A program made the position numbers and the translations under genes. From positions 96,001-160,000 of the IMG/VR virus record IMGVR_UViG_3300047200_000500: a stretch of DNA of 64,000 nt. One strand, 5' to 3'. Under the pieces are notes generated by a model, which worked only from the letters and a program-made list of their open reading frames with translations, did no database searches and was not told where the DNA came from. Source of the DNA: a virus. This document shows, piece by piece, positions 1-64,000 of this stretch (position 1 is its first letter; each line of letters starts with the position of its first letter).

Positions 1-254
1 ATACTAAAAATGTGGATGATGATAGATTATTTAAAGCTGTTTTTGTAACTTCAATTGAAGATTTCATAAGAAATTCGATAGAGTATGACAATGATGTGTA
101 TGATATATTAGATGGTATTAAGGTTGCCACCCATGATAAATCAATTATGGCGGCAGCCAATAGATTTATGAGAGACAAATCAAATAATTTTAAAGTAGCA
201 AAAATTGGTGGTGGAAATGAAATATCAGATATTGATGTTACTCAACAATTTTAG
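1..254 (+). CDS. hypothetical protein, 5'-truncated by the window edge
   Basis: Frame is open back to the window start and ends at TAG 252-254; no recognisable motif. Confidence 0.55.
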   Translation, partial: TKNVDDDRLFKAVFVTSIEDFIRNSIEYDNDVYDILDGIKVATHDKSIMAAANRFMRDKSNNFKVAKIGGGNEISDIDVTQQF

Positions 255-255
255 T

Positions 256-414
256 ATGAAACTTTCATCAATTAATGATAGGGCACCAAAAGATAAGAAG
301 GTTGTAGATCTTAGGAGTAAACCAGAAGAAGATAAAGTAATAGATGCCAGAACACCATCAAAGAAAAATGATGGTTTAGGTAAAGGATGGAGAACGTTGC
401 GTCAAGATGCGTAA
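256..414 (+). CDS. small protein, possible internal head protein (MKLSSIND... start)
   Basis: ATG at 256 directly after the upstream stop; N-terminus resembles MKLSTINE (16967) and MKLSNISK (49874); VVDLRS/VIDART internal repeat. Confidence 0.5.
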   Translation: MKLSSINDRAPKDKKVVDLRSKPEEDKVIDARTPSKKNDGLGKGWRTLRQDA

Positions 415-1043
415 TCTGTCTGATATTTGTATTGTTTAAAATAATGCTCAACAAATAATTTTTTGTCGTCGTTTTCTTCTAAATCTATAAGTATCTTATT
501 ATTAATGAAGAAATTAAATTTATGTATGCCTAAATAATAGTTTTCTTCAAATCTTATATTGTTATTGGTCAATTTCTTTTTTAAATCGTTATGATCACGA
601 GTTCCAAATTTCAAGTTCATCTCCTTTTTGTCCTTAGCTGTTAATACTTTAATTCTATAATCATCATCTAGCCATTTATTTTTTATCTTATTTGATATGT
701 CTTCCCTATAATTTTTGGACTTCCATAATTTTTTAACTCTGTTACTATTATCTGATTTATTTTTGGAATCTTGGTAAAATTTCCTCAATGATTTACTTAT
801 TTTATCTGCATTTTTAGCATTGTTGATAGTTGCTATCATACTCATTTTGGATTTTACAACGCTACTAGCTAATTTCTCCAGTGATCTTTCTTTAGATTCA
901 TGTTTAAATTTTTTAGATTGGGTGGTTTTTTTGATTTTGCAATTTCTGCATATGAATTTTTTGGGGTCGTTTCTTGATAACCATCTGTTTAGAAATTCAT
1001 ATTCTGTTTGGCATTCTTTACATGTGGCTTTAATTTTGTTCAT
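402..1043 (-). CDS. homing-endonuclease-like protein (Zn ribbon, NUMOD3-like basic repeats, degenerate Vsr/DUF559-like nuclease)
   Basis: CKEC...CRNC, KISKSLRK/ISNKIKNKW repeats, C-terminal IRFEENYYLGIHKFNFFINNKILIDLE resembling a PD-(D/E)xK fold with lost acidic residues. Confidence 0.5.
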   Translation of the reverse strand: MNKIKATCKECQTEYEFLNRWLSRNDPKKFICRNCKIKKTTQSKKFKHESKERSLEKLASSVVKSKMSMIATINNAKNADKISKSLRKFYQDSKNKSDNSNRVKKLWKSKNYREDISNKIKNKWLDDDYRIKVLTAKDKKEMNLKFGTRDHNDLKKKLTNNNIRFEENYYLGIHKFNFFINNKILIDLEENDDKKLFVEHYFKQYKYQTDYAS

Positions 1044-1181
1044 ATAGTGTTCGAAATTATTTATTTACAGTGAAATACATTCATAATTATACTAAATTAC
1101 TTGTTGATTAACAAAATTACAATAACGGGTGAATTAATACATAATTCATTCGATTCCGTCACTAAATGACAAGGAAACCAG

Positions 1182-1892
1182 ATGGACCTCTCCAAAATCG
1201 AAGCAATCCTCAAAAAGATGAACATCTCTGAGGAAGCTATCAAGGAATTCACTACCACTGTTAGTGAGCATTTTGTTTCTAAGGAAAAGGCGCTCAAAGA
1301 AGAGTTTACCCAACGTTTAAATAAAGCTAAACAAGTGTGTGTTGAAGAAGTTGAAGCACACAAATCAAACCTTTCTCGTGGTGTCCAGCGCTTCTTAGAA
1401 GCTAAGGTCACTACAATCGAAAAAGCTGCTTCCAAAAAGCATGCTATTGAGGAGTCTGAAGCTACCACCAAACTCAAGCATCTCAAAGCATTGCTTGAGG
1501 GAATAAATGTGGATAGCGCTCAAACCAATCAGGCTCTCCAGGCTGTCAAGGAAGAGAAGGCTGCTGTTGAGAAACAGCTTGTTGAATCTCGCGAAGCACT
1601 GCAACGCGAGAAGGCTAAGGCCGGTAAGCTCTCGGAAATAGCTGAAAAGTCCATGGCACGGCAGAAGGACCTTGAAGGTAAGCTGCAGTTAGTGGAAAAG
1701 AAGCTGGAAGAGAGTAAGGTTGCTCCAGTCCAGGAGAAGACCTTGGCAGAAGAGAAGCAATCTGCGGCTAAGCCTCAGACGACAGTAGTGGCGGAGAGTA
1801 CCAAGCAGAATGCTGCTAAGCCTACCGCTAAGCCTGCTCAGAACGAGCCATCGAATGAAATCGATGACATCGCCCAGTCCCTGGAATCCTGA
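1182..1892 (+). CDS. prohead core/scaffolding protein (T4 gp22-like)
   Basis: Glu/Lys/Ala coiled coil directly upstream of the capsid gene; SD AAGGA; GC-rich codon use. Confidence 0.75.
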   Translation: MDLSKIEAILKKMNISEEAIKEFTTTVSEHFVSKEKALKEEFTQRLNKAKQVCVEEVEAHKSNLSRGVQRFLEAKVTTIEKAASKKHAIEESEATTKLKHLKALLEGINVDSAQTNQALQAVKEEKAAVEKQLVESREALQREKAKAGKLSEIAEKSMARQKDLEGKLQLVEKKLEESKVAPVQEKTLAEEKQSAAKPQTTVVAESTKQNAAKPTAKPAQNEPSNEIDDIAQSLES

Positions 1893-1927
1893 ACCCTCTA
1901 TCAACCCTCCCACCAACGGAGATCCAA

Positions 1928-2839
1928 GTGAACAAGCGTCAAGAAGTCCTCTTAACTGAGGCTAAGAAGAACGAACAGGTCCACAAGTGGGCCAAAGTTC
2001 TCAACAAAATGCCCGAAGTCAAGTCCCGCAGCAAAATGGGACTCATGGCTTCGATCATGGAAAACCAGTACAACCACATGAAGGGCGGCGGCGGAAGCCG
2101 TATCCTTTTTGAGGATGCTACCACCACCAACAACATCGCGGACTTCACCCGCTTTGCCCTCCCCCTCCTGCGCAAGAGCTACCCCAAGCTCATCGCTGAC
2201 GGCCTCGTGGGCGTGCAGCCCATGTCGCAGCCCGCTTCGCTGATCTTCTACGTCCGCTATCGGTATGGCATCAGCAAGGGCCAGACTGTTGCTGGTACGC
2301 AGATCATGCGTCAGAACACCTCGCAGGCTTACGCTCGTCAGAATGGCTGGGCGCTTGATCCTTACTACAGCTCGCAGACTGTTAAGGACGAGAACCTCAC
2401 CATCGCTGGTGGCGTGATCAGCGGTCAACTGGCCCAGAAGCCTGTTCTGGCTGGTACCGTGGTGGTCAACGTCTACGCAGCTGACACCAACTCGTGCGAC
2501 ACCCCCACCCCGCTGCTCCAGGTTAGCTTCGACAGCAAGGGCGCACCCGACAACGTTCTTATTGGCAACGTGACTGGTCTGACGATCGACACCTCGACAA
2601 GTGGTGCTACGTCCTTCAACCACAACACTGGCACTGTGAACATCACCGTTTCAAGCGGTACGTTCCCAGTTGGTGCCTTTGCGACTGTCGATTACGAGTT
2701 CGACCTTGAGAACAACCCCTTCCAGCCGGAAGTGACTCTCTCGATCGACAGCGACTCGGTTTCGGCCATCACCCGCAAGCTGAAGACCTCGTGGAGCCTT
2801 GAGGCTGCTCAGGATCTCCGTGCACAACATGGACGCTGA
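1928..2839 (+). CDS. gp23: major capsid protein, N-terminal part (frameshifted)
   Basis: MENQ, LVGVQPMSQPASLIFYVRYRY and VSAITRKLKTSWSLEAAQDLR are T4 gp23 family motifs; homology switches frame at about 2816-2823. Confidence 0.92.
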   Translation: MNKRQEVLLTEAKKNEQVHKWAKVLNKMPEVKSRSKMGLMASIMENQYNHMKGGGGSRILFEDATTTNNIADFTRFALPLLRKSYPKLIADGLVGVQPMSQPASLIFYVRYRYGISKGQTVAGTQIMRQNTSQAYARQNGWALDPYYSSQTVKDENLTIAGGVISGQLAQKPVLAGTVVVNVYAADTNSCDTPTPLLQVSFDSKGAPDNVLIGNVTGLTIDTSTSGATSFNHNTGTVNITVSSGTFPVGAFATVDYEFDLENNPFQPEVTLSIDSDSVSAITRKLKTSWSLEAAQDLRAQHGR

Positions 2840-3422
2840 GGCCACCCTGACCGACCTGATGGGTGATGAGATCGTCGCTGAGATTGATCGTGAGATCATC
2901 AACGACCTGATCATCGCTTCCAGCATCCGCGCCACCCACAACTTTGCCACCGCAGCCGGTGCTTCGGTCAACTTCATTGACCGTAACATCGCCCTGTTGT
3001 ACAAGACCCTGGAAGTGGCGAACGTCATCCATCGTACCACACTCCGTGGTCCGGCCAACTGGATGGTGACTTCGGCTGATATCTCAAGCAAGTTTGAGCA
3101 GCTGAACGACTTCCGTGGTAGCGACGTGCTGGCCACCGATGGAATCGACATTGGCATCACCAATGCTGGAACCATTCAGGGCAAGCTGAAGCTCTACAAG
3201 GATCCTCTCTTCCCCAACTGCAAGATCCTGATGGGCTTCAAGGGTAACAGCGCACTGGATGCGGGTTACTTCTACGCCCCCTATATCCCGCTGCTCAGCA
3301 CCCCGACTGTGCTTGATCCAAACAGCTATACCCCTAGTAAAGGCGTGATGACCAGATACGGGAAAAAGCTGATAGAAGATGGTGGGTTGTTCTATGGAAC
3401 TATTAACGTCAGCAACCTGTAA
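2817..3422 (+). CDS. gp23: major capsid protein, C-terminal part (continuation in the +1 frame)
   Basis: VHNMDAEATLTDLMGDEIVAEIDREII, RGPANW, GFKG..LDAGYFYAPYIPL, P.KGVMTRYG are gp23 C-terminal motifs. Confidence 0.92.
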   Translation, partial: SVHNMDAEATLTDLMGDEIVAEIDREIINDLIIASSIRATHNFATAAGASVNFIDRNIALLYKTLEVANVIHRTTLRGPANWMVTSADISSKFEQLNDFRGSDVLATDGIDIGITNAGTIQGKLKLYKDPLFPNCKILMGFKGNSALDAGYFYAPYIPLLSTPTVLDPNSYTPSKGVMTRYGKKLIEDGGLFYGTINVSNL

Positions 3423-3448
3423 TTCGGATCAGAAGTAGTCGAAAGACG

Positions 3449-3487
3449 CATCGAACCCCAGGTGAAAGCCTGGGGTTCGATGTTTTT
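3449..3487 (+). terminator. rho-independent terminator after the capsid gene
   Basis: 14-bp perfect stem CATCGAACCCCAGG/CCTGGGGTTCGATG, loop TGAAAG, followed by TTTTT. Confidence 0.9.
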
Positions 3488-3596
3488 GTACATAGAAATG
3501 CCCATAAGAAGCCTGTAAAAATAATATGATGTAAACAGTAAATAATTGTGTTAAATTGCAAAATATATAAAATAAGAGCACTTCTATGGAGAACAC

Positions 3597-5321
3597 ATGA
3601 AGTATTTTTTTGAAGAAGTATCCAAATTGTATGAGCAAGGAAAATCGCAAAAACAGATATCTGATGAATTAGGTTGTGGTCTTAATACTGTTCGTAGAAG
3701 AATGAAAGAATTAAAATTGGGTGGTAAATCAAAAGGGATAAGAAATTATCAGATTAATGAATCTGTTTTTGATAATATTAATACAGAAGAAAAAGCTTAT
3801 TGGCTTGGATTTTTATTGGCTGATGGTTGTATTGCCAAGTCTGCAAAAACAAGAAGAGCAATAAAAGTATCAATACAAATAAGAGATAAAGAACATTTAC
3901 TAAGATTAGCTAAATTTTTTAATTTTAATGGTAAGTATATTTTCGATAAGAGAAATAATCATGAAAGAATTGGATTTGTTTTTAATTCTGTTAGGTTATG
4001 CAATAAATTAATAGAATATGGATGGCTTGAGTTCAAAGAAAATGGCGATACTAAAATATTAAATATTAACGAAAATTTATTTAGTCATTTGTTCCGTGGA
4101 TATTTTGATGGTGATGGATGTATTTCAAATTGGATTAATAAAAAGAAAACATGGTATATCCATATAGTATCAAATAATCGTAAGCCACTTGAATATTTTA
4201 ATTCAAAAGTTCCAGTAAGTTCAGTAGTTAAAGATAGGATTAATAAAAAATCTGGCAATAAAACATATACGATAAAATGGAGTGGGCTAAACAATGTTAG
4301 ATCAATGATTGGTTATATTTATGATAATAGTAATATTTATTTAAAGAGAAAATTTATAAGATGTTCCAATATTGATAATGATTTATTTGTGTTTAGATCA
4401 ATTCATTCGTTTAGTTTTAATGGAATTAAAAGAACCAATGATATAGATAAAATAGTTTGTGAAAGATTAATAGAATCATTTTCTAATATTTTAATTGATT
4501 ATGGTTGGTCGAATCCACAATTTGATTATGAATATGATATCAATGAATTAAAAAAATTTGATATTAATAAATGTATATGTGAAAATTCATTAATAACTGT
4601 TAATGGTAAAACTCCTGGAAATGATACAATTTTACATTTCCAATCTGATATTTGGAAAATAAGTCAAAATTCAAAACCATCAATATATGAATTGTCAAAT
4701 CATAAAAATATTGTAATTAAGGCTATTAATCAATTTTTTAAACAAGACAATAGTTCCTTATCATCAACTAGACTTATTAGAGAATTACAATTTGCTGGAT
4801 TTACAAAAGCGTCAATCTTGTCTGTTCCAGTAATCATGGCAGCAATTAAAAAATTCAATTTGTCTGGTAGTTGGTTTGATCCGTGTGCTGGATGGGGAAA
4901 TAGATTATTAGCTGCTCATATTCTGAAGATTGATTACAATTGTACTGATCCAGGAATTTGTTATGAAGGATTAAAAGAATTATCTTCTAATATAAAATCA
5001 ACTGCAACTGTTCAAAACAAAAAATGGCAAGATGCTGAATGGATTAATTGTGGATTTGTATTAACATCACCTCCTTTTTGGAATAAAGAAAATTATTTAG
5101 ATAATGTTGATTACGGAACATATGATAAATGGTGTGGTGAATTTTTATTTCCATTAATAGAGAAATCTAAACAATATTCACAAAATATTGTTTTTCATGT
5201 TGATAAAAGAATGATTAGCAGTATATCTGAAAAGTATAATACTGAGATTGTTCCACTGACTTCCTCAAATAGACATAAAATGCCAACTGAATATTTTATA
5301 AAAATTAATGAATGTATTTAA
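3597..5321 (+). CDS. HTH + LAGLIDADG endonuclease fused to an amino (N4-C/N6-A) DNA methyltransferase domain
   Basis: N-terminal HTH (SQKQISDELGCGLNTVRRRM); YWLGFLLADGCI and FRGYFDGDGCI; C-terminal FDPCAGWGNR (motif I) and LTSPPFW (motif IV). Confidence 0.8.
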   Translation: MKYFFEEVSKLYEQGKSQKQISDELGCGLNTVRRRMKELKLGGKSKGIRNYQINESVFDNINTEEKAYWLGFLLADGCIAKSAKTRRAIKVSIQIRDKEHLLRLAKFFNFNGKYIFDKRNNHERIGFVFNSVRLCNKLIEYGWLEFKENGDTKILNINENLFSHLFRGYFDGDGCISNWINKKKTWYIHIVSNNRKPLEYFNSKVPVSSVVKDRINKKSGNKTYTIKWSGLNNVRSMIGYIYDNSNIYLKRKFIRCSNIDNDLFVFRSIHSFSFNGIKRTNDIDKIVCERLIESFSNILIDYGWSNPQFDYEYDINELKKFDINKCICENSLITVNGKTPGNDTILHFQSDIWKISQNSKPSIYELSNHKNIVIKAINQFFKQDNSSLSSTRLIRELQFAGFTKASILSVPVIMAAIKKFNLSGSWFDPCAGWGNRLLAAHILKIDYNCTDPGICYEGLKELSSNIKSTATVQNKKWQDAEWINCGFVLTSPPFWNKENYLDNVDYGTYDKWCGEFLFPLIEKSKQYSQNIVFHVDKRMISSISEKYNTEIVPLTSSNRHKMPTEYFIKINECI

Positions 5322-5326
5322 TTTTA

Positions 5327-5424
5327 GAGCATCAGCCGCAGGTCGGCATAGCTACGATCCCAAATGTGGAAAGTAGCAACGGGAAATGAATCCTAGTCGC
5401 CTGCGGCGTCTCAACGAGGACGCC
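5327..5424 (+). ncRNA. putative structured cis-regulatory leader RNA (riboswitch-like)
   Basis: GC island; GCCGCAGG(5335-42)/CCTGCGGC(5400-07), GCTAC/GTAGC, TCC/GGA and GGGA/TCCT helices; GGCGTC/GACGCC hairpin over the SD GAGGA before ATG 5425. Confidence 0.55.
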
Positions 5425-6657
5425 ATGCCAGCTTCAACAAGTACAAATGATAAACGGTCTAATTTTAATAGACCATCAGAAGGACCAATCATTGTTGATA
5501 ATGATGATATAATTATCAAACCTCTCACGCCTGGACGGCGAACTGTTATAATTTCTAAAGATGGAACTTGTGACATAGTTTCAGATCCAACCATCAAAGA
5601 ATTAACTGAAACTATAAAATTATTGGCATCAAAATTTAGTGATTTATATAAGAAAGATCTTAATGGAAGAATGGATGAATCAGCCATAGCGGCGTCTGAA
5701 GCATTTCAAAAGCAAATTAATGATTGGGAAATTGTTAAAAAAGAACTTAATGTGAATGATAAACAGAAAAAATTTCCACTTTCTAATGCTTATGCAAAAG
5801 AGATGATATGGCATCAAACCAATGGTTTTAATAGGAATATTAGAGTTTTTTCTTTAAAATATCGTCCAAATGGTGACATCATTAAAGATGACATTATTAA
5901 AGATGGCTACATGATATTAACACCATTTACATATAAAAAGAATAATACTAAAAAATTTTTATTTAAAAAAGTTGATGGAGAATGGAAAATGGATATCAAT
6001 AAAAAATTGCAAGTTCTTTGGTATAAAAATGAACTTATAGCAATAATTTCTCAAGAAACAATCGTTACCAGTGGTGGGGCTATTTGGAATTCTAAATATG
6101 ATAGCATTTTTGATCTATCATTTTATAAGGCTAATTTTATTAAATTTCAAGATGGATCAATGAAGGAAAATGGCGTTAATGGTATTACTAATGAAGTATT
6201 ATTATCCATATTAATAAATCGGTTTGATGATATGGATCGCGATGACGATAAAAAAATCTTAGAATTATTACAAAGTGCTAGGTTGTGGATGTATAAGCGT
6301 ATTTTGGATAAACACATTAGCGAATACAATTCAGATAACACTACAAATTTTGAACCAATAAGGCAAGGTTGCCCATGTAAAACTATACCAGAATATGAAG
6401 AATATGAGAAAAAACATGGCGAATGTCCGTGTAAATATGTCAGGAAATTAAGTGTTGGTAGTAAATTTAAAAAAGATGATGAAAAGTGTATATGGGAAAT
6501 TGTTGATTATGGTATTGCATATGATGGGTACACACCAACATATAAAGTAATTAACGAACATGGAATTAGTGGTGAAGAATATGCCAAAATTGTTGATGAC
6601 GTGATGCTCGGTAAATTTAATAGTGATAAAATATACAGGAGGTTAAGGTTGATATGA
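5425..6657 (+). CDS. multidomain protein with a Tad1-like (anti-Thoeris/CBASS sponge) domain
   Basis: SGGA...IKFQDGSMKENGVNGITNEVLLSILINRF...LQSARLWMYKRILD resembles the Tad1 pattern IxFQxGPxKExGVNG..NEDL...RL...LEEAL.W..KR; start moved to 5425 because of the SD GAGGA. Confidence 0.6.
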   Translation: MPASTSTNDKRSNFNRPSEGPIIVDNDDIIIKPLTPGRRTVIISKDGTCDIVSDPTIKELTETIKLLASKFSDLYKKDLNGRMDESAIAASEAFQKQINDWEIVKKELNVNDKQKKFPLSNAYAKEMIWHQTNGFNRNIRVFSLKYRPNGDIIKDDIIKDGYMILTPFTYKKNNTKKFLFKKVDGEWKMDINKKLQVLWYKNELIAIISQETIVTSGGAIWNSKYDSIFDLSFYKANFIKFQDGSMKENGVNGITNEVLLSILINRFDDMDRDDDKKILELLQSARLWMYKRILDKHISEYNSDNTTNFEPIRQGCPCKTIPEYEEYEKKHGECPCKYVRKLSVGSKFKKDDEKCIWEIVDYGIAYDGYTPTYKVINEHGISGEEYAKIVDDVMLGKFNSDKIYRRLRLI

Positions 6658-6974
6658 TTTTCTTCATTGATTTTGATGGTACTGTCTGCCCAGATGGTGA
6701 TCCGCAGCCAGAATGCCGCGAGGTATTAAAAAAGTTAAAAGAAGATAATCATACCATAGTAATGTATTCGTGTAGGTCTAATCCTAGTTGTGTTTTTGAC
6801 CATGAACAAGCCACTAAAGAGATGATTGAATATTTGAAGAAACATGATATCCCGTTTGATGGAATAGAACCTAACAAGCCATTTTTCAATTTTATTATAG
6901 ATGATCGGGCATTAGGCATACCATTAACCAAGGCTGGGGATGTAGATTGGGCGAAGATTAAAACATTAATTTAA
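6654..6974 (+). CDS. small HAD-superfamily phosphatase
   Basis: IDFDGT motif I, YSCR motif II, KP...IIDDRA motifs III/IV. Confidence 0.85.
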   Translation: MIFFIDFDGTVCPDGDPQPECREVLKKLKEDNHTIVMYSCRSNPSCVFDHEQATKEMIEYLKKHDIPFDGIEPNKPFFNFIIDDRALGIPLTKAGDVDWAKIKTLI

Positions 6975-6981
6975 ATATACG

Positions 6982-7014
6982 GCCCCAACAGAAATGTTGG
7001 GGCTTATTGTTTTT
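6982..7014 (+). terminator. rho-independent terminator
   Basis: GCCCCAACA-GAAA-TGTTGGGGC followed by a T-rich tract. Confidence 0.85.
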
Positions 7015-7025
7015 GTATATAAGAC

Positions 7026-7898
7026 ATGGACTTGATTTTAGATGATAGACCACAACATGATTTTAATCGTTGGTATCACGACATATTGATAAAATCAGGA
7101 TTGTTTACTGTAAAATATGGGCGGATGTCAGAACATGACAGAATGCTTGAATTAGATAAAGTAGTGTATAAAAAAGGCAGACGACACCGGCATGGACAGA
7201 TATCATTTGCTAGGGTAGATGGTAAATTAGTGGTTTTCGATACCCAATTTGGTGATGGTTTTTCAGCAGATTATTTAAAGAATGGATTATTAAACAAAAT
7301 ACCAACTGCAGCTTACATTAAGTATAAACAAAATCCAGAATTACAAAAATTATTAAATTGTCCTCTTGTAGTATGGTCAATGTTCCCAGCTGGATGGGAG
7401 TTGGTTAATAAATTCATTTATAATTCTCATTATTCAAAATACAATATAATGGCGTCTGGCATGCATAGTTTAAAGGTAATGCAAAGAGTTGATTGGTTTG
7501 AACATGCTAAAACAATAGGTATTGATACTAAAATTGCAATACCAGGTACACAATATCTTGAATTGTTGAAGAAATCTAGATTTGGAATAATTTTATCAAT
7601 AAGAGATGAGAAAAACACCAGAGAATATGAATTCATATCAAATTTTATGCCGTTAGCATTAAATTATAAACCAGAATTTGAATTTGATTTTTATCCTGGT
7701 GAACATTATTTGTATATTAAAAATATTAGTGACTTATCTAGAATATTAACTGAAGACACATATAAATACAGTGCTAAATCTAAATACATATGGGAAAATT
7801 ATTTTAGGCCAGACATGGCATCTAAAATATTATTAAATAAGATAAAGCCTCATAATGGGGTATTGAATAGTTACAAGAGTTTGATGAGTAAAACTTAA
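7026..7898 (+). CDS. GT-B fold glycosyltransferase-like protein
   Basis: C-terminal YLELLKKSRFGIILS..KNTREYEF...FYPGEHYLYI resembles the GT1-type (CgeB/Glyco_trans_1_2) nucleotide-sugar binding domain. Confidence 0.6.
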   Translation: MDLILDDRPQHDFNRWYHDILIKSGLFTVKYGRMSEHDRMLELDKVVYKKGRRHRHGQISFARVDGKLVVFDTQFGDGFSADYLKNGLLNKIPTAAYIKYKQNPELQKLLNCPLVVWSMFPAGWELVNKFIYNSHYSKYNIMASGMHSLKVMQRVDWFEHAKTIGIDTKIAIPGTQYLELLKKSRFGIILSIRDEKNTREYEFISNFMPLALNYKPEFEFDFYPGEHYLYIKNISDLSRILTEDTYKYSAKSKYIWENYFRPDMASKILLNKIKPHNGVLNSYKSLMSKT

Positions 7899-7912
7899 AA
7901 TAGGTAATTGAA

Positions 7913-8245
7913 ATGAAAAAAGTTATTAAATATAGATTAAATGCTAATGGCACGATACCAACTTTTCTTTATTTAGGAAGTGATGGTGTTGGTGGAATGT
8001 ATTCATTTGATACTAAAGATCATGCACCTCCACAAGAATTGTTATTGATCGGAATTAGCATTGATAATCCAGTAGTTGGAGAATTTGAAGTAATACCAAC
8101 AAAAGCTGATCTTGAATCCTATCTTATCTCTATTAGTGCTGGCTGGACTTATTGTACAAAACCAGGAACTAATCCAATTCCCTTTGATCCAGTTACTGCA
8201 GCAACGTATGTATGGGATAGACTAAATGCTCTTAATACCAAATAA
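7913..8245 (+). CDS. hypothetical phage protein
   Basis: Clean ORF with SD-like AGGT. Confidence 0.7.
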   Translation: MKKVIKYRLNANGTIPTFLYLGSDGVGGMYSFDTKDHAPPQELLLIGISIDNPVVGEFEVIPTKADLESYLISISAGWTYCTKPGTNPIPFDPVTAATYVWDRLNALNTK

Positions 8246-8255
8246 AATATAAAAT

Positions 8256-9131
8256 ATGATTACTAAGCAAGATATTATAGTCGAAAACAAAAATGGAATA
8301 TTCCTTATTCCAGAAGGTACTGAAATAGCAGCTGTTGATCAAACTAAGGTTGATGAATATAGAAAGGCGTTTATAGATAGTATCGGTAATGCTAAAGTTG
8401 AACAATACAGAGAAAGTGAGCCATCCGAAGAACAGACTAGAGATCATCCAGGAGTTGCTGGATATGAATTCATTGTTAATACAATAAAATTTCCAATTAA
8501 TGTAAATATACAATCTGCAGCAGATATGGCTGCATTTAAAGTAGCTTTATTTGATGAGGAACAAGAATTTGGTGAAACTGATAATATTTATACTTTTATA
8601 GATAACCCAGTAGATTATGTTTCAAGAATTGAAACACTCGATTCAGATTATGGCGATGTCTATAATGGGTGGACTGAATTTGGTGTCAGTAGAGAGGGTG
8701 GAAAGTTCTATTTCAAAGGTGATTTTCAATCATCAAGTGATGATGGCAATTTTTTAAATTTCAATAATTGGGCTAAAAATAAATCATTTTCAATAACCCA
8801 AATGCCAGGTAAACCAAAGCCTGATTGGTCGAAGAAGGGTGAACCAGTTCCTAATCTTCAAGTAAGGGGTGATTCTGGCGAATCAGTCGGTGGCGTGCAA
8901 CGCCATGAAGGCAGCCACTTAGTTGATAAATCGATAAAATCATTAACTGGTGATAGAGAATATAAATTATTGAAGACTTATAAGGATTATGTTGATAATA
9001 AATATGCGAGCAAGCGTCAAGCTAGCGAATATGATAAGAAGAAATATGCGGAATTTGTGGCGCAAAAGAAAGCAGGAAAATTAAACGTTAAGGCATTAGA
9101 ATCTGCCTTGAAAGCTTTAAGAGGATATTGA
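8256..9131 (+). CDS. hypothetical protein, possible internal head protein
   Basis: 291-aa ORF; N-terminal module shared with the C-terminus of 16069..16965. Confidence 0.7.
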   Translation: MITKQDIIVENKNGIFLIPEGTEIAAVDQTKVDEYRKAFIDSIGNAKVEQYRESEPSEEQTRDHPGVAGYEFIVNTIKFPINVNIQSAADMAAFKVALFDEEQEFGETDNIYTFIDNPVDYVSRIETLDSDYGDVYNGWTEFGVSREGGKFYFKGDFQSSSDDGNFLNFNNWAKNKSFSITQMPGKPKPDWSKKGEPVPNLQVRGDSGESVGGVQRHEGSHLVDKSIKSLTGDREYKLLKTYKDYVDNKYASKRQASEYDKKKYAEFVAQKKAGKLNVKALESALKALRGY

Positions 9132-9163
9132 TTTTTATTTGTGATTAATGTATTTAATAATTA

Positions 9164-9595
9164 ATGTCAGATAATTATATTCTGTTTACAACTTCAGATC
9201 TCGTAAACGAGCTTAGAAAATATTCTAACGCTTATGCTTTAATATATGTTAAACATGATGAAGATGTTGGGCCAAATGCTATAAAAACTCAAATAAATTG
9301 TTTTGAAACTGCAAAAATGCAAGTATTTGGGCTTACTGCTAAATTAAATTGGTGGTTAAAGGACAGATTAAAACCACAAAATAAATCCAATATTGAATAT
9401 GATGATACTGCTGCTTTATCAATTAATAAAGAAGGTAAAGAAATATTAGAAATATTAAAAAGCCGATGTAATGCTGGCGTTGCTGCTATTGTGTTTAAAG
9501 ATGAACATGAAGTGTTTTTACTTAATTGGGAATCAGCAAAAGGACAGTCAATTGGTTTAGCTACTGAATTGTATGAAAAGATCATGGAGCAATAA
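9164..9595 (+). CDS. hypothetical protein with an internal two-fold repeat
   Basis: ELRKYSNAYALI...QVFGL vs ILKSRCNAGVAAI...QSIGL. Confidence 0.65.
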   Translation: MSDNYILFTTSDLVNELRKYSNAYALIYVKHDEDVGPNAIKTQINCFETAKMQVFGLTAKLNWWLKDRLKPQNKSNIEYDDTAALSINKEGKEILEILKSRCNAGVAAIVFKDEHEVFLLNWESAKGQSIGLATELYEKIMEQ

Positions 9596-10456
9596 ATGGG
9601 AGAAGGTCACGACTTGTTTATGGATTTGCAGCCAAGCTACCCAATGCGTTCTGTTGGGAAGCCAAAAATGGCTGGGCCTGAGACATGTGAAAAATGCGGA
9701 ATGGTGATGTATTATGGCAAAGAAGATCATAAATGCAGTGGATTTTCATCTCTTGCTGTGGTTGAAAAACCAAAAACTTATTTTGAAGAATTAGAAGAAG
9801 AAGCTGGCAGATATGGTGGAAAGTATGTTGGTGTATTATATCCGAAATTTATGCTTAGTGCTTATTATTATGTTCATAATGATAAATGGTCATTTTCAAA
9901 AGGTGGTAATCCAGAGACATTTATAGATCACCATCTTGGTGAATGGGTTTCTAAAATTCCTCATAAAGATGTGTATCTGCAAATATTGTCTAATTCTGTT
10001 AAAGCAGATGAGAATTTATTTAAGTTGTTATGCCTTAGACTTAACTATGCTCTTTATATTGGTAAGGAGTCTGTTTCAACTGAAATAAAGATTCATAAAA
10101 ATAAAGTTGGTCATTTATTATTTAATGAATCTACTAAAGTGGTTGATGGTGAAATTGTTTATGATGGAAAATTAGAAACTTCTAATCTTAAAGACGAAGA
10201 AATAGAAGAATGGGCAAAAAAATTCTATTCAGCTGAAGAAACTATATCGCAATCTAAATCTGGTTTACCAGAGCATATACTATACTATATCAATAATATG
10301 TTGCTTGAATATGGATATAAATTAAATCCAGATGGTGAAGCCGTTTATCAAGAATTAAATAAATTAAATAGAGTTTTTATTGAAGAAGGATTAGTAGCTA
10401 GAGTTGCGTTCTTGACCATAATATCATCAATAAAAGAAACAAAGAGGATATCATGA
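9596..10456 (+). CDS. hypothetical protein with an N-terminal CxxC...HxC Zn-finger
   Basis: CEKC...DHKC; abuts its neighbours. Confidence 0.65.
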   Translation: MGEGHDLFMDLQPSYPMRSVGKPKMAGPETCEKCGMVMYYGKEDHKCSGFSSLAVVEKPKTYFEELEEEAGRYGGKYVGVLYPKFMLSAYYYVHNDKWSFSKGGNPETFIDHHLGEWVSKIPHKDVYLQILSNSVKADENLFKLLCLRLNYALYIGKESVSTEIKIHKNKVGHLLFNESTKVVDGEIVYDGKLETSNLKDEEIEEWAKKFYSAEETISQSKSGLPEHILYYINNMLLEYGYKLNPDGEAVYQELNKLNRVFIEEGLVARVAFLTIISSIKETKRIS

Positions 10457-10932
10457 ATATCACAAATGGTATGAATGACGCCATGGAGAAACTGGGCATG
10501 AAAATAGGTGACGCTATTAAAATTACCGCACCATTCAAGGGGTCGAAAAAAGACTTCATTGGAAAATTTGGATTCATAGAGGAAGATGCTGGACTCATAC
10601 AAGGTGTGAAGCATTATATAGTGATATTATTGGAAAATGATGGTATTCCATTTGGTAATGGTCCAGTTCCTATTTCATCTATCGAATTAACGGATGATCC
10701 AATTGCTTTAAATGCTTATAAGATTTTTAATGAAAATATTAAAAAAATAATGGAAAATACTAAATCACAGGCTATTGATATTGACAAGGGTTTAGAAGAA
10801 TTATCAAAGAAGCATAATTTATCAATTGCCAAACTTAGAGAGATATATACCGATGTATTTGAACTCACCAAGGGAATAATTTATGAGAATCAAGATCAAG
10901 GAAAACAAGAAAAGCAAGAAGATAAGAGATGA
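10453..10932 (+). CDS. hypothetical protein
   Basis: ATGA overlap with the upstream gene. Confidence 0.6.
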   Translation: MNITNGMNDAMEKLGMKIGDAIKITAPFKGSKKDFIGKFGFIEEDAGLIQGVKHYIVILLENDGIPFGNGPVPISSIELTDDPIALNAYKIFNENIKKIMENTKSQAIDIDKGLEELSKKHNLSIAKLREIYTDVFELTKGIIYENQDQGKQEKQEDKR

Positions 10933-11164
10933 TGCAATTAATGCAAAAAGGTTTATAAGACTTGATGTTGGTGGTCGTGATATATATGAATCAGTCTATA
11001 AATTTATTGAAGACAATATTATTGCAAAGGGTGGTGCCATGGGCAAAGATACCAAGCGGTTAACTGCCAAAGCAATCATTGACTTTGCTAATATTCAATT
11101 AAACGGAGTGCGTAAGCGTTCTAAACCACGGCTCGATGCCATTATAAATCATTGTTCTGAATGA
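10883..11164 (+). CDS. hypothetical protein
   Basis: SD-like AAGGGA; ATGA-coupled to the next gene. Confidence 0.5.
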   Translation: MRIKIKENKKSKKIRDDAINAKRFIRLDVGGRDIYESVYKFIEDNIIAKGGAMGKDTKRLTAKAIIDFANIQLNGVRKRSKPRLDAIINHCSE

Positions 11165-11445
11165 AAATCGCCCATATAGATCTATACTTTCATCTCCCAG
11201 ATGATCACGATGATAATGATTTAATAGTTTTATTAGAACAAATCATAGAATATAAACTAATTAATCAAAATAAAACAGAAAAATCACCAGTTGTAGATGA
11301 ACTTAAAAACACTAAATCAATTAGTAAATACGGATACGATGTAATGATGTACAATAAGTTTATGAAATCAGTTAAGGAAAAAGGCTATAAGTTGTGCGGA
11401 GATGTTAGATTTATTAACGCTATGTCTGATAAGATAAACCTTTAG
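11161..11445 (+). CDS. hypothetical protein
   Basis: ORF within the co-directional cluster. Confidence 0.55.
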   Translation: MKIAHIDLYFHLPDDHDDNDLIVLLEQIIEYKLINQNKTEKSPVVDELKNTKSISKYGYDVMMYNKFMKSVKEKGYKLCGDVRFINAMSDKINL

Positions 11446-11454
11446 GAGAATAAC

Positions 11455-11670
11455 ATGCATGGTCACGTCCACATTTTTGAATTACCAGATAATTCAAAAC
11501 TCGCTTGCTATAATATTCAATTTATGAATAAAGATGAGCTTGGAATAATTAAACTAGCTCTTGATAAGGTAATGCCTAAAGACAGAAATGAAGTTTATAA
11601 TAATGTTGTCGCTACTGTTAATAATATAATTATTGATGGTGTAAAAGCCACATCACCTAAAATTCCTTAA
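11455..11670 (+). CDS. hypothetical protein
   Basis: SD AGGAG. Confidence 0.6.
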   Translation: MHGHVHIFELPDNSKLACYNIQFMNKDELGIIKLALDKVMPKDRNEVYNNVVATVNNIIIDGVKATSPKIP

Positions 11671-11766
11671 AGAATATATTAACTAAACAAAATTCCCTGT
11701 TAAAAAATAATATCAGCAATTCTGCTGATGTTTATAACAATGAGACTATAACCCCAGGAGGTAAAA

Positions 11767-12216
11767 ATGTCTCTTCAAAGTGGCGATGTGCTTCGTGGTT
11801 CTGTTAAACGCTTCAATTCCAAGCGTGGATTTGGCTTTGTCCAAATCACTGGTGAATCGACCAGTGAAGAGGATGATGTTTTTGTTCACCAGTCTGATAT
11901 TGACATGGAGGGGTTCAGATCCCTTAATGTTGGTGAGGATGTGGAATTCACTCTTGAGATTACTGCCGAGAATATGCTTAAGGCAAAATCGGTGAAGCTC
12001 ATTAGTGTTCGTGTTCCATCTGCCCCTTCCTCCCATCATACTTCTTATCAGTCACCTCGTGGTGCTGGTGGGCCTCTTGTTGATGCTGGACAGCGTGCTT
12101 TGGTTCGCACAGAACGTTTGGAACGTCAGATGAAGAAGCTGATTGAGATTCTGACGCGTGACAATGATGGTGTAGTCCTGGAATCCCAGGATGTCCAGGA
12201 AATCTATACCGCCTAA
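11767..12216 (+). CDS. cold-shock domain protein with a C-terminal extension
   Basis: GSVKRFNSKRGFGFV (RNP1), DVFVHQSDI (RNP2), GFRSLNVGEDVEF; SD AGGAGG. Confidence 0.92.
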   Translation: MSLQSGDVLRGSVKRFNSKRGFGFVQITGESTSEEDDVFVHQSDIDMEGFRSLNVGEDVEFTLEITAENMLKAKSVKLISVRVPSAPSSHHTSYQSPRGAGGPLVDAGQRALVRTERLERQMKKLIEILTRDNDGVVLESQDVQEIYTA

Positions 12217-12234
12217 ATCCCCTCGCGTGTGATC

Positions 12235-12273
12235 GTTCAGCCGTGGCATAAAACCCACGGCTGAACTGTTTTT
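12235..12273 (+). terminator. rho-independent terminator
   Basis: 12-bp stem GTTCAGCCGTGG/CCACGGCTGAAC followed by TGTTTTT. Confidence 0.88.
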
Positions 12274-12324
12274 ATATATTAAATAATTTACAAAGTCTGT
12301 TAAAAAATATTGAAGGAAATCAAA

Positions 12325-12849
12325 ATGCTCAAGCCTCTCATCTTTTCCCTTATCCTTATCTCTGCTTGCTTTGCGGCGGAAGATAAAGCTCTGCTTCCCG
12401 CATCTGCTGCGACAGCCATGAAGACATATGAGGCCGAACTGGCAAAGGCCAAGGCCGAGTATGACAAGCGGGAGGAAACAGCCAGGAAGGCGTTACTCCC
12501 AGCTTTGGCGAAGGCCAAGGATGCAGAAATGAAGGCCAATAACCTGGAAGGGGCATTGGCAATCAAGAAGAAGATTGAAGAGTTTTCCGATCAACCAACA
12601 AATAGTGTTGTTATAATTTCAGCATCTTATGGATTTACAAAGGACAATACCGTAAATGCACTAAAATATATAATTGAAAAGACTGAGAATGGCACCAAGC
12701 CATATATTGATCATGATAATGCATGGAAGATAATTGGTAATCCAGCCCCTCGCGATCCTAAAGGGTTTTTCATTAAGTACAAGATTAACGGTAAAATAAT
12801 TGAAAAGAGATTTGGTGAAAATGATACTATAGAGTTCAAGGCTGAATGA
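12325..12849 (+). CDS. secreted protein: signal peptide, helical domain and lectin-like (DUF3395/SUEL-like) C-domain
   Basis: MLKPLIFSLILISACFA signal; VIISASYG...GNPAP...IKYKING motif; SD AAGGA. Confidence 0.6.
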   Translation: MLKPLIFSLILISACFAAEDKALLPASAATAMKTYEAELAKAKAEYDKREETARKALLPALAKAKDAEMKANNLEGALAIKKKIEEFSDQPTNSVVIISASYGFTKDNTVNALKYIIEKTENGTKPYIDHDNAWKIIGNPAPRDPKGFFIKYKINGKIIEKRFGENDTIEFKAE

Positions 12850-13564
12850 AATGATCAAAATCAGCCTGCATTAATTTTTTATTATAAGTATAATGAATTA
12901 ATATACCGTTTTTACGTGGTATTTTATTATGAGGAAATCCTATTTTCCCAAGATCCCATTCTTTACACGGAATCAACTGTTTTCTAATTAAAAAATTAAA
13001 TGCAGCTTGATCGAGAAAATGTTTAATTTTTTTATTACAATGTTTTTTAACTTTTAAAATATTTTTCCATACATTAAATAATTGATATATTAACCCACTG
13101 TTTATACAAAATGATCCTGAATTTATGCCATTTTTATTTTTAAAAATCATTTTTTCATCATCGTTAAAATAAATCATATTGCCATCACTGTTCCATTGTT
13201 CTTCGGTATACAATAAGCAGTCACATGCTTTAAATAATTCTTGTATTGGTTTTACACAAATAATGTCGGCATCTAGATACATTATTTGTTTGTATTTCTT
13301 AAAATTTATGAAATTATCCGCGTGCATTCTGAGCAATATTGGTTTTATATCAGTATTTGTTATTATTGTTTCTGATTTTAATTTTAAATGTTCTTTATCT
13401 ATTAAACAAATAATGTCATCTTTATACTTTCCGTTTTTTCTTAAAGAATCAATTAACATATTTGCTTGAATTTGATATTCCGATCCAAATGCTACAATAT
13501 AAATTAAATTTTTTATACCTGTTTGTTTGTCTATACTATCCAAATATTTTGATGTAAATGTCAT
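12836..13564 (-). CDS. GT-A glycosyltransferase (GT8-like)
   Basis: MYLDADI DxD, INSG, DQAAFN, LIHY. Confidence 0.85.
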   Translation of the reverse strand: MTFTSKYLDSIDKQTGIKNLIYIVAFGSEYQIQANMLIDSLRKNGKYKDDIICLIDKEHLKLKSETIITNTDIKPILLRMHADNFINFKKYKQIMYLDADIICVKPIQELFKACDCLLYTEEQWNSDGNMIYFNDDEKMIFKNKNGINSGSFCINSGLIYQLFNVWKNILKVKKHCNKKIKHFLDQAAFNFLIRKQLIPCKEWDLGKIGFPHNKIPRKNGILIHYTYNKKLMQADFDHFIQP

Positions 13565-14274
13565 TATTTGATCATATTTTTCATTCTGTTTAATTTTTCT
13601 TGAGGGCTACCCATCAAAAAGTGAAAAACGGCCCCATTCGGTTTGTTATTAAATAACCATTTTTCTGAACTTACCAAATCAATTTTAAACTCATGATAAT
13701 CATGTTTGATCATCATGAGTTTATTAAATGCGGCTTGATCGATTCCTGGAGTTTCCATTTTATTATCTATAATATTTCTCCATTCTTCAAAAAAATTAAT
13801 TTTAGTAATGAATAATCCAGCATTTATTGTGTATCTATCTTTATATCTATTGAATTCTTCATCAGTCATGCATGAGGTATGCAACCACCTTAATCTTGAA
13901 TAACATTGGCCTATTTTCTTTCTTTGTATTGTTACACCAATGTCTTTATTTTTAATATCCCACAATTCATTAAATCTAGATAGCGGTATGGCATCGGCAT
14001 CAATATACATGATTTTATCATAATTTTTTATGTTGATATATTTATCTATGCACATTCTACCTATGATTGGATTTCCAACATATTTATAAATTTTTACATC
14101 ATGTATTGATACATCACAATCAGTTAATAATATTATATCTCCAGAATGAAATTTTTTTAATTGTTCAATATTTATTTTTACTAAATCAAGATACCTACCA
14201 TTCGCGCAATAATACACTAATCTTTTTTCAATTTTGTTGTTAATATTTGATAAATATTTTGTTGTAAAATTCAT
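13564..14274 (-). CDS. GT-A glycosyltransferase (GT8-like), tandem paralogue
   Basis: MYIDADA DxD, INAG, DQAAFN, VFHF; N-terminus MNFTTKYL vs MTFTSKYL. Confidence 0.85.
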   Translation of the reverse strand: MNFTTKYLSNINNKIEKRLVYYCANGRYLDLVKINIEQLKKFHSGDIILLTDCDVSIHDVKIYKYVGNPIIGRMCIDKYINIKNYDKIMYIDADAIPLSRFNELWDIKNKDIGVTIQRKKIGQCYSRLRWLHTSCMTDEEFNRYKDRYTINAGLFITKINFFEEWRNIIDNKMETPGIDQAAFNKLMMIKHDYHEFKIDLVSSEKWLFNNKPNGAVFHFLMGSPQEKLNRMKNMIK

Positions 14275-14330
14275 ATAAACTTGGCTTATGAAAATTATGT
14301 TTTATCAATTACCAATTAACAAGCAACTTA

Positions 14331-14984
14331 TTATGCTGATACTAATCTTCCACTGATCGCTTTTTGGTTATTAAATGCTCTTTTAAAACCAAAACGTTTA
14401 GCTTTATAATTGCTTTGATCATCTGAATTAAGCTTTTCCCATTTTTCTTTTTCATCTATTAGAGAAAATGCTAATTGTTTGAAATCTGTATTCATGATTA
14501 TTGATGACAATTTTATAGCTGCATTGTGAATATCATCATAATTGTACGAATCATGTTCAATGTGAATCAATTCAAAACAGTTGGCATCATCTATATAATC
14601 AACTGAAAAATCAATGCCATATTTTGATTTTATTGCTAATAACTTTTTTAATTCTGGACGTTTCTTACACAAATTTTCAATTTGTTTTCTTGCTTCTCCT
14701 TCATATGAATATCGATGTGAAATTAAGCTATGATCAAGGACGATAGAACATTTATGAGTTTGATATACCCAATTATCACAAACACTGGTGTGATTTAAAC
14801 AGTGACCAAGTTGGATATTAAAGTGATTATGAATACTCCGTTCTAAAACTGTAAGTTCGTAGCCGTCACGATCAAAATAATTTAAATGTTCGAACAATAA
14901 AAGGTCTTCTGGAATTGGATCTTTGAATGAGATATTCTCTCTGAAGTCTGATTTGTGGAATTTGAAAATGTCTTGGCCAAGCAT
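14331..14984 (-). CDS. hypothetical phage protein
   Basis: Long ORF; probable start at 14984 (MLGQD) preceded by the GTATTT motif. Confidence 0.65.
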   Translation of the reverse strand: MLGQDIFKFHKSDFRENISFKDPIPEDLLLFEHLNYFDRDGYELTVLERSIHNHFNIQLGHCLNHTSVCDNWVYQTHKCSIVLDHSLISHRYSYEGEARKQIENLCKKRPELKKLLAIKSKYGIDFSVDYIDDANCFELIHIEHDSYNYDDIHNAAIKLSSIIMNTDFKQLAFSLIDEKEKWEKLNSDDQSNYKAKRFGFKRAFNNQKAISGRLVSA

Positions 14985-15030
14985 ATTTTTTAAATACTCA
15001 CCACAATTATAGTTCGCGTAAATATAAATC

Positions 15031-15648
15031 ATGCAATTTAATGAATTAAAAGTCTTACTTGAACAAAAATCTACTACGGCAATTAACCAATTGCTAAAGT
15101 TTAAATTTAGTAATTTATTAGATGTAGAAGATATTAAAAAAAGAGTGGTAAAAGAATTTTGTTTAAAAAATGGATATAAGTTGTGCGTTCTTAAAGAAGA
15201 TATTATTGAAGCTGTAATGTCTAGTAAATCAGATGAAATAACGAATTATTTTGAAAGTAAAGGCTTCACAGTTGTTAAAGAAGAGAAATCTAAAGTTATT
15301 ACTGAGGAGAAATCTAAAGTTATTACTGAGGAAATGAATCCTGATTATAAGTCAGAAATGGCTAAATGGGACGTTAATGATCCTCGTAGAAGACTTGGCC
15401 CTGCTCTTGAATCAGAGTTTGCCAAAGCTGCTGTTATAAATGATACTTTAAATTTTGAAGAACCAGATCAAAATGACCAGAGATTTCCTTGGTTTAAGAA
15501 AATACCCCTTAATCATTATGATTTAGCTTGCCCATATTGTAATGCTGTAATGCGTGAAAAAGAATATAGTTTTAAGTATGATGGAGAAAATAAATGCTGG
15601 ACCCATAATTGTAAACCAGATGCAAACATATTAATGCCGCCAAGGTAA
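15031..15648 (+). CDS. hypothetical protein, possible head protein, with a C-terminal Zn ribbon
   Basis: LLE/LKE/IIE/ITEE protease-type motifs; CPYC...HNC. Confidence 0.65.
   Translation: MQFNELKVLLEQKSTTAINQLLKFKFSNLLDVEDIKKRVVKEFCLKNGYKLCVLKEDIIEAVMSSKSDEITNYFESKGFTVVKEEKSKVITEEKSKVITEEMNPDYKSEMAKWDVNDPRRRLGPALESEFAKAAVINDTLNFEEPDQNDQRFPWFKKIPLNHYDLACPYCNAVMREKEYSFKYDGENKCWTHNCKPDANILMPPR
15283..15330 (+). repeat. 24-bp perfect tandem duplication (EKSKVITE x2)
   Basis: GAGAAATCTAAAGTTATTACTGAG twice. Confidence 0.9.
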
Positions 15649-15674
15649 TTGTTATAAAATTGTAGAGGTGATTT

Positions 15675-16055
15675 ATGATGATTTGCATAGATAAAGAAAA
15701 TGAAACAGGCACTAAGATACTTGTTGATAATAATAGCTACAGAGTGACTGTATGCGATCAGAGTAACAAGTATAGTAATGACTATGAAACGGCAATTTCT
15801 AATAAGTCGTTATTTGCCATGATTAATGGTAAAATTAGACAGATGACTGTAACTGCAGAAACCATCAGATGGTTGATTGCCCACAGTAAGACTGTTGATG
15901 CTATTAGACTTGAAATGAGTGAAGCAAATAAATGTCCTTTGTCATCGGTTAATGCTTCTGATGGTGTGAAAAAATTACAAGAAGAGTTAAAGGAACATGG
16001 TTGGACTAATAAGAAATTGAACGAGATATATGAAAAAGCATATTTAATGGGGTAG
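15675..16055 (+). CDS. hypothetical protein
   Basis: SD GAGGTG. Confidence 0.65.
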   Translation: MMICIDKENETGTKILVDNNSYRVTVCDQSNKYSNDYETAISNKSLFAMINGKIRQMTVTAETIRWLIAHSKTVDAIRLEMSEANKCPLSSVNASDGVKKLQEELKEHGWTNKKLNEIYEKAYLMG

Positions 16056-16068
16056 TCAAATTTAAAAT

Positions 16069-16965
16069 ATGCGTTCAAAATTAGTATTATTATTTGAAGC
16101 ATCATTTGAAAATAGAGATGCTATAATTGGTCTTGAAAAGGTATTAAAAAGTAGTGGATATTCACATTCAAAACTTAATGATATTTATGATCTAGCTGTT
16201 AGTAAAAACAAGGAATTAAACAAAGAAGAACATGGTGGAATGCGTCCATCATTTGGACAAACTAGTAAGCCAATATCTAAGAAACCAATAGACGAAATTC
16301 ATAAAGAATTGCTTCAAGCTGAAGTTAATAAAATTAAAAAGGCTGAAGATTTAACTAATAATGATGAATATGGAATTGGCAGTAATAAAGAAGAAATAAC
16401 TGATTCTGACATTCCAGGTTCACTTCCAACCGTTTCATATAATGATGGGAATACACCAGGAATAGTTAAAGATAAGTCTATCAGAGATGAAGGTGTTATT
16501 GATTCACTAAAACTGTTAGCGACCAATCTTGGGCCAATGGGCAGAGATAAGGCCATAGTATTAGCTGCTAGATTCGATATTGACAGTGAATTGATTGAGG
16601 CAGCTGGTCTTGGTACTTTACCCCCTAATTATACCGATGAGGATGTTTGGAACATATTAAAATTATCAGCTAATGGAAAGAAAAAATTTATTGATGGTGT
16701 ATGGCAGCCTTTTTATATTGAAGCACTTGAAGATGTGAAAGAATTACCTGGGGATGTTAGAGATCACATTGTTGAACTCCTGACATCACAAGAGCCTAGA
16801 GATATTACTTATCCAAGTGTGAATAAAGATTCATTAGTTGATGATCCCGCAAGAAATCAAGGGGTTAGAAAAGTATATGAGGCTAAATTGGTCGAGGATT
16901 TAGTAATAGAGTCAGAAAATGGCATAAGAATCATATCAACTGGCGCTAGAATAGTAGTAGGATAA
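16069..16965 (+). CDS. hypothetical protein, possible internal head protein
   Basis: MRSKLVLLFE N-terminus; acidic. Confidence 0.7.
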   Translation: MRSKLVLLFEASFENRDAIIGLEKVLKSSGYSHSKLNDIYDLAVSKNKELNKEEHGGMRPSFGQTSKPISKKPIDEIHKELLQAEVNKIKKAEDLTNNDEYGIGSNKEEITDSDIPGSLPTVSYNDGNTPGIVKDKSIRDEGVIDSLKLLATNLGPMGRDKAIVLAARFDIDSELIEAAGLGTLPPNYTDEDVWNILKLSANGKKKFIDGVWQPFYIEALEDVKELPGDVRDHIVELLTSQEPRDITYPSVNKDSLVDDPARNQGVRKVYEAKLVEDLVIESENGIRIISTGARIVVG

Positions 16966-16966
16966 T

Positions 16967-17323
16967 ATGAAACTATCTACAATAAATGAATCAACAGATA
17001 TAACTGGTAAATTAGACCCGTTAATATCCAAGTATGACGAATTGAGAATTAAAGCTACTGATGAAATGGCAGATCTTCATTATGAATTAATTGTTGATAA
17101 TCTTAGAGGCATTAATACTATTGAGGGATTAAAAAAGTTTTTAAAAACGATACACAATAGTTTGAATAATGAATTGAATGAACTTAATAAAATTAGATCA
17201 ATGATTAAACCAAAAGATACTTTCGAATTTAGTGCGTTTGAAAGTAGGATGAACTCTTATAATAGAGCTATCACCACATATGAAGATATTATTAATTTTG
17301 GAAAGAGTGTTAAATTTTGGTGA
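16967..17323 (+). CDS. hypothetical protein, possible internal head protein
   Basis: MKLSTINE N-terminus. Confidence 0.65.
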   Translation: MKLSTINESTDITGKLDPLISKYDELRIKATDEMADLHYELIVDNLRGINTIEGLKKFLKTIHNSLNNELNELNKIRSMIKPKDTFEFSAFESRMNSYNRAITTYEDIINFGKSVKFW

Positions 17324-17923
17324 TCAAAATGGCAATTTTGTAGGTGCTTCAATTTTTGGTTGACTAGCACGCCATCCAATTGCTTCTACTTCCTTAACAC
17401 GTTCCTCTTCCTCTTCATTTTCTTTTTTGATCATTTGTATTCTGTAATGGTTTATATACATTGTCTCAAGAATATCGTTACGTGCTACCCAAATTGAGAA
17501 TGCTAATGTGCAAAGTGTAATAAAAGAAAACAGACATAAAATGAACACATTATCAGGAAGAAAAGCTCCAGAATTAGCAATGTTTTCGCTAATTGGATTG
17601 TGAAAACTATAAAATGTGTCTTTACAACCCTTAGCGTAATTTATGAAATTAAGCAGCATAATTAAGAAAAATACCCAGAATACACCATATGATGCATAAC
17701 ACAGAAATGCTAATGGCCCAATAAATCCAAATATTCCGCTCTTGCCATATGGAGCCATAACATCAAACCATGGACGCCTATATTCCTTGGGTAATTTAGC
17801 CCATATATGGCACTTTATTGGTATTATAATTAATAGATGAGTTAATACCCCACATACAAATCCGGCAATCGCAATTGCACCAAGTTGGCCCCATCCACTC
17901 TTCTTTTTGTCATCTTCGCTCAT
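17324..17923 (-). CDS. membrane protein (3-4 TM segments)
   Basis: Hydrophobic segments; SD GAGGG on the minus strand. Confidence 0.75.
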   Translation of the reverse strand: MSEDDKKKSGWGQLGAIAIAGFVCGVLTHLLIIIPIKCHIWAKLPKEYRRPWFDVMAPYGKSGIFGFIGPLAFLCYASYGVFWVFFLIMLLNFINYAKGCKDTFYSFHNPISENIANSGAFLPDNVFILCLFSFITLCTLAFSIWVARNDILETMYINHYRIQMIKKENEEEEERVKEVEAIGWRASQPKIEAPTKLPF

Positions 17924-17981
17924 AAAATTCCCTCTCTATAATTTTATAACAAATAAATAGTTTGGGTTAAATATAATACAG

Positions 17982-20900
17982 ATGTCCTCACTATTACTAC
18001 AAATAAATCTTGACTTACAAGCTAATAGTGCTATTAATATACTTAATACCATTGAATCATCTGTTGATAAAATAGTCGGCAAGCTTCAACAATTTAGTCA
18101 ATTTTTTAATTCCAATCCGATTAATGTAATTCAACCAAAACAAATTGGCATTGCTAATGATTTGTTAAATGCTGTTAAAGAGATTGATAAAAGTGGATCA
18201 TTTATTAATTCTAAGAATATAGAAGAAATGGCCGCTAGAAAGCAGATATTGGATAATGTAATAAAACAATCTGTTGAATTACAAAAAACTGTTGAAAATA
18301 TGAAGTTATTAAACAAGGGATTAGAAAAACAAAGAGATTTTAATAAGCAGCTTGATAAATTTTATATTGAAGCTAATAAATTTCAAATAGATTACAATGA
18401 TACATTAAAAGATATATTAAGTGGGAAAATCAATGAATTAAAATTGGCCAAATCTCAGCAAAAAGAATTTAATAATTTTGTTAAGTCACTTAGTTTGGCT
18501 GTTAAGTATGAAGGTGATTATTTAAAGAAACTTGGTATGACAGTTGATGAAGCTAGAAAATTACACGAAGCGATAACTGATGTTAATGTTGAAACAATTA
18601 AACAAATTTCTATTTGGGATCGTGTAGTAAGTGCATTTATGGGTTTTTTAAATTTATTACCAACAGCTGGAATATTAATAGCAACATTGAAAGATCCTTT
18701 ATCAGTCATTAAAGATTCACTGAGTGAAATGCATGATTTATGGAAGACTAATAATAAAGTTTCTAATAATTTTTTAATAAATGCCAGTGAAGGATCTAAG
18801 GATCTTAGTAAAACTTTGTTTAAGACAATGCAAGACATTAGTACTGCTGGTGGTGGAATGAGAAAAGATTTTGCGGAATTAGGTATTGATCTTGGCAAGA
18901 ATATTATAACCTTAGATCAAACTAAAGAAGCCGTTAATGCTGTTCTTGCTTCTAGTAGTAAGGGCATTATTGAAAATAATAAGCAACTTGGAATTTATTC
19001 ATCATTGGTTGCTCAGACTTCTAGGGCTACGGGCGTTTCGGCTTCTGCTATAGCTGATCTTACTTTGAAATATAGTATGTTATCTAAAGAAATTGGTGGC
19101 GTTAAAGACCCAAATGTTAGAATGAGACAATCAGCTGTTCTTACTGATGTTTTAGTTAATGTTACTGGAAAATATCAATTTAGTGTTGATGAGACAAGTC
19201 ATGTTGTTTCATTACTTAATAGAAATATGATGTTTTTAAATAAAAATTATAAAGTAAGTGCTGAATTAGCTAAATTAGGAATAACACCAGCTAGTTCTTA
19301 TGCTGTTACTCTGTCAGCTTTAGGTGATGCTGCCAAGAAAATGGGCCATGATTCTAAGACAGCAATGGATGCTTTTTCATCTGCAATAGAAGACCCATTA
19401 AATAACGTTCTTTTACTAGGTAGTGCAATTAATAGTACTGACCCAGGAAAACAAATGTTGGAAATGGGCAAAAATGCTGCAAAATGGTCAGCAATGATTG
19501 AAAAGAACCCGTTGTTACGTGGTCAAGCTAGACAAATGTTTGGAAAGAGTTATGAAGAGTTAAAAGCAATGGCAGATGCTAATACTAAATTAACTGAAAC
19601 TTCAAAATTGAACGCTGATGGAACTGTTGATTTAATTGCTTTAAATAAAGAAATGGCCGATTCCAGCAAAGCTGCAGAGGCTAAGACCACTGCACAAAAT
19701 AATGCTAATAATAAACTGACTGAGGCTCTTGATAAATTAAGGATAATGTTCGGTAATATAGCCAATGGTATGCAACCTTTTATTGATGCTCTTACATGGC
19801 TTGTCAGTTTGCCTTTTGCTCCATATATTATTGCAGGAGTGGGAGCACTTACTGCTTTAGGTGGCGCAGCAATTATTGCTCAGAAATCATTTTCATTCTT
19901 CAAAGATGGGATAATGTCAGTTGTTGATAATGTTAAAGGGATGGTTGGATGGCTTAAAGGGGGAAGTTCTAGTATTGGGAAATTAGGTGAATCGATGAAA
20001 ACTGCTGGTGAAAGCAGTAAATCGTTAACTGCTGCTTCAAAAGGTGGAGGTGGGCTTAAAGAATTTGCTGGTGGTATTAAAGATTTTATTAATACACTTG
20101 GCGAAATTAAAATTGGTAATGCTTTAAAGGCCGCAGCGGCTATAGCAATAATTGGTGCTGGATTAGCTATTGGTGTCTATGCGTTAAATAAAGCTTCTGA
20201 GGGGATGACTCCAGCACAAGCTGCAGGGTTGTTAGTCACAGTTGGTGGGATAACTGCTGTTACATATATCTTATCAAAAATGGGCAATATTGGACCAAAT
20301 GCTTTAATAGGAGCAGCACTTGTTGGGGGAGTTGGTCTTGCACTTGCTCTTAGTGTAGCAGCTTTAAACATTGCTTCACAGGGAATAACACTTGAACAAA
20401 TAGGGATGTTGGGAATAATGGTTGGTGGATTACTCGTTACAATGGGCATTTTAGCTCTCATGACTTCTCTTGCTGCACCAGCTTTACTTGGCGCTATAGC
20501 TGTAGGGGCAGTTGGCCTTGCTCTTGCCTTAGGTGTTGGATCATTGGGTCTGGCTTCTCAATTGTTAGATCGTAATAAGATGGAACTTCTTGGGATAATG
20601 ACTGCTGGGTTGATGGTATCAATGTTAGCATTTGCAGGAATTTCATTTATTGCCGCCCCAGCAGTAGTTGGAGCTATAGCTGTTAGTGCGGTTGGTGTGG
20701 CTCTTGCTGTTGGTATAGCTGCCTTAGGTTTAGCTTCTAAATTAATTGATCCAGATATAGGTGATAAATTTAAAAATTTAGCATCAGGAATAGCTCATTT
20801 AGCGCTGACCTCTGTAACTGGACCATTGGCATTAATTGGTGCAATAGCAATAGCTGCAGCAGCGCCATTATTGGCCCTTTCATTGGTGACCCTTGGAGCC

Positions 20901-21566
20901 GCTACCTCATTGTTCGGGGAAAGTGTTGTAAATGCTATAGTTTCGCTCTCTGCGGCAGTTGCTAGCATACCAGCTGGATCTGGCCCCGCATTAATCAGCA
21001 TGGCTGCTGGTCTTACAGCATTTGCCGCTTCTCTAGCTGGTGGTGCCATATTCTCATTCTTTAGTGGTGGGATGGTCAATAATGCTAAAGAAATGGGTAC
21101 AGCAATGCAGACATTACTTGGTCCAATAACACAGCTTGGAAGTGTTGGTGATCAAGTTGCTAAATCGTTTGTTTCAATAGCTGATGGATTAAAAGTGTTT
21201 GTAAATGCTATAAATGATAGTTCTGGTTGGTTCTCTTCGTTTGAGAGTAAAGCTGAAAAAGTTGCTGCTGCAATGCGTAAGATATCTGAACCAATGAAAG
21301 ATATGCGTGGTGTTTCAATTGGCAGTGAAGTTCCTGCTGAAGAAATTAAAAAGAGTCTTGCATTAACTATCGAGTCATCGAATAAATCAAATCAAGAGAT
21401 GGTTAATGAATTAAAGGAGATTAAGAAATTACTTTCTGACAAATCAGATGATAGTGTTGGTGATAAAATGGATCAATCGGTTGATATTCTTAAGAAAATT
21501 CTTAATGAAATGGTGTTTAGTAGTGGATTTGGCGCTACATCAGCCAATGCTGATTATAACGCTTAA
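17982..21566 (+). CDS. tail tape measure protein
   Basis: 1194 aa, helical, Ala/Gly/Leu-rich hydrophobic repeats, followed by tube/wedge/hub genes. Confidence 0.85.
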   Translation: MSSLLLQINLDLQANSAINILNTIESSVDKIVGKLQQFSQFFNSNPINVIQPKQIGIANDLLNAVKEIDKSGSFINSKNIEEMAARKQILDNVIKQSVELQKTVENMKLLNKGLEKQRDFNKQLDKFYIEANKFQIDYNDTLKDILSGKINELKLAKSQQKEFNNFVKSLSLAVKYEGDYLKKLGMTVDEARKLHEAITDVNVETIKQISIWDRVVSAFMGFLNLLPTAGILIATLKDPLSVIKDSLSEMHDLWKTNNKVSNNFLINASEGSKDLSKTLFKTMQDISTAGGGMRKDFAELGIDLGKNIITLDQTKEAVNAVLASSSKGIIENNKQLGIYSSLVAQTSRATGVSASAIADLTLKYSMLSKEIGGVKDPNVRMRQSAVLTDVLVNVTGKYQFSVDETSHVVSLLNRNMMFLNKNYKVSAELAKLGITPASSYAVTLSALGDAAKKMGHDSKTAMDAFSSAIEDPLNNVLLLGSAINSTDPGKQMLEMGKNAAKWSAMIEKNPLLRGQARQMFGKSYEELKAMADANTKLTETSKLNADGTVDLIALNKEMADSSKAAEAKTTAQNNANNKLTEALDKLRIMFGNIANGMQPFIDALTWLVSLPFAPYIIAGVGALTALGGAAIIAQKSFSFFKDGIMSVVDNVKGMVGWLKGGSSSIGKLGESMKTAGESSKSLTAASKGGGGLKEFAGGIKDFINTLGEIKIGNALKAAAAIAIIGAGLAIGVYALNKASEGMTPAQAAGLLVTVGGITAVTYILSKMGNIGPNALIGAALVGGVGLALALSVAALNIASQGITLEQIGMLGIMVGGLLVTMGILALMTSLAAPALLGAIAVGAVGLALALGVGSLGLASQLLDRNKMELLGIMTAGLMVSMLAFAGISFIAAPAVVGAIAVSAVGVALAVGIAALGLASKLIDPDIGDKFKNLASGIAHLALTSVTGPLALIGAIAIAAAAPLLALSLVTLGAATSLFGESVVNAIVSLSAAVASIPAGSGPALISMAAGLTAFAASLAGGAIFSFFSGGMVNNAKEMGTAMQTLLGPITQLGSVGDQVAKSFVSIADGLKVFVNAINDSSGWFSSFESKAEKVAAAMRKISEPMKDMRGVSIGSEVPAEEIKKSLALTIESSNKSNQEMVNELKEIKKLLSDKSDDSVGDKMDQSVDILKKILNEMVFSSGFGATSANADYNA

Positions 21567-21592
21567 TATTAGGTTAGGTAAATATAATACAT

Positions 21593-22162
21593 ATGGCATT
21601 TATTCTAGCTGATGCTGATGTGGATGCTCTCAAGCAGGTTAATATCAAGGGTAATCCGTCTGGGTTTACCCTTAATAGTGATAATCTTCAATTTCCACCA
21701 ATTATTACTAAAGATACTAAAAATGCGAATTGGCATACTACTGATGCAATGTCGTATGAACCAATAGCTTTCTTTAAATCTGCCAATCCGAGAGACTTAG
21801 GATTAGAATTTCAATGGATAATAGGTGGAAAATGGGATCCAGATAAAGTTCATAAAACTATAGATGATGTGAAAAAGTATTTTTATACTTGTTATTTAGG
21901 TAGTTCATTCCAACAATACCCGATAGTAGAAATAACAAAATTATATAATATAATAACTCAAAGAACTACTTGGAGATTAAATAGTGTCAATGTTGTTTAC
22001 AGTCCTGAATTGGTTAATGTTAATGGAAAATGGTATCCACTTAATGTAAAACTTTCTATGGACTTATTATCTATTACTAAACTTAAGGGTGATCAAGGTG
22101 GTGATACCCCAATGCAAGAACTTAATACGCTTGAAGATAGTCCAAAGCCTGGTTGGTATTAA
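21593..22162 (+). CDS. tail tube initiator / baseplate protein (contractile-tail tube fold)
   Basis: Position after the TMP; YEPIAFFKSANPRDLGLEF...LNSVNVVYS...YPLNVKLSM pattern. Confidence 0.6.
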   Translation: MAFILADADVDALKQVNIKGNPSGFTLNSDNLQFPPIITKDTKNANWHTTDAMSYEPIAFFKSANPRDLGLEFQWIIGGKWDPDKVHKTIDDVKKYFYTCYLGSSFQQYPIVEITKLYNIITQRTTWRLNSVNVVYSPELVNVNGKWYPLNVKLSMDLLSITKLKGDQGGDTPMQELNTLEDSPKPGWY

Positions 22163-22164
22163 AT

Positions 22165-22470
22165 ATGGCATTAAGTTACAGTAGATTCAGAAATACTTCA
22201 TTAGTGAAGACCCAAAATGGTGCGGAAACTTATGGGTTAATGGAGGGATTTGATGTTTTGAAGAATTTAACTGGTGATCAATATCAAAACTGGATAACTG
22301 AAAATAAGTATGAAGGAAGGCCAGATTTAATAGCTTTGTTTTTTTATAATCTTTCATATTATGATTGGGTGATCATTATGGCTAATAGGCCAAAAAACCC
22401 TTTAAACTGGCCGAAAACTGGTGATGTAATAAAGATACCCAATCTTAGTTTAATTAGGACATTATTCTAA
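22165..22470 (+). CDS. baseplate wedge protein (T4 gp53/LysM-like)
   Basis: EGRPDLIALFFYN...WVIIMAN...GDVIKIP. Confidence 0.8.
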   Translation: MALSYSRFRNTSLVKTQNGAETYGLMEGFDVLKNLTGDQYQNWITENKYEGRPDLIALFFYNLSYYDWVIIMANRPKNPLNWPKTGDVIKIPNLSLIRTLF

Positions 22471-22967
22471 TGCCTGGATTTAAAATAGGCAACCAAGGTG
22501 ATGGACCTAATGCTACTGCGGAAGTATTTCGCACACATAGATTTATATTAAATAGTTTTCTTGGCAAACCAGGTAATAAACCACCATTTGATATGTTAAA
22601 AGATGTTGATTTACCAGATCGTATAATAGAAGAAATACAAATTAAGACTCCTGGCGCTACTTATAAATTCGGAAAACAACTTGGATATACTGATTTAAAG
22701 TTAGTGTTCTATATTCCAAAAGATTTATTGTCAAAACTTGAAGAAATGTTCGATGATGTCGGAAATAATAAAACAGGAATACAAGATTTTAATACATACA
22801 TGGATGAAGTTGTGTTAACAATGCAACTTAAGGAACAAGATTTTAAATTTACATTTAAAAATGCTTGGATTGGTAATATTTCTTATGGCCAATTATCATA
22901 TGGGTCATCAGAATTAAAATTAGTAACAATAACTGTAAAATTTTCATGGTATAATACTCAGGTTTAA
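22470..22967 (+). CDS. tail tube protein (T4 gp19-like fold)
   Basis: VDLPD...YKFGKQLGYTDLKLVFY...FKNAWIGNISYGQLSYGSSELKLVTITVKF. Confidence 0.75.
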   Translation: MPGFKIGNQGDGPNATAEVFRTHRFILNSFLGKPGNKPPFDMLKDVDLPDRIIEEIQIKTPGATYKFGKQLGYTDLKLVFYIPKDLLSKLEEMFDDVGNNKTGIQDFNTYMDEVVLTMQLKEQDFKFTFKNAWIGNISYGQLSYGSSELKLVTITVKFSWYNTQV

Positions 22968-22971
22968 AATT

Positions 22972-24210
22972 ATGGAACATGCCGGAGCAGATGTTGAAGT
23001 TATAATATCGATAGAAGACGGGCCTAATCTTAGTCATTTTGTTAATAAGTTTCAATGGAAATCATTAATTAATGGTGGATATTCTGTTTATGCCTTATTC
23101 AATGATCCTCATCTTGCGGCGTTTCAAAGCATTGCTAATGAGAAATATTTAAGAGATGCTAGAAAAAAACCAACTAAGATAAAATGGAAATTGAAATGGA
23201 GAATAACTGGGAAAGAAACTGATGAACGTATAGCTTATATTACTGATCTTGACGCCATTACTCCAGAAGGCGGTCAATCGTCTGGTTTCTTTCAATTTAT
23301 TGCTATTGATCCTCCAACATGGTATTTGAATTGGGGAGATGCTGAAGGAAAAGCATATAAAGGTAAAGTATCTGATGTGATAAAAAAGATTATTCAAGAT
23401 TATGCTCCAGGAATATCAGCAGATGTTGGTGAAACTTCTGATAATAAAGAAAATTATTGGTATATGATGAGGCAAGATCCTAAATCGTTTTTGATGTCAT
23501 TAATTGATTGGTCATCATCAATAACCAATCAGAAAACTCAATGGATTGTCGCGAGTGTTGATGAAAAAATAGTTGTCAAAGAACAAGCAGAACTTCCTAG
23601 TGGAAGTTTTGGAGATTATGTTGTTAACTCAAATGCTCCAGGTGCTGGAAATGTAATTTCTTGGCAATTGTTAGAAAACAATTATTTATCAAACTTGCAA
23701 ACTGTTCTAGGGACTGCTGGGATATCGGCTGTGTCTGGCTTGTATTGTGATAAGAAGAACACTATTACAAAGAGTAAGATTAAAATTAATGATGCAAATA
23801 CCAGCAATAAACTTAATATAGATTTAAAACAAGATCAAAGCTTTACTAAACCAACTGATGAGGATCGTGGCTGGACACAAATAATGGCTGTACCAGAATG
23901 TAGTGGCGGAGAGTTGGGAATAAAATATCAAGATTATATTGATGGTAGAGCAAGAGTAATGTTTTTGAATATGCTAGAAGGATTAAATAGGATAAAGTTA
24001 AAAGTAGTTGGGAATAATAAAGTACATGATAGTAGCAATCTTGGTGGATATACTGTTAATTTAACATGGGTTGATGTAAACAGTACCCCATATGGTGGCA
24101 ATGGAAAATGGTTATGTTATGGATTCCAACATACAGTATTTGCTGGCATGTGGACTACCGACTTATATTTAAACAGGCTGGATCAAGATAGTGCTTCTCA
24201 AAAGCGCTAA
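22972..24210 (+). CDS. baseplate hub protein (gp27/gpD-like)
   Basis: GKVSDVIKKII, MRQDPKSFL, GNGKWLCYGFQHT...WTTDLYL; gene order. Confidence 0.65.
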   Translation: MEHAGADVEVIISIEDGPNLSHFVNKFQWKSLINGGYSVYALFNDPHLAAFQSIANEKYLRDARKKPTKIKWKLKWRITGKETDERIAYITDLDAITPEGGQSSGFFQFIAIDPPTWYLNWGDAEGKAYKGKVSDVIKKIIQDYAPGISADVGETSDNKENYWYMMRQDPKSFLMSLIDWSSSITNQKTQWIVASVDEKIVVKEQAELPSGSFGDYVVNSNAPGAGNVISWQLLENNYLSNLQTVLGTAGISAVSGLYCDKKNTITKSKIKINDANTSNKLNIDLKQDQSFTKPTDEDRGWTQIMAVPECSGGELGIKYQDYIDGRARVMFLNMLEGLNRIKLKVVGNNKVHDSSNLGGYTVNLTWVDVNSTPYGGNGKWLCYGFQHTVFAGMWTTDLYLNRLDQDSASQKR

Positions 24211-24276
24211 ATAAAAATTGCTAAAAGCAAATAATTTCGGGCAAAAATATTTCAGACCTACACAAGGAACAATCCC

Positions 24277-24705
24277 ATGGCCGACCAACCCGCCAACACA
24301 GCAATTTCAGTCTTCCGTACAGTCCGTACGCGGACTGATGTTAACCGTAACGCCTCCATCAAGCAGATGGCTCAGCGTCTTGGTACCAGAGTGGTAATCG
24401 CCCCTGGTGAGGAAATCGACGCCTACTACGCACTGGCCGATACAGCCGCTGCTTCCGCTGCAGCTGGCGTCCCAGGTCCCAACCCCGGTTGGAGATATGG
24501 TATGCCAGTCGTTCTTGAGACCCGCACACGCGCCACTGTGAATGATGTTTATGCAGGTGTGGCTTCTCTGGCCTTCCCTGTCAAGATCGTCGGTAACGGC
24601 AATGATCTCTTCATTGAGAAGGCCGCTGGCCATCTGACTGATGACCTGCACACTCAAGTTCGCGCTGTTGCTCCCCTGCCTCGGGGCCTCTTCCGCGCTA
24701 TCTGA
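24277..24705 (+). CDS. highly expressed virion protein (possible capsid decoration protein)
   Basis: GC-rich codons like the capsid gene, SD AAGGA, own long hairpin downstream. Confidence 0.6.
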   Translation: MADQPANTAISVFRTVRTRTDVNRNASIKQMAQRLGTRVVIAPGEEIDAYYALADTAAASAAAGVPGPNPGWRYGMPVVLETRTRATVNDVYAGVASLAFPVKIVGNGNDLFIEKAAGHLTDDLHTQVRAVAPLPRGLFRAI

Positions 24706-24722
24706 ACTTGGCTTTAGTGCCG

Positions 24723-24759
24723 AATTTGACCACCTGTGCGATCCACAGGTGGTCAAATT
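24723..24759 (+). terminator. 16-bp hairpin (terminator or mRNA stabiliser)
   Basis: AATTTGACCACCTGTG-CGATC-CACAGGTGGTCAAATT; weak U tract. Confidence 0.7.
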
Positions 24760-24796
24760 GTATCTGGGAAATAAAATATAACAAAGGAACAAACAA

Positions 24797-25306
24797 ATGA
24801 CTGCTCTCTCCACTGGTCCATTAAGCGTAAGCCAAGTCACTAATCAACATATGTTTATTCCGTTTGTGGCTGTAATGCAAGTTAATTTCCCATCTGGATA
24901 TGGTAATCGTTGGGAACGTTATGATGAGCTTGTTAAAATTGCCAATGTGGCAGAGAATGAAATAAATGCATTTATTAAAGCTAATGGATATGCAACTGAT
25001 TCTTCAAATCCTGTTAAATTTACAATCCCATATGGTGACAATGTTGCGAAAATGACCCTCAATGGAAATATTTTACGTACCCCAAGAAGTAGTATTCCTA
25101 AGAGTTCAACACTTGCTGTAACCGTTTTGAATGCTGGAAAGGGAGTAGTTGGATATGGATGTACAAATGCCGCCAATAAAATACCTGACCCTTATTTTGA
25201 TGCTTTTGCTGATCAATTAATCAGTTCGTTAGAATCAATCATTACAAATGCAACTGTTTTAAGCGTGGAAGTTGCTGGCATCAGATATGGAGAACGCGGC
25301 TTATAA
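24797..25306 (+). CDS. hypothetical virion protein
   Basis: SD AAGGA; structural-like composition. Confidence 0.65.
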   Translation: MTALSTGPLSVSQVTNQHMFIPFVAVMQVNFPSGYGNRWERYDELVKIANVAENEINAFIKANGYATDSSNPVKFTIPYGDNVAKMTLNGNILRTPRSSIPKSSTLAVTVLNAGKGVVGYGCTNAANKIPDPYFDAFADQLISSLESIITNATVLSVEVAGIRYGERGL

Positions 25307-25328
25307 TTTGAAATAGTATTTTAGTATA

Positions 25329-26279
25329 ATGATACTTTGCGAATTTCACCGCCATTTTGGTGGGTCAATTTCTATAGAAACAGTTAGTAAAATATCTGGT
25401 ATTCCTTTAAATGAAGTAAGAAGGTCAATGGTTTTTGACCCTCAGAATGATAACTTGGGTTATAAGTCATTTTTTAAGAAATTTAACATATTGGACAATA
25501 TTAGTTGGAATTATGAAAACATTTCATTGACTGTTCAGGATGTGGTATGGAAGCTAAAGCAGGAAGGCATTCAATATGCAGAAATTAAATTTTCAGTTAA
25601 TAAATATTTAAAACACATTAATACTCCACTTGAAGATTTTATATTGTGGTTTGCCAATGAATTTGAAACTTTCTCATCAAGTGTAGGGATAACTGTTGAT
25701 TTAATATTATCATTAAAACATGATATGGACAAGAATTTGCAAATAAAAATAGGTAATGTTATTAAAAATGATACAGTAGCTGAATGCATTGCTGGAATTG
25801 ACATAGTTGGAGATGAACATTATTTTAATGTTGAATTCTACAGACCAATATATGAAAACTGGCATGCCGCAAAGCGTGTGTGTATGGCTCATGTTGGTGA
25901 AATTAATAGGCCACAAAATGTTATCGATGCCATAAATATTTTAAAATTAGACAGGGTATGTCATGGCATAGCTGTAGCTGATAATAAAGAATTGGCTAAA
26001 ATGACTAGCGATAAATTGATATCATTTGATGTTTGTTTAACTAGTAATCTATGCACAGGGGTTGCTACAATAGGTAATCATCCAGTAAAAAGGATGATTG
26101 AGAATGGGTTTATTGTTAATATTGGTACGGATGATCCGGTTATTGTTGATACTAACATAAATGCAGAATACGATTTTTTAAAGAAAGAGACAGGGTTATC
26201 AAATAAAGATATTAATAAAATTAAAAATAGTGCCTACAATTTTTCTGCACAAGAAATAATTAAAAGAAAATCTTTATGA
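25329..26279 (+). CDS. add: adenosine/AMP deaminase family protein
   Basis: HRHFGGS, YAEIKFS, GIDIVGDE, AHVGE, RVCHGI, CLTSN, GTDDP: full amidohydrolase metal and catalytic set. Confidence 0.9.
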   Translation: MILCEFHRHFGGSISIETVSKISGIPLNEVRRSMVFDPQNDNLGYKSFFKKFNILDNISWNYENISLTVQDVVWKLKQEGIQYAEIKFSVNKYLKHINTPLEDFILWFANEFETFSSSVGITVDLILSLKHDMDKNLQIKIGNVIKNDTVAECIAGIDIVGDEHYFNVEFYRPIYENWHAAKRVCMAHVGEINRPQNVIDAINILKLDRVCHGIAVADNKELAKMTSDKLISFDVCLTSNLCTGVATIGNHPVKRMIENGFIVNIGTDDPVIVDTNINAEYDFLKKETGLSNKDINKIKNSAYNFSAQEIIKRKSL

Positions 26280-26473
26280 CTTCTGGTGATTTTTTAACAG
26301 AGATGGCCGAAGAACCAGAAATTAATAAAGCTGGATTAGATCCAGGTTTTGTAGCAATGTTGCAGCGTATGCACGAATATTCTCCAAAAGTACATGAGAT
26401 GGTTAGGAAATTAAGGCGTGAAATTTATGTTTCTATAATGCAAGATAAAATTAATGGTAAAATATATATTTAA
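26276..26473 (+). CDS. hypothetical protein
   Basis: Coupled overlaps on both sides. Confidence 0.5.
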   Translation: MTSGDFLTEMAEEPEINKAGLDPGFVAMLQRMHEYSPKVHEMVRKLRREIYVSIMQDKINGKIYI

Positions 26474-27900
26474 TGACAATTCATTATACAACAGAAGAGT
26501 TTATACAAAAAGCCCAAAAAATCCATGGTGATAAATATAATTATTCGTTGGTTGATTATAAAAAATACAATATCAAGATAAAAATAATTTGTCAAATTCA
26601 TGGAGTGTTTGAACAAAATCCAGCTTGTCATATTCAAGGTCAAGGATGTCCGATTTGTCATGGATGTAAAAAAAGTAATAATGAACAATTTATACAAAAA
26701 GCAAATAAAGTTCATAATAATAGGTATGATTATTCAAAAGTTAATTATGTAAGATCTAACTATAAAATTAAAATCATTTGTCCTGTTCATGGTGAATTTG
26801 AACAAATTGCTGCAAATCATTTACGTTATGGATGTCATTTGTGTTATAAATCATATAATTCTAATATAAAGGAATTTATTGATAAAATAGAAAAAATTCA
26901 CGGTGATAAATATGATTATTCAAAAGCTGATTATAAAAATTCATTTACTAAAATTAAAATTATTTGTCCTGTTCATGGTGAATTTGAACAAACACCAAAC
27001 AGACATCTATCTGGTCAGTGTGGTTGTCCTAAATGTCCGTCAGTGATTTCTTATGCCCAACAAGAACTTATTGATTTTATAAAGGAAGACAAGACTATAA
27101 ATGATCGTGAAGTTATTAAACCAAATGAATTAGATATTTTTATTCCAAGTAAAAATATTGCTATTGAATATCATGGTATTTATTGGCATAGTTATAATAA
27201 GTTGGAGTCTAATATAGAAAAATATAAACACCACAACAAAGCATCAATTTGTTTTGATAAAGGTATTCAATTAATACAAATTTTTGAAAATGAATGGCTA
27301 AATAAGAAAAACATTGTAAAGTCTATCATTAATGCTAAATTAGGAATTAATAATAAAATATTTGCGCGTAAATGTGAGATTAAAGAATTATCATCCAAGG
27401 AATTTAATGAATTTTGTAATAAAAGCCATATTCAAGGAAAATTAAATTCAGTTATAAAGTTAGGATTGATACATTATGATAGATTAGTTTGTGTCATTGG
27501 TTTTAATAGGCATTCGAGGTATGATTATGAATGTACTAGATTTTGTAATGAATTAAACGTTAATGTTGTTGGTGGCGCATCAAAGTTATTTAAATATTTT
27601 TTAAATAAATGGAAACCTAATTCTATTTTATCGTTTGCTGATAGACGATATAGTAATGGTAGATTATATAAAACATTAGGATTTGAATTAATTGGGGTTA
27701 CTGATCCAGGGTATTTTTATTTTAAAAATGGTGGTGATATGATATTGTACTCTCGTCAACAGTTTCAGAAACATAAACTTAAAAATAAATTAGATAATTT
27801 TAATTCTGATTTATCAGAGGCTCAAAATATGTTTAATAATAAATATAGAAGACTATGGGACGCAGGGCATTGGAAATTTGTATGGTCAAATATTAAATAG
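26473..27900 (+). CDS. Hef-like homing endonuclease with three DUF723-type Zn repeats
   Basis: 3x (HGDKYDYS..Y......KIICPVHGEFEQ....H..G.GCP.C); ELDIFIPSKNIAIEYHGIYWHS; GGASKLFKYF...SFADRRYSNG...WDAG. Confidence 0.8.
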   Translation: MTIHYTTEEFIQKAQKIHGDKYNYSLVDYKKYNIKIKIICQIHGVFEQNPACHIQGQGCPICHGCKKSNNEQFIQKANKVHNNRYDYSKVNYVRSNYKIKIICPVHGEFEQIAANHLRYGCHLCYKSYNSNIKEFIDKIEKIHGDKYDYSKADYKNSFTKIKIICPVHGEFEQTPNRHLSGQCGCPKCPSVISYAQQELIDFIKEDKTINDREVIKPNELDIFIPSKNIAIEYHGIYWHSYNKLESNIEKYKHHNKASICFDKGIQLIQIFENEWLNKKNIVKSIINAKLGINNKIFARKCEIKELSSKEFNEFCNKSHIQGKLNSVIKLGLIHYDRLVCVIGFNRHSRYDYECTRFCNELNVNVVGGASKLFKYFLNKWKPNSILSFADRRYSNGRLYKTLGFELIGVTDPGYFYFKNGGDMILYSRQQFQKHKLKNKLDNFNSDLSEAQNMFNNKYRRLWDAGHWKFVWSNIK

Positions 27901-27902
27901 GT

Positions 27903-28631
27903 ATGAAAATATCATCTCTACATGTTTTGTGTGAGGGTTACTCAAGAACATATAAGTTTGGATATGATAATTTTAACATTGATCCAAGACCAAATGTTGT
28001 AGCTTTAGGTAGGTGGGTAAACCATAAAGGCACTAAGCTTCTTTGTGGAATCAATTTAAATTATCTTTCTGATGATCAAGTATTGGAGCTTCAGAAAAAT
28101 CTTCAAACAATTCTTGGAGATAGAAACCTTAGGCGCAGGGTTAGAAAATTACGTGGATTAATGCCTCAAATATTTGATCGCGCTTATAGAACTTACAATC
28201 AAGATCATGTTAAAATTGTTGCCCCAGGAACTCTTAAATTCTTTAAAGAGCCAAAACCTCAACCTATTAAAGAACCAGTCACTAAGGCTATTGAACCAAT
28301 AAAAGCTAAAAAAGAATTAAAGAAGCCAGATGATGTCTCTAAAGATATAAATAAGATCGATAAAGATGAAAGAGGTATTGATTTTGATAAGGAAGAACCA
28401 GAACAAGATGATAAAGATATTCTAAGCAAAGAAAAAAAGGTTGCTTCAAAGGATATTAAACTTCAAAAAGGTGAACCTATTAAACTTGTTGATCCTAGGA
28501 AAAAAATTAAAGAACCTATTGAACCTGATAAAGATGCTAATTTTGGTAATTCAAAACCAGAAATTGTTGAGCCAGAAGATTTAGATTTTGAAGATGGTGA
28601 AGAGGATACAGATGAAGGAATTCCTAAGTAA
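27903..28631 (+). CDS. DNA end protector-like protein (T4 gp2-like) with an acidic tail
   Basis: DPRPNVVALG...GINLNYL...AYRTY pattern. Confidence 0.45.
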   Translation: MKISSLHVLCEGYSRTYKFGYDNFNIDPRPNVVALGRWVNHKGTKLLCGINLNYLSDDQVLELQKNLQTILGDRNLRRRVRKLRGLMPQIFDRAYRTYNQDHVKIVAPGTLKFFKEPKPQPIKEPVTKAIEPIKAKKELKKPDDVSKDINKIDKDERGIDFDKEEPEQDDKDILSKEKKVASKDIKLQKGEPIKLVDPRKKIKEPIEPDKDANFGNSKPEIVEPEDLDFEDGEEDTDEGIPK

Positions 28632-28638
28632 ATAGGAT

Positions 28639-29328
28639 GTGGTTTACGAAAAAGGCAAGATTCCAGATTGTAGTAATGTAGAAGAGTTAAAGTCTTTTTT
28701 TAAAGATCATGAAGATTACACCACTCTTGAAATAGCTTTAAGATATAAAATCGCTCCAGGAAGTTTAAGATGTTGGAGAGTTAAAGCTGGCCTTAAATCA
28801 AAAACAGCCCATTCTGAATTTTTGAAGTCACATAAACTGCAAAAAAAACTTATCATTGAACATGTACATGATCCATTAATATGGGATAATAAAGAATGGT
28901 TTGAAAATGCTTATTCTAAATATGGAATAATAACAATTTCTAAAATAATAGGTAAAACTATTAGGACTGTTCAAAAAAGATTAGCAAAGTATGAAATTAA
29001 GACAAAACTCTGGAAAGATTCTATAAAAAGTAAAAATCCATATAATAATGAAGCCTGGATAGTTGAACAATATTTTACTAATAAAATTGGTGTTGCTAAA
29101 ATGGCTAAAATAGCTGGTGTTAGCATATATACCATGTATGATTGGTTAGTAAGTAAAGGAATTTACCCAAGATCAATAAGCAGGGCTGGTGCTATATATA
29201 GATGGCGTATGTTAAAAATTAAAAAGAAACTAAGATTAGAAAAGTACAATAAAGTATATGGAACAAGCTTTCAGAGTTTTAAAGAAGTTGCTGATGCAAG
29301 ATCCAAGGATAAAGAAGGTAAAGTCTGA
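28639..29328 (+). CDS. multi-HTH DNA-binding protein
   Basis: Three HTH-like repeats (TLEIALRYKIAPGSLRCW; IITISKIIGKTIRTVQKRL; VAKMAKIAGVSIYTMYDWL). Confidence 0.65.
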   Translation: MVYEKGKIPDCSNVEELKSFFKDHEDYTTLEIALRYKIAPGSLRCWRVKAGLKSKTAHSEFLKSHKLQKKLIIEHVHDPLIWDNKEWFENAYSKYGIITISKIIGKTIRTVQKRLAKYEIKTKLWKDSIKSKNPYNNEAWIVEQYFTNKIGVAKMAKIAGVSIYTMYDWLVSKGIYPRSISRAGAIYRWRMLKIKKKLRLEKYNKVYGTSFQSFKEVADARSKDKEGKV

Positions 29329-30466
29329 TTACAATGGTTTCATAGTCTATTGGAATAATCATATTAAAGAAAAAATCCAGATAGCTAGGAGATATTACGG
29401 TAAAAAAATAAGATCAAAGAAAAAGCATTTTTTATTAGTTGTTCCAGAAGTTTGGTGGTGGGATAAATTATCAAATGATAAAATAGTAGCGAGGCATTTT
29501 AAATATAACATAAACGAATTAGAACTTAATAATAGTGATGAATATTTCAATTTATCTAAATGGTCATATCAAGATTTTGAAACATTAAAATTTTATGATA
29601 AATTAATGTTCATGCATGGTTTGCTAGATTTTATAGTCGAACACGGATGGAAACCATTTAAATATCCAGATGAAGTACTAAGAGAGAATTATCAAAATAT
29701 TTTAAATGAAGGAACTAACAGTCATAGAAGAAGAAATGGTTACAGATTGGCGAAGTATTTTTTTAAAAATAAGGATCGTCCAGGTGATTTAATTCTTGAA
29801 CATTTTATGCCAAATGGTCACTATAATTTAAGTAATAATAAATTTATTTATAATTTTAAACATAAAAATACCATCTGCAGATGGTATAAAGCAATAAGAA
29901 GAATAATACGTAAAAATAAATGGTTTAAAAAAGAAGAAATTAATAAAACAATAGATTTTGACTATAAAACATTAATAAAAGCAATAAAGGTTTCTGATAG
30001 GCGTCAAAAATTCTTTAAATCTTTTAAGTTCAGGCCAATAGCTTTATATAGAGTAATAATAAAAGATCTTGGATTATCTGGTAAAACATTTTTTGATTTT
30101 GAGCCTAGATATGGAGAAAAATTTTTAGCGGCGGTAGTAGAAGAATGTCCATATTATTTTAGACCAACCTGCCCGTTTGATACTTATTATAAAGATGTTG
30201 CCAAATTTATAGAATATGATGATATAAGTGAAGAAGATAAATCAATAAGATATGATTTTTCAATAATTGATTTTGATTTTAAATTTAATAAATCAGTTTT
30301 TGATTATTATATGAAAAATTATTTCAATAAAATTGATGTTAACGTAATATTTGTTAGTAATCCTTATGTTGAAGAAATTATGAAAAAATATCCACCAACA
30401 AAAAAGATTCCAATGAGGATATGTCATTTTGAACCTTTAAATGGATATTTTTTCATATATAATTAA
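29258..30466 (+). CDS. degenerate DNA-methyltransferase-like protein (paralogue of the 3597 C-terminal domain)
   Basis: IVEHGW, RPGDLILEHF, FRP...LGLSGKTFFDFEPRYGEKFLAA align with LIDYGW, TPGNDTILHF, FNLSGSWFDPCAGWGNRLLAA; SPPF replaced by DFDF. Confidence 0.55.
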   Translation: MEQAFRVLKKLLMQDPRIKKVKSDYNGFIVYWNNHIKEKIQIARRYYGKKIRSKKKHFLLVVPEVWWWDKLSNDKIVARHFKYNINELELNNSDEYFNLSKWSYQDFETLKFYDKLMFMHGLLDFIVEHGWKPFKYPDEVLRENYQNILNEGTNSHRRRNGYRLAKYFFKNKDRPGDLILEHFMPNGHYNLSNNKFIYNFKHKNTICRWYKAIRRIIRKNKWFKKEEINKTIDFDYKTLIKAIKVSDRRQKFFKSFKFRPIALYRVIIKDLGLSGKTFFDFEPRYGEKFLAAVVEECPYYFRPTCPFDTYYKDVAKFIEYDDISEEDKSIRYDFSIIDFDFKFNKSVFDYYMKNYFNKIDVNVIFVSNPYVEEIMKKYPPTKKIPMRICHFEPLNGYFFIYN

Positions 30467-30531
30467 CCAAATATGACTTTCCGTGAATGGATTGCCTATT
30501 ACACGTCATGATTTGTGTTCAAATTTAATAT

Positions 30532-30771
30532 ATGAGCTTCAATGACATAACCATAATTAGAACTTTACCAATAGTTGGTAAATTTGTTAAAGTAGCTGAT
30601 GATAACAATAATCTTCCTAAAGTACATCCATCTGAAGTACCCTATCCTGTTTTAGAGGCTAGTCCGACTTCAAAAATGGAATTCATTGAATTTCCAGCTG
30701 TTACTGCTGATAGTCAGACGAATGTTGATTATCAAAAGGTTGTTAAAGATATTGCATTAGCTAAACTGTAA
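30532..30771 (+). CDS. hypothetical protein
   Basis: ORF preceded by the AAATTTA motif. Confidence 0.6.
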   Translation: MSFNDITIIRTLPIVGKFVKVADDNNNLPKVHPSEVPYPVLEASPTSKMEFIEFPAVTADSQTNVDYQKVVKDIALAKL

Positions 30772-30812
30772 ATTAATTACTGGAGTAACTGGTTTGTGAT
30801 CAAAAATATTAT

Positions 30813-31733
30813 ATGATTGATTGGAACATAGTAAAAAAATTACATGTTGAATACAATAATAAACAAATAGCTGAAAAATTAAATATTTCAATTGGATCAG
30901 TACAAAGAATAATGAGAAATATTAATGAAGGTAAAGTAAGAAATAAGATTAATAATCCTGAACCAATATTTAAAAGATTGCATTTATCGGAAAATGAATA
31001 TATTAAATTATTAAATAAATTATATTGGTCAGATAATCTCTCTCAAAGGAAAATAGCCGCTGTTTTTAATGTTCACCAAAGGACCATTGAGATTAGTTTT
31101 AAAAAATATAATATTAGAACTAGATCTTTGTCAGAAGCATCAAAATGGGAACAAAAGTCTTGTAATTTAACACCCGATCAAATAGAAATTATTGATGGGT
31201 TAATGCTTGGTGATGGCCATTTAGATAAATCAAATGTTTCAGCTAGAATTCAATATGTCTGTAAGTTTAAAAAAATCTTAATTGATATTACTAAAGAATT
31301 CAGTCAATTACATTTTAGTGAGCCATGGGGTACTAAAATTTCTAATGAATCATGGAGAACTAAAAATAAATGCTGGTTTATAAAATCATCATTTTATAAT
31401 GATTTGTTAGTTCATAGAAATAGATGGTATAAAGATATTAAAATAATACCAAATGATGTCATGTTAACTGCAAAATCATTTTATTGGTGGTTCATTGGTG
31501 ATGGATATATTAAAAATAAATGTGTAGAGCTTTGTACTGATAATTTTAAACATGTCCATCTTGAAAAATTGCAATTAAAATTAAATAATTTAGGCTATAA
31601 ATCGTCAATTACTACTAGAAAAAGATTAAAGTTTAATCGTGATTCTAGTAGTAGATTTATTAATAATATTGAAAATAATAATAATATTGCACAAGAATAT
31701 CAATATAAATTTAACAAATTTCACGAGGTGTAA
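30813..31733 (+). CDS. HTH + LAGLIDADG homing endonuclease
   Basis: Two HTHs; IIDGLMLGDGHL and WWFIGDG...LCTDNF. Confidence 0.85.
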   Translation: MIDWNIVKKLHVEYNNKQIAEKLNISIGSVQRIMRNINEGKVRNKINNPEPIFKRLHLSENEYIKLLNKLYWSDNLSQRKIAAVFNVHQRTIEISFKKYNIRTRSLSEASKWEQKSCNLTPDQIEIIDGLMLGDGHLDKSNVSARIQYVCKFKKILIDITKEFSQLHFSEPWGTKISNESWRTKNKCWFIKSSFYNDLLVHRNRWYKDIKIIPNDVMLTAKSFYWWFIGDGYIKNKCVELCTDNFKHVHLEKLQLKLNNLGYKSSITTRKRLKFNRDSSSRFINNIENNNNIAQEYQYKFNKFHEV

Positions 31734-31739
31734 TATAAC

Positions 31740-32795
31740 ATGAAAAAAATTTCCTTAATAAGTGGCTGTACAGGACAAGATGGCTCATATTTAATTGATC
31801 ATTTATTAAGTTTAGGATATGTTGTGCATGGTATTATTAGAAGATCATCTTCTTTTAATACGAGTAAAATAGATCATATAATAAATTCAAAAGCACATGG
31901 CTCAACATTTTTTATGCATCATGGTGATTTAACTGATTCTAATAATATCAATAAATTGGTTTCTGAAATAAAACCAAATGAATTTTATAATTTAGGAGCT
32001 ATGAGCCATGTTAAAGTTTCATTTGAGGTTCCAGAATACACTGCAAATGTTGATGCGCTAGGACCAATGCGTGTTGTTGAAGCTGTTAGAATGTTTTCAC
32101 CAGAAACTAAGGTTTACAATGCGGCTACAAGTGAAATGTTTGGTGGTCAAATTGATGAAATGCCAAAAAATGGATTTGATGAAGAATGCAAATTTCATCC
32201 TAGATCGCCATATGGTGTTGCCAAATTGTATGGACATTGGATATGCAGGAACTATAAAGAGGCATACAATTTGTTTGTTTGTAATGGTATATTATTTAAT
32301 CATTCTTCACCTCGTAGAGGGGAAACTTTTTTAACTAGAAAAGTTACTTTATGGTGCAGTAATAATTTCCATAATTTAAAAAATAATCTTGAAGTTAGGC
32401 CATTAGAAATAGGCAATTTAAATGCAATGCGTGATGAAGGTCATGCAAAAGATTACGTAAAAGCAATGCACATGATGTTACAATGTGATAAACCAAATGA
32501 TTATGTTGTTTCTATGGGTGAAACTCATTCAGTTAGGGAATGGATTGAAAAATGTTTTAAATATATGGGTCTTAATTTAAGATGGGAAGGAAATGGTATA
32601 AAAGAAATAGGGTTAGTCAATGATAAAATCGCGGTTGTTGTTAATCCAAAATATTTTAGACCGTCAGAAGTTGATATTCTACTTGGTAATTCTAGTAAAA
32701 TAAGATCTGAACTTAAATGGAAACCAACATTTTCATTTGATGATTTGGTAAATGATATGATGGAACATGATATAAGTAATTATAATAAAATTTAA
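31740..32795 (+). CDS. gmd: GDP-mannose 4,6-dehydratase
   Basis: GCTGQDGSYL, YNLGAMSHVKVSFEVPEYT, ATSEMFG, PRSPYGVAK, GILFNH, RGETFLTRK, YFRPSEVDILLG. Confidence 0.97.
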   Translation: MKKISLISGCTGQDGSYLIDHLLSLGYVVHGIIRRSSSFNTSKIDHIINSKAHGSTFFMHHGDLTDSNNINKLVSEIKPNEFYNLGAMSHVKVSFEVPEYTANVDALGPMRVVEAVRMFSPETKVYNAATSEMFGGQIDEMPKNGFDEECKFHPRSPYGVAKLYGHWICRNYKEAYNLFVCNGILFNHSSPRRGETFLTRKVTLWCSNNFHNLKNNLEVRPLEIGNLNAMRDEGHAKDYVKAMHMMLQCDKPNDYVVSMGETHSVREWIEKCFKYMGLNLRWEGNGIKEIGLVNDKIAVVVNPKYFRPSEVDILLGNSSKIRSELKWKPTFSFDDLVNDMMEHDISNYNKI

Positions 32796-32798
32796 TTT

Positions 32799-33038
32799 AT
32801 GGAGGCAACAGATTTTTTAACAGAATTATTTGCCAAACGCGGAATACCTAGCGTTGGTGGTTTAAGCTACCAATTTATTAACAGTTCAGATATTAATAAT
32901 ATAACAATGTCTTTTCATGCTATAGATCCGTTAACATGTAGGTCAGAACATTTTTATGATACTAGGAACAACATATTGTTCAGAAAAAAGTTGTTATCAA
33001 AAAATCATGCAGTGTGGGAACAAATATTTTTGGTTTAA
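32799..33038 (+). CDS. hypothetical protein
   Basis: Short ORF between gmd and a structural gene. Confidence 0.55.
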   Translation: MEATDFLTELFAKRGIPSVGGLSYQFINSSDINNITMSFHAIDPLTCRSEHFYDTRNNILFRKKLLSKNHAVWEQIFLV

Positions 33039-33065
33039 CTCAAATATATCAAGAGGTAATAAAGA

Positions 33066-35759
33066 ATGACCATACAAATAGGCGTACCCAATAAGAGTGA
33101 TCTTGTTGATCGCGAATATATCGAGATACCTGGTGCTGATGGTAATACTCACGCTTTCCAATATGATAAGGAAACAAATACTTTATTTCAAAAAGAATCT
33201 CAAATAATAATTCCATCATTCCATGGTTTAACTCACGTCTCAGAAGACCCAATACCAGAGGCTACTCCTTGGCTTCGTGGTTTATTATCTGCTACTGATA
33301 AAGCAAAACTTGATGCACTGACCCAGACTAGACTTGGTGTTCTTGGATTCATGGGTGCTGGTATGCCAGATGATGGTGGTTGGATGCAGGGCGATATTAT
33401 ACTTGCTGCAGGCAGTGAATTCATAAGTCTTGAGAGAGTTGGCAATATAATTCGTTTCACAGTTGATACCCCTGTACCACTTTCTTGTGGCTGTGAAGAA
33501 TGTGCCCAGATATATTGGATTCAAGATGAATCTGATCTCAGATCAGTAAGACCGCCAAGTTGTAATGGTATAATGCCAGGTGTTAATTCATATGGTGAAT
33601 TGAAGATTTATGCGTACCCGGCAAATCAATTGTTTAATGCCAATAATCCAAATGCCTATTTTAACCAAAAGAACACTTATCCAACCCTTCAATTTGTTCG
33701 GTATGCCAATGGCAATATTCAAAATTTAGCGCAGCTTAATCTTGTACTTCGTCGCAGAGGTGATGGTACAACTAATGTTGGATGGTCAATGACACCTGGA
33801 CCAGCTGAGGTACCAGAATGTGTTTGGTATATGGGATCTGATTCTGGCGGTCGCCAGATAACATTTGAATTATCCCCATCTAGTGATCCTGGATTACTCG
33901 GTGCATTGTTATATAATGGCCATAGTATCACTAAGCAAATGGCCATAGTTACAGGATATACAAAGACTATTTTGTCAACCAACCAATATAATGTTAAATT
34001 GTGGTCAGTTCCAAATACTAAGCCAATTGGTAATGACTTTGTTGCCACTAATATATGGCAATATAATTCTGGTACAACTGGACAAACATTAGTAACTGAC
34101 GCTACGATCCAGCTTCTTGAAATTGGTGAATTGGTTGATTTGTGGCAGTTTGAAATTTCGAGAGTTAATAATGTGCGCAAATATTTATATTACTTTAAAC
34201 AACGCCCAAGATTAAGTCCTGCTAATCTTTGGTCATTTTCAAATGCTATTAAATTTGGTGAATTGTATGAACAAAGAGATGACATTAACGAAAAGACACA
34301 TACTGGAACTGGTACAGAATTAACAGCACACATTGATCATGTTAGTGATATACGTGTTTATGAGAGAACTCAATGGGGTATAACTGGATTTGAAGATCCG
34401 TTATATTTAGCTAATGATGGGTTCATTGATTTCCATAAATCATACGAGCCAAGTGGAGCAATCGTCAATGGCAGATATCAAGCTGTCATAGATTATAGCA
34501 TACCTGGTCTTAAAATTGAAAAAATCATTAATGACACTCGTGGTGACATAAATCACGATGGTAAAATAGATGACGCTGATCTTGCTTTATTAATGGCGTC
34601 AATGAACACTGTTTCAACTGACCCAAATTACAACCCAGATGCTGATTTTAATAAAGATGATGCCGTGGATGTTCGTGATCTTGGAATATTTGGAACCAAC
34701 TATAATATTTATGCTAAAGAATACAGTGATCAACCAATATTTATTTGGCATCGTGGTAATCATAAAAATATTTTAATGAAGGCCAAGATTGGCAGACCAA
34801 CAACAAGTGGTTTCCCGCCCATAGATATATTATTTGGAGCACCAATTGATAATGTTGATGATGTTTATATTAATGTAGTTAAGCGCGGTACATTTAGCAC
34901 TGGTGTTTTTGCTAATTTACCATATATAATAATTAATAGTCAGGAATTTAGATCTGTTCCGCAATCTGGAACACTAAGAGTATTAACAGGTGTGTACAGA
35001 GACATATTGTGGAAATATAGTCATAAAATATTTGATGGTAGTCAATTAATATTAATAGGTGTTGATACTATGTTCCCTTATGATGAAGATTATCTCACTG
35101 GAACTAATGTTAGTGTTGGGACATCGCCAACAGTAGAAACGTCAACAAATGCTGTGATTTGTCAATTATTACATGCAGATTATTCAACATCTGCCATGAG
35201 ACTTGAATTCAGTGTCAATTCAACTATTGGATCACAGTCTGTACAATTGCAAATTAGTGCTGGTCTTCTCAGCATGAAGACACCATATAATCTTGATAGA
35301 CTTGCCCTTGATGGTAAACCATACCATTATGATGATTTTGTACGTGGATACGCCCCTGGTCAATTTGCAGTAAGTCAGATCTATACTCAAATCGGATTCA
35401 TAAGTGATGGGATAGGTGCCAACACTAGTTCAGACGTTGAAGGGTTTAAAGTTTATGATGGTGGCCTGTTACCGGCAACTGTTAATGGCATGACTGAAAA
35501 ATGGAATGATTTAGTAATAATGGTTCGTGATAATCAACTTTGGATTTGGTGGAATGGATTGCTGATGTCACCAGATAAAGATCTGTCTAGTAAATTGCCA
35601 ACTCCTGTTGCAGTTAGTACTCCTTACTGGCCGGTCAATCCGTTACAGATTGGTAAAGTTGGATTCAGATTGTGGCCTGGGGCATCGTTAAGAGATATTG
35701 AAGTGAGAGATCAATTATCGCACTTCAACGAGTTCACCTATGGTCAACTGAGCATGTGA
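33066..35759 (+). CDS. virion structural (tail/fibre-associated) protein with an embedded dockerin domain
   Basis: ATPWLRGLLSATDKAKLDAL fibre motif; GDINHDGKIDDADL...ADFNKDDAVDVRDL duplicated Ca-binding loops; beta-rich C-terminus. Confidence 0.7.
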   Translation: MTIQIGVPNKSDLVDREYIEIPGADGNTHAFQYDKETNTLFQKESQIIIPSFHGLTHVSEDPIPEATPWLRGLLSATDKAKLDALTQTRLGVLGFMGAGMPDDGGWMQGDIILAAGSEFISLERVGNIIRFTVDTPVPLSCGCEECAQIYWIQDESDLRSVRPPSCNGIMPGVNSYGELKIYAYPANQLFNANNPNAYFNQKNTYPTLQFVRYANGNIQNLAQLNLVLRRRGDGTTNVGWSMTPGPAEVPECVWYMGSDSGGRQITFELSPSSDPGLLGALLYNGHSITKQMAIVTGYTKTILSTNQYNVKLWSVPNTKPIGNDFVATNIWQYNSGTTGQTLVTDATIQLLEIGELVDLWQFEISRVNNVRKYLYYFKQRPRLSPANLWSFSNAIKFGELYEQRDDINEKTHTGTGTELTAHIDHVSDIRVYERTQWGITGFEDPLYLANDGFIDFHKSYEPSGAIVNGRYQAVIDYSIPGLKIEKIINDTRGDINHDGKIDDADLALLMASMNTVSTDPNYNPDADFNKDDAVDVRDLGIFGTNYNIYAKEYSDQPIFIWHRGNHKNILMKAKIGRPTTSGFPPIDILFGAPIDNVDDVYINVVKRGTFSTGVFANLPYIIINSQEFRSVPQSGTLRVLTGVYRDILWKYSHKIFDGSQLILIGVDTMFPYDEDYLTGTNVSVGTSPTVETSTNAVICQLLHADYSTSAMRLEFSVNSTIGSQSVQLQISAGLLSMKTPYNLDRLALDGKPYHYDDFVRGYAPGQFAVSQIYTQIGFISDGIGANTSSDVEGFKVYDGGLLPATVNGMTEKWNDLVIMVRDNQLWIWWNGLLMSPDKDLSSKLPTPVAVSTPYWPVNPLQIGKVGFRLWPGASLRDIEVRDQLSHFNEFTYGQLSM

Positions 35760-35793
35760 AATTTTGCTGTAATCGTTACTCGTACCTAGAAAT

Positions 35794-37020
35794 ATGAGTG
35801 ACGATTACAGCAAAATAGGAATTAATGTTGACAATTATAAGGGTGGTCTATCATTTGAAGATTATCATTCAATTCCACCAATGTTTTTCACTAAACATCT
35901 TCAAGAAGTGCCATTCATAAACAGGTATAATGGTGGGTCAGCTTTTCTTATTGCTAGTGGTCCCAGTTTTAATGATTTAGATAAAACATTATTATATGAA
36001 CCTGGAATATTAACAATGGGATTAAATAATAGCCCATCTGTGTTTAGGCCAAATTTATGGACGTGTGTTGATGATCCAGCCAGTTTTTTACAATCAGTGT
36101 GGATGGACCCAAGAATTGAAAAAATAGTTCCAATATCTCACATTCACAAAAAATTATCTGATAGTACTGGTGATAAAATTACTGAAATAAAAATTGAGGT
36201 TGGTGATTGTCCAAATGTGTTTTATTATAGAAGAAATGAAGTTGTTAATACATCAAATTATTTGTTTGAAGATAAAATAAATTGGGGAAATCATTCCAAA
36301 GTTGGTGGTGGTAGATCAGTATTTTTAGCTGCAACTAGAATTCTTTATCTTTTAGGAATTAGAAATCTGTTTTTATTGGGTGTTGATTTTTATATGGATA
36401 AGTCTAAAGAATCTAAAGATGGAACAGGAGGAAATTATAGTTTTCCACAACCAAGATCTGTTGGAAGTATTAATGGCAATAATTCAACTTATGCTAGTAT
36501 GATGAAATGGTTTGGTAAAATGAGAAAAATTTTTGATGAAGTTGGATTTAAGGTTTATAATTGTAATCCTAAAAGCAGATTAAATGTGTTTCCTATGATA
36601 GAATTTACTGAGGCTATCGACCTATCCTTGAAAAATTTTCCAAGAGTAAAATCTGAAAAAACACTTGGGATGTATACCAGAAAGGCTGATGTTGAAAAAG
36701 AAGCAAAAGTTATTGAGGCCAAGAAAATAGCGTCTCAATACAATGAAGATGATAAAACAAAAATTAAAACATTGTTAGATGCAAGAAGGAAAGATTTAAC
36801 AGATGCAAAAACTAGAACAAAAGAGGCATTAAGAAAAGTTCATCCAGAGATAATTACAGATGAAGATGTGTTAAAATTTACAAAATCATGGTCTTCAAAT
36901 AAACCAACTGATCCAAAATATATGGAGTCTTATAATTTTAAAATGGAAGAAGAAAGAGTTAGAAAAATTTTTAAAGATGTAGAAATAGAAAAGAATAAAG
37001 TATGGGGAATAGTTAAATGA
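35794..37020 (+). CDS. Maf/DUF115-like glycosyltransferase
   Basis: AFLIASGPSF, GLNN, PNLWTCVD, SVFLAATRILYLLGIRNLFLLGVDF, VYNCNPKSRL. Confidence 0.7.
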   Translation: MSDDYSKIGINVDNYKGGLSFEDYHSIPPMFFTKHLQEVPFINRYNGGSAFLIASGPSFNDLDKTLLYEPGILTMGLNNSPSVFRPNLWTCVDDPASFLQSVWMDPRIEKIVPISHIHKKLSDSTGDKITEIKIEVGDCPNVFYYRRNEVVNTSNYLFEDKINWGNHSKVGGGRSVFLAATRILYLLGIRNLFLLGVDFYMDKSKESKDGTGGNYSFPQPRSVGSINGNNSTYASMMKWFGKMRKIFDEVGFKVYNCNPKSRLNVFPMIEFTEAIDLSLKNFPRVKSEKTLGMYTRKADVEKEAKVIEAKKIASQYNEDDKTKIKTLLDARRKDLTDAKTRTKEALRKVHPEIITDEDVLKFTKSWSSNKPTDPKYMESYNFKMEEERVRKIFKDVEIEKNKVWGIVK

Positions 37021-37679
37021 CTTGTGTAATTATTGGGGGAGGATCGTTTGCTTGTGAATTATTGTGTTATTTGAAATTAATGATTAAAAATCATAATTCT
37101 TTTCATGTAATATCAGAAAATCATCTTGATGTTGATGTTGATGATCGCAACTATCAAAAACATGATAATGTCAATAAATTTATAGAAAATATGCAGTTTA
37201 ATTCTGCGTTTATTGAAGTTTATTTAGGGTCTGGAAAACCAAATATTAAAAAAAGAATGCTTGATGAAATTTCAAAACATTTTGGTCCAAATATGCAATT
37301 GGGGCCACCTATTGCAATGGATAATTCAACTATTTTATCAAAAGAAATCGGTCTTGGTACAATTATAGCATCAAATGCTGTTATAGCTCCAATGTCAAAA
37401 ATTGGATCAAATGTTTTAGTTAATTATGGGGCCAGTATTGGCCACCACTGTTATATAAAAGATTTTGTTTGTATCGGACCAAATGTATCAATTGGTGGTG
37501 CATGTACAATTAAAGAAGGCGCTTATATTGGATCCGGAGCATGTGTAAGAGAAAAAATTGTAATAGGTGAAAATTCAATTGTTGGCATGGGTGCAGTAGT
37601 AACATCTAATGTTCCAGACAATACAACAGTTATTGGTATTCCGGCAAAACCAACTGTCATTAAAGGAGGATGGAGATGA
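37017..37679 (+). CDS. sugar N/O-acyltransferase (PerB/PglD/NeuD family, left-handed beta-helix)
   Basis: IIGGGSFA N-domain, hexapeptide repeats, catalytic-type IGHH, GMGAVV...GIPAKP. Confidence 0.88.
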   Translation: MTCVIIGGGSFACELLCYLKLMIKNHNSFHVISENHLDVDVDDRNYQKHDNVNKFIENMQFNSAFIEVYLGSGKPNIKKRMLDEISKHFGPNMQLGPPIAMDNSTILSKEIGLGTIIASNAVIAPMSKIGSNVLVNYGASIGHHCYIKDFVCIGPNVSIGGACTIKEGAYIGSGACVREKIVIGENSIVGMGAVVTSNVPDNTTVIGIPAKPTVIKGGWR

Positions 37680-38572
37680 ATTTAGAATTAGTCGAAAAAT
37701 CAAAAAATATAATTAATAAGGTCATAGATCATTACAAATGGCCAGCCAATAAAACAATATTGATTGAAGGACTTAGAAATTTTGGTGATTGTCTACATGT
37801 TAGTATGGTTGTTAATCATTATAGAAAAATCTATCCAGAACATCATATAATCTGGGCTGTTAGCGAAAGATATTTTGAACAATTCGAATCTTTTACGGCA
37901 TATGTCCCATGTGTAATTTTTCCACTTCCTCATGGTCTTGAGCCAGAAGATAGACAAGAATTAAAAAAATGGTCAGTTGGACTAGGATTATTTAAAACTG
38001 TTTTTCCATGTGTTGCTGTAAGCGGGTGGACACAAAGTGGCAGTATCGTTGATAATGTATTATTCAACGCTGGGATTAAAGAACTGAAAGTTCCAAGAAA
38101 TCCAGTGTTTCCACATGAAATTGCTGATTATCAATGGCATGATCAGTTTATCACAAATAATAAACTTCTTAATAGACCATATATAGCACTTGAATATAAT
38201 AGCTACACATTGTCTAAACCTCCCCATAATGCAACTTGGTCAACTGATACATATAATGAAATGTTATCAAAATTTAGTGTTCCAGTTATTTATATGGGAT
38301 CAAATTCAGACCCAAAATTGAGTTATGGGTTTGACGCACGTGGATGCACATGGAAACAAGCTAAAGTTATAATTCAAAGAGCCAGATTAATGGTCGGATG
38401 TGGAAGTGGATTATCTGTACTGTCAGCATGTAGCGATATAAAGACCCCATTATTAGAAATCAATATTGGCGACACCCTAACCATGAGAAATTGCTATGGC
38501 AGACAAAACGCGCAGTCAATACATACGCAAGGATACGAGCAGGCCGCTAAAAAAATCAATGAATATTTCTGA
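37670..38572 (+). CDS. GT9-like glycosyltransferase
   Basis: RNFGDCL...YRKIYPEHHIIW; MVGCGSGLSVLSA. Confidence 0.7.
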   Translation: MEMNLELVEKSKNIINKVIDHYKWPANKTILIEGLRNFGDCLHVSMVVNHYRKIYPEHHIIWAVSERYFEQFESFTAYVPCVIFPLPHGLEPEDRQELKKWSVGLGLFKTVFPCVAVSGWTQSGSIVDNVLFNAGIKELKVPRNPVFPHEIADYQWHDQFITNNKLLNRPYIALEYNSYTLSKPPHNATWSTDTYNEMLSKFSVPVIYMGSNSDPKLSYGFDARGCTWKQAKVIIQRARLMVGCGSGLSVLSACSDIKTPLLEINIGDTLTMRNCYGRQNAQSIHTQGYEQAAKKINEYF

Positions 38573-39512
38573 AAAAGTAAAAGAAGAAATTAAAATGAAC
38601 TTGTTAATAGACTCATATAACATAATCAATAAAGCAGTTGAATTTTTACGTAAATCAAATGGTTCACCAAAAGTTTTAATGAAGATTTATGGAAATCTTG
38701 GGGATAGCACTAATGCAACTGCTATCGCAAAGCATTATAAATTAAAGTATCCAAATTGTGTGATCGCATTTGTTACCAAAAATCTTTATTTAAATGCTTA
38801 TGAATTAAATAAAGATTTTGATGCGATATTTGGACTTCCTATTGGTTTGAATCCACAGGAAAGAATAAAAAATGGTGAATATATAACAAATAATTTTAAT
38901 GATGTAGATTTTAGATTGTGTCCTGCTGTTTTTCCATTTGGTGAAGTGTGGAACACTCATGCTTGGTCACTACCTGCAATATCTCATCAATTTTTTTCCA
39001 ATGCTAAAATCATTGTTAGTGAAATGCTTGGAGATAGGAAATTAAACATACCGGTTTCTGATGAAGATCTTAAATTTGCAAATGAATTTATAAAAAATAA
39101 AAGATGTATAGGTATCGAATATGTCAGTTATTCTCACACGCCATTTTGGAAATATACTGATTTTATAAATTTTGTGAAACTGATGAAAAATAATGGTATT
39201 GAATCAATAACATTTGCTGGAACTAATGAAGGTTTAATACCTGGAACAATGGATGGTCGTGGAATGTCTTGGAGAAGGACTGTTGCAACACTGTCTAAAT
39301 GTAAATATATGATTGGAATAGGATCGGGCATAACAATGTTGGCAACTGCTGCTAGACCGACCCCGGCAATCATTGAACTTGGCGTATCAAGTTCTATTTC
39401 CATGACATCATGTGGATATGGTACAAGCCATAATCTTAGTTGTGGCCCAGACGATGCAGCCGCATATATAATGAATGCTGAAAGAAATGAGCAACTTAAA
39501 GGAAAAACATGA
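38559..39512 (+). CDS. GT9-like glycosyltransferase, tandem paralogue
   Basis: GNLGDST...YKLKYPNCVIAF; DGRGMSW; MIGIGSGITMLATA; start uncertain (38559 or 38595). Confidence 0.7.
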   Translation: MNISEKVKEEIKMNLLIDSYNIINKAVEFLRKSNGSPKVLMKIYGNLGDSTNATAIAKHYKLKYPNCVIAFVTKNLYLNAYELNKDFDAIFGLPIGLNPQERIKNGEYITNNFNDVDFRLCPAVFPFGEVWNTHAWSLPAISHQFFSNAKIIVSEMLGDRKLNIPVSDEDLKFANEFIKNKRCIGIEYVSYSHTPFWKYTDFINFVKLMKNNGIESITFAGTNEGLIPGTMDGRGMSWRRTVATLSKCKYMIGIGSGITMLATAARPTPAIIELGVSSSISMTSCGYGTSHNLSCGPDDAAAYIMNAERNEQLKGKT

Positions 39513-39991
39513 ATTTAATCTATGCTCAGGAGGCTGAAACTCTCTTATGTCAACAATATCTTGAAAATGATGGAGAAGAGTTTCCAAGATTGCCATATGC
39601 AAAGCTTGGTGAATATTTAGATACAGGTGACATAAAGAAGATTTGGATATTTCCAGATATTTCCAAATCATTTAAAAATGTCAAAATAAATGACAATAAA
39701 ATGATAATGCCATATAAATATTATGTGACTAGTGGTGAAGCTGTAAAGAAAACAGAAGTTTTAATAAGTGATATCAAAGAAATCATTAGTCATTCGTTAA
39801 AACCAAACATTTTAGATGAAATTACAACATTGTTGATAGATTTGGATGAGTTTTATAACATGCTGTTATCAACAAGAGGCCCAGCGAAATATCTTGAATT
39901 AACCAAATGTGAAGATGGTATATATAATGGAAATATTTGCGCAAGAAAAAATCCGAAAAAGAAGAAAGAGGAAGAATTAATAGATGAATAA
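39509..39991 (+). CDS. hypothetical protein
   Basis: ATGA overlap, SD AAGGA. Confidence 0.6.
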   Translation: MNLIYAQEAETLLCQQYLENDGEEFPRLPYAKLGEYLDTGDIKKIWIFPDISKSFKNVKINDNKMIMPYKYYVTSGEAVKKTEVLISDIKEIISHSLKPNILDEITTLLIDLDEFYNMLLSTRGPAKYLELTKCEDGIYNGNICARKNPKKKKEEELIDE

Positions 39992-40202
39992 CACATCATT
40001 ACAATTAACCAATGCGACTTCTCAATATGTTCTTAAATTATTGGAAGGTGTTCAAATGAAAGATAGAAGCATTGTTTGGAATCAAGTATATAGAGATGTT
40101 AGGAGAGCTAGTGATATATGGTCTAAGATTGATAAAGAAAATAAACTTTTTCTTGAAATGAATAAAAATAAATCAAAACCTACTTCTACTAATAAAATAT
40201 AA
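39984..40202 (+). CDS. hypothetical protein
   Basis: SD GAGGA. Confidence 0.55.
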   Translation: MNNTSLQLTNATSQYVLKLLEGVQMKDRSIVWNQVYRDVRRASDIWSKIDKENKLFLEMNKNKSKPTSTNKI

Positions 40203-40226
40203 CTAAGCATATATCAGGACACCCAC

Positions 40227-41948
40227 ATGCCAACCATTAATCCAAGTTTAATCCCAACTGTAAATCCAGGATCATTATTTAATATCTTGACTACTAATAA
40301 TAGTCTGGCAGTTCGTTGGCTTACTGCTGCCGATCCTCATTATTTTGATGTTTACAATAGACCAATGGCTGACATTTTAGTCAGACAATTGATTATAGCT
40401 AAGACAGTTGATCAAGTAGGTCTTAGACTTAGCCATCAGGGACTTTTTCCATTTCTTGTTAACCCTACTGTTAATGTCGGAACTTCTAAACTTTCTCTTC
40501 CAGTGTCATGGATATGGGATAGTCACGTTTCTTTAAGAGACACATATCGCTCAGTAAGACTTGCTAAAATTATTAGAATCAATGGTGTAAGTGGTGGGAC
40601 AGGAAGTGGTGGGACAGGAAGCACAACAGGAACATTTAGATTGGTATTTACTGGGATACCATTTGGTGGATCTTCAGAAATTGGTTTATTCTATGTTGAT
40701 TACATAATTGATAGCACATTATCGTTCCAAATAGTTTATGTTTCACCGTGCACTTCTACTGAATTTAATCCATCAATCTCACCAACTGAATATCAAACAA
40801 TTGCTGGTTATATCATATTTAGAACTCTTGATACAGAATTGGAAGCTGCATTTATTGATGCATTAGCTCCATCTATCACTTCTGGCGGATTTGTTGCATA
40901 TGATATGTCAGATACAGAAATTGGTGGTTCTGGCGTTGATGGCGATTATACATTCCCAGCAGTGATTCATGGAACTGGGTTGTTAGTTGTTAGTGCATAT
41001 AACTTAGTGCCACCAATGGGCATTGATTATGAATCAATTTTAAATTCATTGGGATATCCATGGAGAATTGGTGCTAACCTTAGTTCAGTAGATGGTACTT
41101 CAAATGGAGTCATCACAATACCATCTGGAATGTTTGATCAATTCACTTTATCTGCCCCAGTAGGCGATCGTGATTCTCAAGTCTTGGAAGATAATTTCCC
41201 GGTGCTTTGCACTAGGGTTAGAAGGCTTGACCCAGCTTCTAATAATCTTGAGTTTGTATTTTCGACATATAACACTATTATCGGTAGCAATAATAAAGAA
41301 TTGATTGAATTTGCTACTCTTACATTAAATCGCAGCAATACACCAGGTACATTAATAGAAATAGTTCCGTTTAAAAATTTGAGAAACAATACTGATCCCG
41401 ATTCTGCCACATTTGCTCAAAATTTTGGATCTGGATATGTAATACTCAGTAGCATATGGGCTACAAGTAATGTAGTTGCACAATTTTTTGATTCATTCTT
41501 ATCTATTATAAATGACCCTGCTGATAGATTGTTTAATGCTAATCTTGGCGAATTTGCACTGCACCGTGCACCAATGCAGGTTCCTACACTTGGCGAATCG
41601 TCTGCTTTAGCTGGATCGACATCAAGAAGACAAAACCCAATTCACCCATCTGATAATAACAGATATATTTGTGAATCTGATCAAGGTATAGGCGATGCAG
41701 TTGATTTAATCGCAAATGGGTTCACAGAAAATTCCGATATAGATAATTTTGGATATACTGGATCTCTTTGTCGTAGAAGTATAGTGTTAAGAGTTAATTC
41801 AGCAAATGATGCTAATTTTGATTATGATAAAGATATCCTGCCAAGATTGAGAAAATTGCTTGGAAGAGATCCAATACATGCAGATGAATGGTTTGATGGT
41901 GTAGTTTGGAAAAGATTCGACAGCCTTAGCGGCACTTGGATAGGTTAA
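40227..41948 (+). CDS. virion structural protein
   Basis: 573 aa, S/T/G/P/N-rich, GGTGS repeat, SD AGGA, hairpin downstream. Confidence 0.65.
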   Translation: MPTINPSLIPTVNPGSLFNILTTNNSLAVRWLTAADPHYFDVYNRPMADILVRQLIIAKTVDQVGLRLSHQGLFPFLVNPTVNVGTSKLSLPVSWIWDSHVSLRDTYRSVRLAKIIRINGVSGGTGSGGTGSTTGTFRLVFTGIPFGGSSEIGLFYVDYIIDSTLSFQIVYVSPCTSTEFNPSISPTEYQTIAGYIIFRTLDTELEAAFIDALAPSITSGGFVAYDMSDTEIGGSGVDGDYTFPAVIHGTGLLVVSAYNLVPPMGIDYESILNSLGYPWRIGANLSSVDGTSNGVITIPSGMFDQFTLSAPVGDRDSQVLEDNFPVLCTRVRRLDPASNNLEFVFSTYNTIIGSNNKELIEFATLTLNRSNTPGTLIEIVPFKNLRNNTDPDSATFAQNFGSGYVILSSIWATSNVVAQFFDSFLSIINDPADRLFNANLGEFALHRAPMQVPTLGESSALAGSTSRRQNPIHPSDNNRYICESDQGIGDAVDLIANGFTENSDIDNFGYTGSLCRRSIVLRVNSANDANFDYDKDILPRLRKLLGRDPIHADEWFDGVVWKRFDSLSGTWIG

Positions 41949-41972
41949 TAAATTTATTCAATAAAAATTAAA

Positions 41973-41992
41973 CCAACCCCAAATGGGGTTGG
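41973..41992. terminator. short GC hairpin, possible terminator
   Basis: CCAACCCC-AAAT-GGGGTTGG; no U tract on the plus strand. Confidence 0.5.
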
Positions 41993-42031
41993 CATATAAT
42001 CGTTAGTTTGGTTGTATATCAAATTTATAAT

Positions 42032-42940
42032 ATGGCTGAACCAAGTTTAACAAATTCTGATTACACACAATTAATAAAAGCCTGGGGCGAATTACGCGAC
42101 AGTGCTATATGGGCAGCTGTTATTGTAGGAATAACAGTGGCAGCTTGTTTTATTGTTTATTACGTGATACAATATAAAAAAGCTAAATCAGCCCAAGATG
42201 CAAAAAACGATAGAGCGCATAGAATAACGTCATCTAATGATAAAGTAAGTGATTCGTTACAAACAATTAGTAATTCAATGGTCGAATTATCGGCAAGCAT
42301 GAATAATCATAAAAAATCAGAAGAAGAAATTATATGGCCAGTAATAGAAGGTCTTAGATCTGATGTGAAAGAATTAGCAAACAGAGTCTCTGGCACATTA
42401 GATATTAATGATAGTCTAGGCATAATAAGAATAGTATTCTTTAAAGCTGTATATTTTGAAATTCGTGATTATTTTAATGAATTGTTATATACTAAAGAGT
42501 CTGATTTTAAAACTAGAGAACAGTACATTGCTGATAAAGCTAGAACTAATGTTGGTGAAGTATTGACCAAATATAAAAACATTTTATCTAATTTTAAATT
42601 ATCAGTTAATTACAATTTATTTTTTAGAGTCGATTCAACTGAATATAAAGAAAGATATATATTAGTTGATATAATATGGTCTGAAACCAGAGACTATTTC
42701 ACATCTCAGTTAAAAGCTGAACAAAAAGTAGAAGAATGTTCATTAAAATTATTTAACACTATTAAAGATTACATTAATACTATTATCTCTGAAATGAATG
42801 AAAACGTGCATGATAAAAGAAAATCTGAAAGTTTTGAAAAACAACCGGCTGCAATTACTCCTGCTCCTAGAGCAGCTATTAGAATGGATTCTAAAATATT
42901 TGCTACACCACTTCCATCTAAGATTGATAAACCAATATAA
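42032..42940 (+). CDS. single-TM membrane protein, possible holin (T4 T-like topology)
   Basis: One N-proximal TM (AIWAAVIVGITVAACFIVYYVI), then coiled coil and soluble domain; located among late genes. Confidence 0.45.
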   Translation: MAEPSLTNSDYTQLIKAWGELRDSAIWAAVIVGITVAACFIVYYVIQYKKAKSAQDAKNDRAHRITSSNDKVSDSLQTISNSMVELSASMNNHKKSEEEIIWPVIEGLRSDVKELANRVSGTLDINDSLGIIRIVFFKAVYFEIRDYFNELLYTKESDFKTREQYIADKARTNVGEVLTKYKNILSNFKLSVNYNLFFRVDSTEYKERYILVDIIWSETRDYFTSQLKAEQKVEECSLKLFNTIKDYINTIISEMNENVHDKRKSESFEKQPAAITPAPRAAIRMDSKIFATPLPSKIDKPI

Positions 42941-42977
42941 TTTTTTATTTAATAATAATTTCAAATATATATAGAAT

Positions 42978-44837
42978 ATGAGCACCATTGAGTTACCGAT
43001 TGTCCCATTTGATGGGATGAAGTTTATTGATTCATGGAGACGTGAATGGGAATATAATCTTGATACAGTATCATGGATTTTCAGAGGATATGTACCAAAT
43101 ATACCAGTTGCTGATGAAAATACTATAGGGTTGCTTAGTTCTAATCTTAAATCTTTACTTGACTCTATACCAGAAAAAGCTGGCGGATTTGGAATATTAA
43201 CAAAATATTCATTTGGTAAAGTATCTGGAAATGGTTTTAATGGTTTAATGACAGGTGATATAGTTTTAAAGTCTAATACTTTAGATATAAAATGTAGGGA
43301 TCAAAATGGTAAACTGATAACTAAAACATGTGCTTCTCCTGTTAGTTCTCCAGAAATAAATAAAATCCCTTCAATAGACATAAATTTTGGGGAAGATTTT
43401 CTAAATTCAATATGCATAGAAATACCTGGAAGTAAAGGACCCAAAGGAATTCAAGGTCAGCCTGGATTAGATGGAGAAGATGGCTTTGGGGATGGACCGC
43501 AAGGACTTAAAGGCAATCCAGGTAAAGACGCAACTGGAATATCAGAAGTAGATTCGGTAACAATCGAAATAGACGAATCTTTTTATGATACCGCTGTAGT
43601 AAATGTGGAACTTGACCAGCAAAATTCAATATTATCAATAACTAAAGCTAAATTAGCTGTACCAGATGATAATACACCAGCTGATCAATTTGTTGTGATG
43701 CCAATAATTAGAAGTTTAGAATGGACCAATGGACTAAATTATAATATTGTACAACCAAGTAATGAAAATTTAAGTCTTGAAGCTAATGTTAGTGTTCTTG
43801 CTTATCCAAAAGATTTTGACCCAAACATAGCTAATTCTAATTCAGAAATTTCTAGAAAATCATTATCAAGTTTTGTTGATCAGATAATAAACAATTATCA
43901 AACAATATATAATGGATACATTACAGAATATGATAAAGAAATAAAAGATTATTTTTTTGCTAAAGATGACGAAGCTAGGAAAGCACTTGATTCATTAGTT
44001 TCCGAATTAGCAAGTAAACAATTTGGTGAAACCTTCGAATATTGCATGGGATTGGCCGATAATGGTATATGTGGACAAAAACCTAGAAGAGATTTAGGAG
44101 AATATTTAATAAAATTTGCAATAGTTCAAATAACACCATTTGTTCAAGAAATTTTAAATGCCCTTTATGCAATTGCACAATGTGCTTGTTCAGCCGCTGC
44201 AGCAGCTTCTGTGAAACCAACCTTACTTGAATCAAGTACTTTGAATGATATATCAAGTAATATTATTGCCAATATTGCCAGTAACAATAATGTCAATATA
44301 CAAGAATTAAAAATCGGATCTCCAATGGGTCAGTCTGATTTATGCAATTTTATACCTCAAATATTAGAAGCGTGCGGCCAATTATCTAATGAAACATGTC
44401 AAGCTTCTAGTAGCAAATTATTGGCTAAAATAGATCTTAAGCCTGGAGATGTGTTTAACATTAAGAATGATGGAGAGAAAAACATCCTATCGAGAGGAGT
44501 GTATTTGATCCAATATATAAATGGAGCAATTATTGATGAATCACAAAAAGACAATGGATTCGTTGTTGGTTCTGGGATTATTGATAGTGGGTTGGTTTTG
44601 AATATTGAAAGTAAATCTACTATTACAAGAATACCGATGCCGATGTCTTCACAAATATCGAATCCGCTTGATAAGAGCAATGTAATTAATTCTTATCTTA
44701 CGGGTCCATTAACAGAAATGGTTATCGGAGTACTAGCTGAAACTGGCGATAAGGTATGGGTAGAATTCGTAACTAAAAATATGAGTAGTTCAAGTGGGTC
44801 ACTTAGTTTATATGTCAAATATTGTGCAAGGTGCTAA
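42978..44837 (+). CDS. collagen-repeat tail fibre-like protein
   Basis: Gly-X-Y run at about 43428-43529; ADENTIGLLSSNLKSLLDSI motif. Confidence 0.75.
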   Translation: MSTIELPIVPFDGMKFIDSWRREWEYNLDTVSWIFRGYVPNIPVADENTIGLLSSNLKSLLDSIPEKAGGFGILTKYSFGKVSGNGFNGLMTGDIVLKSNTLDIKCRDQNGKLITKTCASPVSSPEINKIPSIDINFGEDFLNSICIEIPGSKGPKGIQGQPGLDGEDGFGDGPQGLKGNPGKDATGISEVDSVTIEIDESFYDTAVVNVELDQQNSILSITKAKLAVPDDNTPADQFVVMPIIRSLEWTNGLNYNIVQPSNENLSLEANVSVLAYPKDFDPNIANSNSEISRKSLSSFVDQIINNYQTIYNGYITEYDKEIKDYFFAKDDEARKALDSLVSELASKQFGETFEYCMGLADNGICGQKPRRDLGEYLIKFAIVQITPFVQEILNALYAIAQCACSAAAAASVKPTLLESSTLNDISSNIIANIASNNNVNIQELKIGSPMGQSDLCNFIPQILEACGQLSNETCQASSSKLLAKIDLKPGDVFNIKNDGEKNILSRGVYLIQYINGAIIDESQKDNGFVVGSGIIDSGLVLNIESKSTITRIPMPMSSQISNPLDKSNVINSYLTGPLTEMVIGVLAETGDKVWVEFVTKNMSSSSGSLSLYVKYCARC

Positions 44838-47579
44838 ATGAATAATATAGTATTTCCACCTAATCCATCTGATGGAGATGTCTTTGAATATACTGATGGC
44901 GTATATTTTCAATATAGTAGCACCACTAAGACATGGAAAAAAGTTGTTGGATTATCAAATGTGCCGATGGCAAGTGTTAATAATGATGGATTAATGTCAA
45001 AAGATGACTTTATTAAGCTGCAATCATTAATTATTCCACCTCCTCAAGTCAGTTTAACTGCTGATTCATGCAATACTACTTTTAAAGAGGGAATGGTTAA
45101 AATAGAAAGTTCTAATAATGATTTAAATATTGTTAGTAATCTTGATGTTTTTAATAAAACTGAAAAAGAAAAAGTCGATTTTATAATTCATGAAAATACC
45201 TTTGGTATTGATTTTTCGATAAACATCAACAGATTAATTGAAGAACTTGAATCACGTAATAAGATCACATATAGATCAACCCAGGGTGATCAAGGTGACC
45301 AGGGTGAAAGGGGAAACCCTGGACGCGATAGGATAGAAACTGGCCCACGTGGGCAAAAAGGTGATGATGGCAAAAATGCCCCATTTCCTGGCACATTAGT
45401 TCAAGATTTTACAACAATAGATCAAACTAAAATTAAAAAAGTAGTTGTTGATATTAAAAATGACCCAAATAATCCAAAAAACATAATAGTTGTTTTTGGT
45501 AATGTTGGTAATTTATCAGCTTGCCCAAATAGAGTTAATTGGAAAAACAAAAAAACTCCATGGATTGTTGCATTAAAAGAAAATGTCGGGCCTTGTTTCT
45601 TGCCAGCAGGTTGCAGAGGCGTTTGCTCAACTGAACTTTATTATGTTGACACAACAACAATTCAAGAACAGATACAAGAAAGGTTTATAGAATTATTACT
45701 TGCTGCTAAAACAGAAAGAGAGACTTTGGCCAAAAATTGGCTAAATTCAATGATTCAAATGTTTAATTCGCAAAAGCAAGCAGTTTGTTGCGCTATTGAA
45801 GCAATTGATAGCAAGAGTAAGAATCAGGACATAAGAAACATTTGGTCAACTGGTAGATATGCGGCAGCGCAATCAATGTATGCGTTTACTATTACAAGCG
45901 ATGGTGCCCCAAAATATCCAAGAGCAGACCCACAGAATACACCAAATGATTTCTTACCTGGATCAAGCGGTAGTAATCAACAAGGTGGTGCCATTTTAAA
46001 TGGTACTGATCCAAATACATTTAAATGCCAGGAATGTTTCCTTATTGTTGATTTATTAAGTTATAATGTCGGACAGTCGAGACCAATTAATATAGACTTA
46101 CCAGCTGGTGATTATATTTCAACTATAATTCAATGCTGCCCACAATTTGATAGATCTGGATATTCAGGAAGATATAGTGTTAAATTTAGTGATGTTGATA
46201 GTAGTGGAAATATTACCAGTTTATACACATCTAATGATTATGGATATTTAGATATGGCGGCAGCAAGTGCTGCTTATATTGGTGATAATTTATCATTTAA
46301 ACATCAGGGTGGTGTAGCAAGCTTCTATTTGAATCCACCACCGCCAAATGGTAGTGCTGTTAGTCTTAATGGTGGAGTTAGATTGTGCGTACAATTAGCT
46401 AAATGTTTTGAAAACCCGAGTAATGTCACAAGCGGATCTAATGTCACTATTTCTGATTTGCTTTCTTCTTATGTGAGAGCTTCACATGCTGAATTTTATG
46501 AACGTGGTTGGAGAATAGGAAATGCATGCGCTGCTCATACTTCTGTTTTTGGAACTCAATTCATAGTTGTATACAGGAGCTTGGGTACTGATACTAGTTG
46601 TGGAGGTGGTGAGTATTCAACAACACCATTTATTAAATATTTCCAGGATAACTTGGATGAGCATGTTGCTATTGCTTGGCCAACAATAGACGGTGATGGA
46701 TTCTTTGGATTGCCGAGAGACGATGGAAGATTAAGAATAAAATTAGTATATGATAAAGATTTATCAGATATAATAGTAAATAATATTAATAATGATGTTA
46801 TATTTAAGAAAATAGGAGATCCTAAATCAGTTATTAAGAAAGTTGTTGTACCAATACTTGACCAAACTAATCTTACATCTGGTGGTCCAGATCCGTCAGT
46901 GTCTCCAGATTATGAATTAGTTAAAGCTCCTGGAATAATGTGGTCATTTAATACTTCTATAAATGCCAAGATGATTGATAGTGGTGCGATACTCCCACAA
47001 AATAAATACCCAGTTACTAGTTTATATCCCGATTCAGATATAGAAATTGCTTCTGGATCATTATCATCCCGTGGTATCGAAATAAGAGCTTTAAGTGGAA
47101 CATTGCCAACCAGAATGAGAGCGATATCATTCTGGTTTAATGCTGTAAATGCCCAATCGAGTTTCTCAATAACTATTGGTTCTGTATTAAGTGGAATATT
47201 TAAATATGCTCTTCTTGTTAAAGTTTACGATTATGTTGGCTTAAATGTTAGACAAGTTGAAATTTTATCATATACTAATCAGGACAATGCTGTTGAAGGT
47301 TCAACCGATTATGCTAAAATAACCATTCCAAATAATGCCTGGGTTCATATAGTTGCAAACAGAGTAAGCGATCAATATGTTGAAATTTATGTAAATGGGG
47401 TTAAAAATGGGATTATAGGACCACTTAATGATGAAAGTTCTTGGGTAAATCAATCAACAGTGTCAGATGTAATAAATTCAACAGCTGGATCTTTATTGGA
47501 TCAGGTTAGATTATATAATGACACAATGACAGTAGACATGATTTCAGCTTTGTATCGTATTGGCAGGAACGCTAATTGA
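44838..47579 (+). CDS. collagen-repeat fibre protein with a C-terminal LamG/ConA-like domain
   Basis: FPPNPSDGD start, ASVNNDGLMSKDDFIKL, Gly-X-Y run at about 45285-45377, ISFWF...WVHIV...IYVNG...LDQVRLYN. Confidence 0.78.
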   Translation: MNNIVFPPNPSDGDVFEYTDGVYFQYSSTTKTWKKVVGLSNVPMASVNNDGLMSKDDFIKLQSLIIPPPQVSLTADSCNTTFKEGMVKIESSNNDLNIVSNLDVFNKTEKEKVDFIIHENTFGIDFSININRLIEELESRNKITYRSTQGDQGDQGERGNPGRDRIETGPRGQKGDDGKNAPFPGTLVQDFTTIDQTKIKKVVVDIKNDPNNPKNIIVVFGNVGNLSACPNRVNWKNKKTPWIVALKENVGPCFLPAGCRGVCSTELYYVDTTTIQEQIQERFIELLLAAKTERETLAKNWLNSMIQMFNSQKQAVCCAIEAIDSKSKNQDIRNIWSTGRYAAAQSMYAFTITSDGAPKYPRADPQNTPNDFLPGSSGSNQQGGAILNGTDPNTFKCQECFLIVDLLSYNVGQSRPINIDLPAGDYISTIIQCCPQFDRSGYSGRYSVKFSDVDSSGNITSLYTSNDYGYLDMAAASAAYIGDNLSFKHQGGVASFYLNPPPPNGSAVSLNGGVRLCVQLAKCFENPSNVTSGSNVTISDLLSSYVRASHAEFYERGWRIGNACAAHTSVFGTQFIVVYRSLGTDTSCGGGEYSTTPFIKYFQDNLDEHVAIAWPTIDGDGFFGLPRDDGRLRIKLVYDKDLSDIIVNNINNDVIFKKIGDPKSVIKKVVVPILDQTNLTSGGPDPSVSPDYELVKAPGIMWSFNTSINAKMIDSGAILPQNKYPVTSLYPDSDIEIASGSLSSRGIEIRALSGTLPTRMRAISFWFNAVNAQSSFSITIGSVLSGIFKYALLVKVYDYVGLNVRQVEILSYTNQDNAVEGSTDYAKITIPNNAWVHIVANRVSDQYVEIYVNGVKNGIIGPLNDESSWVNQSTVSDVINSTAGSLLDQVRLYNDTMTVDMISALYRIGRNAN

Positions 47580-47594
47580 TAGTATTTTAATTTT

Positions 47595-48206
47595 ATGAAA
47601 ATAGATGTAACTAGGTTTTGTGGTCTTTCTAGAAGAGATGATTTTCAAAATTGGCTGAAATCTATTTCTAATGAATATTATAATGAATTAATTTATTTTC
47701 TTAGACTTGGAAAATCATGTGGTAGCAATAAAGAAAAAATGGAAGAAATATATAGTAAATTGGTCAAGGATAAAAAATCAAATTTGATGATCGATTTTTT
47801 AATTAAAAATTATCCACATATGATAATTTATGATAAGAATGATGCCACAAGTAAAATTGTAGAAGTTCCCCAAAATGATAAACAAATGGTTTTAAGTAAT
47901 GATAAACAAATGGTTTTAAGTAATGATGAATTAAATCATCATAAAGTATTCCAAAAATATAAACCTGGGTTATTATTAATACCACATCAAATGATTTTTA
48001 TTGATGATAATGGGCGTTCTTTAGAAAACAGAATTATAGAGTTCACAAGAACTAAAATCCAAACTGATTATGTGATTTTACAAGGCCCAAAATTTTACCA
48101 TGGTTACATAGAATATTTTGAAAAAGAATTTGCATCAGAGGCTTTTAAATTACCAAGCCACAATAGACCAATATTTATTTATAAGAAAAATAATAATTTA
48201 AGATAA
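47595..48206 (+). CDS. hypothetical protein
   Basis: ORF with the GTATTT motif 13 nt upstream. Confidence 0.6.
   Translation: MKIDVTRFCGLSRRDDFQNWLKSISNEYYNELIYFLRLGKSCGSNKEKMEEIYSKLVKDKKSNLMIDFLIKNYPHMIIYDKNDATSKIVEVPQNDKQMVLSNDKQMVLSNDELNHHKVFQKYKPGLLLIPHQMIFIDDNGRSLENRIIEFTRTKIQTDYVILQGPKFYHGYIEYFEKEFASEAFKLPSHNRPIFIYKKNNNLR
47874..47927 (+). repeat. 24-bp tandem duplication (NDKQMVLS x2)
   Basis: AATGATAAACAAATGGTTTTAAGT twice plus a partial copy. Confidence 0.9.
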
Positions 48207-49280
48207 TGCTTTGGATATTCTTGTAACCTCGTCAATATCAAGACCTGGACCGCCTGGCAGTGTAATGCCTTGTCTCCATAATTTTACTGCTATTGGAAAA
48301 TCATTTTCATTGTATTCGTGATGCTCCCAAGGCGGCATTAGAGGAATTGGCGGAAATATTGGTCTTGAATCATATCCCAATGAATTTAATATTTTAGAAG
48401 CAGTATTGTAATAATCATAGTCAGATTCGTCTAATATTGAGAACATCCACCATGAATTATGACCACCATTCGGTGATTTTTGAAATTTAAATTTATCACC
48501 AAGTAATGAAATATAAGTATCTGCGATTGATGTTAATTTTTTAGATGTTTCATCTATCCTGTTAATCTGTGAATTTGCTAATGCCGCTTGCATCCCCGTT
48601 ATTCTATAATTATACCCTATATCACAATGCCAGAATCTTTTTCCTGGTTGTTGCGCTTGACCCCTGAGCAATTTACATTTATCAGCTATTTTATCATCAT
48701 TTGTTAATATCATACCTCCTTCAGCACTAGAAATTAATTTATTTCCATACATACTAAATACTGATACTTCACCAAAACTACCGATGTTTTTTGAATCTAC
48801 TTTAGCAGTTAAAGCTTCACATCCATCTTCAATTATTTTGAACCCATATTTATTGGACATCTCTATTAAACGAACCATATCGACTGGGTTACCATAATTG
48901 TGAACAGCCACGACGGCATCAATTTTCATCATTTTACATTTATTATCTAAAATGTCCAAGTTCATATTCCATGAATTGATATCGGCATCAATAAAAATTG
49001 GAATTGATCTAACATATTCAACAGAAAATGCTACTGCTGCAAAACAGCATGCTGGAATGGCTATTTTTTTATTTTCAAGATTGGTACTTAATAATGCAAG
49101 ATGAAGTGCTGTAGTTCCATTAGAACAACTAATAGCATGTTTTCTATCAGTGAGTTTTTTAAAATTATTTTCAAGCTTCTCAACTTCTGGACTGGCTTGT
49201 GTAATGAATTGAGATTTGACTATATCATAAACAGCCTTTGCGTCATCATCAGTAAAAATTTGATTATAGACTGGAATCAT
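48198..49280 (-). CDS. per: GDP-perosamine synthase (DegT/DnrJ PLP aminotransferase)
   Basis: MIPVY start, SNGTTALHLAL, IIEDGCEA, FSMYGNKLISSAEGGM (PLP Lys), LRGQ...RFWH..IGYNYR, typical of the Per/RfbE subfamily. Confidence 0.85.
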   Translation of the reverse strand: MIPVYNQIFTDDDAKAVYDIVKSQFITQASPEVEKLENNFKKLTDRKHAISCSNGTTALHLALLSTNLENKKIAIPACCFAAVAFSVEYVRSIPIFIDADINSWNMNLDILDNKCKMMKIDAVVAVHNYGNPVDMVRLIEMSNKYGFKIIEDGCEALTAKVDSKNIGSFGEVSVFSMYGNKLISSAEGGMILTNDDKIADKCKLLRGQAQQPGKRFWHCDIGYNYRITGMQAALANSQINRIDETSKKLTSIADTYISLLGDKFKFQKSPNGGHNSWWMFSILDESDYDYYNTASKILNSLGYDSRPIFPPIPLMPPWEHHEYNENDFPIAVKLWRQGITLPGGPGLDIDEVTRISKALS

Positions 49281-49944
49281 GTTTAAATCCCTTGAGTGTG
49301 AGATAAATTTGTCACCGTTTATTTATCTGTATGACATTAATACGCTTAGACAATTTGAATGTACATATGCTCATCATTTATTAATAAATACTAACTTAAA
49401 TAATTGTGAAAAGGCGTTTTTCTTAAGAAATAATAGAAAACCAAATAAATATGATGTAGACCATGTTGAATATTTAAAATCTGCTTTTAAACCGGTTGAT
49501 CCAGATACATATTGGAATACTTATGTTTTTCAAGCTATCTATGATGATTTTGGTGATTTAGAAGTTAGTTCCGATATAATATCTAAATATTATAAAGAAA
49601 TTTTAAAATTTGAAATAAATTATGATAATTTACATGAGATTGGTAGATCAATAAGATATAAATTTGGTAAAGTATTGTCAGATAAAGGGTATAATATGAT
49701 AAATGTGTGGCAATTAATGCAAGTTTCTGCAGTAATTAATACCAACAATATAACAAAAAATCCAAATAATATAAAGTTCATATTTAATAAAATATATAAG
49801 AGAAAACCACTAGACCAAGAGGTGCAGATAATACTGTGCCTTGATCTAGATTCAGGAATCCAAGGAGTAAGAAATGAAATTGTCAAATATTTCAAAGTTG
49901 CATACGAAGCTACTTTCAGAAGAAGAAGAATTAAAAAATATTGA
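49279..49944 (+). CDS. hypothetical protein (start uncertain)
   Basis: 221-aa ORF filling the gap. Confidence 0.6.
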   Translation: MFKSLECEINLSPFIYLYDINTLRQFECTYAHHLLINTNLNNCEKAFFLRNNRKPNKYDVDHVEYLKSAFKPVDPDTYWNTYVFQAIYDDFGDLEVSSDIISKYYKEILKFEINYDNLHEIGRSIRYKFGKVLSDKGYNMINVWQLMQVSAVINTNNITKNPNNIKFIFNKIYKRKPLDQEVQIILCLDLDSGIQGVRNEIVKYFKVAYEATFRRRRIKKY

Positions 49945-50254
49945 TAAAGAGGCACTTGCCGAATTAGAGGGTAAGCCGCTGGAAACTGACCAACCAGTTG
50001 CTCCACCCGCTGATGAAAATATGCCAAACGAATTGGAAGATTTAGATTATAGCCCAAAATCTAATCAAATTAATAAGCCAAATTCTTCTGGATTTACATT
50101 GCGAAATGTAACTGATCAACTAGATGGCATAGTAAAAAATTGGTTTAATTTTGCTGTAGAAATGAACCCTGATGCAAAAGAAAAATTTTTAGCATTAGGT
50201 GAAAGAATATCAGAAATATCAGATATTGTTAAGAAGGAATTTAATAATGTCTGA
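49874..50254 (+). CDS. acidic protein, possible head internal protein
   Basis: MKLSNISKLHTKLLSEEE N-terminus. Confidence 0.6.
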   Translation: MKLSNISKLHTKLLSEEEELKNIDKEALAELEGKPLETDQPVAPPADENMPNELEDLDYSPKSNQINKPNSSGFTLRNVTDQLDGIVKNWFNFAVEMNPDAKEKFLALGERISEISDIVKKEFNNV

Positions 50255-50894
50255 TTTTGACCCATTTAAACCTCTGAATTCTGAAGATTTTAAGCCTTCT
50301 GATCTCCCAACTGGAAATAAAGAAGACAAAATCAATCCAAAAGACGTTGGAGTTGATAATAGTGTTGATTTAAAAGATGACGAAGATGGAGAAGATGCAG
50401 ATACTTCACTAGATGATTTTGAATCAGAACTAAATGATCAGTTTTCTCCTGATGTCCCAAGCGGTGATGAATCATTAAGTTTACCGGAACCTACTAGTAT
50501 ACAGACTCCAATTGCACCTGAAAAACAAATTAAATGGACTGTTATTCCTACTGATAATAACGAATTAAAATCACAACATGTTAATGGCTTTACGTTAAGA
50601 GCTAGACCATTGAGTGCAAAGAAAGATGAAAAGATTAAATATATAACTCAATTATACAAAGGAAACAAAATTTTAGAAAAAGGTGTTATTTGGATTGACT
50701 CCACTAAAGATCCAATAACATTTTTGCAAAATGTAGCCGATAGGATCCTTAATAGGATGGGCTTAACATCCAATGAAATAGAAGAACCTAAAAGTGAATT
50801 TACGAATGAAGAACCTATAGAATCAGATTTACCAAAGGAAGAAGAAAAAGGCGATCTTGGTAATGAAATGGATCAAGTGCTGGGGTCAATTTAA
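50247..50894 (+). CDS. acidic hypothetical protein
   Basis: SD AAGGA before ATG 50247; D/E-rich termini. Confidence 0.65.
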   Translation: MSDFDPFKPLNSEDFKPSDLPTGNKEDKINPKDVGVDNSVDLKDDEDGEDADTSLDDFESELNDQFSPDVPSGDESLSLPEPTSIQTPIAPEKQIKWTVIPTDNNELKSQHVNGFTLRARPLSAKKDEKIKYITQLYKGNKILEKGVIWIDSTKDPITFLQNVADRILNRMGLTSNEIEEPKSEFTNEEPIESDLPKEEEKGDLGNEMDQVLGSI

Positions 50895-52127
50895 ATCAGA
50901 TTCTATCTCTAATAAATCTCCCCAATATTCCTGATTTTTGAAATTTTTACAATTTTGTGACCCGACAATGGCCCAAATAACGGAATAATCTCTTTTATCT
51001 GGTATTGTATCTTGCCCGTCGCTAAGAATTATGTTGACATTTGCGACTAGATTATTATGTTCAATATAATCAAGCACACAACTAAAATCAGTACCTCCAC
51101 GACCAGTTACAGCTACAGTTCTCCAGTCTCCTTTTTTATATTCTCTAACTTTATGAACTGCACTATCAAATTCGATTAATGTAATTTTAAATTTCTGGGA
51201 AATTGATTCTATTTCACCAAATACTACTTCTAATATTTTAGTGTACATTGATCCACTAGTGTCAATCATGATAGTTAATTTATTGCCACCATGAGAAGAT
51301 GTCCCTTTTATTCCAAATTGTTGATTTTTTCTGTTTAATCTAGCAAAAGTTTTTCTTTTTTGTCCTATTGACCTACCTATTAAATTTCTTAATAAATGAG
51401 CGTAATGAATTTTTGATGATTGAATTTGTTTTATAAATTCTTCTAAGTGTCCAGGTGGATTACCAGCAGCCTTGCTAGTTGAATTAACTATTTCTTTTAC
51501 TGTTTGTCTAATTTCATCTTTTGATGCATCACTTTCTGACCACACTTCATGATTATCATGTAGTTCTACGTGTAATATTTTACCGTTTTTTAATATTAAT
51601 ATCCACCCCTTTAATCCATTATCGTTATTTATTTCTTGGATTCTTGAGTTATCTATAATCCATTTTGCAACTTCTTCACTTGAATGATCTTTTTCAAAAA
51701 AATCTAAATCTATACCGGACCATAATTCATTATCTTTATCACACATGTTGCTACCAGGCATAAACATTCCACATTCTGGAAGATGATCTATACTTTTATT
51801 AGATTTATGACCATTAATTAACCAATCTTGAGCTATGTTATTGATTACATGATGTTCGTCGGTTGGGCCAATTGACCTACTTGGGTGCAGCCTGACCACA
51901 TGCTCTATTTCATGGATTATTACAGCTATCATTTCATCTATTGTTAAGCTATTGCAAAATTCTGTGTTATAATAACAGTTTACTCTTCCACCTTTTTTAA
52001 AAGCTACTCCAACTGTTTTTATATCTGTTCGCTCTATCCAATCTATTCTTGTACAAAATGTGCCATACCATGGATGTAAAATTTGTATCTTACATCTTGC
52101 ATCCATTAATTTGTCTATTTTATCCAT
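50886..52127 (-). CDS. DUF2201-type metallopeptidase + vWA protein
   Basis: HEIEH (HExxH), IDTSGSM MIDAS, GRGGTDF, ILSDG. Confidence 0.9.
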   Translation of the reverse strand: MDKIDKLMDARCKIQILHPWYGTFCTRIDWIERTDIKTVGVAFKKGGRVNCYYNTEFCNSLTIDEMIAVIIHEIEHVVRLHPSRSIGPTDEHHVINNIAQDWLINGHKSNKSIDHLPECGMFMPGSNMCDKDNELWSGIDLDFFEKDHSSEEVAKWIIDNSRIQEINNDNGLKGWILILKNGKILHVELHDNHEVWSESDASKDEIRQTVKEIVNSTSKAAGNPPGHLEEFIKQIQSSKIHYAHLLRNLIGRSIGQKRKTFARLNRKNQQFGIKGTSSHGGNKLTIMIDTSGSMYTKILEVVFGEIESISQKFKITLIEFDSAVHKVREYKKGDWRTVAVTGRGGTDFSCVLDYIEHNNLVANVNIILSDGQDTIPDKRDYSVIWAIVGSQNCKNFKNQEYWGDLLEIESDLN

Positions 52128-53488
52128 TATTTATTAAGCTTTATTTCAGATCCCCAAGCAGTAATTTGAATCTCTCTTGATAATACCGGATCTTTGGTCA
52201 GTGCATTATACCAAGTGCGAATTTTTTGTTGTTTACTGAGTATTCTCTGGATTGATGGATTAATTAATGCTGCACCCTTTAGACTACTTTCAAGTTCGTT
52301 ATTTGTTAAACCTCTACAGAACCCAACAGCAAGATCTTTATAATTATTGTTATTGACCATCCATTTACAAAAAGACAAGACATTGTTTATTTGTTTTTCT
52401 TGTGGATCTTTTATGGATGTGGCAATATTGACCACACCAAGCATCAATCCTTGCATCTCTGGACGCTTCATTGTGTGAAGAATTTGGATTATTTTTGTAC
52501 TTGCACCATTTTCGATAATGTCTCTTGGATAGAGTTCTGCTGCCCAATTCTTATAAGCATTTGTCACTGCTATTCCTATTAATCCTTGTAATAATTCAGT
52601 TCTGATTCTGTCCTTTTGTTCATCATCCTTGAATATATCAGTATTGTTTTTTATTGAATTTTCAATTTTTGATACGAATTCCCACGATCTAGGATTTGGT
52701 TCAATTATTAATTGTTCAGAACCATCTTCTGTTTGAATTAAATGTTCATTACTACCAGCGCAAAATTGAGTTATTTTATCAGTTATTCCGTCATCAATAT
52801 CTGTAGATTTCATCCACTTCATCCAATCAGTAATATATTCTTCATTTACCTGTATATTAACATGACACCAACGTGATGTAAAAGCGGCATCTGATACAAA
52901 TGTGTTTGTCCTATATCTTGATCCAGACGGATTACCAGCACCAATTATTAGGATTTTAGATGGTAGTTCATAGCCACCTGTTTTGCGATCTAATATTAAT
53001 TCAAATAAAGCCTGTAAAACATCATCTTCGCCTCTATTAACTTCATCTAAAAATAAAATCCCTTGATGATATTTAACTTCACCTTTAAACGGCCAATGTT
53101 CATCTGTTGTTTCTTTACCATGGACTTCACAACATTTTAAATAATATGGAGATTTGTCTGGGATTATATCAGAATTTTTGCCCCATGTATTACCCTTTTC
53201 ATCTATGAAATTTCCATGTGGAAGATCAACTGGTGGAAGATATATGAATTTATCACCATCTGCTTTAGGAAGACCTCTTAATTCAGAGGCTTCCATTTGA
53301 GCAGCACGCATATCTTTGCAAAAGAATGGCACTGAACAATTGCCTTTATCATCACAAAAATGAAATCTATTTTTACAAAATTTTTTGACGCCATTGCTTT
53401 TACCAACACCTCTTGGACCCCAAATAAACAATGGAATATTGGCAACATGGCAAATAGAAATAGCTGTATCTAATTCTGAATATATCAT
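52127..53488 (-). CDS. MoxR-like AAA+ ATPase
   Basis: WGPRGVGKS Walker A, LFLDEVNR Walker B, GAGNP, NPRSWE. Confidence 0.92.
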   Translation of the reverse strand: MIYSELDTAISICHVANIPLFIWGPRGVGKSNGVKKFCKNRFHFCDDKGNCSVPFFCKDMRAAQMEASELRGLPKADGDKFIYLPPVDLPHGNFIDEKGNTWGKNSDIIPDKSPYYLKCCEVHGKETTDEHWPFKGEVKYHQGILFLDEVNRGEDDVLQALFELILDRKTGGYELPSKILIIGAGNPSGSRYRTNTFVSDAAFTSRWCHVNIQVNEEYITDWMKWMKSTDIDDGITDKITQFCAGSNEHLIQTEDGSEQLIIEPNPRSWEFVSKIENSIKNNTDIFKDDEQKDRIRTELLQGLIGIAVTNAYKNWAAELYPRDIIENGASTKIIQILHTMKRPEMQGLMLGVVNIATSIKDPQEKQINNVLSFCKWMVNNNNYKDLAVGFCRGLTNNELESSLKGAALINPSIQRILSKQQKIRTWYNALTKDPVLSREIQITAWGSEIKLNK

Positions 53489-53940
53489 TTTGCACCTTTG
53501 CTCATTTTATGATAACCCTTTTTTTCTAATTTGGATATTAAAGAATCTTTATTTTTTATATTGTAATCTTTTATACCAACATTACTAAACTTGTCATCAT
53601 ATGTGTTTATTGATTTATAAGTATTATTATCTAAATCTATGATGGTGTAAGACTTCATTATTATTGTATCATTAAATTTAGATTGTTTGATCCAGACTTC
53701 CCCATTGGTTAGACCATGCCATGGATTGAATTTTTTATCATCATATTCAACAATTTGTTTATCATTATTACTATTTGCTGACCTAATTCTGTCATGATAA
53801 AGCTTAATCATTTCACCATTTGGTTTTTTTAATCTTACAGTTTTACCGTTATCGCATAGTTCTATGACAGTGCATATTTCATCACTTATTAGATTTTTAT
53901 GCGTTAAGTATCTAACTTCATCTTTTTCATGCAATTCCAT
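53485..53940 (-). CDS. hypothetical protein (SH3-like N-terminus)
   Basis: SD AAGGA; first gene of the MoxR operon. Confidence 0.65.
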   Translation of the reverse strand: MELHEKDEVRYLTHKNLISDEICTVIELCDNGKTVRLKKPNGEMIKLYHDRIRSANSNNDKQIVEYDDKKFNPWHGLTNGEVWIKQSKFNDTIIMKSYTIIDLDNNTYKSINTYDDKFSNVGIKDYNIKNKDSLISKLEKKGYHKMSKGAK

Positions 53941-54013
53941 ATTTGTATTCCTTAAATTTTTATATAAGACTTAATTTTTTTGTAAAGATTGTTATGAAAC
54001 ATTGAGATAAAAA

Positions 54014-54628
54014 ATGTTACCATTTATAGCTCCAGATAAGCCCATAAGGACAAGTGATGATTTTCTTATTGATTTAGATGTTGAAGAATGGTCCTGTGAA
54101 ATGAAACTTGATGGTTACAGAATGGAAATTAGCAAACATGATGGAATAATAATTGCTCGTAGTCGCCATAATGAAATTTTAAAAATTGATGGTTCTTTCA
54201 TTGATTATTTCAACAGTCTTTTAAGTGAAGGAAGTGCCATTGACACTGAATGGATTAATCATGATAGAATAAAAGCAATTAATACTGTGATGAAATTCAA
54301 TCTTCCTTTAGTTGAGTGTATAGGCATACATGATGTGACTTGGCTAAACGGTAAGTATCTTGGTAATATTTCATTAAAAGAACGACGTAATTGTGATATT
54401 TACAAAAAATTACAGACAGCTTCCATGAATAATATAATAGATAATTTTAAAGTATTTAAAATTCCAATGTTGTCTGATGATAATACAATGATTGATTTTT
54501 ATAACATGCAAAAAAGTATTAAAATTAGCGAAGGGATTGTTATTAAAAAATGGAATTCAAAATTGGTTGGAAATAGATCACAATCTGCTAAAAATCCAAG
54601 CTGGTACAAGATAAAGTACCGCAACTGA
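54014..54628 (+). CDS. ATP-dependent ligase, nucleotidyltransferase domain only
   Basis: EMKLDGYR (I), IDTE (III), HDV (IIIa), EGIVIK (IV), WYKIK (V); ends without an OB domain. Confidence 0.85.
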   Translation: MLPFIAPDKPIRTSDDFLIDLDVEEWSCEMKLDGYRMEISKHDGIIIARSRHNEILKIDGSFIDYFNSLLSEGSAIDTEWINHDRIKAINTVMKFNLPLVECIGIHDVTWLNGKYLGNISLKERRNCDIYKKLQTASMNNIIDNFKVFKIPMLSDDNTMIDFYNMQKSIKISEGIVIKKWNSKLVGNRSQSAKNPSWYKIKYRN

Positions 54629-54645
54629 TCGAGGAACCAAGAACT

Positions 54646-55461
54646 ATGAGCCATTCTGTTAAACCAGTTTTATGTGCGTCTATTAGACCACATCTTAATT
54701 ATCCTGACGAAGTTTTATTCGCAGAACTTAAGGGAACTGTAAAGTCAATTTGGAACACAGTGAGGGGTGGAAGCCCAAAATATGATTATGATGATGCCCT
54801 ATCTGATGCTTGGATAGGGTATACCAAAGCTAAAGAACATGATAATCTTCCTCCTTCTATTGCTGGCGAAATAATGGAATGTCCCATATGCGGGCACAAA
54901 ATGCATATGCCGGTGACAATGGATGAGGATAAAAATGCAGATCCATCTAGAGATAGGTCATTTAATTTACAATGCGAATCGTGTAATCATGAATGGGTAA
55001 AAGAAATTAAGAAAACACAATTTACCACTTGTGTCTATCATTATATTCGTGGAGAAATACAACGTGGTGCTCGTGAGAGTCGTCGTTGCGGGATTCAGAA
55101 AATAAAAAAGCAAGATATGAATGGTCACAAAGTGGATCCATCAATCATAAGTATAGATGTCTTCTCACAGACTTCAGATAATGTCTGTGATGCCTTAAGT
55201 GTTGGTCAAAGTGTTCATGTTACTGGAATTGGTATTGAAGTAAAGAAAAATGTTCATAGGGCAGTAAGTAAACTGCCACCCCGTCAATGTGAAGTAATAT
55301 CAAGGATGTTTGGATTAGAATACAATAATGAGATATTAGAACCAATGTCTCAGGCCCAAGTGGCTGATCATATAGGGATATCAAGGCAACGTATTTGCGC
55401 AATTATTAAAGGTTCATTAGCCAGGCTACACAAAGAATTGGAGAAATCTTATGAAGCTTGA
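54646..55461 (+). CDS. sigma70-family RNA polymerase sigma factor with a Zn-ribbon insertion
   Basis: DDALSDAWIGYTKA [CPIC..CESC] QFTTCVYHYIRGEI (region 2); LPPRQCEVISRMFGL..SQAQVADHIGISRQRI (region 4). Confidence 0.85.
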   Translation: MSHSVKPVLCASIRPHLNYPDEVLFAELKGTVKSIWNTVRGGSPKYDYDDALSDAWIGYTKAKEHDNLPPSIAGEIMECPICGHKMHMPVTMDEDKNADPSRDRSFNLQCESCNHEWVKEIKKTQFTTCVYHYIRGEIQRGARESRRCGIQKIKKQDMNGHKVDPSIISIDVFSQTSDNVCDALSVGQSVHVTGIGIEVKKNVHRAVSKLPPRQCEVISRMFGLEYNNEILEPMSQAQVADHIGISRQRICAIIKGSLARLHKELEKSYEA

Positions 55462-55717
55462 TAAATTTGTTTTTGATAAAGCATATGATATTGTCATCAT
55501 AACATACAGTGACAATACAAAAGCATCAATTGCTTTTTTTCTTGACAAACATGAAACTTTACATTGGTATGAATACAAGGGTGTTTGTGTCGAAAAAGTA
55601 ATTAAAGAAATATTTGAACCAAAATTTAAATTTAAAGCATTAAGTAGGCACGACAATTCATCTTCATTTAAAAATGCACAAAGGGTTTCTCAAAAATTTA
55701 TCAAGAATAAAACTTGA
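55451..55717 (+). CDS. hypothetical protein
   Basis: SD GGAG; overlap with the sigma gene. Confidence 0.55.
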   Translation: MKLDKFVFDKAYDIVIITYSDNTKASIAFFLDKHETLHWYEYKGVCVEKVIKEIFEPKFKFKALSRHDNSSSFKNAQRVSQKFIKNKT

Positions 55718-56165
55718 TCAATTAGGCGTATTAAAAGATTGTACTGCCGTTTTAGGTAAAAGTGAATACGGATCTATATATAAATTGTTTAATGGTGAAT
55801 CAGATAATTGGTGGTGGAGATCTATTAGTAAGAAAGAATTAACTCCTGATTATTATGCGATAGTTTTATTTATTAGCCATATTGATTATGGTCGGCGTAT
55901 GTCGATTAAAACTTATTTAAATTTTGTTCAAAATAGCGTCAATAATTCTAAGACACCGGTATCTTCAACTATATGCGGAATAATGATTGGTAATATTGTA
56001 TTTGTAAAGGATGTCTATAATAACCAAACTTATAAATTTAATTTTGACATTAATACAGAAGATAATGTAACAATTAAATCAATTGGATCTAGCTTTGATA
56101 ATGTATATTTTAGAGGAATTTTTAATTTAAAAAATTGTCCGTTTTATTGCCCAATTTCGTGTTAG
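55674..56165 (+). CDS. hypothetical protein
   Basis: ORF filling the gap. Confidence 0.5.
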   Translation: MHKGFLKNLSRIKLDQLGVLKDCTAVLGKSEYGSIYKLFNGESDNWWWRSISKKELTPDYYAIVLFISHIDYGRRMSIKTYLNFVQNSVNNSKTPVSSTICGIMIGNIVFVKDVYNNQTYKFNFDINTEDNVTIKSIGSSFDNVYFRGIFNLKNCPFYCPISC

Positions 56166-56188
56166 TTCGACAAATATATAAAGTAACA

Positions 56189-59100
56189 ATGGCTACATCA
56201 AATAATCCCTATTTTAGGTTGTTTCCCTTAAATAACGCTCGCACTGGCTTTAAGCCATATGCGATGCCAGTTTTATATATAGAACGTTATAGATTAACTG
56301 AAGATGGAATGGCTATAAGTGATTCAGAAACTCAAAAAATAAGATATTATGTAGTTAATGCCCCTGATGTCGCTAAGGTTGCTGGACCATTTAATACTAA
56401 TTTAAGAGTTCCAAATATTTCATTGTATGAAATAGATTTAACTGTACAGCAATTGAATGATAAAATATTAAAAATAAATGGTTATCAATTCTACCGTAAA
56501 ACTATTGACAGTAAAGGTGTTGTAACATATACTCCAATTGACTTTTCTGAAGCTGAAACTGGAGACTATTTTGATTATAGGTTGGAATCCAATAATGTAG
56601 GTGATAAAGTAGAATATTTTAAAGATGCGTATTACTATGATCTTTCAGGTGTAGAAATTACGGTTGATGGTCTTCCAAAACCAAATAGATATTTCTTCAT
56701 TTGGGAAGCCACTTTCTTTAGAAGAATTTCTACTTTAAATGGCAATTTGAAATGTGTTGGTACTGATCTGGGGATGTCAAATGAAATATTAGAAGTTAAT
56801 CATCCTGGTGAAGTACATCACGCAATGTGGAGAGGTACTCCATCGCTTTATTTTAATTATGAAGGATATAAAGAATCAACTGACCCTACATTGGAATTTT
56901 ATAGACCATTCGCTGACTTATTACAAGACATATTTGATGAACAAGCACTTTTGGATGGTATCAATCGTATAGATACTGTTCCCATTGCTTTTATACCTTA
57001 TTTGGCTTATCTTATAGGGTGGGATTTACCAAATTATCCAGGTGTGACAGATAATCTTAGAAGAAAAATTCTTAAGCGTGCTGTTCATTTACAAAAATTG
57101 AAAGGATCAAAGAGAGCAATAAGTGAATTATTTGAAATGTTTGGTTTTACTGTTAATATTATCAATTTATGGGCTGATAAACAAGGTGATAAACTTCTTA
57201 GTGCTGGTAATGGTTTGGAAACCTTATTGACTGTACAGGTTGATCAACTTCTTTCAAATTATAATGCTATAGGGTTTGGTATTGATTATCCAATACCATT
57301 AACTTTTTTACCAAATAAAAATGTACAAATAGTCTTATATGCTTACCAAGTTAAGCAGGGTACCAATGACTATCAAAAATTGGTTGATTTTTCAAATAAG
57401 CTTTCATCAAATCTTGAGTTCTATAATGACGATACAATAAGATATGATGTCAACAATACTATAACAACTAAATCTATAAATGAATTAAATGCATCATTCA
57501 CTAATGATGGTTTAATTGGATCCACTAAAGTATTGATTGGTGGAATGAGTTATCAGATTTATGGCAGAAAAATATTGAATTCATCTAATATTTCTTTTGA
57601 TAAAAATGAAAATACAATAATTTTAAACTTTGACCATGAGTTAAGTGTTGATGGTGGTCAATTATTTGTATTTCCTATTTATGAAAGAACAAAATTAATA
57701 ATTCCAAATGAATTATTAAACACCAAGTCTAGTAGATTCGATGCTGAGATAGCAAATAAGGATAATAGTCCAATAGATTATAATTTATTGATCTACATGT
57801 TGTCGTTTATTTTTAAACTTAAATCATTTCATTCTTTATTAAGAAAACTGATTTATACAATTGATATTTATGAAGTTTATAACTTAATTGATTTCTGTGT
57901 TTCTGAAAATGATTTATTAAAGCCAGGAACTAGTTCTGGTGATTTACAAGTTCCACCAGCTATAATACCTACTGGTGAGACATGTGATGATTCTAATCGC
58001 AATTTTAAAGATTCTGACATTAATTTAAAAAATATAATTGTGCAGGGTTTAGAGGCAGAATTTCAAGGCTGGAAAAATCAAAGAACTACAGATAGCGATG
58101 GTAAAATAATAGGTGATAATTGTGAATTAAATAAAGAAGGGCAAGATAAAGTACTGGTTGATAATACTACTGATTTTGATCAAAAACCAGACAATAGACC
58201 AACTTATTGCATTAATCTTCCATCAAAACCAGATTTTTGTTATAAAGGAAGAGTGACAGCCGACGAAGTAACTGTTACCATAGCAGAATTAAAAGAGATT
58301 TATCAGAATGTTCCATGCGGACCGAAACTTGGATATGGATTCTATTGGGAAGAGAAATCTCGTGTAAACTTTGATCATCAAAATGTTGGTTTTTTAAATT
58401 CAAGGTTGAAATTTGTTGATAATAAAGATGTAACATTACATTATAGTGCATATCCATATTATGATAAAGATGTTCAAAAATCTCAAAATACTTTAGCTTT
58501 AAGCCCATCGTCATTAAATATTGAGAAAGAACATCTCGGATTTCCTTCTCACAGATTTTTATCAATGGGATATCTTGCCAATGATTATGATTATACATCT
58601 TTAAATATATCATATGGATATGATCTTGTTCGCAAACGACCATGGGACGAAGAATTTCAATGTGGATATTATTTAAACACGCTTAATGCCACTCTATCAA
58701 CAATAAGCGGAAAATCTGTTAGAATATTCTATAATGGAAGTTCATTTGATATAGAAGAAATGTATACTGGATCAATGATCAAAAATGGATTCATGACTTA
58801 TAATGATGCTGAATCATATATTAATTCAAATAATATGTTCGTTGAACAAGATTTAACATGGTCTAATAGTGATTTGATTTATATTGGAAATGGAATTGAA
58901 TCAGAAATTGATTCTCTAAGTGATCATACAATAACAACTGGTGATGACAGATTAATAACTCATAATGTGTATCAACATACTGAAACAAATCCATATGTCG
59001 TAGATGATTTCACAATAAATTCTTCATCAGTTATATCAACAAGTAATGATTATGGCCCAATATTTAGAAGTGTATGTAAAAGTTCTAATGAAGATTTTTC

Positions 59101-60070
59101 TGGTGGCTATCCGTCAATTAGCAACACCACTACAATTAGTGGAAATTACAGGTTTGATACAACTGATCCAAGTGGTTTACTTGATAGACCATTAATAGCT
59201 TCTGGAGTTGGTTTACCTCTAAATCCATTAAAAACCAGTGCAAGATTTTTTGAAAATTCAATGATATTTGTTAGTAATAATGATTCTAATTATCAATATG
59301 TTGTACCATATAGACTTGATTGTAGTTGCATGATAAACGTTTGTGATCAGACTAATATGACTGGTGATTATACAGAATGCAAACCAGAATCTTTGTATGA
59401 TCAAAATGGCAATCTTGATGTATCTCCTGATAAAATCGAATTTGATTTTACAGCTTTATTAATTGAGAAAATATCATTATGTTCACGTTTGTCAAATCAT
59501 GAAATTAAAAATTTATTCTGTATTAAGGATGATTGTTCATTACCAGAAACAGGATCATTCAGATATAAAGATGATTATCAAATAATTTATGAATTGTCCT
59601 GGATAACAATGAACGACATATTAGATTTAATATTTGTAACTAAAGATCCTAGAACTCCTGGTGCCAATTCTGATGAATTTATAAAAGATGGTAGAGTTTA
59701 TGTAAAAGGGATAATCACAACCACAAGACAAATAATTAGAAATGGTACAATTATAGAAGCAGAAGGTGTTGAACAGGTTGTAGATTATTTCCAAATTAAT
59801 GTTAAATGTGGTGATACAGCATTTGAAAATCCTTTCTCTTATGGTATAGATTGTGCTATTCATGATGACCTTGAAATTGTTGTGTCTGATGGTCCAAGAT
59901 GGATGGATCCAGAAGATGTAGGCCCTGGTGGAGTAACATTCATAGAATCTACTGTTGACCCATGGAAGAGAGGTACTGTATGGGCAGATGTTGATTCTGA
60001 TACATCTGGGATAACTTACCCGACGCCAAACCCATTAATGTGGATAGATTTTGTTAGTAACGGATTGTAA
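56189..60070 (+). CDS. large baseplate wedge protein (P2 gpI / T4 gp7-like domain)
   Basis: FIPYLAYLIGWD...RRKILKRAVHLQKLKGSKRAISELFEMFG; start at 56189 after CAAATATA. Confidence 0.75.
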   Translation: MATSNNPYFRLFPLNNARTGFKPYAMPVLYIERYRLTEDGMAISDSETQKIRYYVVNAPDVAKVAGPFNTNLRVPNISLYEIDLTVQQLNDKILKINGYQFYRKTIDSKGVVTYTPIDFSEAETGDYFDYRLESNNVGDKVEYFKDAYYYDLSGVEITVDGLPKPNRYFFIWEATFFRRISTLNGNLKCVGTDLGMSNEILEVNHPGEVHHAMWRGTPSLYFNYEGYKESTDPTLEFYRPFADLLQDIFDEQALLDGINRIDTVPIAFIPYLAYLIGWDLPNYPGVTDNLRRKILKRAVHLQKLKGSKRAISELFEMFGFTVNIINLWADKQGDKLLSAGNGLETLLTVQVDQLLSNYNAIGFGIDYPIPLTFLPNKNVQIVLYAYQVKQGTNDYQKLVDFSNKLSSNLEFYNDDTIRYDVNNTITTKSINELNASFTNDGLIGSTKVLIGGMSYQIYGRKILNSSNISFDKNENTIILNFDHELSVDGGQLFVFPIYERTKLIIPNELLNTKSSRFDAEIANKDNSPIDYNLLIYMLSFIFKLKSFHSLLRKLIYTIDIYEVYNLIDFCVSENDLLKPGTSSGDLQVPPAIIPTGETCDDSNRNFKDSDINLKNIIVQGLEAEFQGWKNQRTTDSDGKIIGDNCELNKEGQDKVLVDNTTDFDQKPDNRPTYCINLPSKPDFCYKGRVTADEVTVTIAELKEIYQNVPCGPKLGYGFYWEEKSRVNFDHQNVGFLNSRLKFVDNKDVTLHYSAYPYYDKDVQKSQNTLALSPSSLNIEKEHLGFPSHRFLSMGYLANDYDYTSLNISYGYDLVRKRPWDEEFQCGYYLNTLNATLSTISGKSVRIFYNGSSFDIEEMYTGSMIKNGFMTYNDAESYINSNNMFVEQDLTWSNSDLIYIGNGIESEIDSLSDHTITTGDDRLITHNVYQHTETNPYVVDDFTINSSSVISTSNDYGPIFRSVCKSSNEDFSGGYPSISNTTTISGNYRFDTTDPSGLLDRPLIASGVGLPLNPLKTSARFFENSMIFVSNNDSNYQYVVPYRLDCSCMINVCDQTNMTGDYTECKPESLYDQNGNLDVSPDKIEFDFTALLIEKISLCSRLSNHEIKNLFCIKDDCSLPETGSFRYKDDYQIIYELSWITMNDILDLIFVTKDPRTPGANSDEFIKDGRVYVKGIITTTRQIIRNGTIIEAEGVEQVVDYFQINVKCGDTAFENPFSYGIDCAIHDDLEIVVSDGPRWMDPEDVGPGGVTFIESTVDPWKRGTVWADVDSDTSGITYPTPNPLMWIDFVSNGL

Positions 60071-60096
60071 ATATATCATTCAAAGATAACTAGAAT

Positions 60097-60525
60097 ATGA
60101 GCAAAATCAATACTAAACTTGGGGTGCTATTAGAAGACGTGAAAATGTCTCACGAGCATAATGATTCCATATCTGCTGTTTGTAATAAAATTAAAACTCT
60201 TGAGATACAGACTAAAGAATCAAGAACTGAATTATCACAATGCATTGATGCCCTTTGTGCCGATTTGGCAAAAGAAATTAGAAGACTTCAAATAGATTTA
60301 AATGTCACAATGACTAAAATAGGATGCAATGTTGGATATAGATCTAAATATATCACATGTGAAGTGGTGCCATTTCAAAATAAATGGAATTTTAGTAGTT
60401 CAGATTTTGGAAGAATGTTTATGAGAAGATATCCAGATTGTTGTGATCTTGGTGGTTCAATACCGCATTTAGCTAAGTGCCTCGCTGAATTCTTCACTAA
60501 TCAATATAGATCATTAAACCCATGA
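60097..60525 (+). CDS. hypothetical protein
   Basis: KLGVLLE N-terminal motif. Confidence 0.6.
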   Translation: MSKINTKLGVLLEDVKMSHEHNDSISAVCNKIKTLEIQTKESRTELSQCIDALCADLAKEIRRLQIDLNVTMTKIGCNVGYRSKYITCEVVPFQNKWNFSSSDFGRMFMRRYPDCCDLGGSIPHLAKCLAEFFTNQYRSLNP

Positions 60526-60767
60526 CTTTAACCACTACTGGTGTTCCAATGGCAGGAATGTATGCTATTAACACTGATGCTAAGTATATTGATCCAAAAT
60601 CTAGTGTGAAACATAAGAAAACTAAGAAAACTACATTTTCTCCATTTATGAACAAATCTGATGCATCAAAACAGCACATTACTGGTATAATGGATAATGC
60701 TGGAAAAAAGAAATCCAAAATTGAAGAGAAGATAGATAGTAAAATAAGGGATTTATTAAATGACTGA
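60522..60767 (+). CDS. hypothetical protein
   Basis: ATGA-coupled. Confidence 0.5.
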   Translation: MTLTTTGVPMAGMYAINTDAKYIDPKSSVKHKKTKKTTFSPFMNKSDASKQHITGIMDNAGKKKSKIEEKIDSKIRDLLND

Positions 60768-61398
60768 TCTAGATAATAGAATAAGGTTGGACCAGTCAAT
60801 AGTTGATTTCACTAAGTCTGGTACGACTGGTGAACTTCATGATGAATATCCAAAACCAAATACTCAGGCCAGATTTGATTTAATGAGGACTTATTTGATT
60901 GGATTACTATCTAATCAATCGTCTGATGAAGATACTGATGGTGAACCGTTTGAAAAGCGTACTGGAACATTATGGTACAAGAAAAAATCTGCTCTTCTTG
61001 AATTATTCAATGGCACAGAATTTGAAGATTTATCAAAACATATAGGTATTACCATTGATAAAACTAAAATACCTATTGAATCAGTGATACTCAATATCTT
61101 AGCCGCTTTGCGTTATGTGGCACCAAGAGTGATTTGGTGTGGACGATTTGATCAAAATGTTACAGATATCATCCAAATACCAGCAGCATATCAAGGATAT
61201 GCTGCAATGCCAAATATGCATCCATTAGTGTACATTAATGGTTTATTAATAGATCCACGTGATACAACTATACAAGCTGGATCACCGTTCTATATTAAAA
61301 TGAACGATAATTTTATTCCAGAAGTTGGCCAAAAATATACTGTAATACTTGAACAAGTTTCTGACATAACTCAAGAAGACATAATCGGTCAAGGATAA
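60760..61398 (+). CDS. virion/tail-associated protein
   Basis: GTLWY...LFNGTEF and LVYINGLL motifs common in tail proteins. Confidence 0.55.
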   Translation: MTDLDNRIRLDQSIVDFTKSGTTGELHDEYPKPNTQARFDLMRTYLIGLLSNQSSDEDTDGEPFEKRTGTLWYKKKSALLELFNGTEFEDLSKHIGITIDKTKIPIESVILNILAALRYVAPRVIWCGRFDQNVTDIIQIPAAYQGYAAMPNMHPLVYINGLLIDPRDTTIQAGSPFYIKMNDNFIPEVGQKYTVILEQVSDITQEDIIGQG

Positions 61399-61401
61399 AG
61401 T

Positions 61402-62481
61402 ATGCAAACAGCTAAATTCGAAGAATTTTACAACGGTATTCGTGATGATAAACACGGATCTATTGGTATAATTGAGTTTATCATTAAAGATAAAAATGGG
61501 AACATTTTAGACCATAAAATTGAAAAGAATATTATTAAAATATTTGCAAAGGAGATGTTAGCTCACAGACTTCCAAGTACTAAAATCTGGAATCCTGATG
61601 CCAATGGTGGACTTGGAGCATGGGTTGATTCAGGTATTGATATAGATGAAGAATATTCAGCACGTTATGTGATGTTTGGTGCTTCGTTTGATTCAAATGG
61701 GACTCCTCTTGGAACTAATGATCCACGTTTTTACACAAATGATGAAGTAACTGGTCAATTTATTCCAGTAAAATTAAACCCAAGTGCCGATTATGATGGT
61801 GGATTAATAAATGCCATACCAATTGCTGAACCAAATAGACCATTAAAGAGAGTTGAAAATATTAGCTTCAGGTCAACATATCAGCCATCTGGTTCTCCAT
61901 TAATAGATGAAAATGTTAGAGCTATAAATAATATAGTAAGTCTTGAAACAACTCTTAGACTTGCTGAATATAATGGTTTTGAGGTTAGTGGTGGAGATTT
62001 CTTTACTATTACAGAAGTAGCTTTAGTTGGCGGCAGGTTATTTAATGCTGTCCCAAGTTGTGACTGTGATCCAATTAATTTATTTCTTCAAGGTTTACCA
62101 GGATCGACCAGTTTAGAAGTTGCAGTTAATGCAGTTGCAAATGGTACCAATGTAATAACTATTGATACAGCAGAACAAACTGCTGCAGTTGGCTTGTTTA
62201 AACTTGGCGATCAGGTTAAGTTAGTTAATCAAGGTGGCACTCAGACAAATCACAATGTATTGAACCAAGTTAATTCAAACTATTTAGTAACAAGTTTTTC
62301 TGGTGGCCGTGACATACAATTAGACAGAGTTCCAACTGATTCTAATGGTTCGCCCATCATAGGTAACATTGGTGTTTTCAGAAATACTATGAAAATATTC
62401 AGTCACAGAATATTATCATATCCCATTCGCAAAAGCGACGTGTTTGAAATCATCGTACGGTGGTCGTTAATTTTCAGTTGA
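61402..62481 (+). CDS. baseplate/tail-fibre attachment protein
   Basis: IEKNII...EYNG...ITEVALV...FSHR...PIRKS..EIIVRWSLIF collar-type pattern with an insertion. Confidence 0.6.
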   Translation: MQTAKFEEFYNGIRDDKHGSIGIIEFIIKDKNGNILDHKIEKNIIKIFAKEMLAHRLPSTKIWNPDANGGLGAWVDSGIDIDEEYSARYVMFGASFDSNGTPLGTNDPRFYTNDEVTGQFIPVKLNPSADYDGGLINAIPIAEPNRPLKRVENISFRSTYQPSGSPLIDENVRAINNIVSLETTLRLAEYNGFEVSGGDFFTITEVALVGGRLFNAVPSCDCDPINLFLQGLPGSTSLEVAVNAVANGTNVITIDTAEQTAAVGLFKLGDQVKLVNQGGTQTNHNVLNQVNSNYLVTSFSGGRDIQLDRVPTDSNGSPIIGNIGVFRNTMKIFSHRILSYPIRKSDVFEIIVRWSLIFS

Positions 62482-62485
62482 TTTA

Positions 62486-63418
62486 ATGCCAACAGGCATA
62501 AAAATAAATTGGCCAATATATGATCAATTATTAATTGATAACGTTTCAAAATATAATATTTTAGAATTTACTAGAAAATTCTTACCACATATTTCTCCAA
62601 CAGCTGTTGCTAAAAGGATTAAAAAATTAAATTTAAAACCGTTAAAATTTGAATTTAATGATGAAATAAGAGAAAGAGTAAAAAATGGAGTAACTAGTAA
62701 TTATTTTGATGAAAAAACTGATAAATTGTTACTTGATAATATCAAGTCAATGTCAATTAAAGAATTATCAAGATTGACTGGATACGATAAAACAGCAATA
62801 TGGCGTAGACTTAAAGAAATTAATTATATTCATGATAAAAATGATGTTTATAATAAACACAGTATCGCAGTTAAATTAGCATTATCAAATCCAGAAGTTA
62901 AAAGAAAATTATCAGTTGCTTCTAAGGGTAAAGTATTAAGCGAAGAAACTAAATTAAAAATAAGTCAATATATGACTGGTAGTGGTAATCATCAATATGG
63001 TAAACCAAGAACTAAAGAAGAAAATGAAAAAGTATCTTTAAAAATACATGAATTAATGTCACTTGGTAAAATTAATAATAAATGTTATATTAATGGTTGG
63101 CATCAATCTAGTAAATCTGGTAATGTCCACTATAGATCATCTTATGAATTGGCTTATTATAAAAAACTTGATGCCGACGATAATGTAATTAATTATAAGG
63201 TTGAGCCACTATTAATTAAATATTTTTACAAAAATTGTCTAAAATATTATAAACCAGATCTATTAGTTAATAGAAACAGTGGTCCAACACTGGAAGAAAT
63301 TAAACCATTAATATTTGTTCATTGTAAAAGAAATCAAGCAAAATTTAAATATGCCAGTGATTATGCGACAAGGTGCAACCTAGAATTTAAAGTCATAACT
63401 GAAAAAGACATATTTTAA
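62486..63418 (+). CDS. NUMOD3 + TnsA-like (PD-D/ExK) homing endonuclease
   Basis: KGKVLSEETKLKIS, G.NHQYGK; YRSSYE, YKPDLLV, EEIKP, KF, FKVITEKD. Confidence 0.8.
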   Translation: MPTGIKINWPIYDQLLIDNVSKYNILEFTRKFLPHISPTAVAKRIKKLNLKPLKFEFNDEIRERVKNGVTSNYFDEKTDKLLLDNIKSMSIKELSRLTGYDKTAIWRRLKEINYIHDKNDVYNKHSIAVKLALSNPEVKRKLSVASKGKVLSEETKLKISQYMTGSGNHQYGKPRTKEENEKVSLKIHELMSLGKINNKCYINGWHQSSKSGNVHYRSSYELAYYKKLDADDNVINYKVEPLLIKYFYKNCLKYYKPDLLVNRNSGPTLEEIKPLIFVHCKRNQAKFKYASDYATRCNLEFKVITEKDIF

Positions 63419-63437
63419 ATATCAAATTTATATTAGC

Positions 63438-64000
63438 ATGAGCAAAACGTTATTTAAATTTTATAGTGATGAATATAGGAGGTTAATACCTGTTGACCCT
63501 GATGATTATTCACCTACATCATCATTGACTTTCTCATGTTGGTTTAAGGCCAAGAATAGTAATCGTCACCAACACATTTGTGGTCATAAAAATCTTGGAT
63601 TTTCTTTTAGTTTAACACCTATTAATAGTTATTCATATATAACCGCTAAAGTTGGAATAAGTACAATTACTTATTCTAAACCAATACAAAACAATGTATG
63701 GTATTTTGTGGCGTTAGTATGGGGAGATGATGACAAAAGTTTTAAATTTTACTTGTTTGAAGATATAGCCCACCGACGTGGCGGCACTATTAATACTGGC
63801 CCAACACGATATAATAATGATGTTACTCAATTGATCGGTGAAATTGATGTAAACAATGTTGTTTATGGGAGTGAAATAGATAAGCATATATGGATTTATA
63901 AAAATTATGTTGGAGTATCTTCATTCCAGATGACGGTTGCTGATATTGGATTGTGGAATGAAAAACTAAGTCATTCAGAAATAAATGAACTTGTTATATG
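63438..64000 (+). CDS. LamG/ConA-like domain virion protein, 3'-truncated by the window edge
   Basis: Open to the window end; LTFSCWFK...WYFVALVW...ADIGLWNEKLSHSEINEL. Confidence 0.75.
   Translation, partial: MSKTLFKFYSDEYRRLIPVDPDDYSPTSSLTFSCWFKAKNSNRHQHICGHKNLGFSFSLTPINSYSYITAKVGISTITYSKPIQNNVWYFVALVWGDDDKSFKFYLFEDIAHRRGGTINTGPTRYNNDVTQLIGEIDVNNVVYGSEIDKHIWIYKNYVGVSSFQMTVADIGLWNEKLSHSEINELVI

Follow-up and report, generated by a model that had tools for sequence, protein, structure and literature searches.

On the usual view, a homing endonuclease spares its own DNA because its target there has been destroyed, by the insertion or by drift of the sequence, and restriction enzymes rely on methylation; a family uniting a homing-type nuclease with a DNA modifier would link the two strategies. 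The gene described here, which sits 3' of the major capsid gene gp23 in a T4-like phage, encodes a single polypeptide of this predicted kind (P0001). Its closest described counterparts by genomic setting are the Seg (GIY-YIG) and Mob (HNH) homing endonucleases of T4-like phages, which likewise are intergenic, have their own expression signals, lie beside a conserved essential gene, combine a DNA-binding module with a nuclease, are present in some close relatives and absent from others, and leave a flanking recombination tract; in T4 itself, the homing endonuclease segD lies between genes 23 and 24, which is the slot that P0001 occupies here. P0001 differs from them in its LAGLIDADG fold, in an extra DNA-modification unit of ~310 aa, which to our knowledge no Seg or Mob protein has, and in that its homing is a prediction. 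By homology, the nearest relatives of its N-terminal 260 aa are the HTH-LAGLIDADG endonucleases of PHROG 4645 (Bacillus phage 0305phi8-36, Staphylococcus Twort-like phages and crAss-like phages), which have the same two-motif single-chain architecture (29-37% identity by tblastn) but stop after the LAGLIDADG part, at about 250-320 aa, where P0001 runs on into a methyltransferase.

By domain logic, the comparison is with the type IIG/IIC restriction-modification enzymes (MmeI, Eco57I, BcgI-type), in which a nuclease and an amino-methyltransferase also share one chain, with motif I before motif IV, and with which a cut-and-protect logic is possibly common. P0001 belongs with them as far as the single chain goes; unlike them, it has a LAGLIDADG rather than a PD-(D/E)xK nuclease, only ~80 residues after motif IV with no C-terminal target recognition domain (TRD) that could be shared for a short site, and a phage-borne, site-specifically inserted gene. 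LAGLIDADG enzymes read sites of 14-40 bp, type IIG/IIC enzymes sites of 4-7 bp. The Mom family (PF25680, phage Mu) enters the comparison because it replaces the methyltransferase in sister cassettes, on LAGLIDADG or PD-(D/E)xK-like nucleases; it has an unrelated GNAT fold and a different chemistry, and P0001 has no Mom domain. Finally, in the ShiLan element an HNH homing nuclease is associated with an actinophage DNA methylase ORF, there as an out-of-frame insertion that interrupts the methylase (PMC11855218), whereas the nuclease of P0001 is an in-frame N-terminal domain and its methyltransferase is complete. No account of natural LAGLIDADG-methyltransferase or nuclease-Mom fusions turned up in a full-text search of the literature.

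The window, i.e. the whole stretch of DNA that was analysed (64,000 nucleotides of a 169.6-kb record), has no close relatives among GenBank phages by megablast. The features needed below are as follows.

1928..3422, + strand: gp23 homologue (major capsid protein, phrog_138), in two frames, 1928-2839 and 2799-3422
3448..3483, + strand: intrinsic terminator of gp23, 16-bp stem followed by a T-run
3588..3591, + strand: ribosome-binding site GGAG, 5 nt 5' of the ATG, by direct sequence reading
3597..5321, + strand: fused ORF P0001, predicted HTH, LAGLIDADG nuclease and amino-methyltransferase, 574 aa in a single open frame
3609..3710 (residues 5-38), + strand: N-terminal three-helix HTH (helices 5-13, 18-25 and 29-38 in the model)
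3774..4376 (residues about 60-260), + strand: single-chain LAGLIDADG nuclease domain (PF14528, Foldseek)
3798-3833 (residues 68-79), + strand: LAGLIDADG motif 1, catalytic D76
4089-4124 (residues 165-176), + strand: LAGLIDADG motif 2, catalytic D173
4380..4856 (residues 262-420), + strand: mostly helical N-terminal subdomain of the methyltransferase unit, conserved (model pLDDT 93.5)
4857..5318 (residues 421-574), + strand: Rossmann-fold SAM-dependent amino-methyltransferase core, from fold, motifs and structural matches
4878-4898 (residues 428-434), + strand: motif I DPCAGWG, SAM-binding glycine loop after strand 1
4944-4952, + strand: acidic TDP after strand 2
5064-5078 (residues 490-494), + strand: motif IV TSPPF after strand 4

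The initial annotation had recognized here, next to the capsid gene, one ORF with an HTH, two LAGLIDADG motifs and a methyltransferase domain retaining DPCAGWG and TSPPF, and had seen no intein splice motifs; ORF analysis, Pfam and PHROG matches, the AlphaFold2 model of the whole protein (pLDDT 89.9, pTM 0.80) and the phrog_138 gene upstream all agree with this. An intein- or intron-encoded origin is rejected, given that P0001 starts with its own ATG at 3597, behind its own ribosome-binding site and 114 nt past the gp23 terminator, and that an Rfam search of the whole window for intron RNA returned no match; likewise, neither intein blocks nor a host-protein splicing context were seen around P0001. 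A separately translated methyltransferase is rejected as well: the domain boundary has no ATG, the sole in-frame GTG (4392) has no ribosome-binding site, and no Met is conserved at the boundary across the family. The 30 fused homologues have 563-629 aa and C-domain identities of 38-50%, and the pairwise identities of N- and C-domains co-vary (r = 0.75); conservation of this extent lies well outside what chance would produce. P0001 is confirmed as a real, conserved single-polypeptide fusion.

The gene also keeps a fixed position. It lies 115-270 bp past gp23 in 14 of 15 independent contexts, and it directly follows gp23 in the window and in L002, L003, L004, L015, L021, L037, L060, L090, L092, L093 and L097. 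Like a free-standing homing cassette, it is intergenic beside a conserved gene and sporadic among close relatives. Locus L060, which has the gene, aligns with L063-65, which lack it, at 96-97.6% identity as far as the stop codon of gp23, and the sequences are unrelated from there on. In the last ~150 nt of gp23 there are 23 synonymous changes, this stretch matches another lineage at 98.7%, and a recombination breakpoint falls about 155 nt inside the 3' end of gp23. L003 and L019 differ by a clean swap of a 1.9-kb segment for one of 0.7 kb, their homology continuing through the gp23 terminator before it breaks. The fusion gene behaves as a mobile element that sits where homing endonucleases are known to reside, and it may itself spread by homing. 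The trees of gp23 and of the fusion protein have one supported split, common to both, which fits long co-inheritance or co-transfer and alone does not show horizontal spread. Across 83 loci the last 60 aa of gp23 are almost invariant, and its conserved 3' end is presumably the neighbourhood of the predicted nuclease target; comparison of gp23 3'-end sequences with the presence of the gene gave no diagnostic site, because the protein end is nearly invariant with and without it.

The same slot accommodates other cassettes, which pair LAGLIDADG with Mom (L045), PD-(D/E)xK-like nucleases with Mom (L016, L027, L035 and L048) or a TnsA-like nuclease with a methyltransferase (L017). The post-gp23 slot is thus filled from a combinatorial set, in which a LAGLIDADG, PD-(D/E)xK-like or TnsA-like nuclease is joined to a methyltransferase or to Mom. 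The genome under study carries a further fusion, of a Vsr/MTES-like domain with Mom. Among 88 representatives of the methyltransferase superfamily there were 21 LAGLIDADG matches (14 to LAGLIDADG_3 and 7 to LAGLIDADG_2, two sets that may overlap), and other representatives bear HNH, EndoVII or TnsA-like domains; the census took this superfamily as its starting point, which biases it toward methyltransferases.

Why should a nuclease of the homing type be joined to a DNA modifier, given that a classical homing endonuclease spares its own genome although nothing there is modified, and hence has no need of a protective domain? Perhaps the answer is that the cassette is mobile, of the homing type, and functionally couples its nuclease to its modifier, one to cut and the other to protect, a reading that we prefer tentatively and with somewhat less than even confidence. 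During mixed infection, the nuclease would cut a long site in or beside the near-invariant gp23 3' end of cassette-less relatives, and repair of the break from the carrier genome would copy the cassette together with a short flanking tract, while the fused modification domain would mark carrier DNA, which would be spared. Nuclease and modifier would then form a single-chain cut-and-protect unit with a logic like that of restriction-modification, and the fusion gene may be a selfish element with built-in self-protection. The methyltransferase unit also stands alone with its accessory subdomain, so it need not share the nuclease's target. Of the three roles proposed in the initial annotation, the self-protecting selfish element and the restriction-like weapon are favoured by the mobile cassette in a homing slot, the conserved catalytic residues and the recurrent fusions with unrelated folds; the third, a methyltransferase using LAGLIDADG as a reader, is weakened.

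A more demanding form of this coupling, a ‘homing restriction-modification’ unit, is possible but doubtful. Here the methyltransferase would modify a base inside the nuclease's long gp23 target, which would make the fusion the first LAGLIDADG-based cut-and-protect system. The near-invariance of the capsid protein end would keep the attacked gp23 site from diverging, and carrier immunity would be epigenetic, not sequence-based; the Mom- and PD-(D/E)xK-bearing sister cassettes would represent convergent versions of the same principle, deployed in phage-versus-phage competition. The family has been conserved through deep divergence, holds a fixed place next to a phage gene that is among the most conserved, and has counterparts in the Mom/PD-(D/E)xK versions. 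Were the two activities coupled, the family would show by what means a selfish element can target a site that does not vary and phages may combat relatives infecting the same cell, and it would offer natural meganuclease-methyltransferase scaffolds with long-site specificity. Coupled or not, the capsid-gene slot is a hotspot of nuclease-modifier cassettes in environmental T4-like phages.

The alternative that survives best, although we consider it rather unlikely, is that an ordinary LAGLIDADG homing endonuclease carries an independent, short-motif anti-restriction methyltransferase (Mom in the sister cassettes) as cargo directed against host restriction. The fusion would then provide only co-mobility and co-expression, together with a reason for the phage to keep a selfish gene, and anti-restriction modifiers would be spreading by riding on homing nucleases. 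Several observations agree with such an arrangement. A free-standing homologue of 310 aa (P0002), without the LAGLIDADG part, aligns with P0001 from residue about 262 on, and the helical subdomain 262-420 is found in such free-standing homologues too; stand-alone relatives, auto-named N4-cytosine DNA methyltransferases, are widespread in viruses; and the superfamily is also fused to DNA binders that are not nucleases, namely ROS/MucR and plain HTHs. Mom of phage Mu is a broad anti-restriction modification, and in L045 the same LAGLIDADG scaffold, in the same slot, carries Mom instead of the methyltransferase. Against mere cargo, all assignable large multi-domain ORFs of the slot consist of a DNA-binding or nuclease module plus a base modifier, no other cargo having been seen among them; the fusion has been kept over deep divergence without a separate start; and the pairing recurs with at least five nuclease folds, which goes beyond what co-mobility by itself predicts.

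Does the LAGLIDADG part cut at all? LAGLIDADG scaffolds have been recruited as non-cutting binders of DNA or RNA, as in WhiA and the maturases, and the HTH and LAGLIDADG parts of P0001 might likewise act solely as a long-site reader, with no cleavage or nicking only, that directs the methyltransferase to one or a few sites, e.g. for regulation near late genes; we regard this as improbable. The N-terminal HTH gives matches under the Pfam cut-off to HTH_23 (E 1.7e-4) and to other families related to it, and a flexible linker (residues about 41-50, pLDDT 64) comes next. The nuclease domain is matched by PF14528 with 36 bits (cut-off 22.5), phrog_4645, ‘endonuclease’, covers residues 6-259 (E 6.7e-49), and the duplicated alpha-beta-beta-alpha-beta-beta-alpha LAGLIDADG fold is found in the secondary structure of the model. 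Foldseek returned I-AniI for this domain (E 1.7e-8, target TM 0.54-0.57), with I-SmaMI, I-OnuI and others next; the bI3 maturase, also among its matches, is in keeping with a reader, as are the pTM, which suggests a fixed domain arrangement, and one homologue (P0028) in which Asn replaces the second catalytic Asp. On the other side, D76, K147, D97 and R251/K252 are invariant, D173 is kept by 30 of the 31 family members, presence and absence of the gene and its recombination signatures are typical of active homing genes, and the free-standing 310-aa methyltransferases, which have no LAGLIDADG part, need no such reader. Judged by these residues, the N-terminal part is a single-chain two-motif LAGLIDADG enzyme with an intact catalytic apparatus and is predicted to cleave.

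It is also conceivable, and in our view highly improbable, that the C-terminal domain acts off DNA, as an RNA (m2G or m6A) or protein-glutamine methyltransferase, and that its fusion to a nuclease is incidental. The domain has the glycine loop, the acidic residue and the (D/N/S)PP(Y/F) motif of a class-I Rossmann fold (model strands 426-428, 447-450, 471-473 and 487-490), and DPCAGWG and TSPPF are invariant in the family, as are R392, R395, E396 and G401 in the helical subdomain, which possibly serves target recognition. Structure searches place it nearest to TrmN and Trm11 (Z 15.6; TrmN rmsd 2.4 A over 160 residues), followed by Trm14, METTL5, RsmC, PrmC and METTL16; these are amino-methyltransferases bearing (D/N)PP(F/Y), and the top matches are RNA m2G and m6A enzymes, as expected of a domain acting off DNA. 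Nor does P0001 reach any curated DNA methyltransferase model: its C-domain scores 16.2 bits with PF01555, below the curated cut-off of 26.7, the NCBIfam search gave nothing significant, and sequence searches of solved structures with P0001 and with a C-domain profile found no significant match, the best being a DNA N4-cytosine methyltransferase (E 0.12). On the other hand, PF01555 is matched at E <= 1e-3 by 45 of the 88 superfamily representatives, with three of those that were checked singly lying above the cut-off, and the Eco57I R-M methylase model by 6 of the 88. As P0001 itself misses the PF01555 cut-off that some of its relatives reach, the link to DNA methyltransferases is transitive, and the assignment of the C-domain as a methyltransferase rests on fold, motifs and transitive homology. 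The partners are always DNA-binding or DNA-cutting modules, and Mom, the interchangeable partner, is a DNA modifier. Ser-Pro-Pro-Phe is the form of motif IV typical of N4-cytosine DNA methyltransferases, so the predicted product is probably m4C, possibly m6A. From its motifs and relatives, the C-domain appears to be an amino-methyltransferase in its own right, within the N6/N4 DNA methyltransferase superfamily, and its DNA-binding or nuclease partners, the interchange with Mom and the SPPF motif IV together point to a DNA base as substrate.

That mis-assembly or a sequencing error fused two separate genes, the refutation foreseen in the initial annotation, would agree with a contig from a metagenome assembly and with a frameshifted gp23 next door, but is for practical purposes refuted, as is accidental read-through, because the same architecture, motifs and fusion recur in more than 30 homologues that have diverged to 35-50% identity and come from independent assemblies (JGI, ENA, Logan and NCBI), and the fused frame is present in every locus examined.

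The adjoining gp23 is split by an apparent 5-nt deletion near 2818-2822, as comparison with intact relatives indicates, and phrog_138 profile positions 2-218 cover frame 1928-2839 and positions 215-405 frame 2799-3422. The frameshifted gene is not a relic beside a second copy, as there is no other gp23 in the record, and its recent acquisition from a GC-rich relative is rejected, as every sampled relative matches it at a nucleotide identity of no more than 67-75%. An rRNA or other RNA gene as the cause of the high-GC block at 1250-3480 is also rejected, with no Rfam or tRNA match; the block consists of a scaffold-like gene and gp23, and the terminator at 3448-3483 forms the border between it and the AT-rich cassette downstream.

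The fused gene is a single frame directly 3′ of the major capsid gene gp23, and its protein (P0001) joins an HTH and a LAGLIDADG nuclease domain (N-domain) to an amino-methyltransferase domain (C-domain), as follows.

3448-3483: strong intrinsic terminator closing gp23; the fused ORF begins 114 nt later
3597-5321, + strand: fused ORF, single open frame, 574 aa, ATG start with GGAG ahead
P0001 residues 5-38: three-helix HTH, seen in the AlphaFold2 model; Pfam HTH families fall below their cut-offs
P0001 residues about 60-260: LAGLIDADG domain with two motifs, at 68-79 and 165-176
P0001 C-terminal ~310 aa: methyltransferase unit, with DPCAGWG at 428-434 and TSPPF at 490-494

The initial annotation had described one ORF with an HTH, two LAGLIDADG motifs and a methyltransferase bearing DPCAGWG and TSPPF, and the frame, the motif positions and the profile matches (PF14528, 36 bits against a Pfam cut-off of 22.5; PHROG phrog_4645 'endonuclease', E 6.7e-49) prove it accurate. 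No conserved start codon was found at the domain junction in a 31-sequence family alignment, and the sole in-frame alternative start at the window junction is a GTG at 4392 without an RBS.

On the same strand, 115-270 bp 3′ of gp23, the fused gene is found in the window and in the compared viral loci L002 (the same contig as L080), L003, L004 (the same sequence as L008), L015, L021, L037, L060, L090, L092, L093 and L097 (a more distant member); in L091 one 246-aa gene stands between the two. Because the genes 3′ of it vary between contexts, the association is with gp23 itself. The same slot in T4 is occupied by segD, a GIY-YIG homing endonuclease, and it is established that the fused gene forms a free-standing cassette in a slot known for homing endonucleases. 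The C-terminal 60 aa of gp23 hardly vary across 83 loci, and a sequence so constrained is of the sort exploited by homing endonucleases. Trees of gp23 and of the fusion protein have one supported split, common to both, and the window's nearest relative in each is L093 (78% aa identity for gp23, 50% for the fusion protein), which argues that the element has long travelled with gp23, by vertical descent or co-conversion, and been exchanged locally. Additional genes accompany the family at some loci: in L003 a SAM lyase gene (PF23780; 9787-10488) directly follows the fused gene; in L021 the fused gene is followed in tandem by a 735-aa HTH protein (9381-11588) weakly matching the methyltransferase domain; and in L084 a 605-aa HTH/methyltransferase-like gene (7632-9449) precedes a second LAGLIDADG gene of the family (10243-11120), cut by the contig end.

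How mobile is this cassette? The slot is hypervariable across 80 gp23-related viral contigs. L060, with the fused gene, and L063-65, with a 227-aa ORF in its place, are 96-97.6% identical for over 5 kb as far as the gp23 stop codon and bear no relation beyond it; mismatches mostly number 0-5 per 100 nt and rise steeply at the gp23 end, with 23 changes in the last 183 nt of gp23, all synonymous. Since the terminal ~150-nt gp23 tract of L060 matches another lineage (L055/56) at 98.7% identity, and the remainder of its gp23 is 99-100% like L063, a recombination breakpoint is placed within gp23, ~155 nt from its 3′ end. Between L003 and L019/20 (88-90% identical), a 1.9-kb segment with the fused gene is replaced by 0.7 kb, with one junction immediately past the gp23 terminator and the other immediately past the fused-gene stop codon. 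It is thereby established that near-identical phages exchange the cassette and that a recombination tract flanks it. A second, 2.4-kb insertion in L060 relative to L063 (L060:2476-4783), between the prohead protease and scaffold genes, codes for a 519-aa Zn-ribbon, PD-(D/E)xK-like, Mom protein and a 247-aa FkbM-type methyltransferase, Mom being a DNA base modifier family (PF25680) of unrelated fold.

The most informative result of the analysis is the combinatorial set of fusions in the gp23 slot, listed here with further nuclease genes from the slot and elsewhere in the phage.

Window gene and family, gp23 slot: HTH-LAGLIDADG-methyltransferase
L045, gp23 slot: HTH-LAGLIDADG-Mom; nuclease domain matches the fused family's profile at E 1.7e-77
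L016, L027, L035/L052 and L048, gp23 slot: HTH, PD-(D/E)xK-like region and Mom; weak MTES_1575 and RE_endonuc matches
L017, probably L036 and L040, gp23 slot: HTH-NUMOD3-TnsA-like nuclease with the same methyltransferase domain
L009, L043 and L073, gp23 slot: multi-HTH with a methyltransferase-like part
L013:7546-8322, gp23 slot: XamI-like restriction endonuclease (PF09572, E 1.5e-28)
G000:C1:58564-60057 (L095:556-2049), full record of the window phage, outside the window: Vsr/MTES_1575-like (PD-(D/E)xK) and Mom fusion, 497 aa (PF25680, E 1e-28)

The last of these, in the window phage's own genome, lies directly upstream of the gp5-like baseplate hub gene. Among 88 superfamily representatives, the nuclease partners are LAGLIDADG_3 (14), LAGLIDADG_2 (7), EndoVII, HNH, HNH_5 and TnsA-like (2 each), and 2 of the 88 contain NUMOD1, a DNA-binding module characteristic of homing endonucleases; in the ESM Atlas, all-viral clusters of 57 and 255 members combine LAGLIDADG_2 with N6_N4_Mtase. 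The slot set, the genome fusions, the census and the Atlas clusters together indicate that nuclease and base modifier have been joined in one chain repeatedly, each side drawing on unrelated folds.

What might such a pairing achieve? Our leading reading, a tentative one, is that the cassette protein would serve homing or competition by cutting cassette-less relatives near the 3′ end of gp23, and that the fused modifier would be functionally coupled to the nuclease as protection. Its main rival, possible though rather unlikely, regards the methyltransferase as autonomous anti-restriction cargo; the Mom swap and the existence of free-standing homologues agree with it just as well. One such homologue (P0002, 310 aa) begins exactly at the fused protein's domain boundary, and the methyltransferase unit, including a ~160-aa accessory subdomain, is therefore autonomous.

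A third reading, in which the LAGLIDADG part serves as a DNA reader only, is improbable given its conserved catalytic residues. A search among longer proteins with the C-terminal part as query recovered 30 fused clusters of 563-629 aa, 38-50% identical in that part and nearly all with PF14528. Across the 31 aligned sequences D76, the first catalytic Asp, never varies, nor do K147, D97 and R251/K252; D173, the second, is kept in 30 and replaced by Asn in the family member P0028. The C-domain invariants are D428-P-C-A-G-W-G, Y447, D451-P, T490-S-x-P-F, H534 and D536. Conservation of the HTH-LAGLIDADG-amino-methyltransferase protein is thus established, as is the intactness of the catalytic motifs in both predicted enzymes. 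Pairwise identities of the N- and C-halves co-vary (r = 0.75), and purifying selection acts on both halves as a single protein.

A non-DNA substrate for the C-domain is more improbable still, being disfavoured by the fusion partners and by links to PF01555 (DNA N6/N4 methylase), which is matched by 45 of the 88 scanned superfamily representatives (the Eco57I methylase model by 6). The C-domain itself stays below the Pfam cut-off for PF01555 (16.2 bits against 26.7) and likewise below NCBIfam cut-offs. Its profile revealed a superfamily of very large size, retrieving 4149 proteins at E <= 1e-3, 1192 of them at E <= 1e-10, from 1.84 billion representatives. Full-length P0001 was modelled by AlphaFold2 with pLDDT 89.9 and pTM 0.80, and Foldseek matched the N-domain to I-AniI (E 1.7e-8), I-SmaMI, I-OnuI, I-LtrI and intein endonucleases. 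Modelled alone (pLDDT 93.5, pTM 0.91), the C-domain is predicted to be a class-I Rossmann methyltransferase, with motif I after strand 1, the acidic TDP after strand 2 and SPPF after strand 4. The nearest solved structures are amino-methyltransferases using a (D/N)PP(F/Y) catalytic loop: TrmN (Z 15.6, rmsd 2.4 Å over 160 residues) and Trm11 (Z 15.6), with further matches to Trm14, METTL5, RsmC, PrmC/HemK, METTL16 and the TaqI-like lmo1582. N4-cytosine DNA methyltransferases typically have Ser-Pro-Pro-Phe/Tyr as their motif IV; stand-alone relatives are automatically given that enzyme name in the ESM Atlas, a name to be taken as a lead only. Finally, an artefact is excluded in practice: the 30 clusters come from JGI, ENA, Logan and NCBI assemblies, and the sharing of the fusion by independent assemblies rules out the mis-assembly that the initial annotation had considered.

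The separate parts are of known kinds. Full-text literature searches did not find the LAGLIDADG-methyltransferase combination, its fixed position or the nuclease-by-modifier modularity; by automatic Atlas cluster names, such fusions already exist in databases. The nearest published cases, homing endonuclease genes clustering near essential genes and at recombination boundaries (Barth et al. 2023; PMC10448857) and a phage methylase with an HNH gene inserted out of frame (Arsenault et al. 2025; PMC11855218), both differ from the window fusion.

The window's gp23 (1928-3422), the sole gp23 of the 169.6-kb record, is split into two frames by a 5-nt deletion near 2818-2822 relative to all intact relatives (...AAG GCT GTT CAC AAC... 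in these, ...CGT G CAC AAC... in the window), which reflects an error of sequencing or assembly, or else a defective variant within the population. Positions 1250-3480 (scaffold-like gene, gp23 and terminator) have 51-58% GC against about 30% for the genome, rising gradually on the left and ending abruptly at the terminator; GC3 is 0.72 in gp23 and 0.14 in the adjoining fused gene. Relatives have 51-54% GC in gp23 against 42-44% across their 17.7-kb loci, and recent transfer of the block from a sampled relative is ruled out by 67-75% nt identity. Megablast against GenBank phages returned nothing closely related to the window phage. Outside the window, a second free-standing HTH-LAGLIDADG gene (G000:C1:8571-9512, L007:1303-2244; 313 aa, 26% identical to the N-domain) adjoins an adenylosuccinate-synthetase-like gene (PF00709, E 5e-15). 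Within it, a 475-aa ORF at 26473-27900 (+) is, from its profile matches, probably another mobile nuclease gene (PHROG 559 'HNH endonuclease', E 2.9e-132; also PHROG 3339 'homing endonuclease'), and a 106-aa ORF at 6654-6974 (+), two genes downstream of the fusion, is an auxiliary metabolic gene matching PHROG 1238 'phosphoheptose isomerase' (E 3e-23).
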